Of a DNA stretch of 64,000 nt, positions 1 to 64,000 are shown piece after piece (the first letter of the stretch is position 1; each line of letters opens with the position of its first letter). The stretch is from Anaerolineales bacterium (GTDB taxonomy: Bacteria; Chloroflexota; Anaerolineae; Anaerolineales; UBA11579), in NCBI GenBank assembly GCA_026129335.1, contig JAHCIH010000001.1, positions 13,441 through 77,440 on the forward strand. The letters run 5' to 3'. The position numbers and the translations under genes are program-made. The notes under the pieces are model-generated. The model searched no databases. It was not told the origin of the DNA and saw only the letters and a program-made list of their open reading frames with translations.

Positions 1-107
1 CCGTGCTTGCCCCCGAGGTGCTGCCCATCGGCATCCTCACCGCATTGGCCGGGGTGCCCTTCTTCCTTTGGTTGTTGCGCCGCGCCAAGGCGCAACTGTA
101 CTGGTAG
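1..107 (+). CDS. C-terminal end of a FecCD/BtuC-family ABC permease (5' truncated by window edge)
   Basis: Frame 3 reads VLAPEVLPIGILTALAGVPFFLWLLRRAKAQLYW*; this tail pattern is typical of iron-siderophore/B12 permeases. The stop lies 2 nt before the ATPase ATG. Confidence 0.6.
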   Translation, partial: VLAPEVLPIGILTALAGVPFFLWLLRRAKAQLYW

Positions 108-109
108 CC

Positions 110-883
110 ATGCTGCAGGCCCGAGATCTCTCCGTCGCTTACGGTGACAAAACCGTGCTGCACCAGGTGGGCCTGCGCCTACGCCCTGGCGAGATCCTCG
201 GCCTCATCGGCCCCAACGGCTCGGGCAAGACCAGCTTGATACGCGCCCTGAGCGGCGTGCTGCGCCCGTCCAGCGGGCGGGTGCTGGTGGGCAAGGTCGA
301 CCTGGCCAGCCTGCCCGAAGCACAACGCGCCAGGCAAATCGCAGTGGTGCCGCAATCGGCGGAGTTGCCATCGTCTTTCACTGTGCTGCAGTGCGTCGCC
401 CTTGGGCGCACACCGCACCTGAACTGGCTGGGCCGCCCCGGCCCTGCTGATGAAGCCAAGGTGCAGGCGGCCTTGCGCGCCGCGGAAATCGAGGCTCTGG
501 CCGACCGGCGCACAGGCGAACTTTCCGGCGGCGAAAAACAACGCGTGCTGTTGGCCCGCGCCCTGGCCCAGGATTGCCCCTTTCTGCTGCTGGATGAGCC
601 CACCGCCCACCTCGACCTGCACCACCAGGTCGGCTCGCTGGAACTGCTGCGCCGCATGGTCGCCGAACGCAAGCTGGCCGTGCTGGTCGCCATGCACGAT
701 CTGAACCTGGCCTCCATCTATGCCGACCGCCTTATGCTGCTGGTGGAGGGCCGCATCCGCGCGGAGGGCGCCCCGGCGGCCGTGCTCACCCGCGAGACGC
801 TGCAAACCGCCTATCAGGTACCGCTGCAAGTGCGCGCCAACCCCAAACATGGCTCGCCATGGGTGGTTTTGGAGCGAAGTTAG
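110..883 (+). CDS. ABC transporter ATP-binding protein, iron-siderophore/cobalamin (FepC/FecE/BtuD-like) type
   Basis: ORF 68..883 trimmed to ATG 110 (MLQARDLSVAYGDK). Walker A GPNGSGKTS, signature LSGGEKQR, Walker B FLLLDEPT. Confidence 0.9.
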   Translation: MLQARDLSVAYGDKTVLHQVGLRLRPGEILGLIGPNGSGKTSLIRALSGVLRPSSGRVLVGKVDLASLPEAQRARQIAVVPQSAELPSSFTVLQCVALGRTPHLNWLGRPGPADEAKVQAALRAAEIEALADRRTGELSGGEKQRVLLARALAQDCPFLLLDEPTAHLDLHHQVGSLELLRRMVAERKLAVLVAMHDLNLASIYADRLMLLVEGRIRAEGAPAAVLTRETLQTAYQVPLQVRANPKHGSPWVVLERS

Positions 884-935
884 CCGTAAAATCGGGCCGC
901 CTTTCGGCAAACCCAAAGTCAAGCGCGCTGCTAGA

Positions 936-1940
936 ATGCAGCCCATGGTTGCGTCCAAGCACATATTGTTGGTCGAAGAACAAGCCGAAGTGGCCGCCAT
1001 CTTGCGCGCAGGATTGGAACGGCTGAATGAGGACATCCGCGTCCAGGTGGCTCCTGCTTCCGAGCAGGCCCTGCAAGCTTTCCAAAACACCGAATTTGAC
1101 CTGCTCATCGTGGATATGGCCCTGCCCGGTCTCTCCGGCCTGGAGCTGATGGCCCGCGGTCGCAAGCGCACTCCCCAGCTAAAGGCCATCCTGCTCAGCG
1201 CGGAGCGCGAGGCGCAGGCCCGCGAACAGGCGGCCCGCGCTGGCGCCGAAGCGTTTTTCTTCAAACCCGTGGAACTGGCTGACCTGTTGGACGCTTCCGA
1301 ACGCCTGCTTGGTCTGGTAGGCAGTTTCCTGCCGCCGGAAATTCAGCTGAGCCAACTGAACGGAGCGAGTGTCGAGCAGGCGATGCTTTCCCAGTTGCTC
1401 GGCGAACTGCAATTCAATCTACAAGCCGAAGGCATCGCCCTCTTTGACCAGCGCGGCCGGGTGCTGGCGGAAGCCGGCAACCTGCCGGACAACCTACAAA
1501 ACGAGTTGATGCCGCCATTGCTCAGCGCTCACCTGGCCGCGGGGCGCATTGCCGCGGAGGGTTTGCAAACCTTCCGCATCGCCCGCCGGCACTTGCTGCT
1601 GGCCAGCCTGGGGCGCGGGCATGCCCTGCTGTTGGTGGCCCAGCCGCTGGCCGCCGCCCGCCTGGCGGCCCACGCCGAGGCCATCGAGCAGTGCAAGCCG
1701 CACCTCTTGGCTGAGCTGGAACGGGCGGAACCGCGGCGCAGCCCCGCTCTGGGAGATACCACGCCCACGGCGCCCAGAGACGCGAAGCTTGAAGAAGTGC
1801 TGGACAAGGCGGAGACCAAGCCCACCAGCCGCAGCCAGACCGACAAATACTGGAAAGAACAAGAAGTCGCCCCCTTGCCGGATGCCGGCACCCTCAGCTA
1901 CGAGCAGGCCGCCCGCCTGGGCCTGGCCCCGCGCGGCTAA
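936..1940 (+). CDS. Response regulator: receiver domain + Roadblock/LC7-like middle domain + disordered tail
   Basis: ORF 720..1940 trimmed to ATG 936. Receiver landmarks LLVEEQ, DLLIVDMALPG, ILLSA, FFFKP. Residues around GIALFDQRGRVLAEAG...LLLASLGRGHALLLVAQ resemble Roadblock/LC7 (MglB-like) proteins. Confidence 0.85.
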   Translation: MQPMVASKHILLVEEQAEVAAILRAGLERLNEDIRVQVAPASEQALQAFQNTEFDLLIVDMALPGLSGLELMARGRKRTPQLKAILLSAEREAQAREQAARAGAEAFFFKPVELADLLDASERLLGLVGSFLPPEIQLSQLNGASVEQAMLSQLLGELQFNLQAEGIALFDQRGRVLAEAGNLPDNLQNELMPPLLSAHLAAGRIAAEGLQTFRIARRHLLLASLGRGHALLLVAQPLAAARLAAHAEAIEQCKPHLLAELERAEPRRSPALGDTTPTAPRDAKLEEVLDKAETKPTSRSQTDKYWKEQEVAPLPDAGTLSYEQAARLGLAPRG

Positions 1941-2014
1941 CCTCAGCGCCATTTGGCAACCGTTGTACCAGCGTGATACAATCGCGTTTGCTTACCCTGC
2001 ATTGCAAGGTGCGC

Positions 2015-2085
2015 TGGGGCGTGGTGCAATGGCAGCACACCGGACTTTGAATCCGTGGATCCTGGTTCGAGTCCAGGCGCCCCGA
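2015..2085 (+). tRNA. tRNA-Gln (anticodon UUG)
   Basis: Hand-folded cloverleaf. Acceptor TGGGGCG/CGCCCCG, D stem GTGC/GCAC, anticodon loop CTTTGAA, T arm CCTGG-TTCGAGT-CCAGG, discriminator A, no encoded CCA. One C:T mismatch at 27:43. Confidence 0.85.
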
Positions 2086-2186
2086 CTGAATTTTAGACAC
2101 ATGTCTACCGAACTCAGCGAAGAACCCCCTTTATCAAGTTCTGTTGATCCTTTTAAGCCCAGTCGCCGCTGGCAAGGCGGATTGGC

Positions 2187-3545
2187 GTGAGCACGCGCGT
2201 GGTGCTGCTGGCGGCCGGCAAGGGCACGCGCATGCGCTCCAAGCTGCCCAAGCTGCTGCATCCGCTGGGCGGCCGCGCCATGGTGCTGCATGCTTTAGGG
2301 GCTGCCGCTGAGGCGGCTGCAGATGGCCCACCGCTGCTGGTGGTGGGCCATGGGGCGGAGGCACTGCGCGCCGCAGTGGGCGACGGGGCCGAGTTCGTCG
2401 AGCAGGCCGAACAATTGGGCACCGGGCACGCCTTGCTGCAGGCCAAGCCCGCACTGCAAGGCAAAGCGGATTTGGTTCTGGTCTCCAATGCCGACCTGCC
2501 GCTGCTCAGCGGCGACACGTTGAAGCAACTGCTCGCCGCCCAACAAGCCAACCCCGGCCCTTTCACCATGCTGACCCTGCGCCAGCCCAACGCGCGCGGC
2601 TTCGGCCGCGTCAAACGCGGCGCGGGCGGCGAAGTGCTGGCCATCATCGAGGAGGCCGAGGCGACCCCCGAAGAGCTGGCCATCGACGAATTGAACGTGG
2701 GCGCCTATTGCTTTCGCGGCGACTGGTTGTGGCCGGCCCTCGAGAAACTGAAGCCCTCCGCCAACAAAGGCGAGTATTACCTCACCGACCTGCTGGAAAT
2801 CGCCACCGCCGCCGGGGAGCGGGTGGAGGCCGTCGTCTTGCAGGACCCGCACGAAGCCATCGGCGTGAACACCCGCGAGCACCTGGCCGAAGCGGAGGCA
2901 GCCCTGCGGGGGCGCATCAACCGCCGCTGGATGCTGGAAGGCGTTACTCTGGTAGACCCGGCCTCCACATACATCGAAGCGGGTGTCACCATCGGCCAGG
3001 ATACGGTGATATGGCCCAACACCATCCTGCAAGGCCAAACGGCCATCGGAGCGGACTGCAGCATTGGCCCCAACACAGTGGTGCGCGATAGCCGCATAGG
3101 CGATGCCTGCCGGGTGGAGGCCGCTGTGGTCGAGATGGCTGTGCTGGAGAACCAAGTGGACATCGGCCCATTCGCCCATTTGCGCAAGGGTTCCCACCTG
3201 GGCGACGGCGTGCATATGGGCAACTTCGGCGAAGTCAAGAATTCCACCCTCGGCCCCGGGGCCAAGATGGGCCACTTCTCGTACATTGGCGATGCCACCA
3301 TCGGCGCCAATGTAAACATCGGCGCCGGCACAATCACCGCCAATTACGACGGCGAGAAGAAGAACGAAACCGTGATTGAAGACGACGTATTCATCGGCAG
3401 CGACACTATGCTGGTCGCTCCGCTGCACATCGGCAAAGGCGCCCGCACAGGGGCCGGGGCCGTGGTGACCAAAGACGTGCCCGCCCACACGGTTGTGGTG
3501 GGCGTGCCCGCTCGCGCCGTTCGCAAACTGGAGGAACCAGATTAG
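2187..3545 (+). CDS. glmU: Bifunctional UDP-N-acetylglucosamine pyrophosphorylase / glucosamine-1-phosphate N-acetyltransferase
   Basis: N-terminal LLAAGKGTRMRS nucleotidyltransferase motif, C-terminal hexapeptide-repeat (left-handed beta-helix) region, 452 aa. Confidence 0.95.
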   Translation: MSTRVVLLAAGKGTRMRSKLPKLLHPLGGRAMVLHALGAAAEAAADGPPLLVVGHGAEALRAAVGDGAEFVEQAEQLGTGHALLQAKPALQGKADLVLVSNADLPLLSGDTLKQLLAAQQANPGPFTMLTLRQPNARGFGRVKRGAGGEVLAIIEEAEATPEELAIDELNVGAYCFRGDWLWPALEKLKPSANKGEYYLTDLLEIATAAGERVEAVVLQDPHEAIGVNTREHLAEAEAALRGRINRRWMLEGVTLVDPASTYIEAGVTIGQDTVIWPNTILQGQTAIGADCSIGPNTVVRDSRIGDACRVEAAVVEMAVLENQVDIGPFAHLRKGSHLGDGVHMGNFGEVKNSTLGPGAKMGHFSYIGDATIGANVNIGAGTITANYDGEKKNETVIEDDVFIGSDTMLVAPLHIGKGARTGAGAVVTKDVPAHTVVVGVPARAVRKLEEPD

Positions 3546-4818
3546 TAGTCCGCTTGTCCTTTTGATCGTCGCATTGCTCCTAATCGACCTGCTTATTACC
3601 GCCACTCGCACCGGCGTGCTGAATGCCCGCCATTCCCGCCTGGCAGCCCAAAGTGAAGAACTAGGCCAGAAGGGTCAAATGGTCATCGAATTAATCAGCC
3701 GGCGCACCGCGCTGCGCGACAGCCTGCGCCTGGTGCTCGCCCTGCTGCGTTTCCTCATCGCCGGCCTGGTGCTGGCCGTGGTCATCCCGCTGGATGCCAG
3801 CACCATCCCCCTGCCCAGCCTGGCCGGGCTGCTGCTGCTCATCGGTTTGCTGATCTGGCTGTTCGAGTTCTTCGTTGAACGGCGCATCCTGAGCGACCCG
3901 GAGGGTTGGGCTGTGCGGCTGACGCCGATGGCTCAGGCGGTGTCGCTGCTGATGGCGCCTTTGCTGGCCTTGCCGGCGCGGCTCTCCAACCGCGGCCAGG
4001 AAGCCCAGCAACTGGTTACGATCACCGAAGACGAGTTGCGCTCTTTTGTGGATGCCAGCCAGCGCGAAGGCGTGCTGGAGCAGGAAGAGCGCCGCATGAT
4101 CTTTTCGATCTTCGAGTTCGGTGACACGCTGGTGCGCGAAATCATGGTGCCGCGGATTGACATCTTCGCGCTGGATGTGACCACCTCGGTGGATGAGGCG
4201 CGCAAAGCCTTGATCGAGTCGGGGTATTCCCGCGTGCCGGTGTACAGCGAGACCATCGACAATATCGTGGGCGTGCTCTACGCCAAGGACCTGCTCAAAC
4301 TGTGGAACGGCGCCAGTCAGGACAAGTCGTTGCGCGAGCTGCTGCGCCCGGCCAACTTCGTGCCCGAATCCAAGAAGCTCGACGACCTGCTCTCCGAAAT
4401 GCAGGCAGAGCGCATCCACATCGCCATCGTGGTCGACGAATATGGCGGCGTGGCTGGGCTGGTCACGCTCGAAGACATGATGGAAGAAATCGTCGGCGAA
4501 ATCCAGGACGAATACGACCAGGGCGAAGAACTGCCCTACCAGAAGGTCTCGGACGATGAATACATCCTGCATGGGCGCATCAACCTGGACGATTTCAATG
4601 AACTCGTCGGCAGCTCGCTGAGCAGCGAAGACGCCGACACCTTGGGCGGCTTCCTGTTCAACGAAATCGGCCATGTGCCTAAGAGCGGTGAACGGTGGAC
4701 GAGCGATGACCTGGAGCTGACCGTGGAGCAGGTGGCCGGGCGCCGTGTGCGCCGTGTGCGCGCCAAACGGGTTGCCAGCCAAACCACATCCGAGGATAAT
4801 ACGGCGCATGCTGACTGA
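3493..4818 (+). CDS. CNNM/CorC-HlyC family transporter-associated protein (DUF21 + CBS pair + CorC_HlyC)
   Basis: N-terminal TM segments, then a CBS pair, then [29 protein letters not shown]. Start uncertain: TTG 3493 overlaps glmU by 53 nt, and GGAGGA at 3529-3534 would fit a start near 3541. Confidence 0.85.
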
Positions 4819-5218
4819 AGACCAACGTAATGAACTCGTGCAGGCGGCGCGGACCGCTCAGAGCCAGGCCTATGCGCCTTACTCCCAATACAACGTGGGG
4901 GCGGCCCTGCTCACCACCAGCGGCAAAGTCTATCTGGGTGCCAATGTAGAGAACGCTGCTTACCCGGTTTCGCTGTGTGCTGAGCGGGTGGCCGTGTTCA
5001 AGGCGGTTACCGAGGGCGAGCGCCAGTTCCAGGCTGTGGCCGTGGTCACCCGCGACGGTGGCACGCCGTGCGGCTCCTGCCGCCAGGTGCTGGCCGAGTT
5101 CACCCTGGACGCCGTGGTGTTGATTGCCAACGAAGCCGGCGAAGTGGTCCGCGAAGCCACCGTGGCCGAGTTGCTGCCCGGCGCCTTTGGGCCCACTAAC
5201 TTCAACGTTCAGCCTTAA
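4808..5218 (+). CDS. cdd: Cytidine deaminase
   Basis: ORF 4745..5218 trimmed to ATG 4808. Zinc motifs CAERVA and PCGSCRQ. Start overlaps the upstream stop. Confidence 0.9.
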   Translation: MLTEDQRNELVQAARTAQSQAYAPYSQYNVGAALLTTSGKVYLGANVENAAYPVSLCAERVAVFKAVTEGERQFQAVAVVTRDGGTPCGSCRQVLAEFTLDAVVLIANEAGEVVREATVAELLPGAFGPTNFNVQP

Positions 5219-5230
5219 AAATCCGCCACT

Positions 5231-5953
5231 ATGCGCGCACTGGTCCTCAGCGACATCCACGCCAACGCGGCCGCACTGGACAGTGTATTGGAACAGGCAG
5301 GGCCGGTGGATAGCGTTTGGTGCCTCGGCGATGTCGTCGGCTACGGCCCAGACCCCAACCGGGTGATTTCTCGCCTGCAAGGCCTCTCCAACCTCGTCTG
5401 CCTGCAGGGCAACCACGACGCGGCGGCCATCGGCGAACTGGGCCTGGAGGGCTTCAACCTGGAAGCGCGCACGTCCATCGAATGGCTGCGTGATGAACTA
5501 TCGCAGGAATCCTACGAATTCCTGCGCCAGCTGCAGCCCCGCGCCGAAATAAGCGGGGTCACCCTGGCGCACGCCAGCCCGCGCCAGCCTGTGCTGGAAT
5601 ATCTGCTGGACGTGTATTCTGCCGGTGAGAACTTCGACCACTTCGACGGCCCGTTCTGCTTCGTAGGCCATACGCATATCCCGGTACTCTTTCAGCAACG
5701 CGAATACACGGTGAGCCTGCACATGCCCAAGGTCAACACAACCATTACGCTGGATCCGCGCTGCATCGCCAACCCGGGCTCAGTGGGCCAGCCGCGCGAC
5801 CGCGACCCACGGGCCGCTTTCGCCATCTACGACGACCAGCAACACACCTGGGATTACCAACGCGTGGAATACGACATTGACGCCGTGCAAAAGCGCATGC
5901 GCTCCGCCGGCCTGCCGGAACGGCACATCACCCGCCTGGCCAGCGGCTGGTAA
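5231..5953 (+). CDS. Metallophosphoesterase family protein
   Basis: Motifs LSDIHAN, GDVVGYGP, GNHD, GHTH in canonical order. Confidence 0.8.
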   Translation: MRALVLSDIHANAAALDSVLEQAGPVDSVWCLGDVVGYGPDPNRVISRLQGLSNLVCLQGNHDAAAIGELGLEGFNLEARTSIEWLRDELSQESYEFLRQLQPRAEISGVTLAHASPRQPVLEYLLDVYSAGENFDHFDGPFCFVGHTHIPVLFQQREYTVSLHMPKVNTTITLDPRCIANPGSVGQPRDRDPRAAFAIYDDQQHTWDYQRVEYDIDAVQKRMRSAGLPERHITRLASGW

Positions 5954-6030
5954 CCAACCAAAACCGGGGGAACTTTCCAGACGGACGTATCGTTAGTAGG
6001 GCATAATCCAAGCATCATAAGGAGTACGCC

Positions 6031-6987
6031 ATGAAGAAGAAATATTTGCGCCTTGCACTCGCTGGGCTGCTCAGCCTCGGGCTGTTGCTCTCCGCCTGCG
6101 CGGCAGCCGCTCCCGCCCATGTGGACGGGTTTACGTCCGAAGGTGTCTTCGAGGCACCCGGGTTGGCCATGGACATGCGCGGCGAAGCGGCGGCGATGCC
6201 AGCGATGGAACCCTCTGCTGGCGGCGCGAGCGCGCCCAATGCCGCGCCCTCGACCAACTCCGGCCGCCTGGTGATCCGCCACGCCAACCTGTCCATCGTG
6301 GTGGACGCGCCTGAACAGCGCTTAGAGGAAATCGCCGCGATGGCCGAGCGTATGGGCGGCTTTGTGGTCAACTCCAATGTCTACAAGAGCAGCCTGGCCA
6401 GCGGCATCGAAGTGCCCCGCGGCCACATCACCATCCGCGTGCCCACCGAGCTGTATCACCAGGCGCTGGATGAAATCCGCGCCGGGGCTTACGATGTGCC
6501 CAGCGACAGCCAATCTGGCCAGGATGTAACCGCCGAATACACCGACCTCCAGTCCCGTCTGCGCAACCTGCAGGCCGCCGAGACACTGCTGCGCCAGATC
6601 ATGGAGGAAGCGGACGACACCGAAGACGTGCTCTACGCTTTCCACGAGTTGAATCGCATCACCGAGCAGATCGAAGTGCTTCGGGGCCAGATTAAATTCT
6701 ACGAGGAATCGGCCGCGCTGTCCGCCATCTCGGTGGAGATCATCGCCAACGCCGCAGTGCAGCCCATCCGGGTAGGGCCGTGGAGTATTGAAGGCGCGGC
6801 CCGCCAGGCCCTGGAAGACCTGGTGCGCACTCTACAAAACCTGACCGAGTTCCTGGTTTGGGTGGTGCTCTACCTGCTGCCGGTACTGGTGGTCATCGCC
6901 CTGCCCGTCTGGCTGATCAGCATCCCTCTGCGCCGCTGGCTGGCCAACCGCAAAAGCAAGAAGCCCGCGAGCCGCGTAAAGAAGTAG
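6031..6987 (+). CDS. Lipoprotein, DUF4349-like
   Basis: Lipobox LLLSAC, coiled-coil-like middle, hydrophobic C-terminal anchor followed by a basic tail. SD AAGGAG lies upstream. Confidence 0.6.
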   Translation: MKKKYLRLALAGLLSLGLLLSACAAAAPAHVDGFTSEGVFEAPGLAMDMRGEAAAMPAMEPSAGGASAPNAAPSTNSGRLVIRHANLSIVVDAPEQRLEEIAAMAERMGGFVVNSNVYKSSLASGIEVPRGHITIRVPTELYHQALDEIRAGAYDVPSDSQSGQDVTAEYTDLQSRLRNLQAAETLLRQIMEEADDTEDVLYAFHELNRITEQIEVLRGQIKFYEESAALSAISVEIIANAAVQPIRVGPWSIEGAARQALEDLVRTLQNLTEFLVWVVLYLLPVLVVIALPVWLISIPLRRWLANRKSKKPASRVKK

Positions 6988-6992
6988 TCTAA

Positions 6993-7025
6993 AAACAAAG
7001 GCCGGGCAATGCCCGGCCTTTGTTT
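6993..7025. terminator. Bidirectional intrinsic terminator at the convergent junction
   Basis: Perfect 15-bp stem AAACAAAGGCCGGGC / GCCCGGCCTTTGTTT with a 3-nt loop, A-run upstream and T-run downstream. Abuts the citE-like stop codon. Confidence 0.8.
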
Positions 7026-7887
7026 ATTTTTCACCGGCTCGCGCCAACACCCGTTGGGCGGCCTTGACGATCGGCATGTCCACCATTTTGCCATCCAGGG
7101 CAAAAGCGCCACGCCCTTCAGCGATATTTTCTTCGTAGGCTTGCACGATGCGCCGGGCAGTGTTTAGCTCCTCTGGGCTGGGGGTGAAGGCTTGCTGCAC
7201 AAGCTCGATTTGGTCCGGGTGGATGATTTGCATACCACTGTAGCCCAGCGCCGCCCCCTCGGCGGCCAGCCGGGCCAACCCAGCCCCATCGCGGAAGTCC
7301 ACCCAGAGCATATCGATGGCCTGCAGGCCGAAGGCGGCGGCAAAGGTGACCACCCCGCTGCGGGCATAAGCGACCTCGCCGCCCGCAGGGCTGCGTTTGG
7401 CGCCCAGGTCGCTGGCATAGTCCTCGGCGCCGAAGATGAGCGCCTGCAGCCGTGGGTCCGCGGAGGCGATTTCCCGGGCATTGACCAGACCCAGGGCGCT
7501 CTCGATTTGGGCCAGCAAGACGATGCCGCCAGCAACCAGCGAATGGGCCTCTTCGTACTCGGCAAGTTTGCGGCTCACGTCGGTTATCTGCTCAGCGCTA
7601 CTCACCTTGGGTAGCACGATGCCGTCCGGCTTGCCGGGCAATACCGCAGCCAGGTCTTCGGTTTGCATGCCGGTATCCGCACCGTTGAGGCGTACCAGCC
7701 TCTCGCTGCGTCCAAAGTCGAGCTCCTGCAAGGCATGCAGCGCCAGTTGGCGGGCTTCGACTTTCATATTGGGAGCTACGCCGTCTTCCAGATCCAGGCA
7801 GACGCAATCGGCTCCCAAGCCCGCGGCCTTCTCCATCTTGCGCCAGTCGCTGGCGGGCACATAAAGTAGGGCGCGTCTAGCTCGCAT
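7024..7887 (-). CDS. HpcH/HpaI aldolase / citrate lyase beta (CitE)-like acyl-CoA lyase
   Basis: LLYVPASD...CLDLEDGVAP pattern typical of CitE/malyl-CoA lyase family, 287 aa. Confidence 0.85.
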   Translation of the reverse strand: MRARRALLYVPASDWRKMEKAAGLGADCVCLDLEDGVAPNMKVEARQLALHALQELDFGRSERLVRLNGADTGMQTEDLAAVLPGKPDGIVLPKVSSAEQITDVSRKLAEYEEAHSLVAGGIVLLAQIESALGLVNAREIASADPRLQALIFGAEDYASDLGAKRSPAGGEVAYARSGVVTFAAAFGLQAIDMLWVDFRDGAGLARLAAEGAALGYSGMQIIHPDQIELVQQAFTPSPEELNTARRIVQAYEENIAEGRGAFALDGKMVDMPIVKAAQRVLARAGEK

Positions 7888-8347
7888 CCGGGCCTCCCTC
7901 CGGGCGCATCAGGAATAGTACGGTGCGCTCGATTTCGATGACGGTCTCGCCATGCTGGTTACGGCCGGTGTGGCGCAGGCGCACCACGCCGCGACCCGGC
8001 TGGCTCCCCGATGGGCGCTTCTCCAGCACTTCGCTCTCCACAGACAATGTATCGCCGGCGTAGACCGGCGCGGGATGCTGCACACTCTGATAAGCCAGGT
8101 TGGCCACGATGGTGCCCTCGGTCAGGTCGGGCACGGTCAGCCCAACCACCAGCCCCAGAGTGTAAATGCCGTTGAATACCCTGCCCTTAAAGCCAGAGCG
8201 GCGGGCGAACTCATCGTCCAGATGCAAGGGCTGGGTGTTTTCGGTGAGACCGCAAAATAATAGATTATCGGCGTCGCTCACCGTGCGCGCCCGGCCGTGA
8301 GTGATGCGCTCACCGACGGTGAGGTCTTCGTAAAAGCGTCCGCTCAT
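7877..8347 (-). CDS. MaoC-like (R-specific) enoyl-CoA hydratase/dehydratase
   Basis: Hot-dog fold pattern TQPLHLDDEFARRSGF...GIYTLGL. Overlaps both neighbours, consistent with an operon. Confidence 0.85.
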   Translation of the reverse strand: MSGRFYEDLTVGERITHGRARTVSDADNLLFCGLTENTQPLHLDDEFARRSGFKGRVFNGIYTLGLVVGLTVPDLTEGTIVANLAYQSVQHPAPVYAGDTLSVESEVLEKRPSGSQPGRGVVRLRHTGRNQHGETVIEIERTVLFLMRPEGGPDAS

Positions 8348-8799
8348 GAAGTCTCCGACTCCAGTTCTACCAGGATTTGCTCGCGCTCGACGCTGTCCCC
8401 TTGAGCCACAGCCAGGCGAGCCACTTTGCCATCGCCGGGGGCTTGGATGCGGATTTCCATCTTCATCGCTTCCAGGGTCAGCAGCACTTGGCCGGCGGCG
8501 ACCTGCTGGCCAGCCCGCACGAATACGCTACGTACCTGGCCGGGCATGGGCGCACGCAGGGTTTGCTCGCCAGATGCAGCCGAGGCCCCACTACGGCTAC
8601 CGACAGCGCGTTGCAGGGCAAATGTGCGTCCGGCAGCGTGGATCCACACTTGGCGGCCCTCACGGGCGGTCGGAGCGTCTAAGCTAGTTGGACCAACTTG
8701 TCCCAGTCGGCGGCCATCCACGCTGGCCACATAACCGCCCTCAGTGGGAATCAACTCCACCTCGTACAGCTGGCCACGGTATTGGTAAGCGAACTTCAT
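8344..8799 (-). CDS. Biotin carboxyl carrier / C-terminal part of acyl-CoA carboxylase alpha subunit
   Basis: Biotinylation motif LEAMKMEI near the C-terminus. ATG overlaps the stop of the biotin carboxylase ORF (ATGA). Confidence 0.85.
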   Translation of the reverse strand: MKFAYQYRGQLYEVELIPTEGGYVASVDGRRLGQVGPTSLDAPTAREGRQVWIHAAGRTFALQRAVGSRSGASAASGEQTLRAPMPGQVRSVFVRAGQQVAAGQVLLTLEAMKMEIRIQAPGDGKVARLAVAQGDSVEREQILVELESETS

Positions 8800-10289
8800 G
8801 CACCCCCCATGCGGAAGCCGCTGACGGAAGCCCAGGGCGAATACGGGTCTGTGGCTTCGACGTTCGCTGGGACATCCCGCAACTCACCCAGCGCGGCGGC
8901 CAGCAGCGCCGCCTTAGGCAGTTCCGGTGGTTGCCAATCAGCGAACTCGCGCTCCACGAAGCCAGTGTCGAGCTCTCCCGCCGCGACTTGTGGGTGGGCC
9001 AGCAGGTCTTGCAAGAAGTCGATGTTATGGGTCAGGCCCAGCAGCACAGTTTGTGACAGCGCCACCGCCATGCGCTGCAAGGCCGCGCCGCGGTCTGGTG
9101 CATGCGCGATGAGTTTGGCCAGAAGTGGGTCGTAGCTGCTGGCCACCGCATCGCCCTCGGCAATGCCGCTGTCAATGCGGACCCCCGAGCCTTGCGGCCA
9201 TTGCAAACGCAGGGCGCGGCCACCGCCCGGCAGGAAGCCGGCCGCCGGGTCTTCGGCGTAGATGCGGCACTCGATGGCGTGACCCTCTTGACGCAAATCA
9301 CTTTGCTCAAAGGGCAGGCGCTCGCCGGCAGCGATGCGCAGCTGCCACTGCACCAAGTCCAACCCAGTGACCATCTCGGTGACCGGGTGCTCGACCTGGA
9401 TGCGAGTATTCATTTCCAGGAAATGGAACTGCCGGGTTTGTGGGTCGAGCAAGAACTCCACCGTACCTGCATTGGCATAGCCAACTGCCGCCGCAGCCGC
9501 GACGGCGGCGGTCCCCATCTCAGCGCGCAGCCCTTCGTCTAATACCGGGGAGGGGCTCTCCTCGACCAGTTTTTGTCGGCGGCGCTGCAAAGAGCACTCG
9601 CGCTCAAAGAGGTGCAGGAACTTGCCATGGGTATCGCCCAGGACCTGCACTTCCACATGGCGCGCTCGCGGCAGATATTTCTCCAAAATCAAGCGCCCAT
9701 CGCCAAAGGTGCGTTTGGCTTCCTGGCGGGCGGATGCGATGGCCTCGTCCAACTCGCCGGCCTTATGCACGACGCGCTGCCCCATGCCGCCGCCGCCTGC
9801 CGCGGCTTTGACCAGCAGCGGGAAACCGATTTTAGCCGCTGCCTTCTTGAGCGCGGCAGGGCTATCCGCGCCCTGGTGACCAGGCAGCACGGGCACGCCG
9901 GCTTCAATCATCAACGCCCGAGCCCCGGCTTTGTCACCCATGGCGCGCATCGCTGCCGGCGGCGGACCGACCCAGACCAGCCCGGCTGCTTGGACCGCCT
10001 CGGCGAACTCGGCGTTCTCCGCCAAAAAGCCATAGCCGGGGTGCACGGCCCCCGCCCCACTGCGCCGGGCAGCGTCCAAGATGCGCTCGATATTCAAGTA
10101 GGATTGCGCCGCCTCAGACGGGCCGATTTCGAGAGCCTCGTCGGCCACTCGGGTGTGCAGCGCACCAGCATCCGCCTGCGAATACACCGCCACCGAACGC
10201 AGGCCCAGCTCGCGGCAGGCTCGCGCCACGCGCACGGCAATCTCGCCGCGGTTGGCGATGAGCACGGTGGTGAAAGGCAAGGGGGGCAT
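8796..10289 (-). CDS. Biotin carboxylase (acyl-CoA carboxylase alpha subunit, BC part)
   Basis: ORF 8796..10343 trimmed to ATG 10289. VLIANRGEIAVRVARAC, ATP-grasp glycine loop KAAAGGGGMGQRVV. Confidence 0.95.
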   Translation of the reverse strand: MPPLPFTTVLIANRGEIAVRVARACRELGLRSVAVYSQADAGALHTRVADEALEIGPSEAAQSYLNIERILDAARRSGAGAVHPGYGFLAENAEFAEAVQAAGLVWVGPPPAAMRAMGDKAGARALMIEAGVPVLPGHQGADSPAALKKAAAKIGFPLLVKAAAGGGGMGQRVVHKAGELDEAIASARQEAKRTFGDGRLILEKYLPRARHVEVQVLGDTHGKFLHLFERECSLQRRRQKLVEESPSPVLDEGLRAEMGTAAVAAAAAVGYANAGTVEFLLDPQTRQFHFLEMNTRIQVEHPVTEMVTGLDLVQWQLRIAAGERLPFEQSDLRQEGHAIECRIYAEDPAAGFLPGGGRALRLQWPQGSGVRIDSGIAEGDAVASSYDPLLAKLIAHAPDRGAALQRMAVALSQTVLLGLTHNIDFLQDLLAHPQVAAGELDTGFVEREFADWQPPELPKAALLAAALGELRDVPANVEATDPYSPWASVSGFRMGGA

Positions 10290-10295
10290 AAAACA

Positions 10296-10301
10296 ATTGT
10301 A
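10296..10301 (-). promoter_or_regulatory. -10-like TACAAT 6 nt upstream of the biotin carboxylase ATG (possible leaderless start)
   Basis: Minus strand reads gatTACAATtgttttATG with no SD. The hexamer is part of the palindrome ACAATTGT. Confidence 0.35.
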
Positions 10302-10402
10302 ATCTTGGCTTTGGTGAATAAACACGAGAACACCTACATACACAAAGAAATTAGATATGATATTGTTAACAATTGTTTATCAGGAATTGGAAGGTCCCAA
10401 GC

Positions 10403-10609
10403 ATGAAGAACGAAACTATTAACGCGCTACTCGCCGGCGTGTTGGCTTTGCCGCTGACTGCTGAGCAACCCTACCTGGACCCTGGGTCCGGCAGCTTCAT
10501 TTTGCAAATCATCATCGCCAGCCTGGCGGCGGTGAGCTATGCGTTCCGGCAGCAGTTGGGACGCCTCGTGAAATTCTTCCGCCGTTCGAAGGACGACAAA
10601 GAGCAATAG
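10403..10609 (+). CDS. Small membrane protein (68 aa) with YLDPGSGS motif
   Basis: ORF 10373..10609 trimmed to ATG 10403, preceded by GGAAGG. Signal-like N-terminus, DPGSGSFILQIIIASLAAVSYAF helix, basic tail. Lies 11 nt upstream of the methyltransferase. Confidence 0.4.
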   Translation: MKNETINALLAGVLALPLTAEQPYLDPGSGSFILQIIIASLAAVSYAFRQQLGRLVKFFRRSKDDKEQ

Positions 10610-10620
10610 CCCGCTCCATC

Positions 10621-12000
10621 ATGGCTGAACACAAGGTCACTGCCTCTTTCCGCGACCCCAGCGGTTTCGTTTTCATCCGCAACGGGGAGCTGTACCGCCA
10701 AGTCAATCAAAGCTACAAACCTGATTACGACCTGCTAAACCAATCCGGCCTCTATGAGGAGTTGGCCGCGGCGGGGTTGCTGATCCCACATCGCGAAGTC
10801 TCTGCCGCACCCACAGACAAAGCGCTGGCTTATAAGGTGCTGAGCCCGGAACGGGTCGGCTTCATTTCTTACGCGTACGAATGGTCTTTCAGCCAATTAA
10901 AAGACGCCGCTCTGCTAACCTTGGACTTGCAGAAGCGCGCCTTGGCGCGCGGCATGTGGTTGAAGGACGCCAGCAGCAGCAACATTCAATTCCACAACGG
11001 CCGTCCCATCCTTATTGACAGCTTGTCGTTCGAAACCTATCCAGAGGGACAGCCATGGACCGCCTATCGCCAGTTCTGCCAGCACTTTCTGGCTCCGCTG
11101 GCGTTGATGGCGTTGGTGGACGTGCGCCTGGGCCAGTTGCTGCGTAACCAGATCGACGGCATCGATCTGGATTTGTGTTCGCGGCTGCTACCCGGCTCCA
11201 CCCGACTGAATTCCGGTCTGCTGGTGCACATTCACGCGCATGCCTCAGCCCAGAAGCGCTATGCAGGGCGTTCTACGGCCACCGCAGCCGCCCGCGGTGG
11301 GATGGGCAAGACTGCCCTGCTTGGCTTAGTAGACCATTTGGAACGCACTGTCGCCAAGCTGCACTGGCAGCCGGCGGGCAGTGCTTGGGGCAACTACTAT
11401 TCAGAGACGAACTACAGCAATGTCGCCGAAACGCATAAGGCAGAACTGGTCGAAAATTATCTCAAGAAAACCAAACCCAGGACAGTGTGGGATATGGGGG
11501 CCAACAATGGCCTCTACAGTCGCATCGCCAGCCGCTTGGGCGCTTTCACCCTTTCACAGGATTACGACCCCGCCGCGGTAGAGCAGAACTACCTACAGGT
11601 CAAGGCCGACCAGGAAACTTCGCTGCTCCCTCTGTTGGTTGACTTGGCCAATCCCAGCGCGGCTTCGGGCTGGGCTAACCAGGAACGTTTGACACTGGTG
11701 CAGCGCGGCACTCCGGATGCGCTGATGGCCCTGGCGTTGGTGCATCATCTGGCCATTGGCAACAACCTGCCGCTGGCGCACATCGCCGAATTCCTCGCCA
11801 GCCTGGCTCCCTGGCTGGTTATCGAATTCGTCCCAAAGAGCGACTCGCAGGTGCAGCGCCTGCTGGCGGCGCGCAAGGACATCTTTGATGATTACACGCT
11901 AGACGGTTTTGCCAAGGCTTTTGGTCGGAAATTCAAAATTGAAGGGCAGGCCGATATCGCTGAGTCGGAACGCACTCTGTTTCTGTTAAAGCGCAAGTAA
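10621..12000 (+). CDS. Class I SAM-dependent methyltransferase (NoeA-like family)
   Basis: N-terminal FRDPSGFVF...LYRQV pattern and SAM-binding-like VWDMGANNGLYS in the C-terminal half. Confidence 0.65.
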   Translation: MAEHKVTASFRDPSGFVFIRNGELYRQVNQSYKPDYDLLNQSGLYEELAAAGLLIPHREVSAAPTDKALAYKVLSPERVGFISYAYEWSFSQLKDAALLTLDLQKRALARGMWLKDASSSNIQFHNGRPILIDSLSFETYPEGQPWTAYRQFCQHFLAPLALMALVDVRLGQLLRNQIDGIDLDLCSRLLPGSTRLNSGLLVHIHAHASAQKRYAGRSTATAAARGGMGKTALLGLVDHLERTVAKLHWQPAGSAWGNYYSETNYSNVAETHKAELVENYLKKTKPRTVWDMGANNGLYSRIASRLGAFTLSQDYDPAAVEQNYLQVKADQETSLLPLLVDLANPSAASGWANQERLTLVQRGTPDALMALALVHHLAIGNNLPLAHIAEFLASLAPWLVIEFVPKSDSQVQRLLAARKDIFDDYTLDGFAKAFGRKFKIEGQADIAESERTLFLLKRK

Positions 12001-12010
12001 CCCTATTCCC

Positions 12011-13621
<1,611 letters not shown>

Positions 13622-13628
13622 AAAAACG

Positions 13629-13634
13629 ATTATA
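13629..13634 (-). promoter_or_regulatory. Consensus -10 TATAAT 7 nt upstream of the carboxyltransferase GTG (possible leaderless start)
   Basis: Minus strand reads aaacgtaTATAATcgtttttGTGgaaccc, confirmed by the overlapping ORF translation [12 protein letters not shown]. No SD. Confidence 0.4.
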
Positions 13635-13899
13635 TACGTTTGAGAAACAGTGAATGGCGATTAAGGATAGGGGGTCAGAAATCAAATACTCAACTACTAG
13701 ACCAGTGTGGTTCCTGTAGATCCTGTCGGAATTCTCGATAATGTCGAGCGTGTCGCCTGTGTCGCTGCTTGACAAGCAAGTCGAGCCGTTGGCGTGAGGC
13801 AAAGGCGCCAGGAAGCGGCGAGCGCCGGTTCATGCTGAACATGCCAACATTATCTTATAAAGCGTGAAGGACGGGTAAAAAAGCGAATCGCTCGTCAAG

Positions 13900-16284
13900 C
13901 TACTGATTTCTAAAATACGCCACTGTTACCCCTTCGCCGCCTTCGTGCGGCAAGGCATAATCGTAGCGCTCTACATAGTTGCGCTTGCCCAGCTCTTTGC
14001 GCACCATGTCGCGCAGCACCCCCGTGCCCTTGCCGTGCACGATGCGGGCAGAGGGCAGCCCGGCGGCGTAGGCCTGGTCCAGATATCTGTCCAGCTGAGT
14101 GAGGGCGTCTTCGTAGCGCTGGCCGCGCAGCTGCAGTTCGGTGCCCGGCGACTGCGGCAGCGCCTGCACGCCGCTCCAGCCGCGCTCACTCTCGCCGTTG
14201 GGCGCGGCGCTATCGGGCAGCAGTTCCAGGTCGCCCAGCTTGGCGCGGGCACGCAGCGCGCCGATTTGCACCTCGGCGTCGCCCTCGCCCAGGGCGATGA
14301 CCACGCCGCGGTGGCCGAGGCTGCGCACCTGCACCAGGTCACCGAGGCGCAGCGGCCGGTCGGGCGCCGATTCGGGCACGGCCTGCCGACGAATGGGCGT
14401 CTCCAGGGGCTCTTCCAGGGTTTCGATCTCGCGCTGCACGACTTGCACGTCTTGCAGGGGTTGGCGGGCGCGGGCCAGTTGGGCACGCAGCTTGCCCGCC
14501 TCGGCGCGCAATGCTTCGAGTTCGGCTTGGGATTCTTTGCGAGCGGCTTCCAAGATTTCCAGCCGCTCGTCTTCGATGGCTTCCAGCCGCGCGGCCAGCT
14601 CGGCCTGCAGAGATTGCGCGGCGCGTTGCGCCTCTTCGGCCCGGGCGCGCGCCTGGCGGCTGCGTTCGCGCTCGCGGTGGATTTCATCCAGCAGGTCCTC
14701 GGAGCGCAGTTCATCCGGGTCAATGCTGCCGCGGGCTGCTTCGACGATCTCTTTGGGCAAGCCCAGTCGGGTAGCGATGGCCAGCGCATTGGAGCGGCCG
14801 GGCAAGCCGACCACCAAGTGATAGGTAGGCGCCAGAGTTTTCAAGTCGAACTCCACGCTGGCGTTGACCACGCCCGGGGTGGCGTGGGCGTAGTCCTTGA
14901 GTTCAGGATAGTGCGTGGCGACAAAGGTAGTGATGCCCGCTTTGACCAAATGGTCCAGTAGGCCGCGAGCCAGCGCGGCGCCTTCTTGCGGGTCGGTGCC
15001 GGCGCCCAACTCATCGAGGATGACCAGCGAACGCTGGTCGGCGGCCTTGAGGATGCGGATGATATTGGTGATGTGCCCAGAGAATGTGGAAAGCGATTGC
15101 TCGATAGATTGCTCGTCGCCGATGTCCGCATGCACCGCTTCGAAATACGAAAGCTGGCTGCCAACAGCAGTCGGAATGTGCAGGCCGCTCTGGCTCATCA
15201 GCGCCAGCAAGCCGACGGTCTTGAGCGTCACCGTCTTGCCGCCAGTGTTCGGCCCGGTGATGACGAGGCAATAGTTCTCGGGGAAAAGTTCGATATCCAG
15301 CGGGACCACACTCGCCGGGTCCAGCAGCGGGTGGCGTGCGCCAAACAGGCGGACCACCACGCCGGGGTGCCGTGCGCCTTCGGCGCGGGCAGGCTGCATG
15401 GCGAGCAACTCGACCGGCCGTGCGCCCAGCTCTTCAGCGTAGCGGGCGCGGGCGAAGTTGAGGTCGAGCTCAGCCAGGCCCTGCATCACTGCGGTGATGT
15501 CTTCGGCCTGTTGCGCCACCAGCGCGCTCAGTTCCATTAAGATACGTTTTTCCTCATCGCGCTCAGCCAGCTGCAGCTCGCGCCAGCGGTTGTTGAGTTC
15601 GACCACCTGCAAAGGCTCAATGAACAGGGTAGCCCCGGAAGAGGACTGGTCGTGGACCACGCCCTTGGCGCGCACCCGCGAGTCGGCCTTGATGGGCAGC
15701 ACATAGCGCCCGTCGCGTTGGGTGATGATGGGCTCCTGTAACGCCTTGGCGAAGGGCTCGCTAGTGAGCAGTTTTTGCATGCGGGCCAGCAGCCGTTCGT
15801 GGACCACGCCCAATTCGCTGCGAATGGAAGCCAATTTGGACGAAGCCGAATCGAGGATCTCGGCGCGGGGTGAGATGGCTTTGGTGATGGCATCCACCAC
15901 CCCCGCCGGGCTGGGCATGCGCGCAGCGATTTCGGCCAGCAGAGGCCGCTCGGCGGCCTCGTCAACCAACTGGCGAACCAGGGTGCGCCCAGCCACCAAG
16001 GTGCCTTTTACGTCGAGCAGCTCGTTGGCCGCCAGCGCTTGGCCGCGGCCGGCAGCACGCAGGTATTCGCGCATATCTCTGGCGCCACCCACGCCGATCT
16101 GCGGCTGGGCTTTCAGCAGTCCCCGTGCTTCGCCGGTCAGGGCCAGCCAACGCTGCGCTTCGGCCAGCGAAGCGGCCGGGCGCAGCGCGGCGGCCCGCTC
16201 CGCAGACAGGCTGAAGCTGGCATGGCGGGCCAGGCGCGCCAACACCTTGGGGAACTCCAGGGTTTGCAGGGCTTTTTCGTCCAT
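13900..16284 (-). CDS. mutS2: Endonuclease MutS2 (MutS domain + C-terminal Smr)
   Basis: Walker A GPNTGGKTVTLKTVG, long coiled-coil, C-terminal Smr (RIVHGKGTGVLR). Confidence 0.95.
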   Translation of the reverse strand: MDEKALQTLEFPKVLARLARHASFSLSAERAAALRPAASLAEAQRWLALTGEARGLLKAQPQIGVGGARDMREYLRAAGRGQALAANELLDVKGTLVAGRTLVRQLVDEAAERPLLAEIAARMPSPAGVVDAITKAISPRAEILDSASSKLASIRSELGVVHERLLARMQKLLTSEPFAKALQEPIITQRDGRYVLPIKADSRVRAKGVVHDQSSSGATLFIEPLQVVELNNRWRELQLAERDEEKRILMELSALVAQQAEDITAVMQGLAELDLNFARARYAEELGARPVELLAMQPARAEGARHPGVVVRLFGARHPLLDPASVVPLDIELFPENYCLVITGPNTGGKTVTLKTVGLLALMSQSGLHIPTAVGSQLSYFEAVHADIGDEQSIEQSLSTFSGHITNIIRILKAADQRSLVILDELGAGTDPQEGAALARGLLDHLVKAGITTFVATHYPELKDYAHATPGVVNASVEFDLKTLAPTYHLVVGLPGRSNALAIATRLGLPKEIVEAARGSIDPDELRSEDLLDEIHRERERSRQARARAEEAQRAAQSLQAELAARLEAIEDERLEILEAARKESQAELEALRAEAGKLRAQLARARQPLQDVQVVQREIETLEEPLETPIRRQAVPESAPDRPLRLGDLVQVRSLGHRGVVIALGEGDAEVQIGALRARAKLGDLELLPDSAAPNGESERGWSGVQALPQSPGTELQLRGQRYEDALTQLDRYLDQAYAAGLPSARIVHGKGTGVLRDMVRKELGKRNYVERYDYALPHEGGEGVTVAYFRNQ

Positions 16285-16291
16285 CAGGTCG

Positions 16292-16300
16292 AGTCTATCA
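16292..16300 (-). promoter_or_regulatory. Extended -10-like TGaTAGACT 7 nt upstream of the mutS2 ATG
   Basis: Minus strand reads cgcTGaTAGACTcgacctgATG, confirmed by the ORF translation NSLIDST*. No SD. Confidence 0.3.
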
Positions 16301-16372
16301 GCGAATTTTGCCGCTTTGCGCCGGATTTACGGCTATTAGTGCAGCCTGTCACGCAAGAAAATTTTCTGCCTG

Positions 16373-16401
16373 TTGATTCCTCTGAGGAAATTCTGTAGAA
16401 T
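16373..16401 (+). promoter_or_regulatory. Sigma-70-type promoter for spoVS
   Basis: -35 TTGATT (16373-16378), 17-nt spacer, -10 TAGAAT (16396-16401). RBS GGAAGG precedes ATG 16447. The -10 lies inside the inverted repeat GGAAATTC-TGTA-GAATTTCC (16386-16405). Confidence 0.55.
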
Positions 16402-16446
16402 TTCCATACTGTCGCTGCACTCCGCCAACAAAGCGGAAGGCCGAAC

Positions 16447-16737
16447 ATGGATGTAATCAAGGTTTCAGGCGCCTCCCGTACGTCCGCCGTCGCCGGTGCA
16501 ATCGCCGGCGTCTTCCGCGAGAGTAAGCGGGCGGAAGTGCAGGCCATCGGCGCCGGGGCGGTGAATCAGGCGGTGAAGGCGTTGGTTTTGGCCCGCGGCT
16601 ACCTACGGGAGGACGGCTACGATGTGATCTGCTGCCCCGAGTTCTCCGATGTAGAGATCGACGGCAAGGTGCGCACGGCCATCAAGCTGGTCGTCGAGGA
16701 GCGAAGCGCATCCGCAAACGAAAACGCCGCTGAATAG
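16447..16737 (+). CDS. spoVS: Stage V sporulation protein S homologue
   Basis: MDVIKVSGASRTSAVAGAIAGVFRE...AIGAGAVNQAVKA matches the SpoVS family along its full length. Confidence 0.9.
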   Translation: MDVIKVSGASRTSAVAGAIAGVFRESKRAEVQAIGAGAVNQAVKALVLARGYLREDGYDVICCPEFSDVEIDGKVRTAIKLVVEERSASANENAAE

Positions 16738-16749
16738 CGGCGTTTTTTC
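16723..16749 (+). terminator. Intrinsic terminator of spoVS
   Basis: Stem AACGCCGCT / AGCGGCGTT with loop GAAT overlapping the stop codon, followed by TTTTTC. Confidence 0.8.
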
Positions 16750-16760
16750 TTGTCCAAGCG

Positions 16761-17423
16761 CTAATCGCTGTAGCTGCGCACTTCTTCTGGTGAGAAAGCC
16801 ACCTGTTCCTGCCCTTGCAGGCGCGCCTCCACTTTCTGGGCGATCAATTCCAGATGGCCGTTGTGCGCCACGAAGTCCATGTCGTCGGTGGGCACGATCA
16901 GCACCGGGCAGAAGGTGAGGTTGCTGATCCATTCCTCGTACAGCTCATTGAGCTGGATGAGGTACTGAGGGTCGATATTGCTCTCGAAGTCGCGCCCGCG
17001 CATGGCGATGCGCCGCTGCAGGGTGGGCAGCGAGGCGCGCAGGTAGATCACCAGATCGGGCGGGTGCAGCATATCGCAGAGCAGGTTGTAGAGCCGGCGG
17101 TAGGTGGCGTAGTCACGCTCGTTGATCTGTCCGGAGAGGAAAAGGTTCTTGGCGAAGATCTCGGCGTCTTCGTATACCGAACGGTCCTGCACCACGGATT
17201 TGGGGTCCGCCAGTAACGAGAGGTGCATGCGCAGGCGATGGCTGAGGAAAAAGACCTGGGAATGGAACGCCCAGGTCTTCATGTCGGCGTAAAAGTCGGA
17301 GAGGTAGGGGTTTTCGGCCACCGGTTCGTAGTAGGGCTGCCAGTCGAAGCGGGCGCATAACTTGTCCACCAAGGTGGATTTTCCAACGCCAATATTGCCC
17401 GCTATCGCTACGTACTGTTTCAC
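16761..17423 (-). CDS. Deoxynucleoside kinase
   Basis: P-loop IAGNIGVGKSTL. dAK/dGK-family pattern EPVAENPYLSDFY...FHSQVFFL. Confidence 0.85.
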   Translation of the reverse strand: MKQYVAIAGNIGVGKSTLVDKLCARFDWQPYYEPVAENPYLSDFYADMKTWAFHSQVFFLSHRLRMHLSLLADPKSVVQDRSVYEDAEIFAKNLFLSGQINERDYATYRRLYNLLCDMLHPPDLVIYLRASLPTLQRRIAMRGRDFESNIDPQYLIQLNELYEEWISNLTFCPVLIVPTDDMDFVAHNGHLELIAQKVEARLQGQEQVAFSPEEVRSYSD

Positions 17424-19769
17424 CTACTCGTCCTCCGGTTTGAGAAAAGCGAGCGAACGGCCCGCTTCGGAATCCATTATAAGCTCAATCACTTGTCCGC
17501 GTGCAAAGTCGTCAACGGAAATCACTCGCAAAGTGTTCTGCCACTCGGCCAATTCGGGCGCCCATGTTTTCAAGCGGTTGGGCGTATCGTAAAAGAAGGC
17601 GCGATTGAAGCTCGCGTCGTCGTCGTCCAGGTGCACCGCCAGCGGGAAGATGCGCGACTCGATGAGATCCTGGAAGAAATGCGTGCCATACGAAGGCTCC
17701 GGTTCTGGCCCGACCCCCTCGCCGGAGAGTTCGACCAGCGCATCGGTGTTGTAGATGTCGGCGTAGGAAACACTGATGCCCAGGTCGGGGCTGGCGGTTC
17801 CCCAACGGCCCGGGCCGACGCAGATGAAGCTCTCGGTCTCCATCAGTTTGTTCAGCCTGCCAATGGCGCGGGCCAGCTCGCGGCGGGCCTCCACGCTGGG
17901 CAGGCTATAGTAGCCTTCCGGCGGGGCGAAGAGCACGTAGCGCACGCCGCCCACCCGGCCGTGCGGCGCCATGCGGCTGGTGGCGAAGACGACGCTCTCC
18001 GGTGGCAGGCGCTCAGGAAGCTCCACGGCCTCCTCCTGCAAATGGCTCTGCGGGCGGCACTGCAGGATGAACATCTTGATGTCAGTCTTGCCGTCCTTCT
18101 CGGGGCGCAGCTGCACGGTGAACTCCATGTCCACCGGGGATTTGTAGTGCTGCTCCAGGTACTTCAGCGCGCGGCCCATGCGCTCGGCCAACGGTGTGGC
18201 GGTGATCGCCCCGTCCAGGGTGACGACCAGTTCGCCACTCTGTCCTCCCAGCCGGGTGCGGATAGGCCGCAGGTCGCCGTCTTTGTACACCGAAGCAAGC
18301 AAGCGCAAATGGGGGTACCCAGCGTCCAGCACATCGCCCACTGGCAGGGTCTTGAATTGGTTGTCGTCCAGATCGACGACATCCATCTTATGTTGGGAAT
18401 AGGCGACCAGCGACTTGATGTTGGCGTTGGCGCGCAGCTCCGGGTGGCTCAACGCCACCAGGCGTGGGTAATCGTTGCCGATCTGCTCCACGGCGTGGGT
18501 GCCCAGCCCGGTGACCAGGCGCACGAAGCCGGAATCGCGTTTGATCTTCGGGGACCAGCGGAACAGGTTGCGGCTAAAGGCCACGCCGGCCAGGTGGGGG
18601 AAGTAGTAGCGCCCGTAAGCTTCGCCCTGCACCACCTGCATCAGCACGGCCAGGCGCTCGTCATAGTCCTGCAGCCCGTTGGCCCGGCGGTAGAGCAGCG
18701 CGTCGGGGTTGAGGCCGCTGGCGTACACCGCAGCGATGGCCTGCATCAGCGCCTGCAGGTTCTCTTGCTGCGTGCCCTGGTTGGGGCAGAAGACGCTGTC
18801 GTATTTGCCGGCGAAGGAGGAGCCGAAATTGTCCTCCAGCAGGCTGGAGGAGCGCACGATAATGGGCGAGTTGCCCACCTTGTCCAGCATCTCGGCCAGC
18901 TCGGCCTGGATGTCTTCGGGGAAGCTCCCTGCGGCGTACTCCTTTTGGATGGTGGCGTACTCGTCGCGGATCTGGTCTTCGTCTTTGTACTTCTGGTCCG
19001 CCCAGTGGATCATGTTGTTGTGCGCCATGAACGCGTACATCACATCCGCACCCAGGAAGTAGGACTCGGGGATAGTCACATTCTGGGCGATGTCTTTTTC
19101 CGCCACGCGCTGCAGGATACGCAAGGCGAGCAGCATACCCGCCGCCTTGCCGCCGATCTTGCCTTTGCCGATCTTGTGGTGGCGGATGGCCAGTAGGTCA
19201 TCCAGCGTGAACCATTCCTTGGCGATGTTTATGTAGGCCAGCTGATCGGAGATGGTGGAGCGGATCAGCACGACTTTGATTTCGCGCTCGCGGGCTTCGT
19301 GTTTGGCGCGCTCCTTCAGCGGCAGGCGGGCGATCATCTTGGCTTGCTCGAACAGCGCCTCCTGCGGGGCCAACTCCGGGTTGAAGGTGCGCTGCAAGTC
19401 TTCGCTTTCGGCGCCGCGTTCGGCGAGCACCTGGCGCAGGATGTCGTCGAAGACCTTGAAAGGCAGGTTGTTGGCGAAATGCAGGTCGGTGAGGTGTTCG
19501 CGCACCTGGTCCACGCGCAGCTTCCAATCGTCCTCGGTTTCTTCGCCAACAACGTCTTGCATGCCTTCGCGGATCTGCGAATTGACCGCCTGCTGCCGCA
19601 CCAACTCCTCCATCGCGGCGGGGGTGATGATGCCGCGATCGAACATCTCCTGGCGCATGCGCGTGCGGATGCGCCGGCGCAGCAAGGGGTATTGCGCCAG
19701 GGCCAGATAGATGCGATAGGTGGGGTCGAAGGAACTGAGCGGGAGGGCCATAATCGGATTAAAACCCAC
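17424..19769 (-). CDS. PEP/pyruvate-binding (PPDK_N ATP-grasp) domain protein without recognisable phosphohistidine domain
   Basis: IGGKAAGMLLA, VRSSSLLEDNFGSSFAGKYDS, GVAFSRN, MEFTVQL. Stop codon abuts the dNK start. Alternative ATG at 19751. Confidence 0.8.
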   Translation of the reverse strand: MGFNPIMALPLSSFDPTYRIYLALAQYPLLRRRIRTRMRQEMFDRGIITPAAMEELVRQQAVNSQIREGMQDVVGEETEDDWKLRVDQVREHLTDLHFANNLPFKVFDDILRQVLAERGAESEDLQRTFNPELAPQEALFEQAKMIARLPLKERAKHEAREREIKVVLIRSTISDQLAYINIAKEWFTLDDLLAIRHHKIGKGKIGGKAAGMLLALRILQRVAEKDIAQNVTIPESYFLGADVMYAFMAHNNMIHWADQKYKDEDQIRDEYATIQKEYAAGSFPEDIQAELAEMLDKVGNSPIIVRSSSLLEDNFGSSFAGKYDSVFCPNQGTQQENLQALMQAIAAVYASGLNPDALLYRRANGLQDYDERLAVLMQVVQGEAYGRYYFPHLAGVAFSRNLFRWSPKIKRDSGFVRLVTGLGTHAVEQIGNDYPRLVALSHPELRANANIKSLVAYSQHKMDVVDLDDNQFKTLPVGDVLDAGYPHLRLLASVYKDGDLRPIRTRLGGQSGELVVTLDGAITATPLAERMGRALKYLEQHYKSPVDMEFTVQLRPEKDGKTDIKMFILQCRPQSHLQEEAVELPERLPPESVVFATSRMAPHGRVGGVRYVLFAPPEGYYSLPSVEARRELARAIGRLNKLMETESFICVGPGRWGTASPDLGISVSYADIYNTDALVELSGEGVGPEPEPSYGTHFFQDLIESRIFPLAVHLDDDDASFNRAFFYDTPNRLKTWAPELAEWQNTLRVISVDDFARGQVIELIMDSEAGRSLAFLKPEDE

Positions 19770-19817
19770 CGCAGCGAATGCGGTACGGGATGTACTGGAT
19801 TGTAAAGCGAGTGGAGG

Positions 19818-20951
19818 CTATTTGCCCAAATGCATGGGCATGATTACGTGCAAAAAGTCCTGGTCGCCCACCGGGCGGATGACGCCGGGGGCCGCCGCCG
19901 CGGTGGTCTCCAGTGCCACGTCGGACGCCTTCATCACATCCAATGCCTCGCGCAGGTAGCGCACGTTGAAGGCGATCAGGATTGCGTCGCCCTCGACCAC
20001 GGCGTCCATCTTGCTGTCGTTGGAGCCGGTTTCCTCGGACTGGGCGGAGATCTCCATCGTGCCGGGGGCGCTGCTTTCGCCGGGCTTGATGTCCAGGCGG
20101 GCGATGTGTGAACTTTCGCGGGCGAAGATCTCGGACTGCTTGGCGGCCTTGAGGAAAGCTTCGGCCGAGACGATGGTGCGGGTCTTGTAACCGTTGGGGA
20201 TGATCTGGCTGTATTCGGGGAAGGCACCCTCGACCAGCTGGCAGCGCAGTTCGGCGTTCTTGAGGCTGAAGACGATCTGGCCGCGGCCGGGCGGCAGCAT
20301 CATGTGGATCTGCTCTTTGTCGTCGGTAGCGATGCGGGCCAGCTCGTTGAGCGCCCGGGCGGGCACAATGGCGCGCATCGGCTGCTCCGCGGCGGCGGGC
20401 AGCTGCGCTTTGCGCACCGAGAGGCGGAAACCATCGGCGGCGGCCATGGTCATGGTATCGCCCTCGACGGTGAGCAGCACACCGGTGAGCACCGGGCGGG
20501 CGTCGTCACGCGAGGCGGCGAAGACCACCTGAGCGATCATCTCCTTGAAGTCGCCGGCGTTGAGTTCGATGCCGGCGGACTTGTCCGGCTCGGGCATTGG
20601 CGGGAACTCTTGCGCATCGATGCCTTTGATCTCCGCCCGGGAGCGCCCGGCGCTGAGCTGCAAGGTCTGGGTGCGCACGACCAGCTCCATCTGGATGGTG
20701 TCGTTGGGGAAGGTGGCCACCAGGTCGGCCAGGGTGCGCGCCGGCACGGTGGTGGCGCCGGGCTCTTCGATCTTGGCGCCGATCCAGGCGGTGATGCCCA
20801 GCTCTCGGTCGGTGGCCGAGAGCTTCAGGCGGCCGTCTTCGGCAGCCAAAAGCACGTTGGCCAGGATGGGGTAGGTGCTGCGCGCAGAAACGGCGCGCGA
20901 GACCACATTGAGCCCCTGTGCCAGATTTTCTTGAAGGACTGAGATCTTCAT
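19818..20951 (-). CDS. dnaN: DNA polymerase III beta sliding clamp
   Basis: ORF 19818..21068 trimmed to ATG 20951 (MKISVLQENLAQGLNVVSRAV). 377 aa three-domain clamp pattern. Confidence 0.9.
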   Translation of the reverse strand: MKISVLQENLAQGLNVVSRAVSARSTYPILANVLLAAEDGRLKLSATDRELGITAWIGAKIEEPGATTVPARTLADLVATFPNDTIQMELVVRTQTLQLSAGRSRAEIKGIDAQEFPPMPEPDKSAGIELNAGDFKEMIAQVVFAASRDDARPVLTGVLLTVEGDTMTMAAADGFRLSVRKAQLPAAAEQPMRAIVPARALNELARIATDDKEQIHMMLPPGRGQIVFSLKNAELRCQLVEGAFPEYSQIIPNGYKTRTIVSAEAFLKAAKQSEIFARESSHIARLDIKPGESSAPGTMEISAQSEETGSNDSKMDAVVEGDAILIAFNVRYLREALDVMKASDVALETTAAAAPGVIRPVGDQDFLHVIMPMHLGK

Positions 20952-21079
20952 AGAGCCGACTTGCGCGAAGTATACCGCGATTTGGCGCTGGCCCTGCAGC
21001 CGCACCGAGGAGCGGGTTGGGGGGTTGTATTCATTGCAGTTATCCTGCAAACCAAATTTTTGCGGCAAGGAGCGTAAAC

Positions 21080-21250
21080 ATGAAACTTTCAGCCCCCAAA
21101 CAAGTCACCTGGTGGATCGCCATCATCCTCGGCGGCCTCGCCATCCTCAATCACTATGGCGTGCTGTCGGTAGGCCTGGGCAACAATTTTGTGTTGCTGA
21201 TGCTGGGTTACCTGCTCTTGGTGCTGGGCACCTATCTGAAAGGTCTCTAA
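21080..21250 (+). CDS. Small two-TM membrane protein (56 aa)
   Basis: ORF 21017..21250 trimmed to ATG 21080, preceded by AAGGAG. Two hydrophobic helices. Followed by a terminator. Confidence 0.5.
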   Translation: MKLSAPKQVTWWIAIILGGLAILNHYGVLSVGLGNNFVLLMLGYLLLVLGTYLKGL

Positions 21251-21260
21251 GCGGCTTTCA

Positions 21261-21298
21261 AAACAAAAAGAGCGCGCCAATGGCGCGCTCTTTTGTTT
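21261..21298. terminator. Bidirectional intrinsic terminator
   Basis: Long stem AAACAAAAAGAGCGCGCC / GGCGCGCTCTTTTGTTT (one bulged A) between convergent genes. Confidence 0.75.
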
Positions 21299-21314
21299 GG
21301 TAAAGGGGGTGACA

Positions 21315-22601
21315 CTACAACCAGCCGCGCAGTTCCATCGCTTCCACCACAGAGCCAATCGCTACCATGTAGGCCGCGTCACGCATGTAAGCCTTCTCGC
21401 GCTCGGCGACCTCGAGCACATGCTCGAAGGCGGCGGTCATTTTGGTGTCGAGGCGCTGGAGCACCTCATCCAAAGCCCAGTAGTAGTTCATGTCGTTCTG
21501 CACGCCCTCGAAGTACGAAACGGTGACGCCGCCGGCGTTGCACAGGAAATCGGGGATGACGAAGATGTTGTTCTTCTTGAAATGTTCGTCGGCCTCGGGG
21601 GTGGTGGGGCCGTTGGCGCCCTCGGCGACCAGCTTGACCTTGTCGCTGATCTTTTGCACCGTCTGCCCGGTGAGCTGGCTCTCCAGCGCGGCGGGGATGA
21701 GCACATCCACATCCTGCTCCAACCAGGCGTCGCCGTGCTCGATCTTGTAGCCTGCCTCAATCGCCTTGTCTTTCAGGATCGAACCGTATTCGTCGGTGAC
21801 GCTCTGCAAGAAGGCGATGTCCAAACCCTTGGGGCTGACCACGCTCAAGGCGGCTTTCTCGTTGCGGTCCCAGTACGACACGCAGACGACCTTGCCGCCG
21901 AGCTGTTCGGTGAAACCCCGTGAAGCGTATTGCGCCACATTGCCGAAGCCTTGCACGGAAGCGCTTGCCTTTTTGCTGTCCATCTTGAGGTGCTTCATCG
22001 CCTCACGCACGGTGTAGATCACACCGTAGCCGGTGGCCTCGCGGCGGCCCAGCGAGCCGCCGCCGCCCACCGGCTTGCCGGTGATCACGCCGGGCGTGTA
22101 TTCGCCAGCCAGCTTGGAATACTCGTCCATCATCCAGCCCATCATCTGCGCGGTGGTGCCCACATCGGGCGCGGGCACGTCAATGCGCGGCCCCAGGTTC
22201 TTGTGGATGGCCGCCACCCAGCCGCGGCAGAGGTGCTCCTTCTCGCGGATGGTTAGGGTGGCCGAATCCACCGCCACACCGCCCTTGCCGCCGCCGAGTG
22301 GAATCTCGGCCACCGCACACTTCCAAGTCATCCACATCGCCAGGGCGCGCACCGTGTCCATCGTCTCCGAAGCATGAAAACGGATGCCGCCTTTCGTGGG
22401 GCCGCGCGAGTCGTTGTGCTGCACGCGGTAGCCAAAGAAGACCTGCTGGCTGCCGTCGTCCATGCGTACCGGGATTTGGAACTTGAACTCGCGGCGCGGC
22501 CAGCGCAGGATCTCGCGTACGTGGGGTTCCAAACCCAGTTGGGCGGCCACGCCGTCGAACTGGGCCTGGGCGATCTGGAAGGCGTTGGTGGTTTCGGACA
22601 T
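21315..22601 (-). CDS. gdh: Glutamate dehydrogenase (Glu/Leu/Phe/Val dehydrogenase family)
   Basis: Catalytic PLGGGKGGV, dinucleotide fold VQGFGNVAQY, SD AAGGAG upstream. Confidence 0.95.
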   Translation of the reverse strand: MSETTNAFQIAQAQFDGVAAQLGLEPHVREILRWPRREFKFQIPVRMDDGSQQVFFGYRVQHNDSRGPTKGGIRFHASETMDTVRALAMWMTWKCAVAEIPLGGGKGGVAVDSATLTIREKEHLCRGWVAAIHKNLGPRIDVPAPDVGTTAQMMGWMMDEYSKLAGEYTPGVITGKPVGGGGSLGRREATGYGVIYTVREAMKHLKMDSKKASASVQGFGNVAQYASRGFTEQLGGKVVCVSYWDRNEKAALSVVSPKGLDIAFLQSVTDEYGSILKDKAIEAGYKIEHGDAWLEQDVDVLIPAALESQLTGQTVQKISDKVKLVAEGANGPTTPEADEHFKKNNIFVIPDFLCNAGGVTVSYFEGVQNDMNYYWALDEVLQRLDTKMTAAFEHVLEVAEREKAYMRDAAYMVAIGSVVEAMELRGWL

Positions 22602-22686
22602 CTACACACTCCTTTGTGTGCGGTGCACTGCGTTGTACAACTGCATTGTTTGGCCCGGCGTCTGTGGCGAGCCTTTTAAATAACTA

Positions 22687-22713
22687 TGCGGGCACCTCGG
22701 AGAGGGACCCGCA
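22687..22713 (-). terminator. Possible terminator downstream of the gatB-MOSC unit
   Basis: Minus strand TGCGGG-(15 nt)-CCCGCA followed by tagttattt. Short stem with a large loop. Confidence 0.35.
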
Positions 22714-22813
22714 CGCATGCTTCCAATGGTGGTTCTGCTGGCGCTTTCTCAATGCCGACCTTTCGCGTGGAAGGGGCTTTACCTTAACCGATTGTCGCTT
22801 TTCGGTCAAGCAT

Positions 22814-23374
22814 TCAGGCGGGCGGCGCCTCGCGGGGCAGCAACACACGCACGCCCTCGCCGCGGCGGATGGCGCCCGGTCGTTCCACCCAGGCGATGAG
22901 GCCGCGTTTGCCCATCGCCTGCTTGGGGAAACGGTTGGTCAGACCGGCTTGTTCCGGGTACTGCGCCTGCAGGCATCCGCCGGCGGTGACGCAGGGCGTG
23001 TTGTCGCCCTCCACCACCAGGCTGACGCCGTTCTCGAACATCAGGCGAGTGCCGGAGGGCAGCTGGGTCAGCTGCGGGACGCCGGAGAGCGCCAGGTTGG
23101 CGCCCAGCCAATCCGGTTCGACTTGCGGCACACCGAGGCGTTCAGCGATTTGAGCCAATTCTTCCTGCGATACCACCGAAACCTGGCGCACGTTGCGCAC
23201 CAGGGTGCCCTTGGGGAACATTTTCTGGCTGCTGCCCGATTTGCGGGTGAGGCCGTAGTGTTTGTCGCCTACGAAGCCTTCCCAGTGCACCTCGGCTTCG
23301 TCGACCACCTGGTTAGGCAGGTCGCCCACGTTGAGGCCGAGTTGCTCCACTTTGCCAGACATGGTTTCGCTCAT
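22814..23374 (-). CDS. MOSC domain-containing protein
   Basis: YiiM-like MOSC pattern (GFVGDKH..., NLALSGV..., conserved Cys in PCVTAGGC). Start overlaps the gatB stop. Confidence 0.8.
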   Translation of the reverse strand: MSETMSGKVEQLGLNVGDLPNQVVDEAEVHWEGFVGDKHYGLTRKSGSSQKMFPKGTLVRNVRQVSVVSQEELAQIAERLGVPQVEPDWLGANLALSGVPQLTQLPSGTRLMFENGVSLVVEGDNTPCVTAGGCLQAQYPEQAGLTNRFPKQAMGKRGLIAWVERPGAIRRGEGVRVLLPREAPPA

Positions 23375-24852
23375 GCGGATTGCTCCTTTTGCAGGCCGGC
23401 ATCGGCAATCTGGCGCTCCAGCTCGGCGCGCAGCGCCGCAGGGTCGGCCTTGCCGCCGGAGAGCTTGAGCGCCTGGCCGAACAGCCAGTTGAGCAGCGGG
23501 GCATTGCCGCCCAGGTATTCGGCCACCTGCTGCGGATGCCGGGCGAGTGTCTCTGCGGCCCAGGCTTGCAGCTGCCCTGCGTCGGAAACCTGCTGCAGGC
23601 CGAGCCGCTCGACAATCTCGGCCGGCTGGCCGCCGCTGGCGAACAGTTCAGCCAGCGCCAGGCGCGCCCCGGCCGGGTTGATGGCGCCGCCGGCCAGCAG
23701 ATCCAGCAGTGCGGCCAGCTCCGCCGGACCAAAGGGCAGCGCGCCGAGTTCTGCGCCGGCCTCGTTGAGCAGGCCAAACAGCGGCCCGCTGACCCAGTTG
23801 GCGACCAACTTGGCGTCGGCCTGTTTTGCGGCAGCGACCGCCGCTTCGTAAAAATCGGCGACCTCGCGCTCGGCGGTCAGCACGCCGGCGTCGTAGCCGC
23901 TAAGGCCATACTGGCCCGCGAAGCGCTTGAGGCGCGTGTGGGGCAGCTCCGGGAGGCTGGCGCGGACATCCTCAACCCAGGCCGGGTCCAGCACCAGCGG
24001 AGGCAGGTCGGGTTCGGGAAAATAGCGGTAGTCTTCGGCGAACTCCTTGGAGCGCTGCGGCTGGGTCATGCCGCGGGCGTCGTCCCAGCCCAGGGTCTGC
24101 TGCACCACCGCGCCGCCGCCCTCCAGCAGGGCACCCTGGCGCTCCAACTCGTAGGCAACGGCGCGCTCCAACGAACGGAAGCTGTTCAGGTTCTTCACCT
24201 CGACGCGGGTGCCGAACTCCGTGCTGCCGGCGGGGCGGATGGAGATGTTGGGCTCAATGCGCAGCAAGCCCTTCTCCAGGTTGCCGGAGTTGACGCCCAC
24301 ATAGCGCAGGATGCTACGCAGCGCATAGGCGCAATTGCGCACCGCTTCGACGGAGTGCAACTGCGGCTCGGTGACGATTTCCAGCAAAGGCACGCCGGAG
24401 CGGTTGAGGTCGACCAAGGAATAGCGCCCCCCGTCCTCTTCAACGTGGGTCAGCTTGCCGGTGTCTTCCTCAATATGCACGCGGCGGATCGCCACGCGCT
24501 GCTCACCCTCGGCGGTGTCGAACTCCAGCCAGCCGTCGGTGGCCAGCGGCTGCTCGTACTGCGAAATCTGGAAACCCTTTGGCAAGTCGGGGTAAAAGTA
24601 GCTCTTGCGCGCAAAGATGCTGGTGGAGTGCACCTGGCAGTTCAGCGCCAGGGCCACGCGCACGGCGTATTCCACCGCCGCCTGGTTGATCACCGGCAGC
24701 ATGCCGGGCATGCCAGAGCACACTGGGCACACGGCTACGTTGGGCTCAGCGTGGGTGGAATCGACTAGGGGGCAGTCGCAGAACATCTTGGAACGCGTTT
24801 CCAAGACGGCGTGCACCTCCAGGCCGACGACGGGCTGGTATGGGCTGCTCAA
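23371..24852 (-). CDS. gatB: Asp-tRNA(Asn)/Glu-tRNA(Gln) amidotransferase subunit B
   Basis: YQPVVGLEVHAVL N-terminus and GatB/YqeY C-terminal domain. I prefer TTG 24852 (AGGAAAA 8 nt upstream). The ATG 24927 alternative would overlap the upstream gene by 32 nt. Confidence 0.95.
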   Translation of the reverse strand: MSSPYQPVVGLEVHAVLETRSKMFCDCPLVDSTHAEPNVAVCPVCSGMPGMLPVINQAAVEYAVRVALALNCQVHSTSIFARKSYFYPDLPKGFQISQYEQPLATDGWLEFDTAEGEQRVAIRRVHIEEDTGKLTHVEEDGGRYSLVDLNRSGVPLLEIVTEPQLHSVEAVRNCAYALRSILRYVGVNSGNLEKGLLRIEPNISIRPAGSTEFGTRVEVKNLNSFRSLERAVAYELERQGALLEGGGAVVQQTLGWDDARGMTQPQRSKEFAEDYRYFPEPDLPPLVLDPAWVEDVRASLPELPHTRLKRFAGQYGLSGYDAGVLTAEREVADFYEAAVAAAKQADAKLVANWVSGPLFGLLNEAGAELGALPFGPAELAALLDLLAGGAINPAGARLALAELFASGGQPAEIVERLGLQQVSDAGQLQAWAAETLARHPQQVAEYLGGNAPLLNWLFGQALKLSGGKADPAALRAELERQIADAGLQKEQSA

Positions 24853-24888
24853 GTGAATTTTCCTGCGCCGGCCGGGCCGGCTGGGGTG

Positions 24889-24894
24889 ATTATA
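24889..24894 (-). promoter_or_regulatory. -10 TATAAT just after the upstream stop, about 36 nt before the proposed gatB TTG
   Basis: Minus strand reads TAGtTATAATcacccc...AGGAAAAttcacTTG. Confidence 0.35.
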
Positions 24895-24895
24895 A

Positions 24896-26812
24896 CTAAG
24901 CTGCGCCTTTGGTTGCCTGGCTTCCAAGGATTGCCTGCACCGCTGTGGTGAACGACGCGGTCCAAAGCAGCAGGATGCCAGGCATCAGCATGCGGCTCAG
25001 ACCAGTAGTGACCCACCAACTGACATCCAGCGTGTCAGGATCATAAACTGTCATGTAATAGCTGCTAATCATGATTAGTAAGAAAACTAAGCCGCCACCA
25101 AGTAGCACCAAGTTGTCACGCGCAATTTTTGCTCGCAGCGAGAACGACAGGACCAGTGCCAGCAAAAAGAAGGCACTTAGCCCGCCCCATGAAGCCAATG
25201 AAGGCGTGAAGATGTAGTTGAAAGACTGCTGGACAACATAGAGTAATTCCATCCAATGGATACGGCCCGAGAGCAATGCAAGGACCCCTCCCCCAAGGAT
25301 GTTCTGGGCAAAACCAGGACCTGCATACACCAATGGGGCAAATACTTGCCACACAACCGTGTACAACACGAATGGCAGCGAGAACGCCAACCAGGTTGCG
25401 CGAAGTGCTTTGGAGTCAAATCGGCGCAAAAAGAGCAGCCAGCCAGCCAGTAGCACAGCGTTGATTGGTAGGCCCTCAGGCCGAGTCCAAGCGCCGAAAG
25501 CGAGGAAGATGCCAGCCACCCAAGCTGGTACTTCGGCCCTTTTCTCATTCAAAGACATGAGGGCAGAGAAAGCAGCCGCTATCAGGTAAAACGCGTAGGG
25601 AAGGTTGGCATATCCCAAGGTGGCGTGGGTGAAGAGCATTGGCGCCCCTCCCAGCAGAGCTACAGCCACCAGGGTCCAGAGACGGGGGAGCACCCGAGAG
25701 AGATATCCCGCCACCAGCAGCATCAATCCGGAGTGGAAGAAGGGAAAGAGTAGTTTTGATTCGGGCAACTGATCCCCAAACAGTTCTAAAAAGTTGCTGA
25801 TGTGGATAGGGATATTAAGGGGATATCGAGTAGTGGGCGTGCCCCACTGGCTAGCGCCAATTTGGAGACCTTTTGCTTCAATACCGTAACCTTTCGATGC
25901 CCAGAGCAGGAATTCATCGACATAAGAATAGCCTTTGCCTGCAGCAAAAAAAAGTTGCACTATGGTTAGCAAGGCGACGAACAAATACACTGGCCACCAG
26001 TTTGGCAAGTCGAGCCATTGTTTAAACCTCTCAAAGGAAGGTGTTTTTAGTCCCCTTAAAACAGGCACCCAAAGACCTACAGCAAGCAGCAAGATCAATC
26101 CCACACTTAACTCGACGCCCATTGCCAGTACTAAAAACACTAAAAACGAGTGGGCGGCAACAGCTCCCCCAAAACCAGTTGCGATGTGAAGTGGCGCCGA
26201 CCATTGGGGTGTTTTTTGAACTGTAAGTAGAATACCGGGAAGAGACAGGGACGTGAGAAATATCAGTGGAGGCAGAAAGGCCGCAAAAAACTGCAGGCCA
26301 TTTTCGTAATCGGTCCAAGTGGTTGAAGCCGGGCCAGGCACCAGGTTTGGATTTAAGAGGCCCCAGTTTTCATCGTAAGCGACATACCTCGAATCAGTTT
26401 CAACTTGTTCCAATGCGCCAGGTGAAGTGATCAGAGCGGGCGTTCCCTGCTCCAGCGCATTTTGCAGGCAAGCTACATAACTGGCGCCTGGGCAGTTATA
26501 AGGGTCTCGAGGGTAAAGAGAGAGCTTTAGATCCAGCGGCCGGGTCAAGTGGTGAGCACCTGTGTCTTCTCCGGTAAGGATGTGTGCGCTGCCTGATGTC
26601 AAGCTATCGATAAATTGAAAATAGCTCGCAGTATTGCGGTTATGTGTAAATCGGGCCGCCCGCCAGGCGCCAGATTTGCCTATATCTTGACGGATTAATC
26701 TCGCGATGGGGAAAAATTCTCGCCCCACCTGTATGAATTGCAGGACAATTAGCCCCATGCAAAGAATGAGAAATATTTTGTTTCCGTTCTTTTTATTCTT
26801 TAGATAGTCCAT
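24896..26812 (-). CDS. Polytopic integral membrane protein, possible GT-C-type glycosyltransferase (low GC)
   Basis: One N-terminal TM, an extracytoplasmic segment of about 140 aa, then at least 11 TM helices. Loop motifs YVDEFLLW and AWTRPEG are reminiscent of GT-C/PMT_2 enzymes. GC is visibly lower than in the flanks. Confidence 0.6.
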   Translation of the reverse strand: MDYLKNKKNGNKIFLILCMGLIVLQFIQVGREFFPIARLIRQDIGKSGAWRAARFTHNRNTASYFQFIDSLTSGSAHILTGEDTGAHHLTRPLDLKLSLYPRDPYNCPGASYVACLQNALEQGTPALITSPGALEQVETDSRYVAYDENWGLLNPNLVPGPASTTWTDYENGLQFFAAFLPPLIFLTSLSLPGILLTVQKTPQWSAPLHIATGFGGAVAAHSFLVFLVLAMGVELSVGLILLLAVGLWVPVLRGLKTPSFERFKQWLDLPNWWPVYLFVALLTIVQLFFAAGKGYSYVDEFLLWASKGYGIEAKGLQIGASQWGTPTTRYPLNIPIHISNFLELFGDQLPESKLLFPFFHSGLMLLVAGYLSRVLPRLWTLVAVALLGGAPMLFTHATLGYANLPYAFYLIAAAFSALMSLNEKRAEVPAWVAGIFLAFGAWTRPEGLPINAVLLAGWLLFLRRFDSKALRATWLAFSLPFVLYTVVWQVFAPLVYAGPGFAQNILGGGVLALLSGRIHWMELLYVVQQSFNYIFTPSLASWGGLSAFFLLALVLSFSLRAKIARDNLVLLGGGLVFLLIMISSYYMTVYDPDTLDVSWWVTTGLSRMLMPGILLLWTASFTTAVQAILGSQATKGAA

Positions 26813-26877
26813 TTTATGGGAACAGATTTCACTCGATTGTGACCCTCTAATTTTAGCGTATCAACAACGCGGGTAAG

Positions 26878-28704
26878 TTATTTGTCGCCTGTTCCTTCGG
26901 CCAATTTGCGGCTCTCTTCGATGTAGGCCAAGCTTTGGTGGCGGAAGTAGGTGTTGTACAGGCCGGCATAGTGGCCGCCAGCGGCCAGCAGGCCGTCGTG
27001 GTCGCCTTCTTCAATGATGTGGCCTTGCTGCAGCACAATGATGCGGTCGGCGGCTTTGACCGTGGACAAGCGGTGGGCGATAAGGATGCTGGTGCTCTCT
27101 TTGAGGATCAGATCGAGGGCCTGCTGAATCTGCCATTCGGTGAAGGGGTCGATGCTGGCGGTGGCCTCATCAAGGATGAAGATGGATGGGCGCTGCACCA
27201 GCACGCGCAACAAAGAGACCAACTGGCGTTGGCCCATGGAAAGACGTCCGCCGCGTTCGCCCACCTCGGTCGCGAGGCCATCCGGCAAGGTTTCCAGCCA
27301 TTCGCCGTCGCCAATCTTGCGCGCCAATTCCAGGATCTCGGCTTCCTGGATATCCGGCCGCGCGTAACGGATGTTATCGGCGACGCTGCCGGCGAACAGG
27401 AACGGTATCTGCGAGACGATGCCCAGCTGGCGACGGTACTGCGCCAGGTCCAGGGTGCGGATGTCGCGGCCGTCCACCAGCAGGCGGCCTTCCTGGAACT
27501 CGTAGAAGCGGGCGACCAGTTTGGCGATGGACGATTTGCCCGCGCCGGTGTGGCCAACCAGAGCGACGTTCTCGCCGGGCTTCACATGCAGGCTGAAGTC
27601 GTTGAGCACGGTCTCGCGCTCGGTATAGCGAAAGGTGATGTTCTCGAAGAGGATGTCGCCGCGCAGCCGGCCCACCGGTTCGCTGGCAGTCTGCACCACC
27701 TTGGGGTCGGCATCAATGAGTGCAAAGGAGCGCTCGGCAGCGGAGAGGCCAGACTGCAGCTGCGTCCAGAACGAAGACAGGTTGAGCACCGGGAAGAAAA
27801 AGCGGTCCAGGCTTTGCAGGAAGAGGAACCAGGCGCCGGCGGTGATGACGCCGTTGACCACATTGAGGCCGCCGACATAGAGGAGCAGGCCGGTGCCCAG
27901 CGCAGCCAGCGCATTCAGCGTGGGGAAAACCGCCGAGAGCACAAAGCCGCGGCGGATATTGACGCTGAACGAACTGCGGTTGGCGTCGTCGAACTCCTCG
28001 AAGATCATGGCTTCCTGGCGGAAGTTCTTGGCCACGGCGATGCCGCTGATGGTCTCTTTGATGGCTGCGTTGACGTTGCCCATGGCGCGCATGCCGCGCT
28101 GCGTGGTGCGCCGCGCCGCGGCGCGGAAGGCCACAGCGGCGAAATAAAAGAAGGGCAGTTGGGCGAACAACAGTAGGGAGAGAAAGCCCTGCACGAAAAT
28201 CAGGCTGACGCCCAACAGCAGCGCCAGGCCGAACTGCGCAATCAGGTCGGTGATCAGCACGATCATGTCGCCGAAGTCACGCGTATCGGAAGTGATGCGC
28301 GAGAGTACCTTGGCCGAGGGGTTGTCGTCGTAGAACGAAAGGTCGTGGGCCGCAGCGGCGCGGAAGCCGTCCTGGCGAATGGCCATGACTACATCGCCGA
28401 TGACGCGGGCAGTCAGGCGGCGGCGCCACCAGTTGGTGACCCAGATCAACACGCCGGAAACCAACATCACCACGGTGACGATGAGAATTTCGGTGCTGCT
28501 GACCTCATCGCCCACCAGGTCCAGGGCGCGGGCGAGCAGCAGCGGCACCGCAGCGCCGGAGAGCGCGGTGAACAACGCGGTGAGGCCGATGGTCAGCATG
28601 GACCCGCGGTGCGGGCCGAAGTAGTGCGCCATACGGCCGAGCAGCTGCCGGTCGGTGTACTGGCGGTCGTAGGCCTCTACGTCAAGTCCGGAAAAGAAAC
28701 CCAT
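26878..28704 (-). CDS. ABC exporter, fused permease/ATPase (MsbA/MdlB-like), partner 2
   Basis: Six-TM domain plus GHTGAGKSS, LSMGQRQL, IFILDEATASID. Confidence 0.9.
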   Translation of the reverse strand: MGFFSGLDVEAYDRQYTDRQLLGRMAHYFGPHRGSMLTIGLTALFTALSGAAVPLLLARALDLVGDEVSSTEILIVTVVMLVSGVLIWVTNWWRRRLTARVIGDVVMAIRQDGFRAAAAHDLSFYDDNPSAKVLSRITSDTRDFGDMIVLITDLIAQFGLALLLGVSLIFVQGFLSLLLFAQLPFFYFAAVAFRAAARRTTQRGMRAMGNVNAAIKETISGIAVAKNFRQEAMIFEEFDDANRSSFSVNIRRGFVLSAVFPTLNALAALGTGLLLYVGGLNVVNGVITAGAWFLFLQSLDRFFFPVLNLSSFWTQLQSGLSAAERSFALIDADPKVVQTASEPVGRLRGDILFENITFRYTERETVLNDFSLHVKPGENVALVGHTGAGKSSIAKLVARFYEFQEGRLLVDGRDIRTLDLAQYRRQLGIVSQIPFLFAGSVADNIRYARPDIQEAEILELARKIGDGEWLETLPDGLATEVGERGGRLSMGQRQLVSLLRVLVQRPSIFILDEATASIDPFTEWQIQQALDLILKESTSILIAHRLSTVKAADRIIVLQQGHIIEEGDHDGLLAAGGHYAGLYNTYFRHQSLAYIEESRKLAEGTGDK

Positions 28705-28705
28705 A

Positions 28706-30481
28706 TCACTCGCTAAAAATGCGCCGGTAGGCTTTGGAGGTCTTCATCAGTTCTTCGTGACTGCCCGCCGCCACCAGTTTGCCGCTGCGCAGCACCAAAA
28801 TCTGGTCGGCCCAGCGGATTTGTGAAAGGCGGTGGGTGATGATCAGCGTGGTGCGGTCACGCGCTGCGGCGTAAATGGCACGCTGGATCAGGTCTTCCGT
28901 GGCGCTGTCGATGGCGCTGGTCGAATCGTCGAGGATGAGCACGGCCGGGTCGGTGAGGAAGGCGCGGGCCAACGCCACGCGCTGGCGCTGCCCGCCGGAG
29001 AGGGTCACGCCGCGGTCGCCCACGATGGTGTCGTAGCCGTCCTTGAATTCCATGATGAATTCGTGCGCCTGGGCCTGTTTGGCGGCACGCTCGATATCTT
29101 CACGGCTGGCGTTGCGCACGCCAAAGGCGATGTTCTCGGCCAGGCTGCGCGAGAACAAGAAAATATCCTGCTCGATGATGGAAATTTGCTGGCGCAAGGA
29201 CTCCAGGTTCCACTCGCGCACATCCACGCCGTCCACCAACACCTGGCCGCTGGTGACGTCGTAGGTGCGGTTGACCAGCTTGGCCAGCGAGGTCTTGCCC
29301 ACACCGGTCTGGCCCACGATGGCCACGGTCTGCCCGGCGGGGATGGTGAACGAAACGTTCTCCAGAGCCGGGTCACCGATTTCGTAAGTGAAGGTGACGT
29401 CACGGAACTCAATGTTGCCCTTCATCTTGGCCTGCTGGCCGCCCAGGTTCTGATCCAGGTCGGTTTCGCGGTTGATCAGCTCCAATATGCGGCCAGAGCT
29501 GGCCACACCCAGCGAGACTTGCGAATAAGCGAACAGCGAGGTGAACACGGGGAAGCCGAAGAGCTGCAGCAAGCCGAAGTAGGCGATGACATCACCCATC
29601 ACCAACTCGCCGCGCTGGAAAAGCGTGAGCGAGTGCCACAGACCACCGGCCTGCGCCAGGCCCATCAGCAACATGGGCAGAAAGCGCGCCTCCAGGTACC
29701 CCTGCTTCACAAAAGCATCGCGGAAGCGGCGCACGTTGCGGGCGAACAGCGAGACCTCAGACTCTTCCTGGGACATGCCTTTGACGGTCTCGATGCCATC
29801 CAGCGCTTCGGAGAGGCGCGAGTTGAGCGCGCCGAAGCTGGCGCGCACCTCGCGGGTCACCGGGGCCATCTGCACCAGGTAGTGCCAGATGGCCAGGGCG
29901 TAGGCGATGGTGAAGAGCAGCGGAGTGAGCACCAGATGGGGGTGGATGGGGTACGCCGCGGCAATTGGACCGAACAAAAAGAAGGCTGCGCCGATGACCA
30001 GGTTTAGGCCCGGGTTGAACATCAGGTTGATTTCGCGCACATCGTTGGTGGCGCGGGCCATGGTGTCGCCCACCGATTGCAGGCTGTGGAAGGTCATGCT
30101 CTTGCCGAGCAGGTTGACATACAGCTCCTCGCGCACGTCGCGCTCGAAGAGCTGGCCGAGCCATTCGGCGCCGAAATTGCGGGCGAACTGCAGCACGCTG
30201 CGGATGGTTTGGCTGACCAACAGCAGCACGACCAGGTCCCAGAGCAGGTCGAGCCGGTCGGGAGTCCGGGTGATGACCTCATAGGCATCGCCGATGATGA
30301 CCGGCACATAGGTGGCCAGGGCGCCGTTGGTCAGCGCGCCGATGAGCAACATGACCGTCAGCGGCCAATAGTGGAACAGGCGGGAGAACAGCCATGGCAA
30401 CGGGGCGCGGCGGTTGGTAGGGTAACGTTCGGGCAGTGTAAATTCTGCCGCGTGCTGAGCGGGAAGACTGTTGGTTGCCAT
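28706..30481 (-). CDS. ABC exporter, fused permease/ATPase (MsbA/MdlB-like), partner 1
   Basis: ORF 28706..30574 trimmed to ATG 30481. GQTGVGKTS, LSGGQRQRVALARA. Stop lies 1 nt from the next start, suggesting a heterodimer pair. Confidence 0.9.
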   Translation of the reverse strand: MATNSLPAQHAAEFTLPERYPTNRRAPLPWLFSRLFHYWPLTVMLLIGALTNGALATYVPVIIGDAYEVITRTPDRLDLLWDLVVLLLVSQTIRSVLQFARNFGAEWLGQLFERDVREELYVNLLGKSMTFHSLQSVGDTMARATNDVREINLMFNPGLNLVIGAAFFLFGPIAAAYPIHPHLVLTPLLFTIAYALAIWHYLVQMAPVTREVRASFGALNSRLSEALDGIETVKGMSQEESEVSLFARNVRRFRDAFVKQGYLEARFLPMLLMGLAQAGGLWHSLTLFQRGELVMGDVIAYFGLLQLFGFPVFTSLFAYSQVSLGVASSGRILELINRETDLDQNLGGQQAKMKGNIEFRDVTFTYEIGDPALENVSFTIPAGQTVAIVGQTGVGKTSLAKLVNRTYDVTSGQVLVDGVDVREWNLESLRQQISIIEQDIFLFSRSLAENIAFGVRNASREDIERAAKQAQAHEFIMEFKDGYDTIVGDRGVTLSGGQRQRVALARAFLTDPAVLILDDSTSAIDSATEDLIQRAIYAAARDRTTLIITHRLSQIRWADQILVLRSGKLVAAGSHEELMKTSKAYRRIFSE

Positions 30482-30577
30482 TAATTTATCGTTGGAGTCG
30501 AGCAGCTTGGAGTGGCCTTGCTGCACAGGCGCCGAAGTTCTAGGATACCACAGCGCGCTTTGCAGCGCGGGCAATGC

Positions 30578-30612
30578 AAAGCGGGCAGCGCCCGGAAGGT
30601 GCTGCCCGCTTT
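30578..30612 (-). terminator. Hairpin downstream of the protease gene
   Basis: AAAGCGGGCAG-(13 nt)-CTGCCCGCTTT, a symmetric 11-bp stem with only a short T-run. Confidence 0.45.
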
Positions 30613-30634
30613 AGCTGCGGTGTGTGAGGTGGCT

Positions 30635-32677
30635 CTAAGGAGCGAGCACCTCGAAGTTGTCGAAGGAGACCACCAGGCCGCCGCTGTCAAACGTGCCCAC
30701 AAACAGGCCCACGCCGCCCGAAGTCAGGTCACCGTCGGTGGTGCTGGCCAGCAGGTTACCGTTGATGCCCAGAGAAAGCTGGGCGCCGGTGCAGGAAGCA
30801 TTGAGCACGAAGGGCTCGCTATCCACCGGGATGAGGTTCGAGGAGGCCCAATCCACCAGGGAGGTGTAGCTGCCGTTGATCATCTTCCAGATGGAGTAGT
30901 AGCCGTCTTCAGAGACTTCAAGCACGTAGTAGTTGTCAGCGTCGATATAGCGGCAGATCAGGCCGATATCACCGATGTGCGAGGCCTGCTCGATGTTCAC
31001 GTCCACATTGATGACCACATCGCCGAACGACTCAGTCTGGGCGCTCAACGAGTAGGACTGCACGGGGTTGACTTCCATATAGTAGCGGCCGCTCGAGTAG
31101 TAGCGGGGGAAGTCGGAGTCGGTGCTCTCGTTCCAGCCGCTGGAGGTGTTGGAAAAGTCGTCGGAGTAGACCACCTCCCAGTCGGATTCCTGCGAACCCA
31201 GCGGCATGGCTTCGAAATTGTCGAAGGCGGCCACAAAGCGTTCGCCGTCGGATACGTAGACGGCCAGGCCGAGGTCACCGCGGGCAAAGGTGTTGTCGGT
31301 CACTTCGGCGACCATCTCGCCATCCAGGAACAAGGCCAAATAGGTACGGTCACAAACCACCGTGGCGCGCACGCTGCGGCTGCCAAAGGGGGCCACCGCA
31401 GGCTCCGGCTCATAAAGGTCGACGAACTCGCCGTCCAGCCACATGGAGATACCCACCCAGCCATCGGCGAAGATGCGGAACTCATAGCCGTTGTTTTCGT
31501 CCACGTAGCGACAGCTGAGGCTGACTTCGTTCTCGTCTGCTTCGCTTTCCATAATGCGGATGTCCACACTGTATTCCACATTGTCATAGGGCCGGTGCAG
31601 CAGGGAAGTGTAGTACGGGCTGCCGCTGATGTCTTCCAGGTACAGTTCACCGCCCTGGTAATAGGCCGAGCCGGATTCGTAAGAGTAGATGTCCCAGCCG
31701 CTGTTCGGATCAGAGAAGTCGTCCCTGAACGTGCCGCTCGGCGTGGTGCCGGCGCTCTGCACGCCCTGAACGGAAACCTGCCCGCCCTGTGCAGCCTGGA
31801 TGAGCGGCAGCGCCAGGGTCACCGGGCGCAGAGCGTTGATGAACCCGCCGGTGGGGACGCAGTTATCCAGTTCGTTGACCACGCCGTCGCGGTTGGTATC
31901 CACCAACACGCGGCAGTCCACATACTGGTCGTCACCGCCGTAGCCGAGCTGGGTGGGCACACCCACCAGATAGCCCTCGGCGTCGACCGCCAGACCACCG
32001 CTGTTGCCGCCGGCGATGGTGGCGTTGGTCTTGATGAAAGCGCGGGCGCCATAGGGCTGCTGGCCGGTGAAGCCGGAGACCTCGCCGCGGGTCAGCGTGA
32101 TGGTGCCGCCGCCGATGCCGGGATACCCGAGGATGGTGAGTTCGTCGCCCAGGTTGAGCGCATCGGCATTGCCCAGCGAGACGTAGGGCAGGTTGAGCGA
32201 GGCGGCGTTGACCGGGCTGCCATCGTAATTATGCGTGATTTGGATCACCGCCAGGTCCAGCGTCGCGTCGGCCTGGACCACCTCGGCATAGTAAGAGGGT
32301 TGCGGCTCCTGGTCTTGGTTGATGGTCATCGCCACGATGAGTTCGTCCACCGGGAAGTAGCGTTCCGGCAGGACGACGTGGGCGTTGGTGAGGATCAGCC
32401 CGTCTGGGGTGATGATGGTGCCGGAGCCAGTCCAGCCGATCTGCAACTCGCCGGTTTCATCGTAGTAGGCGGCCCAAATCTGCACCACGCCCTCGAAAGG
32501 CACCGACGGGTTGGCAAAACCGGTGCTGCGAGGCAGAGCGGTGGCTTCCAATGTGGTGGGTTGTTCGCTGCTGGGTGCGGGGGCGCTTCCGCCACTGCAG
32601 GCAGCCAACACCAAACTTAAAATGAGTGCAATCAACAGGTGGTTTTTGCGAATAAACATGAGCTTTCCTTTTGGCAA
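30635..32677 (-). CDS. Secreted/lipoprotein trypsin-like (S1C) serine protease with two C-terminal beta-sandwich (LamG/DUF1080-like) modules
   Basis: Lipobox LVLAAC. Triad contexts LTNAHVV, DLAVIQI, GNSGGLAV. Two modules of about 175 aa each start (D)DFS..SGW and end FDNFE. Confidence 0.85.
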   Translation of the reverse strand: MPKGKLMFIRKNHLLIALILSLVLAACSGGSAPAPSSEQPTTLEATALPRSTGFANPSVPFEGVVQIWAAYYDETGELQIGWTGSGTIITPDGLILTNAHVVLPERYFPVDELIVAMTINQDQEPQPSYYAEVVQADATLDLAVIQITHNYDGSPVNAASLNLPYVSLGNADALNLGDELTILGYPGIGGGTITLTRGEVSGFTGQQPYGARAFIKTNATIAGGNSGGLAVDAEGYLVGVPTQLGYGGDDQYVDCRVLVDTNRDGVVNELDNCVPTGGFINALRPVTLALPLIQAAQGGQVSVQGVQSAGTTPSGTFRDDFSDPNSGWDIYSYESGSAYYQGGELYLEDISGSPYYTSLLHRPYDNVEYSVDIRIMESEADENEVSLSCRYVDENNGYEFRIFADGWVGISMWLDGEFVDLYEPEPAVAPFGSRSVRATVVCDRTYLALFLDGEMVAEVTDNTFARGDLGLAVYVSDGERFVAAFDNFEAMPLGSQESDWEVVYSDDFSNTSSGWNESTDSDFPRYYSSGRYYMEVNPVQSYSLSAQTESFGDVVINVDVNIEQASHIGDIGLICRYIDADNYYVLEVSEDGYYSIWKMINGSYTSLVDWASSNLIPVDSEPFVLNASCTGAQLSLGINGNLLASTTDGDLTSGGVGLFVGTFDSGGLVVSFDNFEVLAP

Positions 32678-32726
32678 CAGATATGGAGGGCTAATGCAGC
32701 GAGCTTAACGAATACTATACACTGCT

Positions 32727-33737
32727 TTATTCGCCCTGCACTTGCGAATCATCGCCGACGTTGACCCGGCCCTTCACCCCGCGCACCTGGCTGCGCTCCC
32801 CCAGCAACGAGCCGTGCAAGTGGCTGTCTTCCACGGTGGCTCCGCTCTCCAAAATGGCGTCTTCGATACGGCTGTTGCGCACCACGCAGCCGCGGCCCAC
32901 GGAGACATATGGGCCCAGCGTGCTGTTCTCTACGGTGGCTTCAGGGTGGATGTAGACCGGCGCGTGCAGGGTGACTCCAGAACGCCCGGCGTCCGGCGTG
33001 TTTTCGCGGCCCTTCTCGAGCAGGCGGCGGTTGGTCTCCAGCACCGTTTCGGGCAGGCCGGCATCCAGCCATTCGTCGACCACTTCGGTGCGCATGCGCA
33101 AACCCTTCTTGAGCATGATGTCGATGGCGTCGGCCAGGAAGTACTCGTTCTTGGTCTTGACGCCTTTTTGCATCTGCTCGTCGATGGCGGCGAGCAAATC
33201 TTCGCCGCGTTTGAAGTAGTAGATGCCCACGATGGCCAGGTTGTTGCTCATGTCGTCGGGCTTCTCGATCAGGCCGCTGACCAGGCCCTCTTCGTTGAGC
33301 GCGGCCACACCGAAGCGGCGCGGGTCTTCCACCGGCTTGACCCACAGCACGGCATCGGCCTTTTCCTGCGCCAGGCCGGAGAAATCGGTCTCAATGACCG
33401 TGTCAACAAAAATCACGATGGTGGGGCCGTGCAGGTGCTCGCGGGCCTGGGCCAACGCGTGCGATTGGCCGAGCAGCTCTTTCTGCTCCACGTAATGCGC
33501 CTTCACCTCGGGGTGCTCAGCCTGCATGTAGCGCTGCACCTGGTCGCCCAGGTAGCCGAGGATGAAGACGAAATCGGCCTGCTGCACATTCGGCGCACTG
33601 CCCAACAGCTTGAGTACGTGGCCCAGCACGGTGTCGCCTGCAGCGCTGAGCAGCGGCTTGGGCCGCGACCAGGTATGCGGGCGCAGGCGGCTGCCGAAGC
33701 CGGCCATGGGGATGATGATCTTCAGCGTCTCGCTCAT
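32727..33737 (-). CDS. Sugar-phosphate nucleotidyltransferase with C-terminal hexapeptide-repeat domain
   Basis: [14 protein letters not shown]...PKPLL N-terminus (G1P thymidylyl/uridylyltransferase-like) with an LbH-like tail. Confidence 0.85.
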
Positions 33738-34342
33738 TGCTCTTCCCTCTTGGTGCAGACCAGCAGGCCCTTACCCACCGGCAGCACGGCCGCATCCACG
33801 GCGGCGTCTTTGCGGGCTGCCGCGACGAAGTCGGACAGTTCCTCGCGGTGGCTGAGCACGTTGTCGGCCACGAAGAGGCCGCCGGGGACCAGCCGCGGCA
33901 CCACGCTGGCGTAAATCTCGGAGTACATCTCTTTCTCGCAGTCCAGAAAACAAAAGGCGATCTCATCAATGTCTTTGATGTGCGAACGTGCATCGCCGTG
34001 GACGAACTCCACCCAGTCGTTCACGCCGGCCTGCTCGAAAGTCTCGCGGGCCAGTTCGGCCTTTTCAGGCAGCAGTTCGTAGGTGACCAACTGGCCGCCG
34101 CGTTCCCTGGCGGCCAGAGAGAGCCACAGGGCGGAATAGCCGGCGCTGGTGCCCACCTCCACCATCAGGCCGCGCGGGGCGGCCTGGGCCAGCAGGGCCA
34201 GCAGCATGCCCGTCTCTGGGGGTATCTGGCGCAGGCGCTTCAGCTGCGGCGTGCCGTCTTTGCGGTCGCGGGCGTCGCGCTGTTCCAGGTCGTGCATGCG
34301 GTCCAGCACCGCGTCGGGGATGTCCGTGAATAGCGTCTTCAT
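33734..34342 (-). CDS. Class I SAM-dependent O-methyltransferase (family 3, caffeoyl-CoA OMT-like)
   Basis: [14 protein letters not shown] motif I and [13 protein letters not shown] motifs. Overlaps both neighbours by 4 nt. Confidence 0.85.
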
Positions 34343-35808
34343 AGCTGCGGGCGGCGGGTATGGTGGTCGCTGGCCTGCTGGTAGGCGTGCGCGGCGGCCA
34401 GCAGGCGCTCCTCCGAGAAGTACGGGCCGAGCAACTGCAAGCCCAGCGGCAGGCCGGTGCTGTCGAAGCCGGCCGGGATGCTCAGGCCGGGGACGCCAGC
34501 CAGGTTGGCCGGCAAGGTGAAGACGTCTTCCAAGTACATTTGCAGCGGGTCCTCGGCGTGGGCGCCGATGGGGAAGGCGCTGCCCGGCGTGGCCGGGGCG
34601 GCGATGAGGTCGACCTGTTCGAAAACGCGGGCGAAGTCGTCGCGGATCAGGGTGCGCACCTTTTGCGCCTGGCCGTAGTAGGCATCGTAATAGCCCGCCG
34701 AGAGGGCGTAGGTGCCGATCATGACGCGGCGCTTGACCTCCGGCCCGAAGCCCTGGCCGCGGGTGCGGCTGAACATCTCGATGAGGTTGTCCTGCTCGAT
34801 GCGCAGGCCGTAGCGTACGCCATCGAAGCGGGCCAGGTTGGCCGAGGCCTCCGCCGGGGCGATGATGTAGTAGACCGGCAGGGCGTATGCGGTGTGCGGC
34901 AGGCTGACTTCCTGCACCTGCGCGCCGAGCTGCTCAAACTGGGCGATGGCGGCGCGCACCGCAGCCTCCACCTCGGGTTGCAAGCCCTCGATGAAATACT
35001 CGCGCGGCACGCCGATGCGCAGGCCCTTGACCGAGGCGTTGCCATTCAGGTGGATGTTCGGGGCCGGCTGTTCCAGCGTGGTGGCGTCGCGCGGGTCGTA
35101 GCCAGCCATGGCGTTGAGCACCAGCGCAGCGTCCTGCGCGCTGTGGGCCAGCACGCCCACCGTGTCCAGCGAGGAGCCGAAGGCGACCAGCCCGTAGCGG
35201 GAGACGCGGCCGTAGCTGGTCTTCAGCCCGCTAAGGCCGCAGAAGGCGGCCGGCTGGCGCACCGAGCCGCCCGTGTCGGTGCCCAGGGCGGCGGGAGCCA
35301 GGCCGGCGGCCACCGCGGCTGCGCTGCCGCCGCTGGAGCCGCCCGGTACGCGTTCCTCGTCCCAGGGGTTGCGGGTGATGCCATAAGCTGAGTTTTCCGT
35401 GGAGGAGCCCATGGCGAACTCGTCGGTGTTGGTCTTACCCAGGATGACCACGCCGGCGTCCAGCAGGCGCTGGACCGAGGTGGCGTTGTAGCTGGGTACG
35501 AAGCCTTCCAAAATACGCGAGCCGCAGGTGGCCGGCATGCCGGCCACCGCTAGCACGTCTTTGACCGCGATGGGCAGGCCCAGCAGGGGCGGCAAGCCGG
35601 CGGGGTCTTTGGCCCCGGCGCGCTGCCGGTCGGCGGCTTCGGCGGCGGCCAAGGCGCCCGCGGCATCCACATACAGGTAAGCGTTCAGGCGCGGGTTGAG
35701 CGCGGCGATGCGTTTCAGGTAGGCCTGGGCAAGTTCCCGGCTGGAGAAATCGCCGGCTGCCAAGCCGTTAAGGATCTGGGAAACGGACAGAGAATGCAGT
35801 TCGCTCAC
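34339..35808 (-). CDS. gatA: Glu-tRNA(Gln)/Asp-tRNA(Asn) amidotransferase subunit A
   Basis: Amidase signature [15 protein letters not shown] start overlaps the gatC stop (GTGA). Confidence 0.95.
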
Positions 35809-36101
35809 GGCCCGCCGTCCAGCACCGGGGGCACGCGGAACTGCTCGGCGGCGGTGTCCGGGGCGTTGCCCAGCAGGTCTGCGCGGGGCATGGCGGGGCT
35901 GGGCTCGTCCGGGCGCAGGCGGCTTTGCGGCACAGCCACGCTGCTCATCGGCTGCACCGCGGCGGTATCCAGTTCTTTGAGCTTGTCTACATGGGCGAGG
36001 ATGTCGGACAGCTGCCGGCGATAACGCTCTTTCTCCTCATCGCTGAGGTGCAGGCGGGCCAGCAGGGCGATATGGTCTACATCTTCACGACTTAATGCCA
36101 T
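35805..36101 (-). CDS. gatC: Glu-tRNA(Gln)/Asp-tRNA(Asn) amidotransferase subunit C
   Basis: ORF 35805..36215 trimmed to ATG 36101 (MALSREDVDHIALLARLHLSDEE), 98 aa. Confidence 0.9.
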   Translation of the reverse strand: MALSREDVDHIALLARLHLSDEEKERYRRQLSDILAHVDKLKELDTAAVQPMSSVAVPQSRLRPDEPSPAMPRADLLGNAPDTAAEQFRVPPVLDGGP

Positions 36102-36110
36102 ACGACAAAA

Positions 36111-36119
36111 ATTATAACA
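36111..36119 (-). promoter_or_regulatory. Extended -10 TGTTATAAT 9 nt upstream of the gatC ATG (leaderless or near-leaderless)
   Basis: Minus strand reads cacTGTTATAATttttgtcgtATG, confirmed by ORF translations HCYNFCRM and (plus strand) MPYDKNYNS. No SD. Confidence 0.45.
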
Positions 36120-36127
36120 GTGGGGCG

Positions 36128-37012
36128 CTACCAGCCCGTCGCATACCAGCGCAGGTACAGTTCCACGTGGCGGCTCCAGTAATCTTCGCTGTGGTCGCCG
36201 GTGAACAGGTTCCACTGGTGGGGGATGGCGTATTCGTCGAGCAGGGTGGCAAACCAGGTCGCCGAGGCGAGGATGCGCTGCTGGTCGCGCTCGCCGATAT
36301 CCAGCCAGATGCGCGGCGGCGCGACCTCAGCGAGATCCCCCAGCCAGCCGCTCACCCGCCAGGCCTCTTCGGCGAAGACGGGCGGGCTGTGCCCGCCGAC
36401 CGCGCCGAAGAGCTGCGGATGGGTCAGCGCCAGGTGGATGGCCCAGGACGCACCGCGAGAGAGGCCGCCCACGGCGCGGTTTTCACGCGCGGCATCCACA
36501 CGGAACTGCGCCTCCACCCAGGGCAGCAGCTCCTCGATGAACACCTCGTCAAAGGCGTTCTCCTCTGGCGGGGCGAAGTGACGCGAATCCTGCGGCATGA
36601 CGATCAGGAAAGGCGGCAGTTCGCCGGCCGCGACCAAGGCATCGGCGACTTCGGCAACGCCGAGACGGCCCCACTGGTCGGCGGTGTAGGTCTGGCCGTG
36701 AATCAGGTAGAGCACAGGGTAGCTGCGTTGACTGTGCAGGCGGTAGCAGGGCGGCGTGTAGACATACACGGGCATCGGGTCAGCCAGGCGCTCCGTGGCC
36801 AGCTCCAACTCGTGCATTTCGCCGCCGGCTGCCAGGCAGGCCTCAGCGGCCGGCTCTGCCGGCGCCAACTGTGGGCTGGGGGTTGCGCTTTGGGTTGGGC
36901 TGGGCGTCTGAGAGGGAGCGACGGTGGCGTCCACTGCTTCCGCCGCGGGCGGCGGGGCAGCGCAGGCCGCCAGCAGAGCGGCCAGGGCGCAGAGCCAAAG
37001 AAGGCGCTTCAT
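36128..37012 (-). CDS. Secreted esterase-family (alpha/beta hydrolase) lipoprotein
   Basis: Lipobox LLAACA, YPVLYLIHG, nucleophile-elbow-like GGLSRGASWA. Confidence 0.75.
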   Translation of the reverse strand: MKRLLWLCALAALLAACAAPPPAAEAVDATVAPSQTPSPTQSATPSPQLAPAEPAAEACLAAGGEMHELELATERLADPMPVYVYTPPCYRLHSQRSYPVLYLIHGQTYTADQWGRLGVAEVADALVAAGELPPFLIVMPQDSRHFAPPEENAFDEVFIEELLPWVEAQFRVDAARENRAVGGLSRGASWAIHLALTHPQLFGAVGGHSPPVFAEEAWRVSGWLGDLAEVAPPRIWLDIGERDQQRILASATWFATLLDEYAIPHQWNLFTGDHSEDYWSRHVELYLRWYATGW

Positions 37013-37019
37013 CCGCCGG

Positions 37020-37667
37020 CTACCAGCCGCGGGCGAAGCGCTGCTCTTTCCACACGTCCGCCTGGTTGTGGTAGCCGGCCTGCTCCCAAAAGCCCAGCTT
37101 GTCTTCGGAGAGGAACTCCAGGCCGCGCAACCATTTGGCGCCTTTCCAAAAGTAGGGCGTCTCCAGGTCTTCGCGGCCAGGGATAAAGCCGACCACGGAG
37201 CGCAGCGGGTAGCCGTGGTCCGGCGTCAGCGGTTGGCCGTCGAAGCGGTAGGCGAGCAGGAAGTTATCGCCGTAGGCCACCTCCAGCGGCACGTTCACGG
37301 TGAAGCCGTACTCGGCGTGCTGCAGCAAATGTTTGGCGCTGGGTTTGGGTTTGATAAAGCCCTGGTCCACCAGGTCTTTGAGTGAGATGCCTTCCCACAC
37401 TGTGTCGAACTTGCTCCAGCGGGTCACGCAGTGGATGTCCATGATGATGCTGCGCCGCGGCAGCTGCTGCACTTCATCCCAGTTCCAGCGGACTTCCTCT
37501 TCCACCTCGCCGAAGACGCGCAAATCCCAAGTGTCGGCGTTAAACGCTGGCACCGGCCCGTAATGCAGCACTGGGAACTTCTGGGTCAGGGCTTGGCCGG
37601 GTGGCAGGCGGCCCTCGCTGCGGACGCGTTCCTCTTCGTCTCGGCGATTGCGAATATTGTCGAACAT
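37020..37667 (-). CDS. Sulfite oxidase-like molybdopterin-binding oxidoreductase
   Basis: FPVLHYGPVP...DIHCVTRWSKFDTVWEGI pattern of small Oxidored_molyb proteins. Confidence 0.8.
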   Translation of the reverse strand: MFDNIRNRRDEEERVRSEGRLPPGQALTQKFPVLHYGPVPAFNADTWDLRVFGEVEEEVRWNWDEVQQLPRRSIIMDIHCVTRWSKFDTVWEGISLKDLVDQGFIKPKPSAKHLLQHAEYGFTVNVPLEVAYGDNFLLAYRFDGQPLTPDHGYPLRSVVGFIPGREDLETPYFWKGAKWLRGLEFLSEDKLGFWEQAGYHNQADVWKEQRFARGW

Positions 37668-37685
37668 TGGTCTTCCCTCTGCCGG

Positions 37686-38375
37686 CTACTCCACAAGCTG
37701 CAGTGTATCCCCCGGCTTGAGCACATGCGCTTGGGCAGATGTTTCCGCGGAGACGCGCTGCGCCCAGGCATCCGGGTCCTGCTCGATGAGGTCCCAGGTG
37801 CCGTAGTGATAGGGCATCACCTGCTTGGGCTCCAGCAATTTCACCGCGCGCAGGGCATCGTCCGGCCCCATGGTGAAGTAATCACCAATTGGCAGAACCG
37901 CCAGGTCCACACCTTCTTCGCCGATCAGGCGCATATCGCCAAACAAGGCCGTATCGCAGGCGAGATAGATCTTGCGGCCTTTAGGCGAGGTGAGCAGGAA
38001 GCCGACCGCACAACCCCCATAGCTGCCATCGGGCATTTGCGAGCCGTGCACCGCCACGGTGAGCTTGACCTTGCCGAAGGGCAGAGACAGCTGCCCGCCC
38101 AGGTTCAAGCCGTGAGTTTGCACGCCCTGCTTCTCCAGCCAGCCGGCCACCTCCAGGGTGGTGATCACCGGCGCACCGGTGTGCTCGGACAGGGCGACAG
38201 CATCGGCAATGTGATCGTTATGTCCATGGCTGACCAAAATATAGTCAGCGGCCACAGTTTCTGACGTCGCTTCGGTCGTAGGGTTGTCGGCAAAGAAAGG
38301 GTCTACCACCACGGTATAACCGCCAATATTGACGGCCAGCGTGGCATGGCCTATCCAGGTTAGAGAGAGGGTCAT
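37686..38375 (-). CDS. MBL-fold metal-dependent hydrolase (UPF0173-like)
   Basis: WIGHATL N-terminus, HGHNDH metal motif, SD AAGGAG upstream. Confidence 0.85.
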   Translation of the reverse strand: MTLSLTWIGHATLAVNIGGYTVVVDPFFADNPTTEATSETVAADYILVSHGHNDHIADAVALSEHTGAPVITTLEVAGWLEKQGVQTHGLNLGGQLSLPFGKVKLTVAVHGSQMPDGSYGGCAVGFLLTSPKGRKIYLACDTALFGDMRLIGEEGVDLAVLPIGDYFTMGPDDALRAVKLLEPKQVMPYHYGTWDLIEQDPDAWAQRVSAETSAQAHVLKPGDTLQLVE

Positions 38376-38386
38376 CGCACGGCTCC

Positions 38387-38446
38387 TTTTGAATTAATCA
38401 TTCCTCTATTTTAGAGTATGTTTTACTTAATTAGTCTTCTTAGTAG
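38387..38446. other. AT-rich stretch (about 23% GC by hand count), DUE-like
   Basis: ttttgaattaatcattcctctattttagagtatgttttacttaattagtcttcttagtag has 14 G/C in 60 nt, within a high-GC context. Confidence 0.6.
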
Positions 38447-38450
38447 GCCC

Positions 38451-38728
38451 TGTGGATATGGGGATTAGTCCACTTGACTCGGTACTCTTCACCGGATACG
38501 CCACTGCTGTGAGCATAGACCCCATATATACGGAAAGAGCCCGGAAATCTTTTCAACAAGCGGAAAGGCACGGAACGCTAATTTCTTCGGATAAAGAAAG
38601 AAGAGATCGCAGAAGACAAAAAGAAGCCCGGTTATCCGCAGCTCCCCCACAAATACGACGGATAACTTTCTCCCCGCCCAGCCAGTGAACCAACCTATTA
38701 TCCCCAGCTAGACCCTAGGTTATCCACA
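38451..38728. other. Cluster of six DnaA-box-like 9-mers (candidate oriC / DnaA-binding region)
   Basis: TGTGGATAT 38451-59 (rc ATATCCACA). rc TTATCCGAA 38586-94. TTATCCGCA 38632-40. rc TTATCCGTC 38657-65. TTATCCCCA 38698-706. Perfect TTATCCACA 38720-28. All confirmed through overlapping ORF-track translations. Confidence 0.55.
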
Positions 38729-38770
38729 GCAAGAGCAAGGGTTACACACAGTTGCTGATATGCTTGGGCA

Positions 38771-39664
38771 ATGGCCTCTTCCCCTGAACGACAATCCGAG
38801 ACACGCGCTATTTGGCAAGCCCTTTTGGTGACCATCCTGTGGGCTTCGTCCTGGGTGTTGATTAAATTTGGCCTGGGCAACATCCCGCCATTGACCTTCG
38901 CCGGCCTGCGCTACACACTGGCCTTCGCCCTGCTGCTGCCGCTGCTGCTGCGCGGCGGGAGACTCGCCGAGCTGCGCAGCCTTTCACGGACAGACCTGGG
39001 CTGGCTGGCATTGCTCGGCTTGGTTTACTACAGCCTGACTCAGGGCCTGCAGTTCGTCGGCCTGGACCTGTTGCCGGCCAATACACTCAGCCTGATGCTC
39101 TCACTAAGCAGCCTGACCATCGCCCTGGCCGGCTATTGGCTGCTGGCCGAGCGACTCAACGGGCTGCAGTGGGCCGGCGTGCTGGTCGCCATCGCCGGGG
39201 CGCTGATCTACTTCGGCAGCGCCGAGGGGCTGGTAGGCCTCGGCCTGTTGGTGGGCGTGCTGGCGGTGCTGGCCAACACGGCCGGTGCCATCCTGACCCG
39301 CGGGGTGAACCGCAGCGCGCGCATCTCGCCGCTGGTGGTCACTGTGGTCAGCATGGGTATCGGCTCGCTCACGCTGCTGGCCGCCGGAGTGTTCAGCGAG
39401 CCGTGGCCGCAGCTGACGCTGCAGGATTGGCTGATCATCCTGTGGCTGGCAGCGGTCAACACCGCTTTTGCCTTCACCCTGTGGAACCGCGCCATGCAGG
39501 TGCTCTCGGCGGCGCAGGCCAGCGTGATCAACAACACCATGCTGATCCAGATCGCCATCCTGGCCTGGCTCTTCCTGGGTGAGCGCCCCGGCGGCTGGCA
39601 GCTGCTGGGCCTGGGCGTGACCGCGCTGGGCACCATGATGGTGAACTTGCGCCCGCGCCGCTAA
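38771..39664 (+). CDS. EamA/DMT-family transporter
   Basis: Ten predicted TM helices in two EamA-like halves, 297 aa. Confidence 0.85.
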   Translation: MASSPERQSETRAIWQALLVTILWASSWVLIKFGLGNIPPLTFAGLRYTLAFALLLPLLLRGGRLAELRSLSRTDLGWLALLGLVYYSLTQGLQFVGLDLLPANTLSLMLSLSSLTIALAGYWLLAERLNGLQWAGVLVAIAGALIYFGSAEGLVGLGLLVGVLAVLANTAGAILTRGVNRSARISPLVVTVVSMGIGSLTLLAAGVFSEPWPQLTLQDWLIILWLAAVNTAFAFTLWNRAMQVLSAAQASVINNTMLIQIAILAWLFLGERPGGWQLLGLGVTALGTMMVNLRPRR

Positions 39665-39674
39665 ACCGCCAACT

Positions 39675-40802
39675 TTACAGATCTCGAATGTACACGCGGT
39701 GGTTCTTGTAGGGCTTGCCGCCCAGGTTCTCCAGGTCGCGGCGCATCTCCCAGGCGGTTTCGGCCACCTGGGTCAGGTCTCCCTCCTGGAACTGGAAGTC
39801 CCACAGCGTCTTTTCCATCTCTGAATACATCAGCGCGTTACCTCCGCGCCCCTGGAACTCGGGCAGGATGCCGATGCCGTTGACCGAGACCCACTTAGTG
39901 CGGCGCAGTTCCAGCAGCAGGTCGAAGATGCCGAAGGGCAGCAGGCGGCCCTGGGCGCGCTGCAAGGCGGCCGACACGTCGGGGAAGGCGAAGAGGAAGC
40001 CGACGATGTCCTCGCCGTGGGTGATGACTTTGATCAGGCGCGGGTCGGCGACGACCAGGATGTTCTGGATGACGAAGTCGATCTCGCGCTGGCTCAGCGG
40101 GTAGTACTCCCAATTGTTGACGAAGGCTTGGTTGTAAGCCTTGCCGATGCGCGGCCCCCAGGCGCGCAGCTCGCGCTTGTTGGCGAAGCGCTTGACCTGC
40201 AATGTGCCGCGCTGCACCACGCGCTGAGCGATGCTGTGCACCCGCTCGGGGAAGCGAAAGTGGTCGCGGTGGGCGTAGCAGGAGACGAAGTCCACCTCTT
40301 TGCGGAAGCCCAGCGCTTCCACCAGGCGCGGGTAGTAGGCGTAGTTGTAGTTCATCATGCTCATCATCTGGCGGTGCTCGAAGCCTTCCACCTGGATGCC
40401 GTAGCCGTCCAGCGGGCCGAAGCCCTTGGGGCCGACGATCTGGGTCAGCCCGCGTTCCCGGGCCCAGTCGAAGGCGCGCCCGAACAGCGCATTGGCCACC
40501 GCCTGGTCGTCTATGCTTTCAAAGAAGTAGAACTGCGCCTGCTTTTTGGCGTGGTAGGCGTTGTAGGGCTTGTTCTCCAGCGCAGCAAGGCGCCCAACCA
40601 CCTGGCCATCTCGCACGGCCACGAAGAAATCCGCCTCGGAATGCTCGTAGAAGGGATGCTTGCTACGATCCAGGAAAGAGTAGGCATCGACCAGCAGCGG
40701 CGGCACCCACTGCTGGCAGCCCTTGTAATGCTGGAACGGGAACTCCACGAAGCGCCGTGCGTCAGCCTTGGAGCCGGTGTCTACCTGTTGGATGCTGAGC
40801 AT
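39675..40802 (-). CDS. GNAT-like acyltransferase family protein (uncharacterised 375-aa family)
   Basis: N-terminal FVEFPFQHYKG..QWVPPLL...KHPFYEH...GRLAALEN pattern that I recognise from an uncharacterised GNAT-like family. Confidence 0.55.
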   Translation of the reverse strand: MLSIQQVDTGSKADARRFVEFPFQHYKGCQQWVPPLLVDAYSFLDRSKHPFYEHSEADFFVAVRDGQVVGRLAALENKPYNAYHAKKQAQFYFFESIDDQAVANALFGRAFDWARERGLTQIVGPKGFGPLDGYGIQVEGFEHRQMMSMMNYNYAYYPRLVEALGFRKEVDFVSCYAHRDHFRFPERVHSIAQRVVQRGTLQVKRFANKRELRAWGPRIGKAYNQAFVNNWEYYPLSQREIDFVIQNILVVADPRLIKVITHGEDIVGFLFAFPDVSAALQRAQGRLLPFGIFDLLLELRRTKWVSVNGIGILPEFQGRGGNALMYSEMEKTLWDFQFQEGDLTQVAETAWEMRRDLENLGGKPYKNHRVYIRDL

Positions 40803-40829
40803 GGCGGCATTATAAGACCGCCGGCCTGT

Positions 40830-42641
40830 TTATTTCTTCGCCAGCTGCTCCAGTTGGGCGATATTGGTCTCCAGTTCGCGGAAGGCGGCTTCGATGGGCG
40901 CCTTGCTGCTCATGTCCACGCCGGCAAGGGCGAACAGGTCCATGGCATAGCGCGAGCCGCCCGCCTGCAAGAAGCGATGGTAACCGGCGGCGGCTTCCGC
41001 ATCGCCGGCCAGCACCTTGTCCGCCGCAGCGTGAGCGGCGCTGATGCCCACGGCGTACTGGAAGCTGTAGAAGGGGATGTAGAGGTGCAGGAACTGCCCC
41101 CAGGTGATCGCGGTGCGCTCCGGATCGTCGGCCAGGGTGTCGCCGTAGCCTTCGGCGAAGAAGCCACCGAGGATGTTATTGAAGATCTCGGCGCTGAGCG
41201 GCTTGCCGGCCTTGGCGCGCTCGTAGACTTCGACCTCGAAGCGGGCCAGGGTGGGCATGATGAAGAAGTAGCGATGGAAGTTGGACATCGCCTCGTCGAT
41301 CATGGCCAGCTGGAAGTTGGCGTCGGCGGCTTTTTCCTTGCGCAGGTAGGCGCGGGTCATGGCTTGCTGGAAGTTCGAGGCGGTTTCGGTGACGGTGGAT
41401 GAGATCGCCCCGTAGTCGTTGTACACGATCGGCTGGTGCCCGGCGAAAGCGTGACTGTGCATCGAATGGCCCAGCTCATGCGCCAAAGTGCTCAGGCTGA
41501 AGACTGAGTCGTTGTAACTCATGAAGATATAGGGCGGCTTGCGTCCCACCATACGGGAGGATGCGGCGCCCTGGCGCTTCTCTACATTTGGCGCCCAGTC
41601 CACCCAACGCTCCTCCAGGCTGCCGGCGCGCATCACCTCCACGTACTCGCCACCCAGCGGCTCCAGCGCGGCGCAGATCCACTCGATGGCCTGGTCGTAG
41701 GGCACCACCGGCGGGTCGCTGAGGATTGGCGCCCAGATGTCGTAGGGCGCCATCTTGTCCACGCCGATCAATTTGGCCTTCACCGCCCAGTAGCGATGCC
41801 AGAGGGGCAGATTGGCGCGGAACACGTCGATCAGGTTGTGGAAGACCTGCGTGGGCAGGTTGTTCGGCGCCAAGCGCATTTCCAGCACGCTGTCGAAGCC
41901 GCGTACTTTGCGCAAAAATTCCATTTGCTTGACGTTGGTCAGGTAAAGCGCGGCCAGCGTCTTCTGCATGCCCAGATGGCTGTCGTAATAGTTTTCCCAG
42001 GCGCTGCGCCGGCGCTGGCGGTCGGTGGACTGCAGCGAAGCGCTCAGCGTGGACTGGTAGATGGGGTGCGTCCCGCCGGAGGAGTCCACCGCGTCTTCGA
42101 ATTTGAGGTCGGCGTTGGTCAGTTCGCTGTAACCGCGGAAAGCCATATTGAAGATGTCGTTGGCCATGCCGAGCACTTCTTCTACTTCTTCCGAGCGCAT
42201 GTTCTTTTGCAGGCGCAGCAGGTTGTCGAAGTAGTGCGCGTAGGCCTTCAACCGCGGCTCTTGTTCGGCCCAGGCCAACAGTTCCTCACCCTTTTCGATC
42301 AGCTGCGGTTCGGCGAAAGCCACCGCGGCCTGGAACTCTGCGCCCAACGCGCCGATCAGTCCCTGGCGGCGGTTGGCCTCTTCGTCGGTGCTGTCCACCG
42401 TGGCGGCCCAACCGACGAAGCCAGCCAGTTCGCCCAGGTTGACCGAGACGGTCTCATGGGCATCGAACCAATCTGCCAAAGCAAGGGGGCTGCCGGTGAT
42501 CTTGCCGTTGTAACTCGCCAGGTTTGGAATGGCTTGCTTGGCCTGTTCGAACTGTTTGTCCCAGGCTTCCCAGGAATCAAAAGTGGCTTCGCGGTTCCAA
42601 GTGGCTTCTAACGATACGTCTGCGCGCTTGAGTGTGGTCAT
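40830..42641 (-). CDS. pepF: Oligoendopeptidase F (M3B)
   Basis: ORF 40830..42701 trimmed to ATG 42641, which removes the overlap with the tRNA. Zinc motif HELGHSMH. Confidence 0.9.
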
Positions 42642-42674
42642 GGCGGAAAGTTCCTGTAGTTGGTTTGTGGACAG

Positions 42675-42748
42675 TGCCCCAGGTGGGAGTCGAACCCACA
42701 ACCTCGGCCTTAGGAGTGCCTTGCTCTGTCCAATTGAGCTACCGGGGC
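42675..42748 (-). tRNA. tRNA-Arg (anticodon CCU) with non-canonical anticodon stem
   Basis: Acceptor GCCCCGG/CTGGGGC, D arm GCTC-AATTGGACA-GAGC, anticodon loop CTCCTAA, T arm GTGGG-TTCGACT-CCCAC, discriminator A. The anticodon stem AGGCA/GGCCG has only 3 Watson-Crick pairs. Confidence 0.75.
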
Positions 42749-42845
42749 CTACGCACGCCCAAAGGGCGTGCGTTTAAGAGTTTCTGCTCGGCTCCGCCGA
42801 GCCACGAAACTCTATAGTATTAAGTCTACACGAAAACAGATTTAC

Positions 42846-43628
42846 TTAGCGACCTTTCCAGTTTGGCTTGCGTTTTTCGGCGAAGGCGCGCATGCCTTCT
42901 TTCTGGTCTTCAGAGGCGAAGAGGAAATAGAAGGCCTGGCGCTCCTCGGCGATGCCGTCGGCCAGGTGGGTCTCCTCGGCGCGGTTAACCGCCTCTTTGC
43001 CCAGGCGCACGGCCAGCGGGGCGCGGGCGGCGATGCCGGCGGCCAGTTCCAGCGCCTCGTCCAGGCAGCGTTCAGTGGGCACCACGCGGTTGACCAGCCC
43101 GTAACGCAGCGCCTCAGTGGCGGTCAGGGTGCGGTTGTTGAGCACCATTTCCATGGCGATCGCTTTGCCCACCGCTCGGGTCAGGCGCTGCGTGCCGCCC
43201 GCTCCAGGGATCACACCCAGATTGATCTCTGGCTGGCCGAAGCGGGCGTTCTCGGCGGCGACGATCATGTCGCAAGACATGGCCAGTTCGTTGCCGCCAC
43301 CCAGGCACCAGCCGGAGACGGCGGCAATGACCGGCTTCGAAATATGCTTGATGCGGTCGAAGGGCGAGATGTGGCCGCGCAACAGCAACTCTACAGATGA
43401 GGCCTCGGACATCTCTTTGATGTCCGCCCCAGCGGCGAAGGCGCGCTCGTCGCCCGTCAGCACGAAGGCACCCACGCCCTCGTCGGCGTCGTATTTTTTC
43501 AGCGCGTCCATTAGCTCGACCATTAGGGCCGTGTTGAGCGCGTTCATCGCCTCGGGGCGGTTGAGGCGCAGCAGCACGACGCGGTCGCGTACTTCAGTCA
43601 AGATCAGGGCAGCGGATTTGGACATCAT
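42846..43628 (-). CDS. Enoyl-CoA hydratase (crotonase family)
   Basis: FAAGADIKEM oxyanion-hole region and GGGNELAMSCD, 260 aa. Confidence 0.9.
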   Translation of the reverse strand: MMSKSAALILTEVRDRVVLLRLNRPEAMNALNTALMVELMDALKKYDADEGVGAFVLTGDERAFAAGADIKEMSEASSVELLLRGHISPFDRIKHISKPVIAAVSGWCLGGGNELAMSCDMIVAAENARFGQPEINLGVIPGAGGTQRLTRAVGKAIAMEMVLNNRTLTATEALRYGLVNRVVPTERCLDEALELAAGIAARAPLAVRLGKEAVNRAEETHLADGIAEERQAFYFLFASEDQKEGMRAFAEKRKPNWKGR

Positions 43629-43635
43629 CGTCCTC

Positions 43636-44223
43636 CTAGGATTTCGATTCAGCCAGGCAGCGCTCCAGGATTTGCGACGCGTCTGCCGGGCAAATGTGCA
43701 CAGCTATGTTGTCCTGGGCCAATTCTACGCCAGCCGCGGCGGCGAGGGCGGCCAACCCGCCGGCGGCAGCCTGCCGGGCCGCCGCCCCGCCCGGCTGTGC
43801 AACCTGGGCGATGACCATGCGCCCGCCGCCCAACTCGCGCATCACCCGGCCCACGGACTGCACGCACAGAAAAGCCATACTCAAGTTCAAATCCAGGGTG
43901 CGGTGCCAATCCCACTCGTCCATGTCCAATAGTGGGGTCTCGGGCTGGGCAATGGGCAGGAAGACCAGCAGGTCCACGCGTTCCCAGGCTTCCAGCACGG
44001 CTTGCAGCATGGTCTGCAGGGCCAGCTTGCGCGAACCGTCCGCCGGATGGGCGGCGGCTTCTCCGCCGCCGGCGTTCAGCTCGGCGGCGATGGCCTCGAT
44101 GCGGCCAGGCAGCAGGTCGTTGAGCGCCACGCGCAGCCCGGCGGCGGCCAGGCCGCGGGCCACGGCTGCGCCGGCCGCCGAGCCGGCGCCAACGATCAGC
44201 GCCACGGGCTTAGTCGCTGGCAT
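43636..44223 (-). CDS. Short SDR-like Rossmann protein, catalytic motif apparently degenerate
   Basis: ORF trimmed to ATG 44223. ALIVGAGSAAGAAVARGLA dinucleotide loop. No recognisable YxxxK at the expected position. Confidence 0.55.
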   Translation of the reverse strand: MPATKPVALIVGAGSAAGAAVARGLAAAGLRVALNDLLPGRIEAIAAELNAGGGEAAAHPADGSRKLALQTMLQAVLEAWERVDLLVFLPIAQPETPLLDMDEWDWHRTLDLNLSMAFLCVQSVGRVMRELGGGRMVIAQVAQPGGAAARQAAAGGLAALAAAAGVELAQDNIAVHICPADASQILERCLAESKS

Positions 44224-44971
44224 CGCGCAGCTCCCAGGGCTCGATGGTGGACGCTCCCTCACACAGCGGGATCTCTGTCGGGTTGTCGCGGTGGTTTAGG
44301 GCCAGGCCGAAATAGGGACTGGGGTCGTAGGTGTTGCGGATGTCCAGCTCGTTCAAGAACTCGCCGTCTTCATCTTTGACCACCGAAAAATGTAGATGCA
44401 GGCCGGTGGGCGCGCCCGGGTCTCCGGAATAATTGCCCATGTAGCCCAGAAATGTGCCGGCTTCGACATACACCTCTTCGGTGCCTGGTGGAAATTCCTC
44501 GGCGATGAAGCTCTGCCCATCCTGGTTGGCCAGGTGCGTGTAATAGGTCCAGACCTGCCGGCCGGGCTGCAGCGGGTCGCTGGGGATGCGGATGATCACC
44601 GAGGCGCGCCAGTCCGCCTGGCGGGTCAGGTATCCCGGGTAGGCGGCGTACACCGGCGTGATGCCGGGCTGGGTGCCGGAGAAGATGTCCACCCCGGCGT
44701 GGCGGTGGCCCAAGCGGAAAGACTGGTCCCACAAGCCGAGGATGACGCCCCGGGTCGGGAAGGCGAAGGGCGCATCGCCGCAGCGCTGGCCCGGCTGCAG
44801 GGTGTAGCGGGCGAAGGTCTGCGGGTTGGCGCGCAGTTCGGCGAAGAGCGCCCAGCGTCCGGTCGGCCGGAAATAGTTGCGGTAAATGTACACGCCAGCC
44901 AGGATGCCGAGTACCAGCAGGGCAAGGAGAAGCGGCCAGACCAACTTGCGCCAACCTTTGGGCAGCTTCAT
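44210..44971 (-). CDS. M23 family metallopeptidase with N-terminal membrane anchor
   Basis: HAGVDIF (HxxxD) and LHLHFSV (HxH) motifs. TM segment LVWPLLLALLVLGILAGVYIY. Confidence 0.85.
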   Translation of the reverse strand: MKLPKGWRKLVWPLLLALLVLGILAGVYIYRNYFRPTGRWALFAELRANPQTFARYTLQPGQRCGDAPFAFPTRGVILGLWDQSFRLGHRHAGVDIFSGTQPGITPVYAAYPGYLTRQADWRASVIIRIPSDPLQPGRQVWTYYTHLANQDGQSFIAEEFPPGTEEVYVEAGTFLGYMGNYSGDPGAPTGLHLHFSVVKDEDGEFLNELDIRNTYDPSPYFGLALNHRDNPTEIPLCEGASTIEPWELRDASD

Positions 44972-45327
44972 GCCCTGTCGCCTGGCGGAACGCCTTGCGG
45001 CGGGTCGCTGGCAAAGCCGGCCAGGTCGTCCTGTAGGTGGTCGGCCAGCAGCAAGGTCACCTTGCCGCCGCTGATCTGCTGCAGGATCTGCCCGGCCTGC
45101 TGCCCTTCGGGCGAGGCCATCGCTTCCCCGGCGGCGGTCAGTGAGTCGAAGTGCAATTCGTGGATCAAGTGGGCTTGGAAACTGCCGTGCAGGGCGCGGT
45201 CCACGCGGCCAGTTACCTCGCTGCGCAGGCCGGGCATGCGCTCGGCCGCCGCCAGGAACTGCGGCCAGGCGGCGTCGAACTCGGCGGGGTGGTCTTGGGG
45301 TTCAATGAGGATGACCAGCTTGTACAT
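44968..45327 (-). CDS. EthD family protein
   Basis: ORF trimmed to ATG 45327 (MYKLVILIEPQDHPAEFD...ELHFDSLTAAGEAMASPEGQ), matching the EthD/TIGR02118-type pattern. Confidence 0.75.
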   Translation of the reverse strand: MYKLVILIEPQDHPAEFDAAWPQFLAAAERMPGLRSEVTGRVDRALHGSFQAHLIHELHFDSLTAAGEAMASPEGQQAGQILQQISGGKVTLLLADHLQDDLAGFASDPPQGVPPGDRA

Positions 45328-45428
45328 GCGGGCCAAAATTATAACCGTGGCCAAATTGGCCGCCGCGCTTGACAACAGGCGCCGGTTGGCTGTGGTAATA
45401 TTCGCCACTGTAAGGTTTCGAGCAAGGC

Positions 45429-45809
45429 ATGCAAGAGAAGATCACCATCATCGAAGGTCCCTCACCGACATTTGAAATCGTAGACGAGGGCTGGTCCACT
45501 GGGGTGCTGGAAGGCCCGACGCTGTACGGAGTCGCCCTGACTCACTTGCGCACATTCAACGGCCGCGAGCTGGTGGAACGCTGCCACCGGGCCTGGAGCA
45601 AGCAGGAAAGCATCCAGTTGGAATACCGCGATGAAGAAGGCATGGCCAAAGAAGCGCCTATCGTGGCCGCCCGCGCCGCCGAAACCGACGAGGGTGAGAT
45701 GCTGATGTTGTGGGTGCGCCTGCCGGACGAAGAAATTGAACTGGCCATCGGCTACGAAGACGACGACATGGACGATATCGAGGGCGACGAGATGGACCCG
45801 CTGGTCTGA
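45429..45809 (+). CDS. Hypothetical acidic protein (126 aa)
   Basis: ATG-started ORF with a terminator downstream and an Asp/Glu-rich C-terminus. No family recognised. Confidence 0.5.
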   Translation: MQEKITIIEGPSPTFEIVDEGWSTGVLEGPTLYGVALTHLRTFNGRELVERCHRAWSKQESIQLEYRDEEGMAKEAPIVAARAAETDEGEMLMLWVRLPDEEIELAIGYEDDDMDDIEGDEMDPLV

Positions 45810-45826
45810 TCGACCTAGAAATAAAG

Positions 45827-45860
45827 AAAAAGCGCAATACATCGTATTGCGCTTTTTTGT
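45827..45860 (+). terminator. Intrinsic terminator
   Basis: AAAAAGCGCAATAC-atc-GTATTGCGCTTTTT followed by tgtt. Confidence 0.8.
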
Positions 45861-45922
45861 TGCCCACCCACGGATGCCATTAAAATAGCTGCTATACAAA
45901 CGTGCCTATAGATGGAGAAGCC

Positions 45923-46699
45923 ATGAGCGACGAGACAATTTTGCGAGAATTGAAGGACGGCGTGCTGGCCCTCACGTTGAACAAACCCAAGGCCAATGCC
46001 TTCGACTCAGCCATGGTGGCCCTTCTGCAAGGGCACTTCAAAGACGCGGCGCGGGACGCCGCGGTGCGCTGCGTGCTGCTCAAGGCAACCGGCAAGTTGT
46101 TCAGCGCCGGACAGGATGTGACCGAGTTCGGCGGCGGGGGGCACCGCTCGTTCCGCCAGCATCTGCAAAAGAACTACAACCCACTGGTGCTGCAAATGCG
46201 CCAGTTGGAGAAACCCATCCTGGCCGCCATCCAGGGGCCGACCGCCGGCGCCTCGCTGGGCATCGCCCTGGCCTGTGACCTGCGCATCGGCTCGCCGGCG
46301 GCGCGCTTCGTAGTCGGCTTCGGCGGCATCGGCCTGGCGCCCGATTCGGCGGTCTCGCTGATGCTGCCGGCCATCATTGGCCTGGGCCGCGCCGCCCAGG
46401 CGACCTTCTTCAATGAACCGATCGACGCCGAACAGGCGCTGGCCTGGGGTCTGCTGAATGCGGTGGTACCAGAAGAAGAGTTGGAAGCCACCGCTTGGGA
46501 CTGGGCGAGCCGGCTGGCCAAAGGGCCGGTGGGCGCCATGGGCTACGCCAAGCGAGATTTCAACCATGCCAACCTGGCCAACCTGGAAGAGGTGTTGGAC
46601 TATGAGGCCCACACACAAGAGATCGCCGGCCAAGGCGCCGACCATCAGGAGGGCTTAGCTGCCTTCCTGGAGAAGCGCGAGCCCAAATACATGAACTAA
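45923..46699 (+). CDS. Enoyl-CoA hydratase/isomerase family protein
   Basis: ORF trimmed to ATG 45923. FSAGQDVTEF and GPTAGASLGIALACD crotonase motifs. Confidence 0.9.
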   Translation: MSDETILRELKDGVLALTLNKPKANAFDSAMVALLQGHFKDAARDAAVRCVLLKATGKLFSAGQDVTEFGGGGHRSFRQHLQKNYNPLVLQMRQLEKPILAAIQGPTAGASLGIALACDLRIGSPAARFVVGFGGIGLAPDSAVSLMLPAIIGLGRAAQATFFNEPIDAEQALAWGLLNAVVPEEELEATAWDWASRLAKGPVGAMGYAKRDFNHANLANLEEVLDYEAHTQEIAGQGADHQEGLAAFLEKREPKYMN

Positions 46700-46726
46700 A
46701 AAAGCGGCCCACGGGGCCGCTTTTTA
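46698..46726. terminator. Bidirectional intrinsic terminator
   Basis: AAAAAAGCGGCCC-acg-GGGCCGCTTTTT between convergent genes. Overlaps both stop codons. Confidence 0.8.
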
Positions 46727-47512
46727 GTGCGAAAGCAGCTTCAACGCCGCCAGGCCACCAAAGACCAAAAGCACCAACCCCGCGGCGAGCCAAGTGTAGT
46801 TGAGCGGAGTCTGGTTGGAAAGGTAATAACCCTGGTTGTCCTGCTTCACTTCGTATACCGGCGCGGCCAAGCCAGCGAACAACACACCACCCAGCAACCC
46901 GCCCAGGTGGCCCCAGCCATCAATTCCCGGGCTGAGACTGATTAGAAGGTTGATCAAGGCGATGTTGAGGATATTGCGCAGCACCGCCTGGCCCTGTGCG
47001 CCAAAAATCCCCAGGTTGCGATAAATGAAGACGGCATGCGCGCCGAGCATCCCGAAGATGGCCGAGGAGGCGCCCAGCGACGGGTTGTCGTTGAACAGGA
47101 ACGAAAGCACCACCCCGGCGAATCCGGTGAATATGTAGAGCGCCAGGAAAGTGAAGTGACCGTAGTGGTGCTCCACCTCGGGGCCGAGCGCATAGAGCGC
47201 GTACATGTTGAAACCAATGTGCAGCAGGCTAGCGTGCAGCAGCATGGGCGTGAACAGCCGCCACCATTCGCCGGCCAGGATCAGTTCGTTGATTTTCAGG
47301 CCCCAGCATGCCGGCAGGTTGCCGCAGGCCACCCCGCCGGCGACCAGGCTCGGGTCCTGTGTGCCCAACTGCAGAATGAAGACCAGCACGGTGATGCCCA
47401 GCAGCGCATAGGCGACCAGTGGCCGCCCGCCCCGGCGGCTGTGCACTTCGATCTGGGTGGGTTCATTGGATTCGGGGAACTGCGGATCGCTGCCCGGCGC
47501 CGGCTGGCTCAC
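46724..47512 (-). CDS. Rhomboid family intramembrane serine protease
   Basis: HIGFNM, catalytic GASSAIFG, and GHLGGLLGG motifs in TM helices. Confidence 0.85.
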   Translation of the reverse strand: MSQPAPGSDPQFPESNEPTQIEVHSRRGGRPLVAYALLGITVLVFILQLGTQDPSLVAGGVACGNLPACWGLKINELILAGEWWRLFTPMLLHASLLHIGFNMYALYALGPEVEHHYGHFTFLALYIFTGFAGVVLSFLFNDNPSLGASSAIFGMLGAHAVFIYRNLGIFGAQGQAVLRNILNIALINLLISLSPGIDGWGHLGGLLGGVLFAGLAAPVYEVKQDNQGYYLSNQTPLNYTWLAAGLVLLVFGGLAALKLLSH

Positions 47513-48132
47513 AGGTTGACCCGCCGGGGCTGCACGCGATGGTGCTCGGCTTCGATGATCGCCTGGATGGTATCCACCGTTTTGTCCAACTCATCGTCGC
47601 CGTTGACCACGATGTAGTCGAACTCATTGATGCGCTTGAACTCCTGGCGGGCAGTGGCGATGCGCAGCTTGAGGTCTTCGGCGGTTTCCGTCTTGCGGCT
47701 TTCCAAGCGCTGCACCAGTTCTTCTTCGCTGGAGGTGGTCAGGAAGATGAGGATGGCTTCCGGCGAGATCTTGCGTACAGTGGCGGCTCCTTGAACGTCC
47801 ACGCGCATCACCACATCCTGCCCGCTTTCCAGCGCTTTGCGCACCTGCACTTTAGGGATGCCCTTATAGTCCCCGTAGACCAGGGCGTATTCCAGCAGCT
47901 CGTTCTGGTCGATCATGCTGGCAAATTCTTCGCGGCTGACGAAGATGTAATCCACCCCGGCGCGCTCCTCGGGGCGCTGTGGCCGTGTAGTGGCAGTGAC
48001 CACGAAGTGGAACGGCAGGCCGCGCTCCTTCATGCGCTGGAGCACGCTGTCTTTGCCCACGCCAGAGGGGCCGGAAATGATGATCAACAGGGGCGCTTTG
48101 GGCGGCCCGAATTCGGGGTTGTGCTCGGCCAT
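47509..48132 (-). CDS. gmk: Guanylate kinase
   Basis: P-loop GPSGVGKDS, TTRPQRPEE..GVDY. Confidence 0.95.
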   Translation of the reverse strand: MAEHNPEFGPPKAPLLIIISGPSGVGKDSVLQRMKERGLPFHFVVTATTRPQRPEERAGVDYIFVSREEFASMIDQNELLEYALVYGDYKGIPKVQVRKALESGQDVVMRVDVQGAATVRKISPEAILIFLTTSSEEELVQRLESRKTETAEDLKLRIATARQEFKRINEFDYIVVNGDDELDKTVDTIQAIIEAEHHRVQPRRVNL

Positions 48133-48179
48133 GTGCTGACCCCATTATAAAGGCCGCGGGCCGCAGCCGCCCAGGCTGG

Positions 48180-48800
48180 CTAGCCCGCCTGTGGCAGCCG
48201 CGCCAGCACCGCTTGCTGCAGGGCTGCCGCCACCGCCTCCGGCGGCTGGGCGGCGTCCACCACTGCCCAGCGATCCGGCTCGGCGGCGATGAGTTCCAGG
48301 TAGCCGGCGCGCACCCGGCGGTGGAAATCCAGCGCGTAGTCGTCCAGCCGGTTCCAGTCGCCGTCCTTGTCGCGGCGTTTGAGGCCGGCTTCCACGTCGA
48401 TGTCCAGGAATAAGGTCAGGTTGGGCTGCAGGCCGCCGGTGGCGAAGCGAACGATCTCGCGCAGCTGGGCCAGGTCCATCCTGTGGCCGTAGCCCTGGTA
48501 GGCCAGCGTGCTGTCCGCATAGCGGTCGCAGAGCACGATCTGTCCATCCGCCAGAGCCGGGCGGATGACGGTTTCCACCAATTGGGCGCGCGAGGCCTGG
48601 AAGAGCAGGATTTCACTGCGCGGGTGCATTTCCTTGTTCTTCAGGTCGAAGAGCACCCCGCGGATCTGGTCGCCGATGGGTGTGCCCCCGGGCTCTCGGG
48701 TGGCCAGCACCCGGTGGCCCTGGGCGCGCAGGAAATCGGCCAGGCCGGGCAGCTGCGTGGTCTTGCCGCTGCCCTCCGGCCCTTCCAGGGTGATGAACAT
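48180..48800 (-). CDS. tmk: Thymidylate kinase
   Basis: MFITLEGPEGSGKTTQ, DRY motif (CDRYADS). Confidence 0.95.
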   Translation of the reverse strand: MFITLEGPEGSGKTTQLPGLADFLRAQGHRVLATREPGGTPIGDQIRGVLFDLKNKEMHPRSEILLFQASRAQLVETVIRPALADGQIVLCDRYADSTLAYQGYGHRMDLAQLREIVRFATGGLQPNLTLFLDIDVEAGLKRRDKDGDWNRLDDYALDFHRRVRAGYLELIAAEPDRWAVVDAAQPPEAVAAALQQAVLARLPQAG

Positions 48801-48835
48801 GTGGGAAGTGTACCGCGCGAAACGCAGGAGCCTGC

Positions 48836-50707
<1,872 letters not shown>

Positions 50708-50752
50708 TTAGTTCGCCTCCGCGCGAATAAGGTTTTGGGTTTGTTTTTGCAT
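50708..50752 (-). CDS. Candidate 14-codon leader ORF (MQKQTQNLIRAEAN)
   Basis: ATG 50752 preceded by GAGGAGGAG (50758-50766) at 5-nt spacing. Its TAA stop is immediately followed by the ABC exporter ATG. Sequence confirmed through the overlapping ORF-track translation. Confidence 0.25.
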   Translation of the reverse strand: MQKQTQNLIRAEAN

Positions 50753-50817
50753 CAATACTCCTCCTCTTTTTGGTTGTGGATTCTGTAGAACGATTAAACT
50801 CGGCCCTCCGCCACAGC

Positions 50818-51165
50818 TCACTCCAATCCCCAGGAGCGTTTGCGCTGCGGTTTGAGGCGCAGGTATTCTTTCTCGCCGGCGTAACCGTTGCGGTGGACAA
50901 AGTCTACCGTGGCGTGGATTTTTATTCCGCGCGGCCGCCAGGGCCGCACACTGGCCAGGTCGTCGATGACCAGCGAGGCGAAAGGGTTGGCTTTGGTATT
51001 GCGATACTTCAGCGTGCGCTGGTTGGCATAGCCGCTCACGTAAAAGTATTCGCCGTCAAAGTCGAAGCCGACAGCGGCCACGTCCGGCCGGCCATCTTCG
51101 GAAGCGGTTCCAATGCGGGCCAGCTTTTGTGAGCGGATATAGGCGACTTCATCTTGTGTGAACAT
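50818..51165 (-). CDS. Pyridoxamine 5'-phosphate oxidase (PPOX)-family split-barrel protein
   Basis: LARIGTASEDGRPDVAAVGFDFDGEYFYV pattern of small PPOX-class flavin/F420 proteins. Confidence 0.7.
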   Translation of the reverse strand: MFTQDEVAYIRSQKLARIGTASEDGRPDVAAVGFDFDGEYFYVSGYANQRTLKYRNTKANPFASLVIDDLASVRPWRPRGIKIHATVDFVHRNGYAGEKEYLRLKPQRKRSWGLE

Positions 51166-51177
51166 AAGCCGGCTCCC

Positions 51178-51819
51178 TTATAGAGTGATCAGCCCCAACC
51201 GCGCGCCGCGCCGTAGCGCTTCGGTACGATTGGTCACGCCCAACTTGGCATAGATGGACGAGACGTGGAACTTGGCGGTGTGTTCGCTGATGCCCAGCTC
51301 CAGGGCGATCTGCTTGTTGGGCAGCCCCTCGGCGAGCAGCTGCAGCACCTGGCTTTCGCGCTCGCTGAGCGCCTCGGCGGGCAGGGCGTCCTCGTCCGGC
51401 GAGGCGGGAGCGCCCAGCAGCGGCCCCAGCAGCCCCGGCGCGCCAGCCAGCAGGCCTTCGTGCACTGCGGCCACCGCGGCCAGCAATTCCTCTTCCGCCG
51501 CTTCCGGCGGCAGCAGGCCCCAGGCCCTTACGGGCAGGGCAGCCAGGCTGCGGGCGGCACGCGGCTCCTCGCTGAGCAGCACCAGGCCGGCGGGCGTATC
51601 CAGTTCCTCCAGCCAGGGGCGCAGTTCAGGCAGCGCACCTTCCGCGCCCAGCAGCACGAGCACATCGACCTCGTCCAGCAGGGCCAGCTGTTCGGCCACT
51701 GCCGCTTCGGCGAAGACATCGATGTCTTCGCCGGCGGCGAGCAGGCCGCGCAGACCGCTGCGCAGCGCCGGGGTTGGCGCCAGGATGGCGACGCGGATGG
51801 CGGGCCGGCCCTCAGCCAT
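51178..51819 (-). CDS. LuxR/NarL-type regulator with degenerate (pseudo-)receiver domain
   Basis: C-terminal HTH LSERESQVLQLLAEGLPNKQIALELGISEHTAKFHV. The N-terminal receiver-like fold lacks the acidic pocket (VAILAPTP) and the phospho-acceptor Asp context (DVLVLLGAEG). Confidence 0.8.
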   Translation of the reverse strand: MAEGRPAIRVAILAPTPALRSGLRGLLAAGEDIDVFAEAAVAEQLALLDEVDVLVLLGAEGALPELRPWLEELDTPAGLVLLSEEPRAARSLAALPVRAWGLLPPEAAEEELLAAVAAVHEGLLAGAPGLLGPLLGAPASPDEDALPAEALSERESQVLQLLAEGLPNKQIALELGISEHTAKFHVSSIYAKLGVTNRTEALRRGARLGLITL

Positions 51820-51894
51820 CAGGGGACAGGGCCTCCTGCCCCTGATGGCTGGGGATGTTGGCTGTAGCGGGGAACTGCGGGCCGGCGGGGCGCA

Positions 51895-52887
51895 TTAGCG
51901 CTTGCGCCCCCGGCCGCCCTTCTTGCTGTGTCCGCCGGAGCGGGTGCCGAAACGACGGCCGCCAAAACCGCGGCCGTGGCGACGACGGCGGCCTTCCCAG
52001 ACCTGCTCGCCTACAGTGACGGGCAGGGACTGCGGCTTGCCGCCACGCAGCACGTCCAGCGTGCTTTCCTGGCCGGCGAGGCCATTGAGCTGCAGCATCA
52101 GCTCGTCGTGGTCCTCCACAGGCTGGCCGCCGAGGCCGGTGAGTACGTCGCCCACGATCAGGCCGGCGGTTGCCGCCGGGCTCTCGTCTTCGACGCTCAT
52201 CACCAGCAGGCCGGCCGGCTGCTCGCGCTTGAGCGCCTTGCGCGCTTCGGCGGAGAGCTCCACCAGCTGGCTGCGCACGCCCAGGAAGCCGCGCTTGAAG
52301 CCGCCGTTTTCCTCGATGGAGGCGGCGGTTTCCCAGGCCTGCTCGGCAGGGATGGTGAGGCCGGCGCCCCAGCCCAGGCCGGAGGTGTTGATGCCCAGCA
52401 CGCGGCCTTCCACATCGACCAACGGGCCGCCGGAGAATCCGGGGTACGGGACCGCATCGGTGCGCAGGTAAGCCTGCAGCACGCCGCCGCGGCGCAGCGG
52501 CACCGGGCCGCCGGTCGCGCTGACGATGCCCAGGCTGGCCTGCACGGCCTCGCCAGGGCGGCCGAGCGCCAAGGCCAGCTGGCCCACCTTCGCCTCGGCG
52601 GTCTGCGCCGGCTGGCCGACTTCTTCGGCCAGCTTGAGCACGGCCAGGTCGCTGAACGGGTCGCGGCCGAGCAGTTCGGCCTCCACGTCTTTGCCGTCTG
52701 GCAGCACGACGCGGATCTCGTCCTCCTTCACCACGTGGCTGGCGGTGAGCACGATGCCGGGGCGGATGACCACGCCGCTGGCGGGGATGCGCCGGCGGGC
52801 AGCCACAGTGACCACGGAGGCCCCGGCCGTCTCAACTGCAACGGTCAGGGCATTTGAAAGGGTGTGTAGTTCGGTATTCTTTGACAT
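51895..52887 (-). CDS. HtrA-like S1C serine protease with PDZ domain and Arg/Gly-rich tail, no signal peptide
   Basis: Triad contexts LTASHVV, DLAVLKL, GFSGGPLV. PDZ-like LLVMSVEDESPAATAGLIVGDVL. Tail GRRRRHGRGFGGRRFGTRSGGHSKKGGRGRKR. Confidence 0.85.
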   Translation of the reverse strand: MSKNTELHTLSNALTVAVETAGASVVTVAARRRIPASGVVIRPGIVLTASHVVKEDEIRVVLPDGKDVEAELLGRDPFSDLAVLKLAEEVGQPAQTAEAKVGQLALALGRPGEAVQASLGIVSATGGPVPLRRGGVLQAYLRTDAVPYPGFSGGPLVDVEGRVLGINTSGLGWGAGLTIPAEQAWETAASIEENGGFKRGFLGVRSQLVELSAEARKALKREQPAGLLVMSVEDESPAATAGLIVGDVLTGLGGQPVEDHDELMLQLNGLAGQESTLDVLRGGKPQSLPVTVGEQVWEGRRRRHGRGFGGRRFGTRSGGHSKKGGRGRKR

Positions 52888-53055
52888 AGTCCTCCTTAGA
52901 CTAACTAGTGGGTTTACCAGTAATAGTCTATAGGTTCAGGAGGAAAGACACATCCGCCATATGGGTAGGCGGCCCTTAGACCTTGGAGTAGCTTAGAATA
53001 GTACACGATACGAGGCCGCTTGGCCGCGTCCGGCGTGCGCCGGGAAAGGATTGCG

Positions 53056-53544
53056 ATGACAGACAATACTGTGACGAAGGACACCGTGGTCAAACTGGCT
53101 TACAGCCTGACCGTGGATGGCGAGATCATTGACATGGCTGACGAGAAGGAAGCCATCGAATTCTTGCAGGGCCACCGCAATATCATCTCCGGCCTGGAGA
53201 GCCAACTGAACGGCATGCAGGTCGGTGAGAGCAAGTGGGTCACCGTGGCGCCGGAGGATGGCTACGGCGCAGTGGATGAGGAAGCCTTCGACGAGGTGCC
53301 GTTGAGCGAGTTCCCCGAAGACGTGACCCCCGAGATCGACATGGAGTTGGAGCTCAAGGACGCGGAAGGCAACGATATGTATGGTCGCATCGTTTCGATT
53401 GGCGAGGACAGCGTGACCATGGATTTCAACCACCCGCTGGCGGGCAAGGAACTGCACTTCGAAGTGAAAGTGGTAGCAGTGCGCCCGGCCACCGCGGACG
53501 AAATCGCCCACGGGCACGTGCACTCGCACGGCCACCATCATTAA
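53056..53544 (+). CDS. slyD: FKBP-type peptidyl-prolyl isomerase, SlyD-like
   Basis: ORF trimmed to ATG 53056. FKBP core with IF insertion, NHPLAGKELHFEVKVV, His-rich tail HGHVHSHGHHH. Confidence 0.9.
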   Translation: MTDNTVTKDTVVKLAYSLTVDGEIIDMADEKEAIEFLQGHRNIISGLESQLNGMQVGESKWVTVAPEDGYGAVDEEAFDEVPLSEFPEDVTPEIDMELELKDAEGNDMYGRIVSIGEDSVTMDFNHPLAGKELHFEVKVVAVRPATADEIAHGHVHSHGHHH

Positions 53545-53557
53545 AATCGCGCCCCTT

Positions 53558-53585
53558 AAAAAAGCGAGGCATTGCCTCGCTTTTT
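53558..53585. terminator. Bidirectional intrinsic terminator
   Basis: AAAAAAGCGAGGC-att-GCCTCGCTTTTT between convergent slyD and asnB. Confidence 0.8.
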
Positions 53586-53588
53586 AGT

Positions 53589-55073
53589 TTATAGGCTTCG
53601 ACTACTGCCCATCGAAGGGAAAATCCACTCTTCTTTGAATTCCTCCCGCAGCAGGCGCAAATAGTACAGGGCTTCTTTGTTGGGTAATGCGTAGTTCCAT
53701 TCATGCAAGAGGTGACCGCGCTCTGCCTCAAAAACCTCGTCCGAGATATGTTGCTCAAACAGATTCACCAAAGCCTCTGATGAACCAGCGCCTTGTGAGA
53801 ATTTTTGTTTGCGCCGGTTAACGATTTCATTGGGCAAGTCATCCTCAAACGCCTGGCGCAACAAGAATTTGGCTTGCTTGTCTTCATGCACCTTCCATTC
53901 AGCGGGTAGCCCCAGGCCTAGAGCTACAGACTCTACATCCAGAAAGGGCACACGCGCTTCCAAGCCGTGAGCCATGGCGATCCGGTCGGCACGCTGCAGG
54001 TTGGTGTTGTGCAGTGCTGCAGTAATATCTACCATCTCTTGCTGTAGCAGGTCGGGGTTTTGATAGTCTCGCAAATAGTCATAACCGGCGTAAATTTCAT
54101 CGGCTCCTTCGCCGGTTAGGATGACTTTGACGTGCTCGGCAGCCATTTCGGCCAGAAAGTAATTCGGGATGGCCGAGCGCACCAACGCCGGGTCAAACGA
54201 TTCGAGGTGATAAAGCACCTCCGGCAGCACGCGCAACATGTCCGCGTTGGAATAAATACGCTGGTGGTGAATGGTATTGAGCTCCGAAGCCATCTGTGCC
54301 GCCGCGGCCAAGTCTGGGCTGCCCGGCATGCCTACGGCGAAAGAGTGCAGAGGCTCATCGCCCTGGTTGGCCAACAGGGCAACGATGCTGCTATCCAATC
54401 CCCCGCTCAGGCTTATTCCCACGGGCACATCGGCCAGTAAGCGTTTTTGGACCGCGCCGCCCAACACCTCCCGAATGGCTTCCGCTGCGCTGGCTTGCGT
54501 TTCAATCTCCAAATGGGCTGGAGCAATTTGATAATATGCCTGCCAGCCTTGCCGGGAGTGATACCAGTGCCCCGCGGGGAATTCACGGATGTGATCGGTT
54601 GCTTCGGCCAGCGCTTTGATTTCTGAAGCGAAGTAAAGCGCGCCATTATGACGGCCGCAATAGAGCGATTTGATGCCCAATGGGTCGCGTGCAATGAACA
54701 ATTCATTTCCATCCAAAATGGCAAAGGCAAACATGCCGTCAAGCAGCTCCACACAGGTGGGGCCAAATTTCTTGTACAAGTGCAGAATGACCTCGGTGTC
54801 GCTAGTGGTCTTTAGCGAGACACCTTGAAGATGTTTGGCGGCTAACTGGCGATAATTGTAGATTTCGCCATTAAAAGTGATCCAGCTTTCACCTGCCTCC
54901 ATCGGCTGGTGTCCCCCATCCACATCCAAAATCGCCAAGCGGGTGTGACCCAGTGTTCCTTTTGGCAGGTTTTTTAGGCCTTGCCCATCTGGACCGCGGT
55001 GGGCAAGTTTTGTGAGCATTCGATTGACTTGGTCTGGGGATTGTTCGCCATATACACCGGCGATTCCACACAT
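53589..55073 (-). CDS. asnB: Asparagine synthase (glutamine-hydrolysing), low GC
   Basis: N-terminal nucleophile MCGIAGVYG, PP-loop SLSGGLDSS, SD AAAGGAGG upstream. GC is visibly lower than in the neighbours. Confidence 0.95.
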   Translation of the reverse strand: MCGIAGVYGEQSPDQVNRMLTKLAHRGPDGQGLKNLPKGTLGHTRLAILDVDGGHQPMEAGESWITFNGEIYNYRQLAAKHLQGVSLKTTSDTEVILHLYKKFGPTCVELLDGMFAFAILDGNELFIARDPLGIKSLYCGRHNGALYFASEIKALAEATDHIREFPAGHWYHSRQGWQAYYQIAPAHLEIETQASAAEAIREVLGGAVQKRLLADVPVGISLSGGLDSSIVALLANQGDEPLHSFAVGMPGSPDLAAAAQMASELNTIHHQRIYSNADMLRVLPEVLYHLESFDPALVRSAIPNYFLAEMAAEHVKVILTGEGADEIYAGYDYLRDYQNPDLLQQEMVDITAALHNTNLQRADRIAMAHGLEARVPFLDVESVALGLGLPAEWKVHEDKQAKFLLRQAFEDDLPNEIVNRRKQKFSQGAGSSEALVNLFEQHISDEVFEAERGHLLHEWNYALPNKEALYYLRLLREEFKEEWIFPSMGSSRSL

Positions 55074-55235
55074 GCTGCGGCCTCCTTTGTCAAAGCCTCT
55101 CGCGCGCAGAACCGCCGTCCAAATTTAGGACAAGCGTATTGCCATCCCAGTAATCTGGGAACTCAAAGAATAAGAGCGCAACCACCTGCGCGGAGACCTT
55201 CGACGTTAAAAAATCAGTTAACGAAGTGTGTAGCT

Positions 55236-55244
55236 ATTATAACA
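55236..55244 (-). promoter_or_regulatory. Extended -10 TGTTATAAT about 160 nt upstream of asnB
   Basis: Minus strand reads ggatTTGTTATAATagc, confirmed via the ORF translation VAIITNP on the plus strand. Lies directly after the upstream gene's stop. Confidence 0.4.
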
Positions 55245-55262
55245 AATCCACCCACGGATGAT

Positions 55263-56903
55263 CTATTCCCGAAAAATCCGCACGCGCCGGTTGGGCTCCT
55301 TGCCATAGGAGTGTGACACCAGGTTGGACTGCTGCGCCAAAGCATGCTGCAAGCGGCGCACATAGGAACTGGCCGGGGCCAGCTCCACCCAGCGCTCGCC
55401 GTTGAGCACGGCGTTGATCGCTTGCTGGGTGGTCTGCATCTGGTCCTCGACGCTGCTGCTCTCTTCCGAGGTGCTGGGCAGGCCGAACAACCCACTGAGG
55501 AAGCGCTCCATTTGGGTGACCGTGTTGGCGCGCAGCACGTACACCGGCGTGCCGCGCTGCTCGGCGTCCACAATGGCCCGTTGGCGTTTGCGGTAGTACG
55601 AGCGCAGCGTGACCAGCACGTCGGCCTCGGCCGGCTCATTGACCGGCACCACCGGCAGGCCCAGGCGCTTGGCGGCGTTGGCCAGCCGGTTGCGCGCCAC
55701 CCCGTAGGGGTAGATGCGCACCGGCTTGAGGTCCGCGCTGGCACGCCGCGGCGGGATCTCCATGGTGAACTCGCTTTGCTCGTCAGATGGGCGGCGGGCG
55801 TAGGCTTGTTCAGCTGCCGGCGTTACCGGCGTTTCGCTGCGCCGCGGGCCGGAGGAGCCGCCGTTGCTGACCCGCCCGGGCTGGCGAGCTGGCGGCATGG
55901 CGGCCTGTATCTGCACTTCGCCGTTCTCGCCGCGGGTGCGCAGCTCCGGCGAGAGCGGGTAGCCGCGCAGCAGCGCGTCCACCGCGGCGGCCACGTCGCG
56001 GTGCACCGCCAGCGTGTTGCGGTGCTGGATTTCCACCAATACGTCAAAGGTCGGCGGCGAACGGCGCTCCAGCACCGTCTTTTGTGTGCCGCGCCGGCGG
56101 GCTTCCTCGTCTGAGAGGGTCACTGATTCGATGCCGCCGACCAGGTCGGACAGCGTCGGGTTGAGCATCAGGTTTTCCAGTGAATTGCCGTGGGCGGTGC
56201 CGATGAGCTGCACACCGCGCTCGGCGATGGTGCGCGCGGCCATGGCTTCCAGCTCGCGGCCGATCTCGTCGATCACGATGACTTCGGGGTTGTGGTTCTC
56301 CACCGCCTCGATCATCACCTCGTGCTGGCGTGAGGGGGTGGCCACCTGCATGCGGCGGGCACGGCCCACCGCGGGGTGCGGCACGTCGCCGTCGCCGCCG
56401 ATTTCGTTGGAGGTATCCACGATGACGACACGCTTACCCTCGGCCAGGAAGCGGGCTGCTTCGCGCAGCAGCGTGGTCTTGCCCACGCCGGGGCGCCCCA
56501 GCAGCAGCAGGCTCTTGCCCTCCTCGATCAGGTCTTTGATGATGTCGAAGGTGCCGAAGATGGCCCGGCCCACGCGCAGGGTCAGACCGACCACGTCGCC
56601 GCGGCGGTTGCGGATGCCGGAGATGCGGTGCAAGGTGCGTTCAATGCCGGCGCGGTTGTCCTCGTCGAAGTCGCCGAGGCGTTCGACCACATGGGCGATG
56701 TCCTCATGGTTGATCTCGCGCTCGGCGACCACGGCTTCCTCGCCGGACATGCGCACGGTGGGCACGCGGCCCAAATCCAGGATGATCTCCAGCAAGTCGG
56801 CGGTGTTGTTGCGCGCCCGGACTGCCTTCTCGATGTCTTTGGGGAGCACGGAAAGCAGGGCGTCCAAATCGTCGGTAATTTCGCGTCGTGTCATTGCGTT
56901 CAC
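55263..56903 (-). CDS. AAA ATPase with C-terminal R3H domain (Ycf45/SpoIIIAA-like)
   Basis: Walker A GRPGVGKTTLLRE, Walker B VIVIDEIG, R3H-type end SHSYGKEPNRRVRIF. Alternative ATG at 56894. Confidence 0.8.
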   Translation of the reverse strand: MNAMTRREITDDLDALLSVLPKDIEKAVRARNNTADLLEIILDLGRVPTVRMSGEEAVVAEREINHEDIAHVVERLGDFDEDNRAGIERTLHRISGIRNRRGDVVGLTLRVGRAIFGTFDIIKDLIEEGKSLLLLGRPGVGKTTLLREAARFLAEGKRVVIVDTSNEIGGDGDVPHPAVGRARRMQVATPSRQHEVMIEAVENHNPEVIVIDEIGRELEAMAARTIAERGVQLIGTAHGNSLENLMLNPTLSDLVGGIESVTLSDEEARRRGTQKTVLERRSPPTFDVLVEIQHRNTLAVHRDVAAAVDALLRGYPLSPELRTRGENGEVQIQAAMPPARQPGRVSNGGSSGPRRSETPVTPAAEQAYARRPSDEQSEFTMEIPPRRASADLKPVRIYPYGVARNRLANAAKRLGLPVVPVNEPAEADVLVTLRSYYRKRQRAIVDAEQRGTPVYVLRANTVTQMERFLSGLFGLPSTSEESSSVEDQMQTTQQAINAVLNGERWVELAPASSYVRRLQHALAQQSNLVSHSYGKEPNRRVRIFRE

Positions 56904-56904
56904 T

Positions 56905-57843
56905 CTAGTTCTCGTAATGCGTGTGGCGCACCCGGATCGGCGTCCCGGTCTCTGCGCGGCGCACAGTTGCCAGGCGCAGCAGCGGATCTTCCACCGGCAG
57001 CGGCAGGTTGGTGCGGCGCACCATCACCACCTGGCGCGGCCCGGGGCGGGCGCCCATCTCGCGCAGGGGGCCTTGCAGCCAATCCTGGTAGGCGCGCAGC
57101 ACCACATAGACGGGCTTGCCGCGCTTTGGCCCCAGCCTGCTGAGCAATTCGGCCAGCGGCTGGTCGAACGGTTCCGCGTCGGGGTGCACGAAAGGCTGCA
57201 CCCAAATGCCGCGCGAGCCCTCCTCAACTTCAGCGAAGGCAACCAGTTCGCCCTGGCGATGGTAAACGAAACCATCCCGCGGCAGCGCAGGCTGCAACTC
57301 CATTTGCAGTACCTGCCCAGGCACCACGGCCTTGTGCAGCAGGTTGGCGGCCAGCTGGTCGCGCTCGCCCATCGGCCGCCATGCCGATTTGCCCTTGCGC
57401 GCCGGGCTGCTGGTCAGCCGCCAGACCCGCTGGCGGGTGTAGATGCTGAAGCCATTCTTGCGCAGCAAGCTCACCACCTGGTGGTTCTCATCCGCCTCGG
57501 CCACCAGGTGGTGCACGCCCTGGTTGCCCAGGTGGGCGATCATGCCGTCGAACAATTCCGAGACGGCCCAGGCATTCACCGCCTTGGCCGGGGCCAGGAA
57601 CAGGCAATAGGCCGCGCCGGAGTCTTCGGGGTGCAGCACCTGGGCGAAAAGTTGCTCGCTCTTGGCCGTTTTTTCGCAGGTGTAGGTGTAAATGCCGGTG
57701 AGCGGAGAAAGCGGAGAAAACAAGGCGCCCAGCGAAATAGAGCGGGTGCCGCGGGTGAGCAAAACTTGGCTATTCAGGAAAACGGCCCGCCGCGTGGCCT
57801 GGCGGAACTCTGGGTATTTTGTAATTGTAAAAGCGCTTACCAC
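56905..57843 (-). CDS. Hypothetical protein with two GNAT-like halves
   Basis: HHLVAEADENHQVVSLLRKNGFSIYTRQRVW and a second acetyltransferase-like half. Stop lies 1 nt from the R3H ATPase start. Confidence 0.5.
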   Translation of the reverse strand: MVSAFTITKYPEFRQATRRAVFLNSQVLLTRGTRSISLGALFSPLSPLTGIYTYTCEKTAKSEQLFAQVLHPEDSGAAYCLFLAPAKAVNAWAVSELFDGMIAHLGNQGVHHLVAEADENHQVVSLLRKNGFSIYTRQRVWRLTSSPARKGKSAWRPMGERDQLAANLLHKAVVPGQVLQMELQPALPRDGFVYHRQGELVAFAEVEEGSRGIWVQPFVHPDAEPFDQPLAELLSRLGPKRGKPVYVVLRAYQDWLQGPLREMGARPGPRQVVMVRRTNLPLPVEDPLLRLATVRRAETGTPIRVRHTHYEN

Positions 57844-57907
57844 GGGAACTATTCTACAACAGCGCCTTTCCAGCCGCAGGGCGCCGGATGTAAAGATTAT
57901 GTAATTC

Positions 57908-58492
57908 TTATGCGCCGCCGGCGAGCTTAAGGAAGTACTGGTGCAGGCGGTCGTCCCCGCTCAGCTCCGGGTGGAAAGAAGTGGCCAGCAGGCAGCCCTG
58001 CTGCGCGGCGACGATGCGGCCGTCCTCCAGTGTGCAAAGCACTTCGGCATTGCCGGAGACTTCCTCGATGAGCGGGGCGCGGATGAAGACCACGCGCATC
58101 GGAGCGTTGCCGGGGTCCACGGTTGCCAAAGCGGGGATGTGCAGACTGGCGGCGAAGCTTTGCACCTGGCGGCCAAAGGCGTTGCGCTCCACGGTGATGT
58201 CCATCAGGCCCAGCAGCGGCTGCTGGCGGCGGGCGTCCTTCGACAAGAAGATGGCCCCGGCGCAGGTGCCCCAGATGGCCTTCTCGCGCCCGAAGGCCTG
58301 CAAAGGCTCGATGAGGCCGAAATCCACGGCCAGCTTGCCGATGGTGGTCGACTCGCCGCCGGGGATGATCAAGCCATCCAACCCGTTCAGGTCAGCGGGT
58401 AGGCGTACCTCGCGGGTGGCCGCACCCAAGCGGGCCACGGCCGCGAGGTGTTCTGCAAAGTCGCCTTGCAGGGCGAGGACGCCGATGTGCAT
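57908..58492 (-). CDS. pdxT: Pyridoxal 5'-phosphate synthase glutaminase subunit
   Basis: HIGVLALQGDF, catalytic Cys in WGTCAG, 194 aa. Confidence 0.95.
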   Translation of the reverse strand: MHIGVLALQGDFAEHLAAVARLGAATREVRLPADLNGLDGLIIPGGESTTIGKLAVDFGLIEPLQAFGREKAIWGTCAGAIFLSKDARRQQPLLGLMDITVERNAFGRQVQSFAASLHIPALATVDPGNAPMRVVFIRAPLIEEVSGNAEVLCTLEDGRIVAAQQGCLLATSFHPELSGDDRLHQYFLKLAGGA

Positions 58493-58508
58493 AAAGGGGA
58501 ATCTCTAG

Positions 58509-58553
58509 TCTCTAGTCTCCAATCTCAAGTTTCCAGAGATTGGAGACTAGAGA
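58509..58553. repeat. Perfect 18-bp inverted repeat in the pdxS-pdxT spacer
   Basis: TCTCTAGTCTCCAATCTC (58509-26), 9-nt loop, GAGATTGGAGACTAGAGA (58536-53). Confirmed via the ORF translation GESLVSSLQSQVSRDWRLEIG. Confidence 0.85.
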
Positions 58554-58563
58554 TTGGTAGGTT

Positions 58564-59451
58564 CTACCATCCCCGCTGCGCAATCAACTCTGCTTCCGGG
58601 ATGTCGGTCACCTGGCGGCCGACCATCGGTTCACCCAGATTGCGGCTGACTTCGGCCAGGATTTCGGGGTTGTTGTAGTGCGTGGTGGCTTTGACGATGG
58701 CCTCGGCGCGTTTGGCCGGATCGCCGGACTTGAAGATGCCGGAGCCGACGAATACACCGTCCACGCCCAACTGCATCATCAGCGCCGCATCGGCCGGGGT
58801 GGCCAGGCCGCCGGCGGCGAAGTTGACCACCGGCAGGCGGCCCAACTCCTTGGTCTGCTTGACCAGGTCGTAAGGCGCCTGGATGTCTTTGGCGTAAGCC
58901 ATCAGTTCTTCTTCGGGCATGGTTTGCAGGCGGCGGATCTCGCCCAGTACGGTGCGGGCGTGGCGCACGGCTTCGACTACGTCGCCGGTGCCGGCTTCGC
59001 CCTTGGTGCGGATCATCGCCGCGCCCTCGCCCACCCGGCGCAGGGCCTCGCCCAGGTTGCGGCAGCCGCAAACGAAGGGGATCTTGAAGTCGTGCTTGTT
59101 GATGTGGTGCGCCTCATCGGCGGGGGTGAGCACTTCCGACTCGTCCACGTAGTCCACGCCCAGATATTCCAGGATCTGCGCCTCCACGAAATGGCCGATG
59201 CGCACCTTGGCCATGACCGGGATGCTGACCGCAGCCATGATGTCTTCGATCAGGCCGGGGTCGCTCATGCGGGCCACGCCGCCGTGGGCGCGAATGTCGG
59301 CGGGGACGCGCTCCAAAGCCATCACGGCGCAGGCGCCGGCGTTCTCGGCGATCTTGGCTTGCTCGGCGGTGACCACATCCATGATCACGCCGCCTTTCAA
59401 CATCTGGGCCAGTCCGGCCTTGACTTCAAAAGTGGCTACTTGGGTTTCCAT
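58564..59451 (-). CDS. pdxS: Pyridoxal 5'-phosphate synthase lyase subunit
   Basis: ORF trimmed to ATG 59451. LKGGVIMDV, full-length PdxS/SNZ pattern. Confidence 0.95.
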
Positions 59452-59523
59452 CACAGCTCCAGGAAAGGACGTATTTCGCAAAAAATTCTACCATGTGGGG
59501 TTATCGAACTGTGCGCGCTGCGG

Positions 59524-60081
59524 CTAGCTCAGACGCAAATGCATCACATGCCGGCGGCTGCCGGCCCGGCCGGTCTCGCTGAAACCTGCTTGCTCAAAGG
59601 CCGCTACGAAGCCCATGAAGCGATAGCTGGGCGAGTCCGGGTCCACCGGGTAGGCCTCGACGATGCGCGCGCCGCGCCCCCGCGCCGTCTCGACTGCCTG
59701 GCGCAGCAGTCCCCGCATGATGCCCTTGCCGCGCAGGGCACGCGGCACATAGAAGCAGGTCAGCGACCAGACCTGGTGCGCGGCTACGTCCGCATAGTCC
59801 GCGCCGCCCAGCGCATTGTGGCTGGGGCGCGGGGCAATCGAGCACCAGGCCACCGCTTTGTCGCCCTGGTAAGCCAGGATCCCTACCGGCGTCCCCGCCT
59901 GCACTATGCTCTGCAGGGCTTGCTTGCGCTGCGCATTGCTGGCCTTGTTGCGGTCACCGGCCAGCGGCCGCCAAGCCATGCACCAGCAGTAGCCAGGTGC
60001 GCCCTTGCTTTCGAAGAGCACGGCCATATCCGCCCAATTGGCCTGGGTTACTTCGCGAAAAGTGAGTGGGGGCTGCTGCAT
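59524..60081 (-). CDS. GNAT family N-acetyltransferase
   Basis: CWCMAWR motif family, RGKGIMRGLLRQAVETAR acetyl-CoA loop. Confidence 0.8.
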   Translation of the reverse strand: MQQPPLTFREVTQANWADMAVLFESKGAPGYCWCMAWRPLAGDRNKASNAQRKQALQSIVQAGTPVGILAYQGDKAVAWCSIAPRPSHNALGGADYADVAAHQVWSLTCFYVPRALRGKGIMRGLLRQAVETARGRGARIVEAYPVDPDSPSYRFMGFVAAFEQAGFSETGRAGSRRHVMHLRLS

Positions 60082-60159
60082 GCCAGCTCCTTCCTGGAGT
60101 GGAGGACGCTCATTCTACTCTTTGGGCCGGCCTCACAATGGTCGCCGAGATCGGGCAGA

Positions 60160-61005
60160 TCAACCCAATGGGACAAAGCGCGTATCCCCATCCAGGTCAT
60201 AGGCCTCTCGATAGGCCCGGCGCCGCTGGATGTATTGACGGGGCGTCAACCCAGCAAAGCGCTGGAATTCTCGATTGAAATGCGCCTGGTCATGGTATCC
60301 CGCCACCTGCGCCAAGGCGGCCCAGTCCGGGGCGCCGTCTGCGGCCAGGCCAGGCAGCAGCGCGGCGAAACGCAACACCCGGGCGAACTGCTTGGGCCGC
60401 AGTCCGACCAGGACAGTGAACTGCTGGATAAGGTGTTTGTGACTGACGTTCAACTCGGCGCTGAGCGCGGCCAGGTTAATGTTGCCGCCGGCCGCCTGCA
60501 TGCGGGCGACTGCGGCCAAGACCAGAGCCAGGCCGCGCCGCCGCGGGTCGAGTTGGGCACGCAGGAAGTCTTCCAGCAGGGTAAAGCGCAGCGGGCCGGC
60601 GGCTAACAAGCTGGCGTGCAGTTGGGAGGTTTTCTGGACCCCGATGATCTCGGTTAGGGGCACGACGCGGTCCGCAAAGCTGCTCACCGGCTGCGGGAAC
60701 AGGGCTGCCGCGCCACCCGGCTTCAGTCTGGCCCCGACCATGTGGCTGGTCTGCGATTCGATCGTGATGTAGCGGCTCTGCGGTCCGGCCAGCCAGGCGA
60801 CGGGATGCTCTTGATAGGCCTGCAGGTCCGCTCCCTCATACACTCGGTGGGGCTGGCCAAAGTTGAAGATCAGTTCCACATAAGGACTGGGCAGAATAAT
60901 CTCGCGCGCCTGGTAGATGGGGATATTTTGATACCACAGCGTCTCGACATAAAGGTCCAGCGGCGGGCCAAGAGCCTTTGCGCCACCCAAGTGAGCGATG
61001 GTCAT
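60160..61005 (-). CDS. AraC family transcriptional regulator
   Basis: ORF trimmed to ATG 61005, which overlaps the upstream stop by 4 nt. C-terminal HTH GYHDQAHFNREFQRFAGLTPRQY. Confidence 0.85.
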   Translation of the reverse strand: MTIAHLGGAKALGPPLDLYVETLWYQNIPIYQAREIILPSPYVELIFNFGQPHRVYEGADLQAYQEHPVAWLAGPQSRYITIESQTSHMVGARLKPGGAAALFPQPVSSFADRVVPLTEIIGVQKTSQLHASLLAAGPLRFTLLEDFLRAQLDPRRRGLALVLAAVARMQAAGGNINLAALSAELNVSHKHLIQQFTVLVGLRPKQFARVLRFAALLPGLAADGAPDWAALAQVAGYHDQAHFNREFQRFAGLTPRQYIQRRRAYREAYDLDGDTRFVPLG

Positions 61006-61505
61006 GGCGTTTGGGTTGGGCGCTGCAGCCAATTGCGCAGCGGTGGATAAAGCAGGGCAAACAACAAGGCGAGGATTGACAGGCCGCAGACGTTCAGGGC
61101 CCAGACGCCGAAGGCGGCCAAACCGCCAAGGCCCAGTTCCACCAGGTCGGCAGCCAGGGCAAACGGCCGGTAGCCCTCGGTCAGTGGGTCCAGCCCTGGG
61201 GTGGCCATGGCCGCGGCCTGGGCTGGGTTGATGAAGCTGCCCAGTAACACCCGACCCAGCATAAGGCTACTGACCAACCCCGCGCCAGCCAGAGGCTGCA
61301 GCAAGACCCCCAGCGCCATCTCGCGGCCCAACCGGCCGCGTCCCAGGGATTGAATGCGGCGCTGCACCCAATAAAAGAAGGCCGTCAGACCAAGGCCGGC
61401 GGCAAGAGCCAGCAACCAACCGGCCGGGTCGCGGGGAGCAAAGCCAAGCAGCGTGGGCGGTACCACCAATGCCGCTGCGACAATCAAGGTTCGGTCAAAT
61501 TGCAT
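61002..61505 (-). CDS. Hypothetical integral membrane protein (about 4 TM)
   Basis: ATG start, four hydrophobic helices, operon context. No family recognised. Confidence 0.5.
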   Translation of the reverse strand: MQFDRTLIVAAALVVPPTLLGFAPRDPAGWLLALAAGLGLTAFFYWVQRRIQSLGRGRLGREMALGVLLQPLAGAGLVSSLMLGRVLLGSFINPAQAAAMATPGLDPLTEGYRPFALAADLVELGLGGLAAFGVWALNVCGLSILALLFALLYPPLRNWLQRPTQTP

Positions 61506-61531
61506 GCCCCAAAATTATAGGCCGGTTTGCC

Positions 61532-63790
61532 TCAAGGCGCCCAGCCCATCACCTGCAGGCCGGGCAGCGGCAGCGTGTACACCTTGCAGTCACTTATATT
61601 CAAGAGTAGTGGCGGCCCCCAGGTGGAGCGGTTTGCGTCCAGCACGTTGACCAGCAGCCAGTCAGCACCCATCCAGGCCCCGGCAGAGAATTGAAGCTCT
61701 GCGTCAGATTCAGCCAGTACCCGCACGGCCCCCTGGGGCAGCTCGACCAGATGCAGGCTGTAATTGAAGCCGCCGAATAGTTGTTCGCCATAGGTGGCAT
61801 AGCGCCCATCTGGCGACAAGGTCGGGAATCCGCCCTTCACATTATTGAAGACATGCAAGCTCTGCGTGGCGCCGCTGTTCAAGTCCAAAGACTGCAATTC
61901 CGTGCCATTAGCACTCAGGCGGCTGACCACGATCTGTTGGCCCTCAGGCGGCCAGCCAGCCACAGCAACAACATACTGTGTGTCGCCGGGCACAGCCCGT
62001 AAGTGGCTGCCATCCGCATTAAGCACAGCCAAGCCGTCGCCGCCCAGCAGCAATTGCGCCCCATCCGGCGACCAGGCCAGCGGGCGATAGCGGTTGCCGG
62101 CCAATAACAGACGGTCCTGCCCACTGGTGATATCAAACAGGCGCAGGCCGTCGCGGGTATAAGCCACCTGGCCGCCATCCGGCGAGAGAAAGGCCGAGCT
62201 GCCGGTCGCGATGGTTTGGCGTTGAGCGTCCGGCAGCGAAATCAGGACCAACTCGGGCAGGGGACCGCCGGCCGAGAAATCCTGGACCAGCACGGTCCCG
62301 GTCAGCCACTCAAGCACAGCTGGCTGGGCATCTTGCGGGTAGCTCAAGCGACTAAAGCAGGCGCCGGATGTTTCGGGCTGGCTGGTTGTGGTTTGGGGGG
62401 CCGCATGGGGCAGATCGACCTGGGTCTCCCAGGGGCCTTCAACCACCACTTCCATATGGGACAGCTCAATCCGGCGCAGGCCGCGCGGCAGATAGTCATA
62501 GCCAATCATTTGGGTCATGGAGCCATCCCCTCCGCCGCCACCCCCGCCAAACAGCATCTGGCTCTGGTTGTCTGGGTCAATAAAGCCGACAGAGTTCAGC
62601 TGTTCATCCAGCTGTATCGTCAGCTGCAGCCCAAAGTTGCCATCCGCCGCGGCCACAAAGCGCGCCGTTAACACCTCAAGCTGGTAACCGTCCACGGTAA
62701 GGGTCTGGTTGAGCGGCCAGACTTGCTGATCTTGAGGGTTGTCCCCCAAATCAATCTCCACCACCGGCCTCTGCTCTGTGCTCAGCTGGCGTGAGGTGGT
62801 TACCGCTTGCAGGCGAAACGTCAGAGGTGAAGCGATCTGTGTCGTCTGGGTGCGAATGCTCCAGGTTTCTGATTTATTCTCCCAGTCACTGGAGTTATTG
62901 GCATAGTCCACTTCAAACAGCACGCGGCTGCCGTTGGCATCCAGCAGTTCAAACTCAGAAATTGAGACGAACTCATACGGCGTATCCGCCCAGGAAAAGG
63001 ACACGGGGAATAAGTAGCCGCCTTCGACCTCCACCAATTGATTGACCGAAAGACGGATTCCGTCCGCGGGCGGGGGTGTCTCTTGCGGGTTGTGCGGCAG
63101 GCGCACGATCGGGAGCACTTCAAAGCCCTCCGGGGCCGGGATGAAGTTGAGGGAGGCCTGCCAATCCTGCAGAGCATTGTCTGCGCGGGTGCCTGGCACA
63201 CAAGGGGCGACCAATGTGACCAGGCCCACGTCTGCCGGCAGGCTGGTTGTCTCCAAGTTGATCTCTCGCCAATTGAGCCCGCCGCCTCCGCTGGCATGGT
63301 AGCTTTCAAAGCGCTCGCCCTCCGGCGTAAGTAGGTACGGGTTCAGCAGGCAGCCCGCATCGGCTTCGTCGTTAGGCCACTGATCGGGATGAATGCCTTC
63401 GAAAAAGATCGTCAGCCGGGTGCTCTGGTCATCGATCACACCCTGCTCCACGCGCAGGGTGATGCCGTCGCGTTCAACCGTCACGGGACTTTCCAGAACG
63501 CGCAAGCCGCCTTCAGTCTGCACGAAACCGATGCCGGGGATGTATCCGCCCAACCAGTCCAGCACCTGCTGGGCCAGCACCCGCCCCGGACCGAGGGCCA
63601 AAACCACTGCCAGTAAGAGCGCCGCGGCGCCCAGCGCCAGCCCGCGCCGCCATGCCGGGCGGCGCGGCGGGGCGGCGGCCTCTGCCAAGAGTTGCTGGCG
63701 CAGGCGGTGAACAAAGGTTGCTTCAGCCCCCGGCGCAGCCAGGGTGGCGCGCACTTGCTCTTCAAAATAGGCAGCGGGCTGGTCACTCAT
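61532..63790 (-). CDS. Putative anti-sigma factor: short cytoplasmic N-terminus, one TM, large extracytoplasmic region ending in PD40/TolB-like beta-propeller repeats
   Basis: ORF trimmed to ATG 63790, which overlaps the sigma stop (ATGA). TM LALGAAALLLAVVLAL. DUF4179-like GITLRVEQGVIDDQSTRL. Repeated SPDG motifs (LSPDGGQVAY, WSPDGAQLLL, LSPDGRYATY). Confidence 0.6.
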   Translation of the reverse strand: MSDQPAAYFEEQVRATLAAPGAEATFVHRLRQQLLAEAAAPPRRPAWRRGLALGAAALLLAVVLALGPGRVLAQQVLDWLGGYIPGIGFVQTEGGLRVLESPVTVERDGITLRVEQGVIDDQSTRLTIFFEGIHPDQWPNDEADAGCLLNPYLLTPEGERFESYHASGGGGLNWREINLETTSLPADVGLVTLVAPCVPGTRADNALQDWQASLNFIPAPEGFEVLPIVRLPHNPQETPPPADGIRLSVNQLVEVEGGYLFPVSFSWADTPYEFVSISEFELLDANGSRVLFEVDYANNSSDWENKSETWSIRTQTTQIASPLTFRLQAVTTSRQLSTEQRPVVEIDLGDNPQDQQVWPLNQTLTVDGYQLEVLTARFVAAADGNFGLQLTIQLDEQLNSVGFIDPDNQSQMLFGGGGGGGDGSMTQMIGYDYLPRGLRRIELSHMEVVVEGPWETQVDLPHAAPQTTTSQPETSGACFSRLSYPQDAQPAVLEWLTGTVLVQDFSAGGPLPELVLISLPDAQRQTIATGSSAFLSPDGGQVAYTRDGLRLFDITSGQDRLLLAGNRYRPLAWSPDGAQLLLGGDGLAVLNADGSHLRAVPGDTQYVVAVAGWPPEGQQIVVSRLSANGTELQSLDLNSGATQSLHVFNNVKGGFPTLSPDGRYATYGEQLFGGFNYSLHLVELPQGAVRVLAESDAELQFSAGAWMGADWLLVNVLDANRSTWGPPLLLNISDCKVYTLPLPGLQVMGWAP

Positions 63791-64000
63791 TGGGGGACTC
63801 CATTTCAGCGTGTAAACGCGCCAGCAAGCGATAGACGCTTTTCTTGACCGTGTCCGGTTTGCGGCCCAGCAGCGCGCCGATCTCAACGAAGCTCAAATCG
63901 GCCACGTAGCGTAACTGCAGCAGTTCGCGCTCAGCCGCGGGCAACCCGGCGATCAACGCGGCGAGTTCAAGCTGTCCTTGAGCGGAAGCCGCCGCCAGTT
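63787..64000 (-). CDS. ECF-type RNA polymerase sigma factor, C-terminal part (5' end outside window)
   Basis: Minus strand translates to LPAAERELLQLRYVADLSFVEIGALLGRKPDTVKKSVYRLLARLHAEMESPQ*, a sigma-70 region 4 HTH. Confidence 0.8.

Follow-up and report, generated by a model that had tools for sequence, protein, structure and literature searches.

The locus considered here raises the question of whether a 395-bp spacer between two divergent genes of an Anaerolineales bacterium, which carries an array of DnaA boxes next to an AT-rich stretch, serves as the chromosomal replication origin. The initial annotation had favored a box array with an unwinding element, that is, a candidate oriC. Analysis of the entire 64-kb stretch of DNA (hereafter the window) and of homologous loci in relatives supported this view: the spacer carries the parts of a known type of unwinding module in their proper order, its boxes exceed chance, and the module is conserved, is accompanied by an empty region upstream of dnaA in a relative, and recurs in distant lineages. 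We estimate a probability of roughly 75% that the spacer is the chromosomal oriC and is unlinked to both dnaA and dnaN. Most likely, it is an ordinary DnaA-dependent origin; no Anaerolineae origin was described in the literature searched. The spacer, its flanking genes and the nearest classical replication gene are positioned as follows.

37686-38375, minus strand: MBL-fold metal-dependent hydrolase gene (Pfam Lactamase_B_2), hereafter the MBL gene
38376-38770, no strand assigned: candidate oriC, the whole intergenic spacer, 395 bp
38771-39664, plus strand: EamA transporter gene (Pfam EamA), divergent from the MBL gene
19818-21068, minus strand: dnaN (sliding clamp), with all three DNA_pol3_beta domains, 17.4 kb from the spacer

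The spacer has a GC content of 47%, compared with 62.9% window-wide. No family matched it in an Rfam search of 38376-38770, and a scan for sigma-70 promoters and terminators returned nothing above chance and no convincing promoter or terminator. The parS consensus was unmatched with up to three mismatches allowed, and no classical origin-linked element, dnaA and parS included, lies beside the spacer. The proteins of the window have their best named homologues in Anaerolineales MAGs, and its genes include the housekeeping genes dnaN, gatCAB, tmk, gmk and mutS2. As a separate observation, genes of DNA-precursor and DNA metabolism flank the spacer on both sides at distances of up to ~25 kb, namely those for a deoxynucleoside kinase, guanylate kinase and thymidylate kinase, along with dnaN and mutS2 (16761-17423, 47509-48800, 19818-21068, 13900-16284).

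DnaA boxes were scored against the consensus TTATCCACA, with mismatches counted per 9-mer on both strands. The spacer contains four matches with at most one mismatch, eight with at most two, and one more with three, listed here from left to right.

38451-38459, minus strand: ATATCCACA, member of a tandem pair nearest the triplets described below, one mismatch, invariant in 5/5 aligned relatives
38459-38467, minus strand: TAATCCCCA, upstream member of the tandem pair at an 8-nt offset, two mismatches
38550, plus strand: match to TTATCCACA with two mismatches, by mismatch count
38586-38594, minus strand: weak box TTATCCGAA, two mismatches
38632-38640, plus strand: TTATCCGCA, one mismatch
38657-38665, minus strand: weak box TTATCCGTC, three mismatches, TTATCC core intact
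38698-38706, plus strand: TTATCCCCA, one mismatch, first of three same-orientation boxes at 22-bp spacing
38720-38728, plus strand: perfect box TTATCCACA, no mismatch, position kept in relatives L082 and L088
38742-38750, plus strand: weak box TTACACACA, two mismatches, with a perfect box at the aligned position in L082

The four matches at 8-9 of 9 positions that had been reported, including the perfect copy, were recovered at 38451 (minus), 38632, 38698 and 38720 (all plus), and at the best sites the match spans the whole 9-mer and a following G (TTATCCnCAG). The TTATCC core, said earlier to recur six times, is present in five exact copies out of 11 in the window, the sixth spacer site reading ATATCC. 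Four of the nine boxes with at most one mismatch in the whole 64 kb fall within the spacer. Among 5000 dinucleotide-preserving shuffles of the spacer, none reached four boxes at this threshold (mean 0.08) and none reached eight boxes with at most two mismatches (mean 1.1), an excess over chance of the kind expected at an oriC. The start codon of EamA lies 43 bp beyond the perfect box, and that of the MBL gene 76 nt beyond the tandem pair.

Next to the tandem pair, on the side of the MBL gene, the spacer is occupied by three further elements.

38387-38446, no strand assigned: AT-rich stretch with 14 G/C per 60 nt, the proposed DNA unwinding element, also containing the MBL gene's 5' leader and probable promoter
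38423-38446, minus strand: DnaA-trio-like triplets CTA CTA AGA AGA CTA ATT AAG TAA, aligned with the array of relative L093
38447-38450, minus strand: GC-rich 4-nt spacer GGGC between box pair and triplets, in position and length as in the unwinding systems of Bacillus subtilis, Deinococcus radiodurans and Geobacter sulfurreducens

The count of only 14 G/C in 60 nt, noted at the outset, is exact and is the lowest of any 60-nt stretch in the window; the stretch abuts the box pair and triplets, as an AT-rich unwinding element directly beside the boxes of an oriC should, and contains a -10-like TAAAAT. Read along the minus strand, the parts follow each other as TAATCCCCA-TATCCACA-GGGC-CTA CTA AGA AGA CTA ATT and then AT-rich DNA, which, judged by sequence, is the layout of an origin basal unwinding system (BUS). 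The BUS, which is known from B. subtilis oriC and has been predicted for most origins of bacteria, consists of one or two DnaA boxes, a short and usually GC-rich spacer and DnaA-trios (3'-GAT-5', or CTA when read on the box strand), followed by AT-rich DNA (PMC6669920, PMC8287927). The published search program accepts a box with at most two mismatches and an optional second box with at most four, a gap of 0-16 bp from box to first trio, and at least three consecutive trios of the form 3'-NAN-5', which is NTN on the box strand (PMC8287927). The box pair of the window lies within these limits (ATATCCACA with one mismatch and TAATCCCCA with two, at an 8-nt offset), as does the 4-nt spacer GGGC. 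The triplets fall short of them, since CTA CTA is followed by AGA AGA, leaving two consecutive NTN triplets and four of the first six that fit.

For comparison with known systems, the sequences in Table S1 of PMC8287927, which are printed as the complementary strand, were converted to the box strand. In this form, the BUS of B. subtilis reads TTATCCACA-AATCCACA-GGCC-CTACTATTACTTCTACTA, starting CTACTA, and the predicted BUSs of G. sulfurreducens PCA and D. radiodurans R1 read TTATCCCCA-TATCCACA-GCCC-CTACTG and TTTTCCACA-GTATCCACA-GGCC-CTACTACTG, respectively (PMC8287927). The G. sulfurreducens core is nearly identical to that of the window, and all three modules agree with the window in the order of parts, the 8-nt box offset and the 4-nt GC spacer. 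The order and orientation of parts are those of B. subtilis oriC (incC; DnaA-boxes 6 and 7, GC cluster, DnaA-trios and AT-rich 27-mer; PMC6669920, PMC8287927), and the two share the tandem boxes offset by 8 nt, the 4-nt GC spacer, the CTA CTA start and the AT-rich stretch that comes next. However, B. subtilis has six consecutive canonical triplets against two in the window, the upstream box of the pair is the stronger one in B. subtilis and the weaker one in the window, and the B. subtilis module lies between dnaA and dnaN whereas that of the window does not.

Loci fetched for comparison, 1.42 Mb in total, were scanned for tandem boxes followed by a spacer of 2-6 nt and at least two leading triplets, and such modules were found only in the window clade (L082, L083, L087 and L088), at L061, L066 and L093, and in two probable chance matches. 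As a positive control, exact matches to TATCCACAG[GC]3CTACTA were collected from metagenome contigs, giving 120 stretches, 118 of which could be evaluated. A tandem second box was present in 83/118 and AT-rich DNA came next in 76/118. With crude tblastn probes, dnaA was detected in the same stretch in 32 cases and dnaN in 36, almost all at most 1 kb from the match; where the match was flanked by 1.5 kb or more on each side, dnaA or dnaN lay within 3 kb in 16/38 stretches. Because the matches keep the tandem box, the AT-rich DNA and a nearby dnaA or dnaN, the BUS signature appears to mark origins. The third triplet departed from NTN in 44 of the 118 (37%), being CGA in 17 and AGA in five. Separately, a Desulfobacterales MAG locus contains a BUS-like match (L052:12061; TGATCAACA-ATATCCGCA-TCGCC-CTA TTA TTT) ~6.8 kb from its MBL homologue, which may be a chance occurrence or the origin of that organism.

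The candidate element is present at the same syntenic position in L082, L083, L087, L088 and L093, as would be expected of an oriC, and the conservation on which the initial annotation had staked its reading was thus borne out. In the window clade, where MBL proteins are 84-86% identical to that of the window, the spacers are mostly unalignable with the window's, while the 35-nt module has been kept with one variable triplet base. The block ATCCCCATATCCACAGGGnCTAnTAAGAAGACTA, which sits immediately before the AT-rich stretch, is identical in the window and all four relatives, and the first 15 nt of the triplet array are invariant across the clade bar that one base. The AT-rich stretch is largely conserved in L082, L083 and L087, and boxes on the EamA side have kept their positions, though with some turnover. 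The EamA gene itself is syntenic in L082, L083, L088 and L093. The window-clade module had no exact match among JGI metagenome contigs.

L093, located on a 488-kb ENA contig, encodes an MBL protein 65% identical to that of the window, with full synteny over 20 kb and a 399-bp spacer in the same place. The EamA side of this spacer contains two perfect boxes, two with one mismatch and two with two, the first three of them 20-21 bp apart. Beside the MBL gene lies a canonical BUS with six consecutive trios, TATGCCACA-TATCCCCA-GGTT-CTA CTA ATA CTA CTA ATT. The triplets of the window align position for position with the CTA CTA ATA CTA CTA ATT AAC TAA of L093, differing at trios 3 and 4.

Origin-like clusters occur within ~2 kb of MBL homologues in L061, L066, L074, L082 and L093. 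The first three of these represent distant Chloroflexota lineages, in which a box array plus BUS accompanies the MBL homologue among different neighbors, with the main array on the strand opposite the BUS in each. In L066, dnaN is followed by about ten TTATCTACA-type boxes, the module TTATCTACA-GTTTCTACA-GCCC-CTA CTA AGG CTA CTA, a histidine-kinase gene and the MBL gene. The L074 array comprises over ten boxes of the TTTTGAACA or TTTTCGACA type and precedes a BUS (GCCC-CTA CTA CGA CTG CTA) ~150 bp upstream of the MBL gene. The order in L061 is MBL gene, MFS gene and a 1.1-kb spacer, which holds GAATCCACA-ATATCAACA-GCC-CTA CTA CTA CGA CTA along with three perfect boxes spaced by 20-21 bp. In addition, a second motif, TTATCCCAA(A), is present in three to four copies per origin-like spacer at L066:6662-7175 and L074:9390-9985, both from lineages with divergent DnaA boxes (TTATCTACA and TTTTGAACA types); another origin-binding protein may recognize it, or it may represent a low-affinity class of box.

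The association with the MBL gene has its limits. Boxes are absent from L090, whose MBL protein is 66% identical and whose upstream gene is different. A scan of a genome collection with the MBL protein gave 80 loci, the closest relative having 62% identity, and most of these more distant loci lack any box cluster less than 10 kb away, indicating that the association is limited to some lineages. The cluster therefore behaves as an element in its own right, frequently but not invariably found next to the MBL gene. Elsewhere in L090 (16673-20122), genes for a DnaB helicase, a DnaD-like protein (PF07261) and a DnaI/IstB-like ATPase are found together, 6-10 kb from the MBL gene.

As stated initially, dnaA is missing from the window: it was found neither by Pfam nor by tblastn, the latter with an approximate B. 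subtilis DnaA sequence as query, which proved an adequate probe in that it recovered a Chloroflexota dnaA fragment with E = 4.5e-30. The separation from dnaN, first put at ~17.5 kb, was measured as 17.4 kb. A 459-aa ORF of DnaA-like length (10621-12000) was considered as dnaA and rejected, as it has no Pfam match. The flanks of dnaN in the window are free of boxes, as are the AT-rich patches at 10315-10395 and 26756-26831, and no other box cluster was found in the 64 kb of the window, at dnaN, or at the dnaA gene on the L093 contig. This dnaA gene (locus L094) lies 192 kb from the L093 spacer, and the 673-bp region upstream of it has neither a box with at most one mismatch nor a BUS. The richer cluster beside dnaA that would have spoken against the spacer was thus not seen in this relative. 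The upstream regions of dnaA at L095 and L096 likewise lack boxes with at most one mismatch.

Some lineages may nevertheless keep a dnaA-linked cluster. On an Anaerolineae-type contig, L097:5560-5880 has six boxes with at most one mismatch, three of them perfect, upstream of dnaA and followed by AT-rich DNA, with no BUS detected by the scan. The presence of boxes at L097 versus their absence at L094-L096 suggests that the origin, or the autoregulation sites of dnaA, differ between lineages. In L021, dnaA is 9.5 kb from the MBL gene. A further observation on these long contigs is that dnaA is split into two ORFs (L094:10001-11366, L095:6001-7353, L096:6001-7336 and L097:6001-7372), most likely through an assembly frameshift error, the contigs perhaps being long-read assemblies. 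A search for DnaA proteins returned truncated proteins partly because of this splitting, and many other matches were annotated as partial.

Linkage of an origin to dnaA or dnaN, which is common but not universal, is thus not seen at the spacer. Genome records conventionally begin at dnaA, and automatic origin predictions tend toward its neighborhood. E. coli oriC (gidA/mnmG-mioC) and the dnaN-linked origins of cyanobacteria are likewise unlinked to dnaA. Like the window locus, they lie between genes transcribed into or away from the unwinding element and have box arrays of opposite orientation on two sides; unlike it, E. coli oriC has other flanking genes and a differently organized unwinding element. 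The BUSs of Geobacter and Deinococcus are located at ~1.5 kb, near the start of their genome records, in contrast to the window module, which is far from dnaA. For Anaerolinea thermophila, the BUS listed near the beginning of the genome record scores a weak 7 (PMC8287927), which suggests an example of a database prediction placing the origin beside dnaA.

GC skew keeps its sign across the spacer in the window (~+0.05 to the left, +0.03 to the right), L093 and L082, and the minus-to-plus changes at the L061, L066 and L074 clusters are confounded with gene orientation. Third-position (GC3) skew ranges from -0.10 to -0.17, C3 exceeding G3 on the coding strand of almost all genes, on either side and on either strand. 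Consequently, skew on the plus strand of the window tracks gene orientation, the cumulative-skew minimum near 12 kb having the same explanation, and this codon-driven excess would mask a replication signal at the 64-kb scale. GC skew was therefore not accepted as decisive. Nor is there a flip in gene orientation at the spacer, in agreement with the initial annotation: 18 consecutive minus-strand genes lie on the left, and on the right the minus strand again carries 19 of 25 genes. According to published values for three Chloroflexi, only 51-53% of genes are on the leading strand, so that this test has little power in the group.

The initial annotation held a DnaA-regulated promoter or a DnaA-titration site to be an equally live reading, and both now appear clearly weaker. 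If the spacer were a DnaA-controlled divergent promoter, its boxes repressing or activating the MBL operon and/or EamA and its AT-rich stretch being only promoter and leader, this would suit the placement of boxes over both likely promoter regions (43 bp from the EamA start and 76 nt from the MBL start), the -10-like TAAAAT and the absence of a skew switch. Yet the boxes did not stay with the promoter across relatives: they are absent from L090 even with an MBL protein 66% identical, the L061 cluster is downstream of the MBL and MFS genes, and a histidine-kinase gene intervenes in L066. The boxes are thus dispensable for regulation of the MBL gene, as L090 indicates, and, given most of the 80 loci as well, the cluster does not act like an MBL operator. 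Since it also leaves the module of box pair, GC spacer and CTA triplets and its invariance unexplained, we regard a promoter role as unlikely.

A non-origin cluster that titrates or recycles DnaA, with the true oriC elsewhere, is improbable to a similar degree. DnaA-box clusters away from dnaA are known in E. coli (datA, DARS1/2) and B. subtilis, and in model bacteria such clusters exist away from oriC; neither skew nor orientation switches at the spacer, and the evidence on other clusters is limited to the 64-kb window of this genome. However, the clusters of the datA, DARS and B. subtilis type have no module of box pair, GC spacer and trios beside an AT-rich stretch, whereas the window locus does, and titration sites are not known to need either the module or the stretch. 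The empty region upstream of dnaA in the syntenic relative, the empty flanks of dnaN in the window and the homologous cluster beside dnaN in L066, a classical origin position, all speak against titration as well. It is very improbable that the array serves another regulator with a TTATCC core or arose by chance in an AT-richer spacer. Only this core is common to all sites, at least three of which have 2-3 mismatches, but none of the 5000 composition-matched shuffles reached the observed count, the best sites continue through the full 9-mer and G, perfect 9-mers occur in the relatives L093, L082 and L061, and no Rfam family matches the spacer.

For the spacer as chromosomal oriC, we propose a course of initiation in which DnaA binding, unwinding and origin firing are modeled on the BUS of B. 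subtilis. DnaA would bind the plus-strand boxes near EamA (38632-38750, three of them 22 bp apart) as well as the tandem minus-strand pair (38451-38467). DnaA-ATP would then form a filament reaching from this pair across the GC spacer to the CTA-CTA triplets, opening the neighboring AT-rich stretch of 60 nt (38387-38446) as the site of helicase loading. Such an origin would overlap the divergent promoters of the MBL and EamA genes.

A broader proposal, which we advance tentatively and consider doubtful, is that in a family-level group of Anaerolineae, the origin has moved off both dnaA and dnaN and tracks the MBL gene, and that the same group has an interrupted-trio module (CTA CTA AGR ... CTA nTA) under strict purifying selection. 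If so, the register or length requirement of the DnaA single-strand filament would differ from that of B. subtilis, and published database predictions that place Anaerolineae origins beside dnaA would not hold for this group. As for the spacer itself, an origin there leaves the general view of how bacteria initiate replication unchanged. Being unlinked to dnaA and having a recognizable unwinding module, it would give read-depth estimates of growth rate a reference point in these abundant and mostly uncultured bacteria of wastewater and sediment, and would be a starting point for replicating vectors. In addition, the interrupted triplets offer a natural DnaA-trio variant for asking how many contiguous trios unwinding needs.

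Two other features of the window deserve mention. At 24896-30574, a 638-aa ORF without a Pfam match, in a patch of ~51% GC, adjoins two ABC exporter genes. All three are missing from the otherwise syntenic L093, so that the segment looks like an insertion between gatB and a trypsin-like protease gene. The asparagine synthase gene at 53589-55073, in a patch of ~55% GC, has a third-position GC of 0.60 compared with ~0.8 in its neighbors and may have been horizontally acquired.
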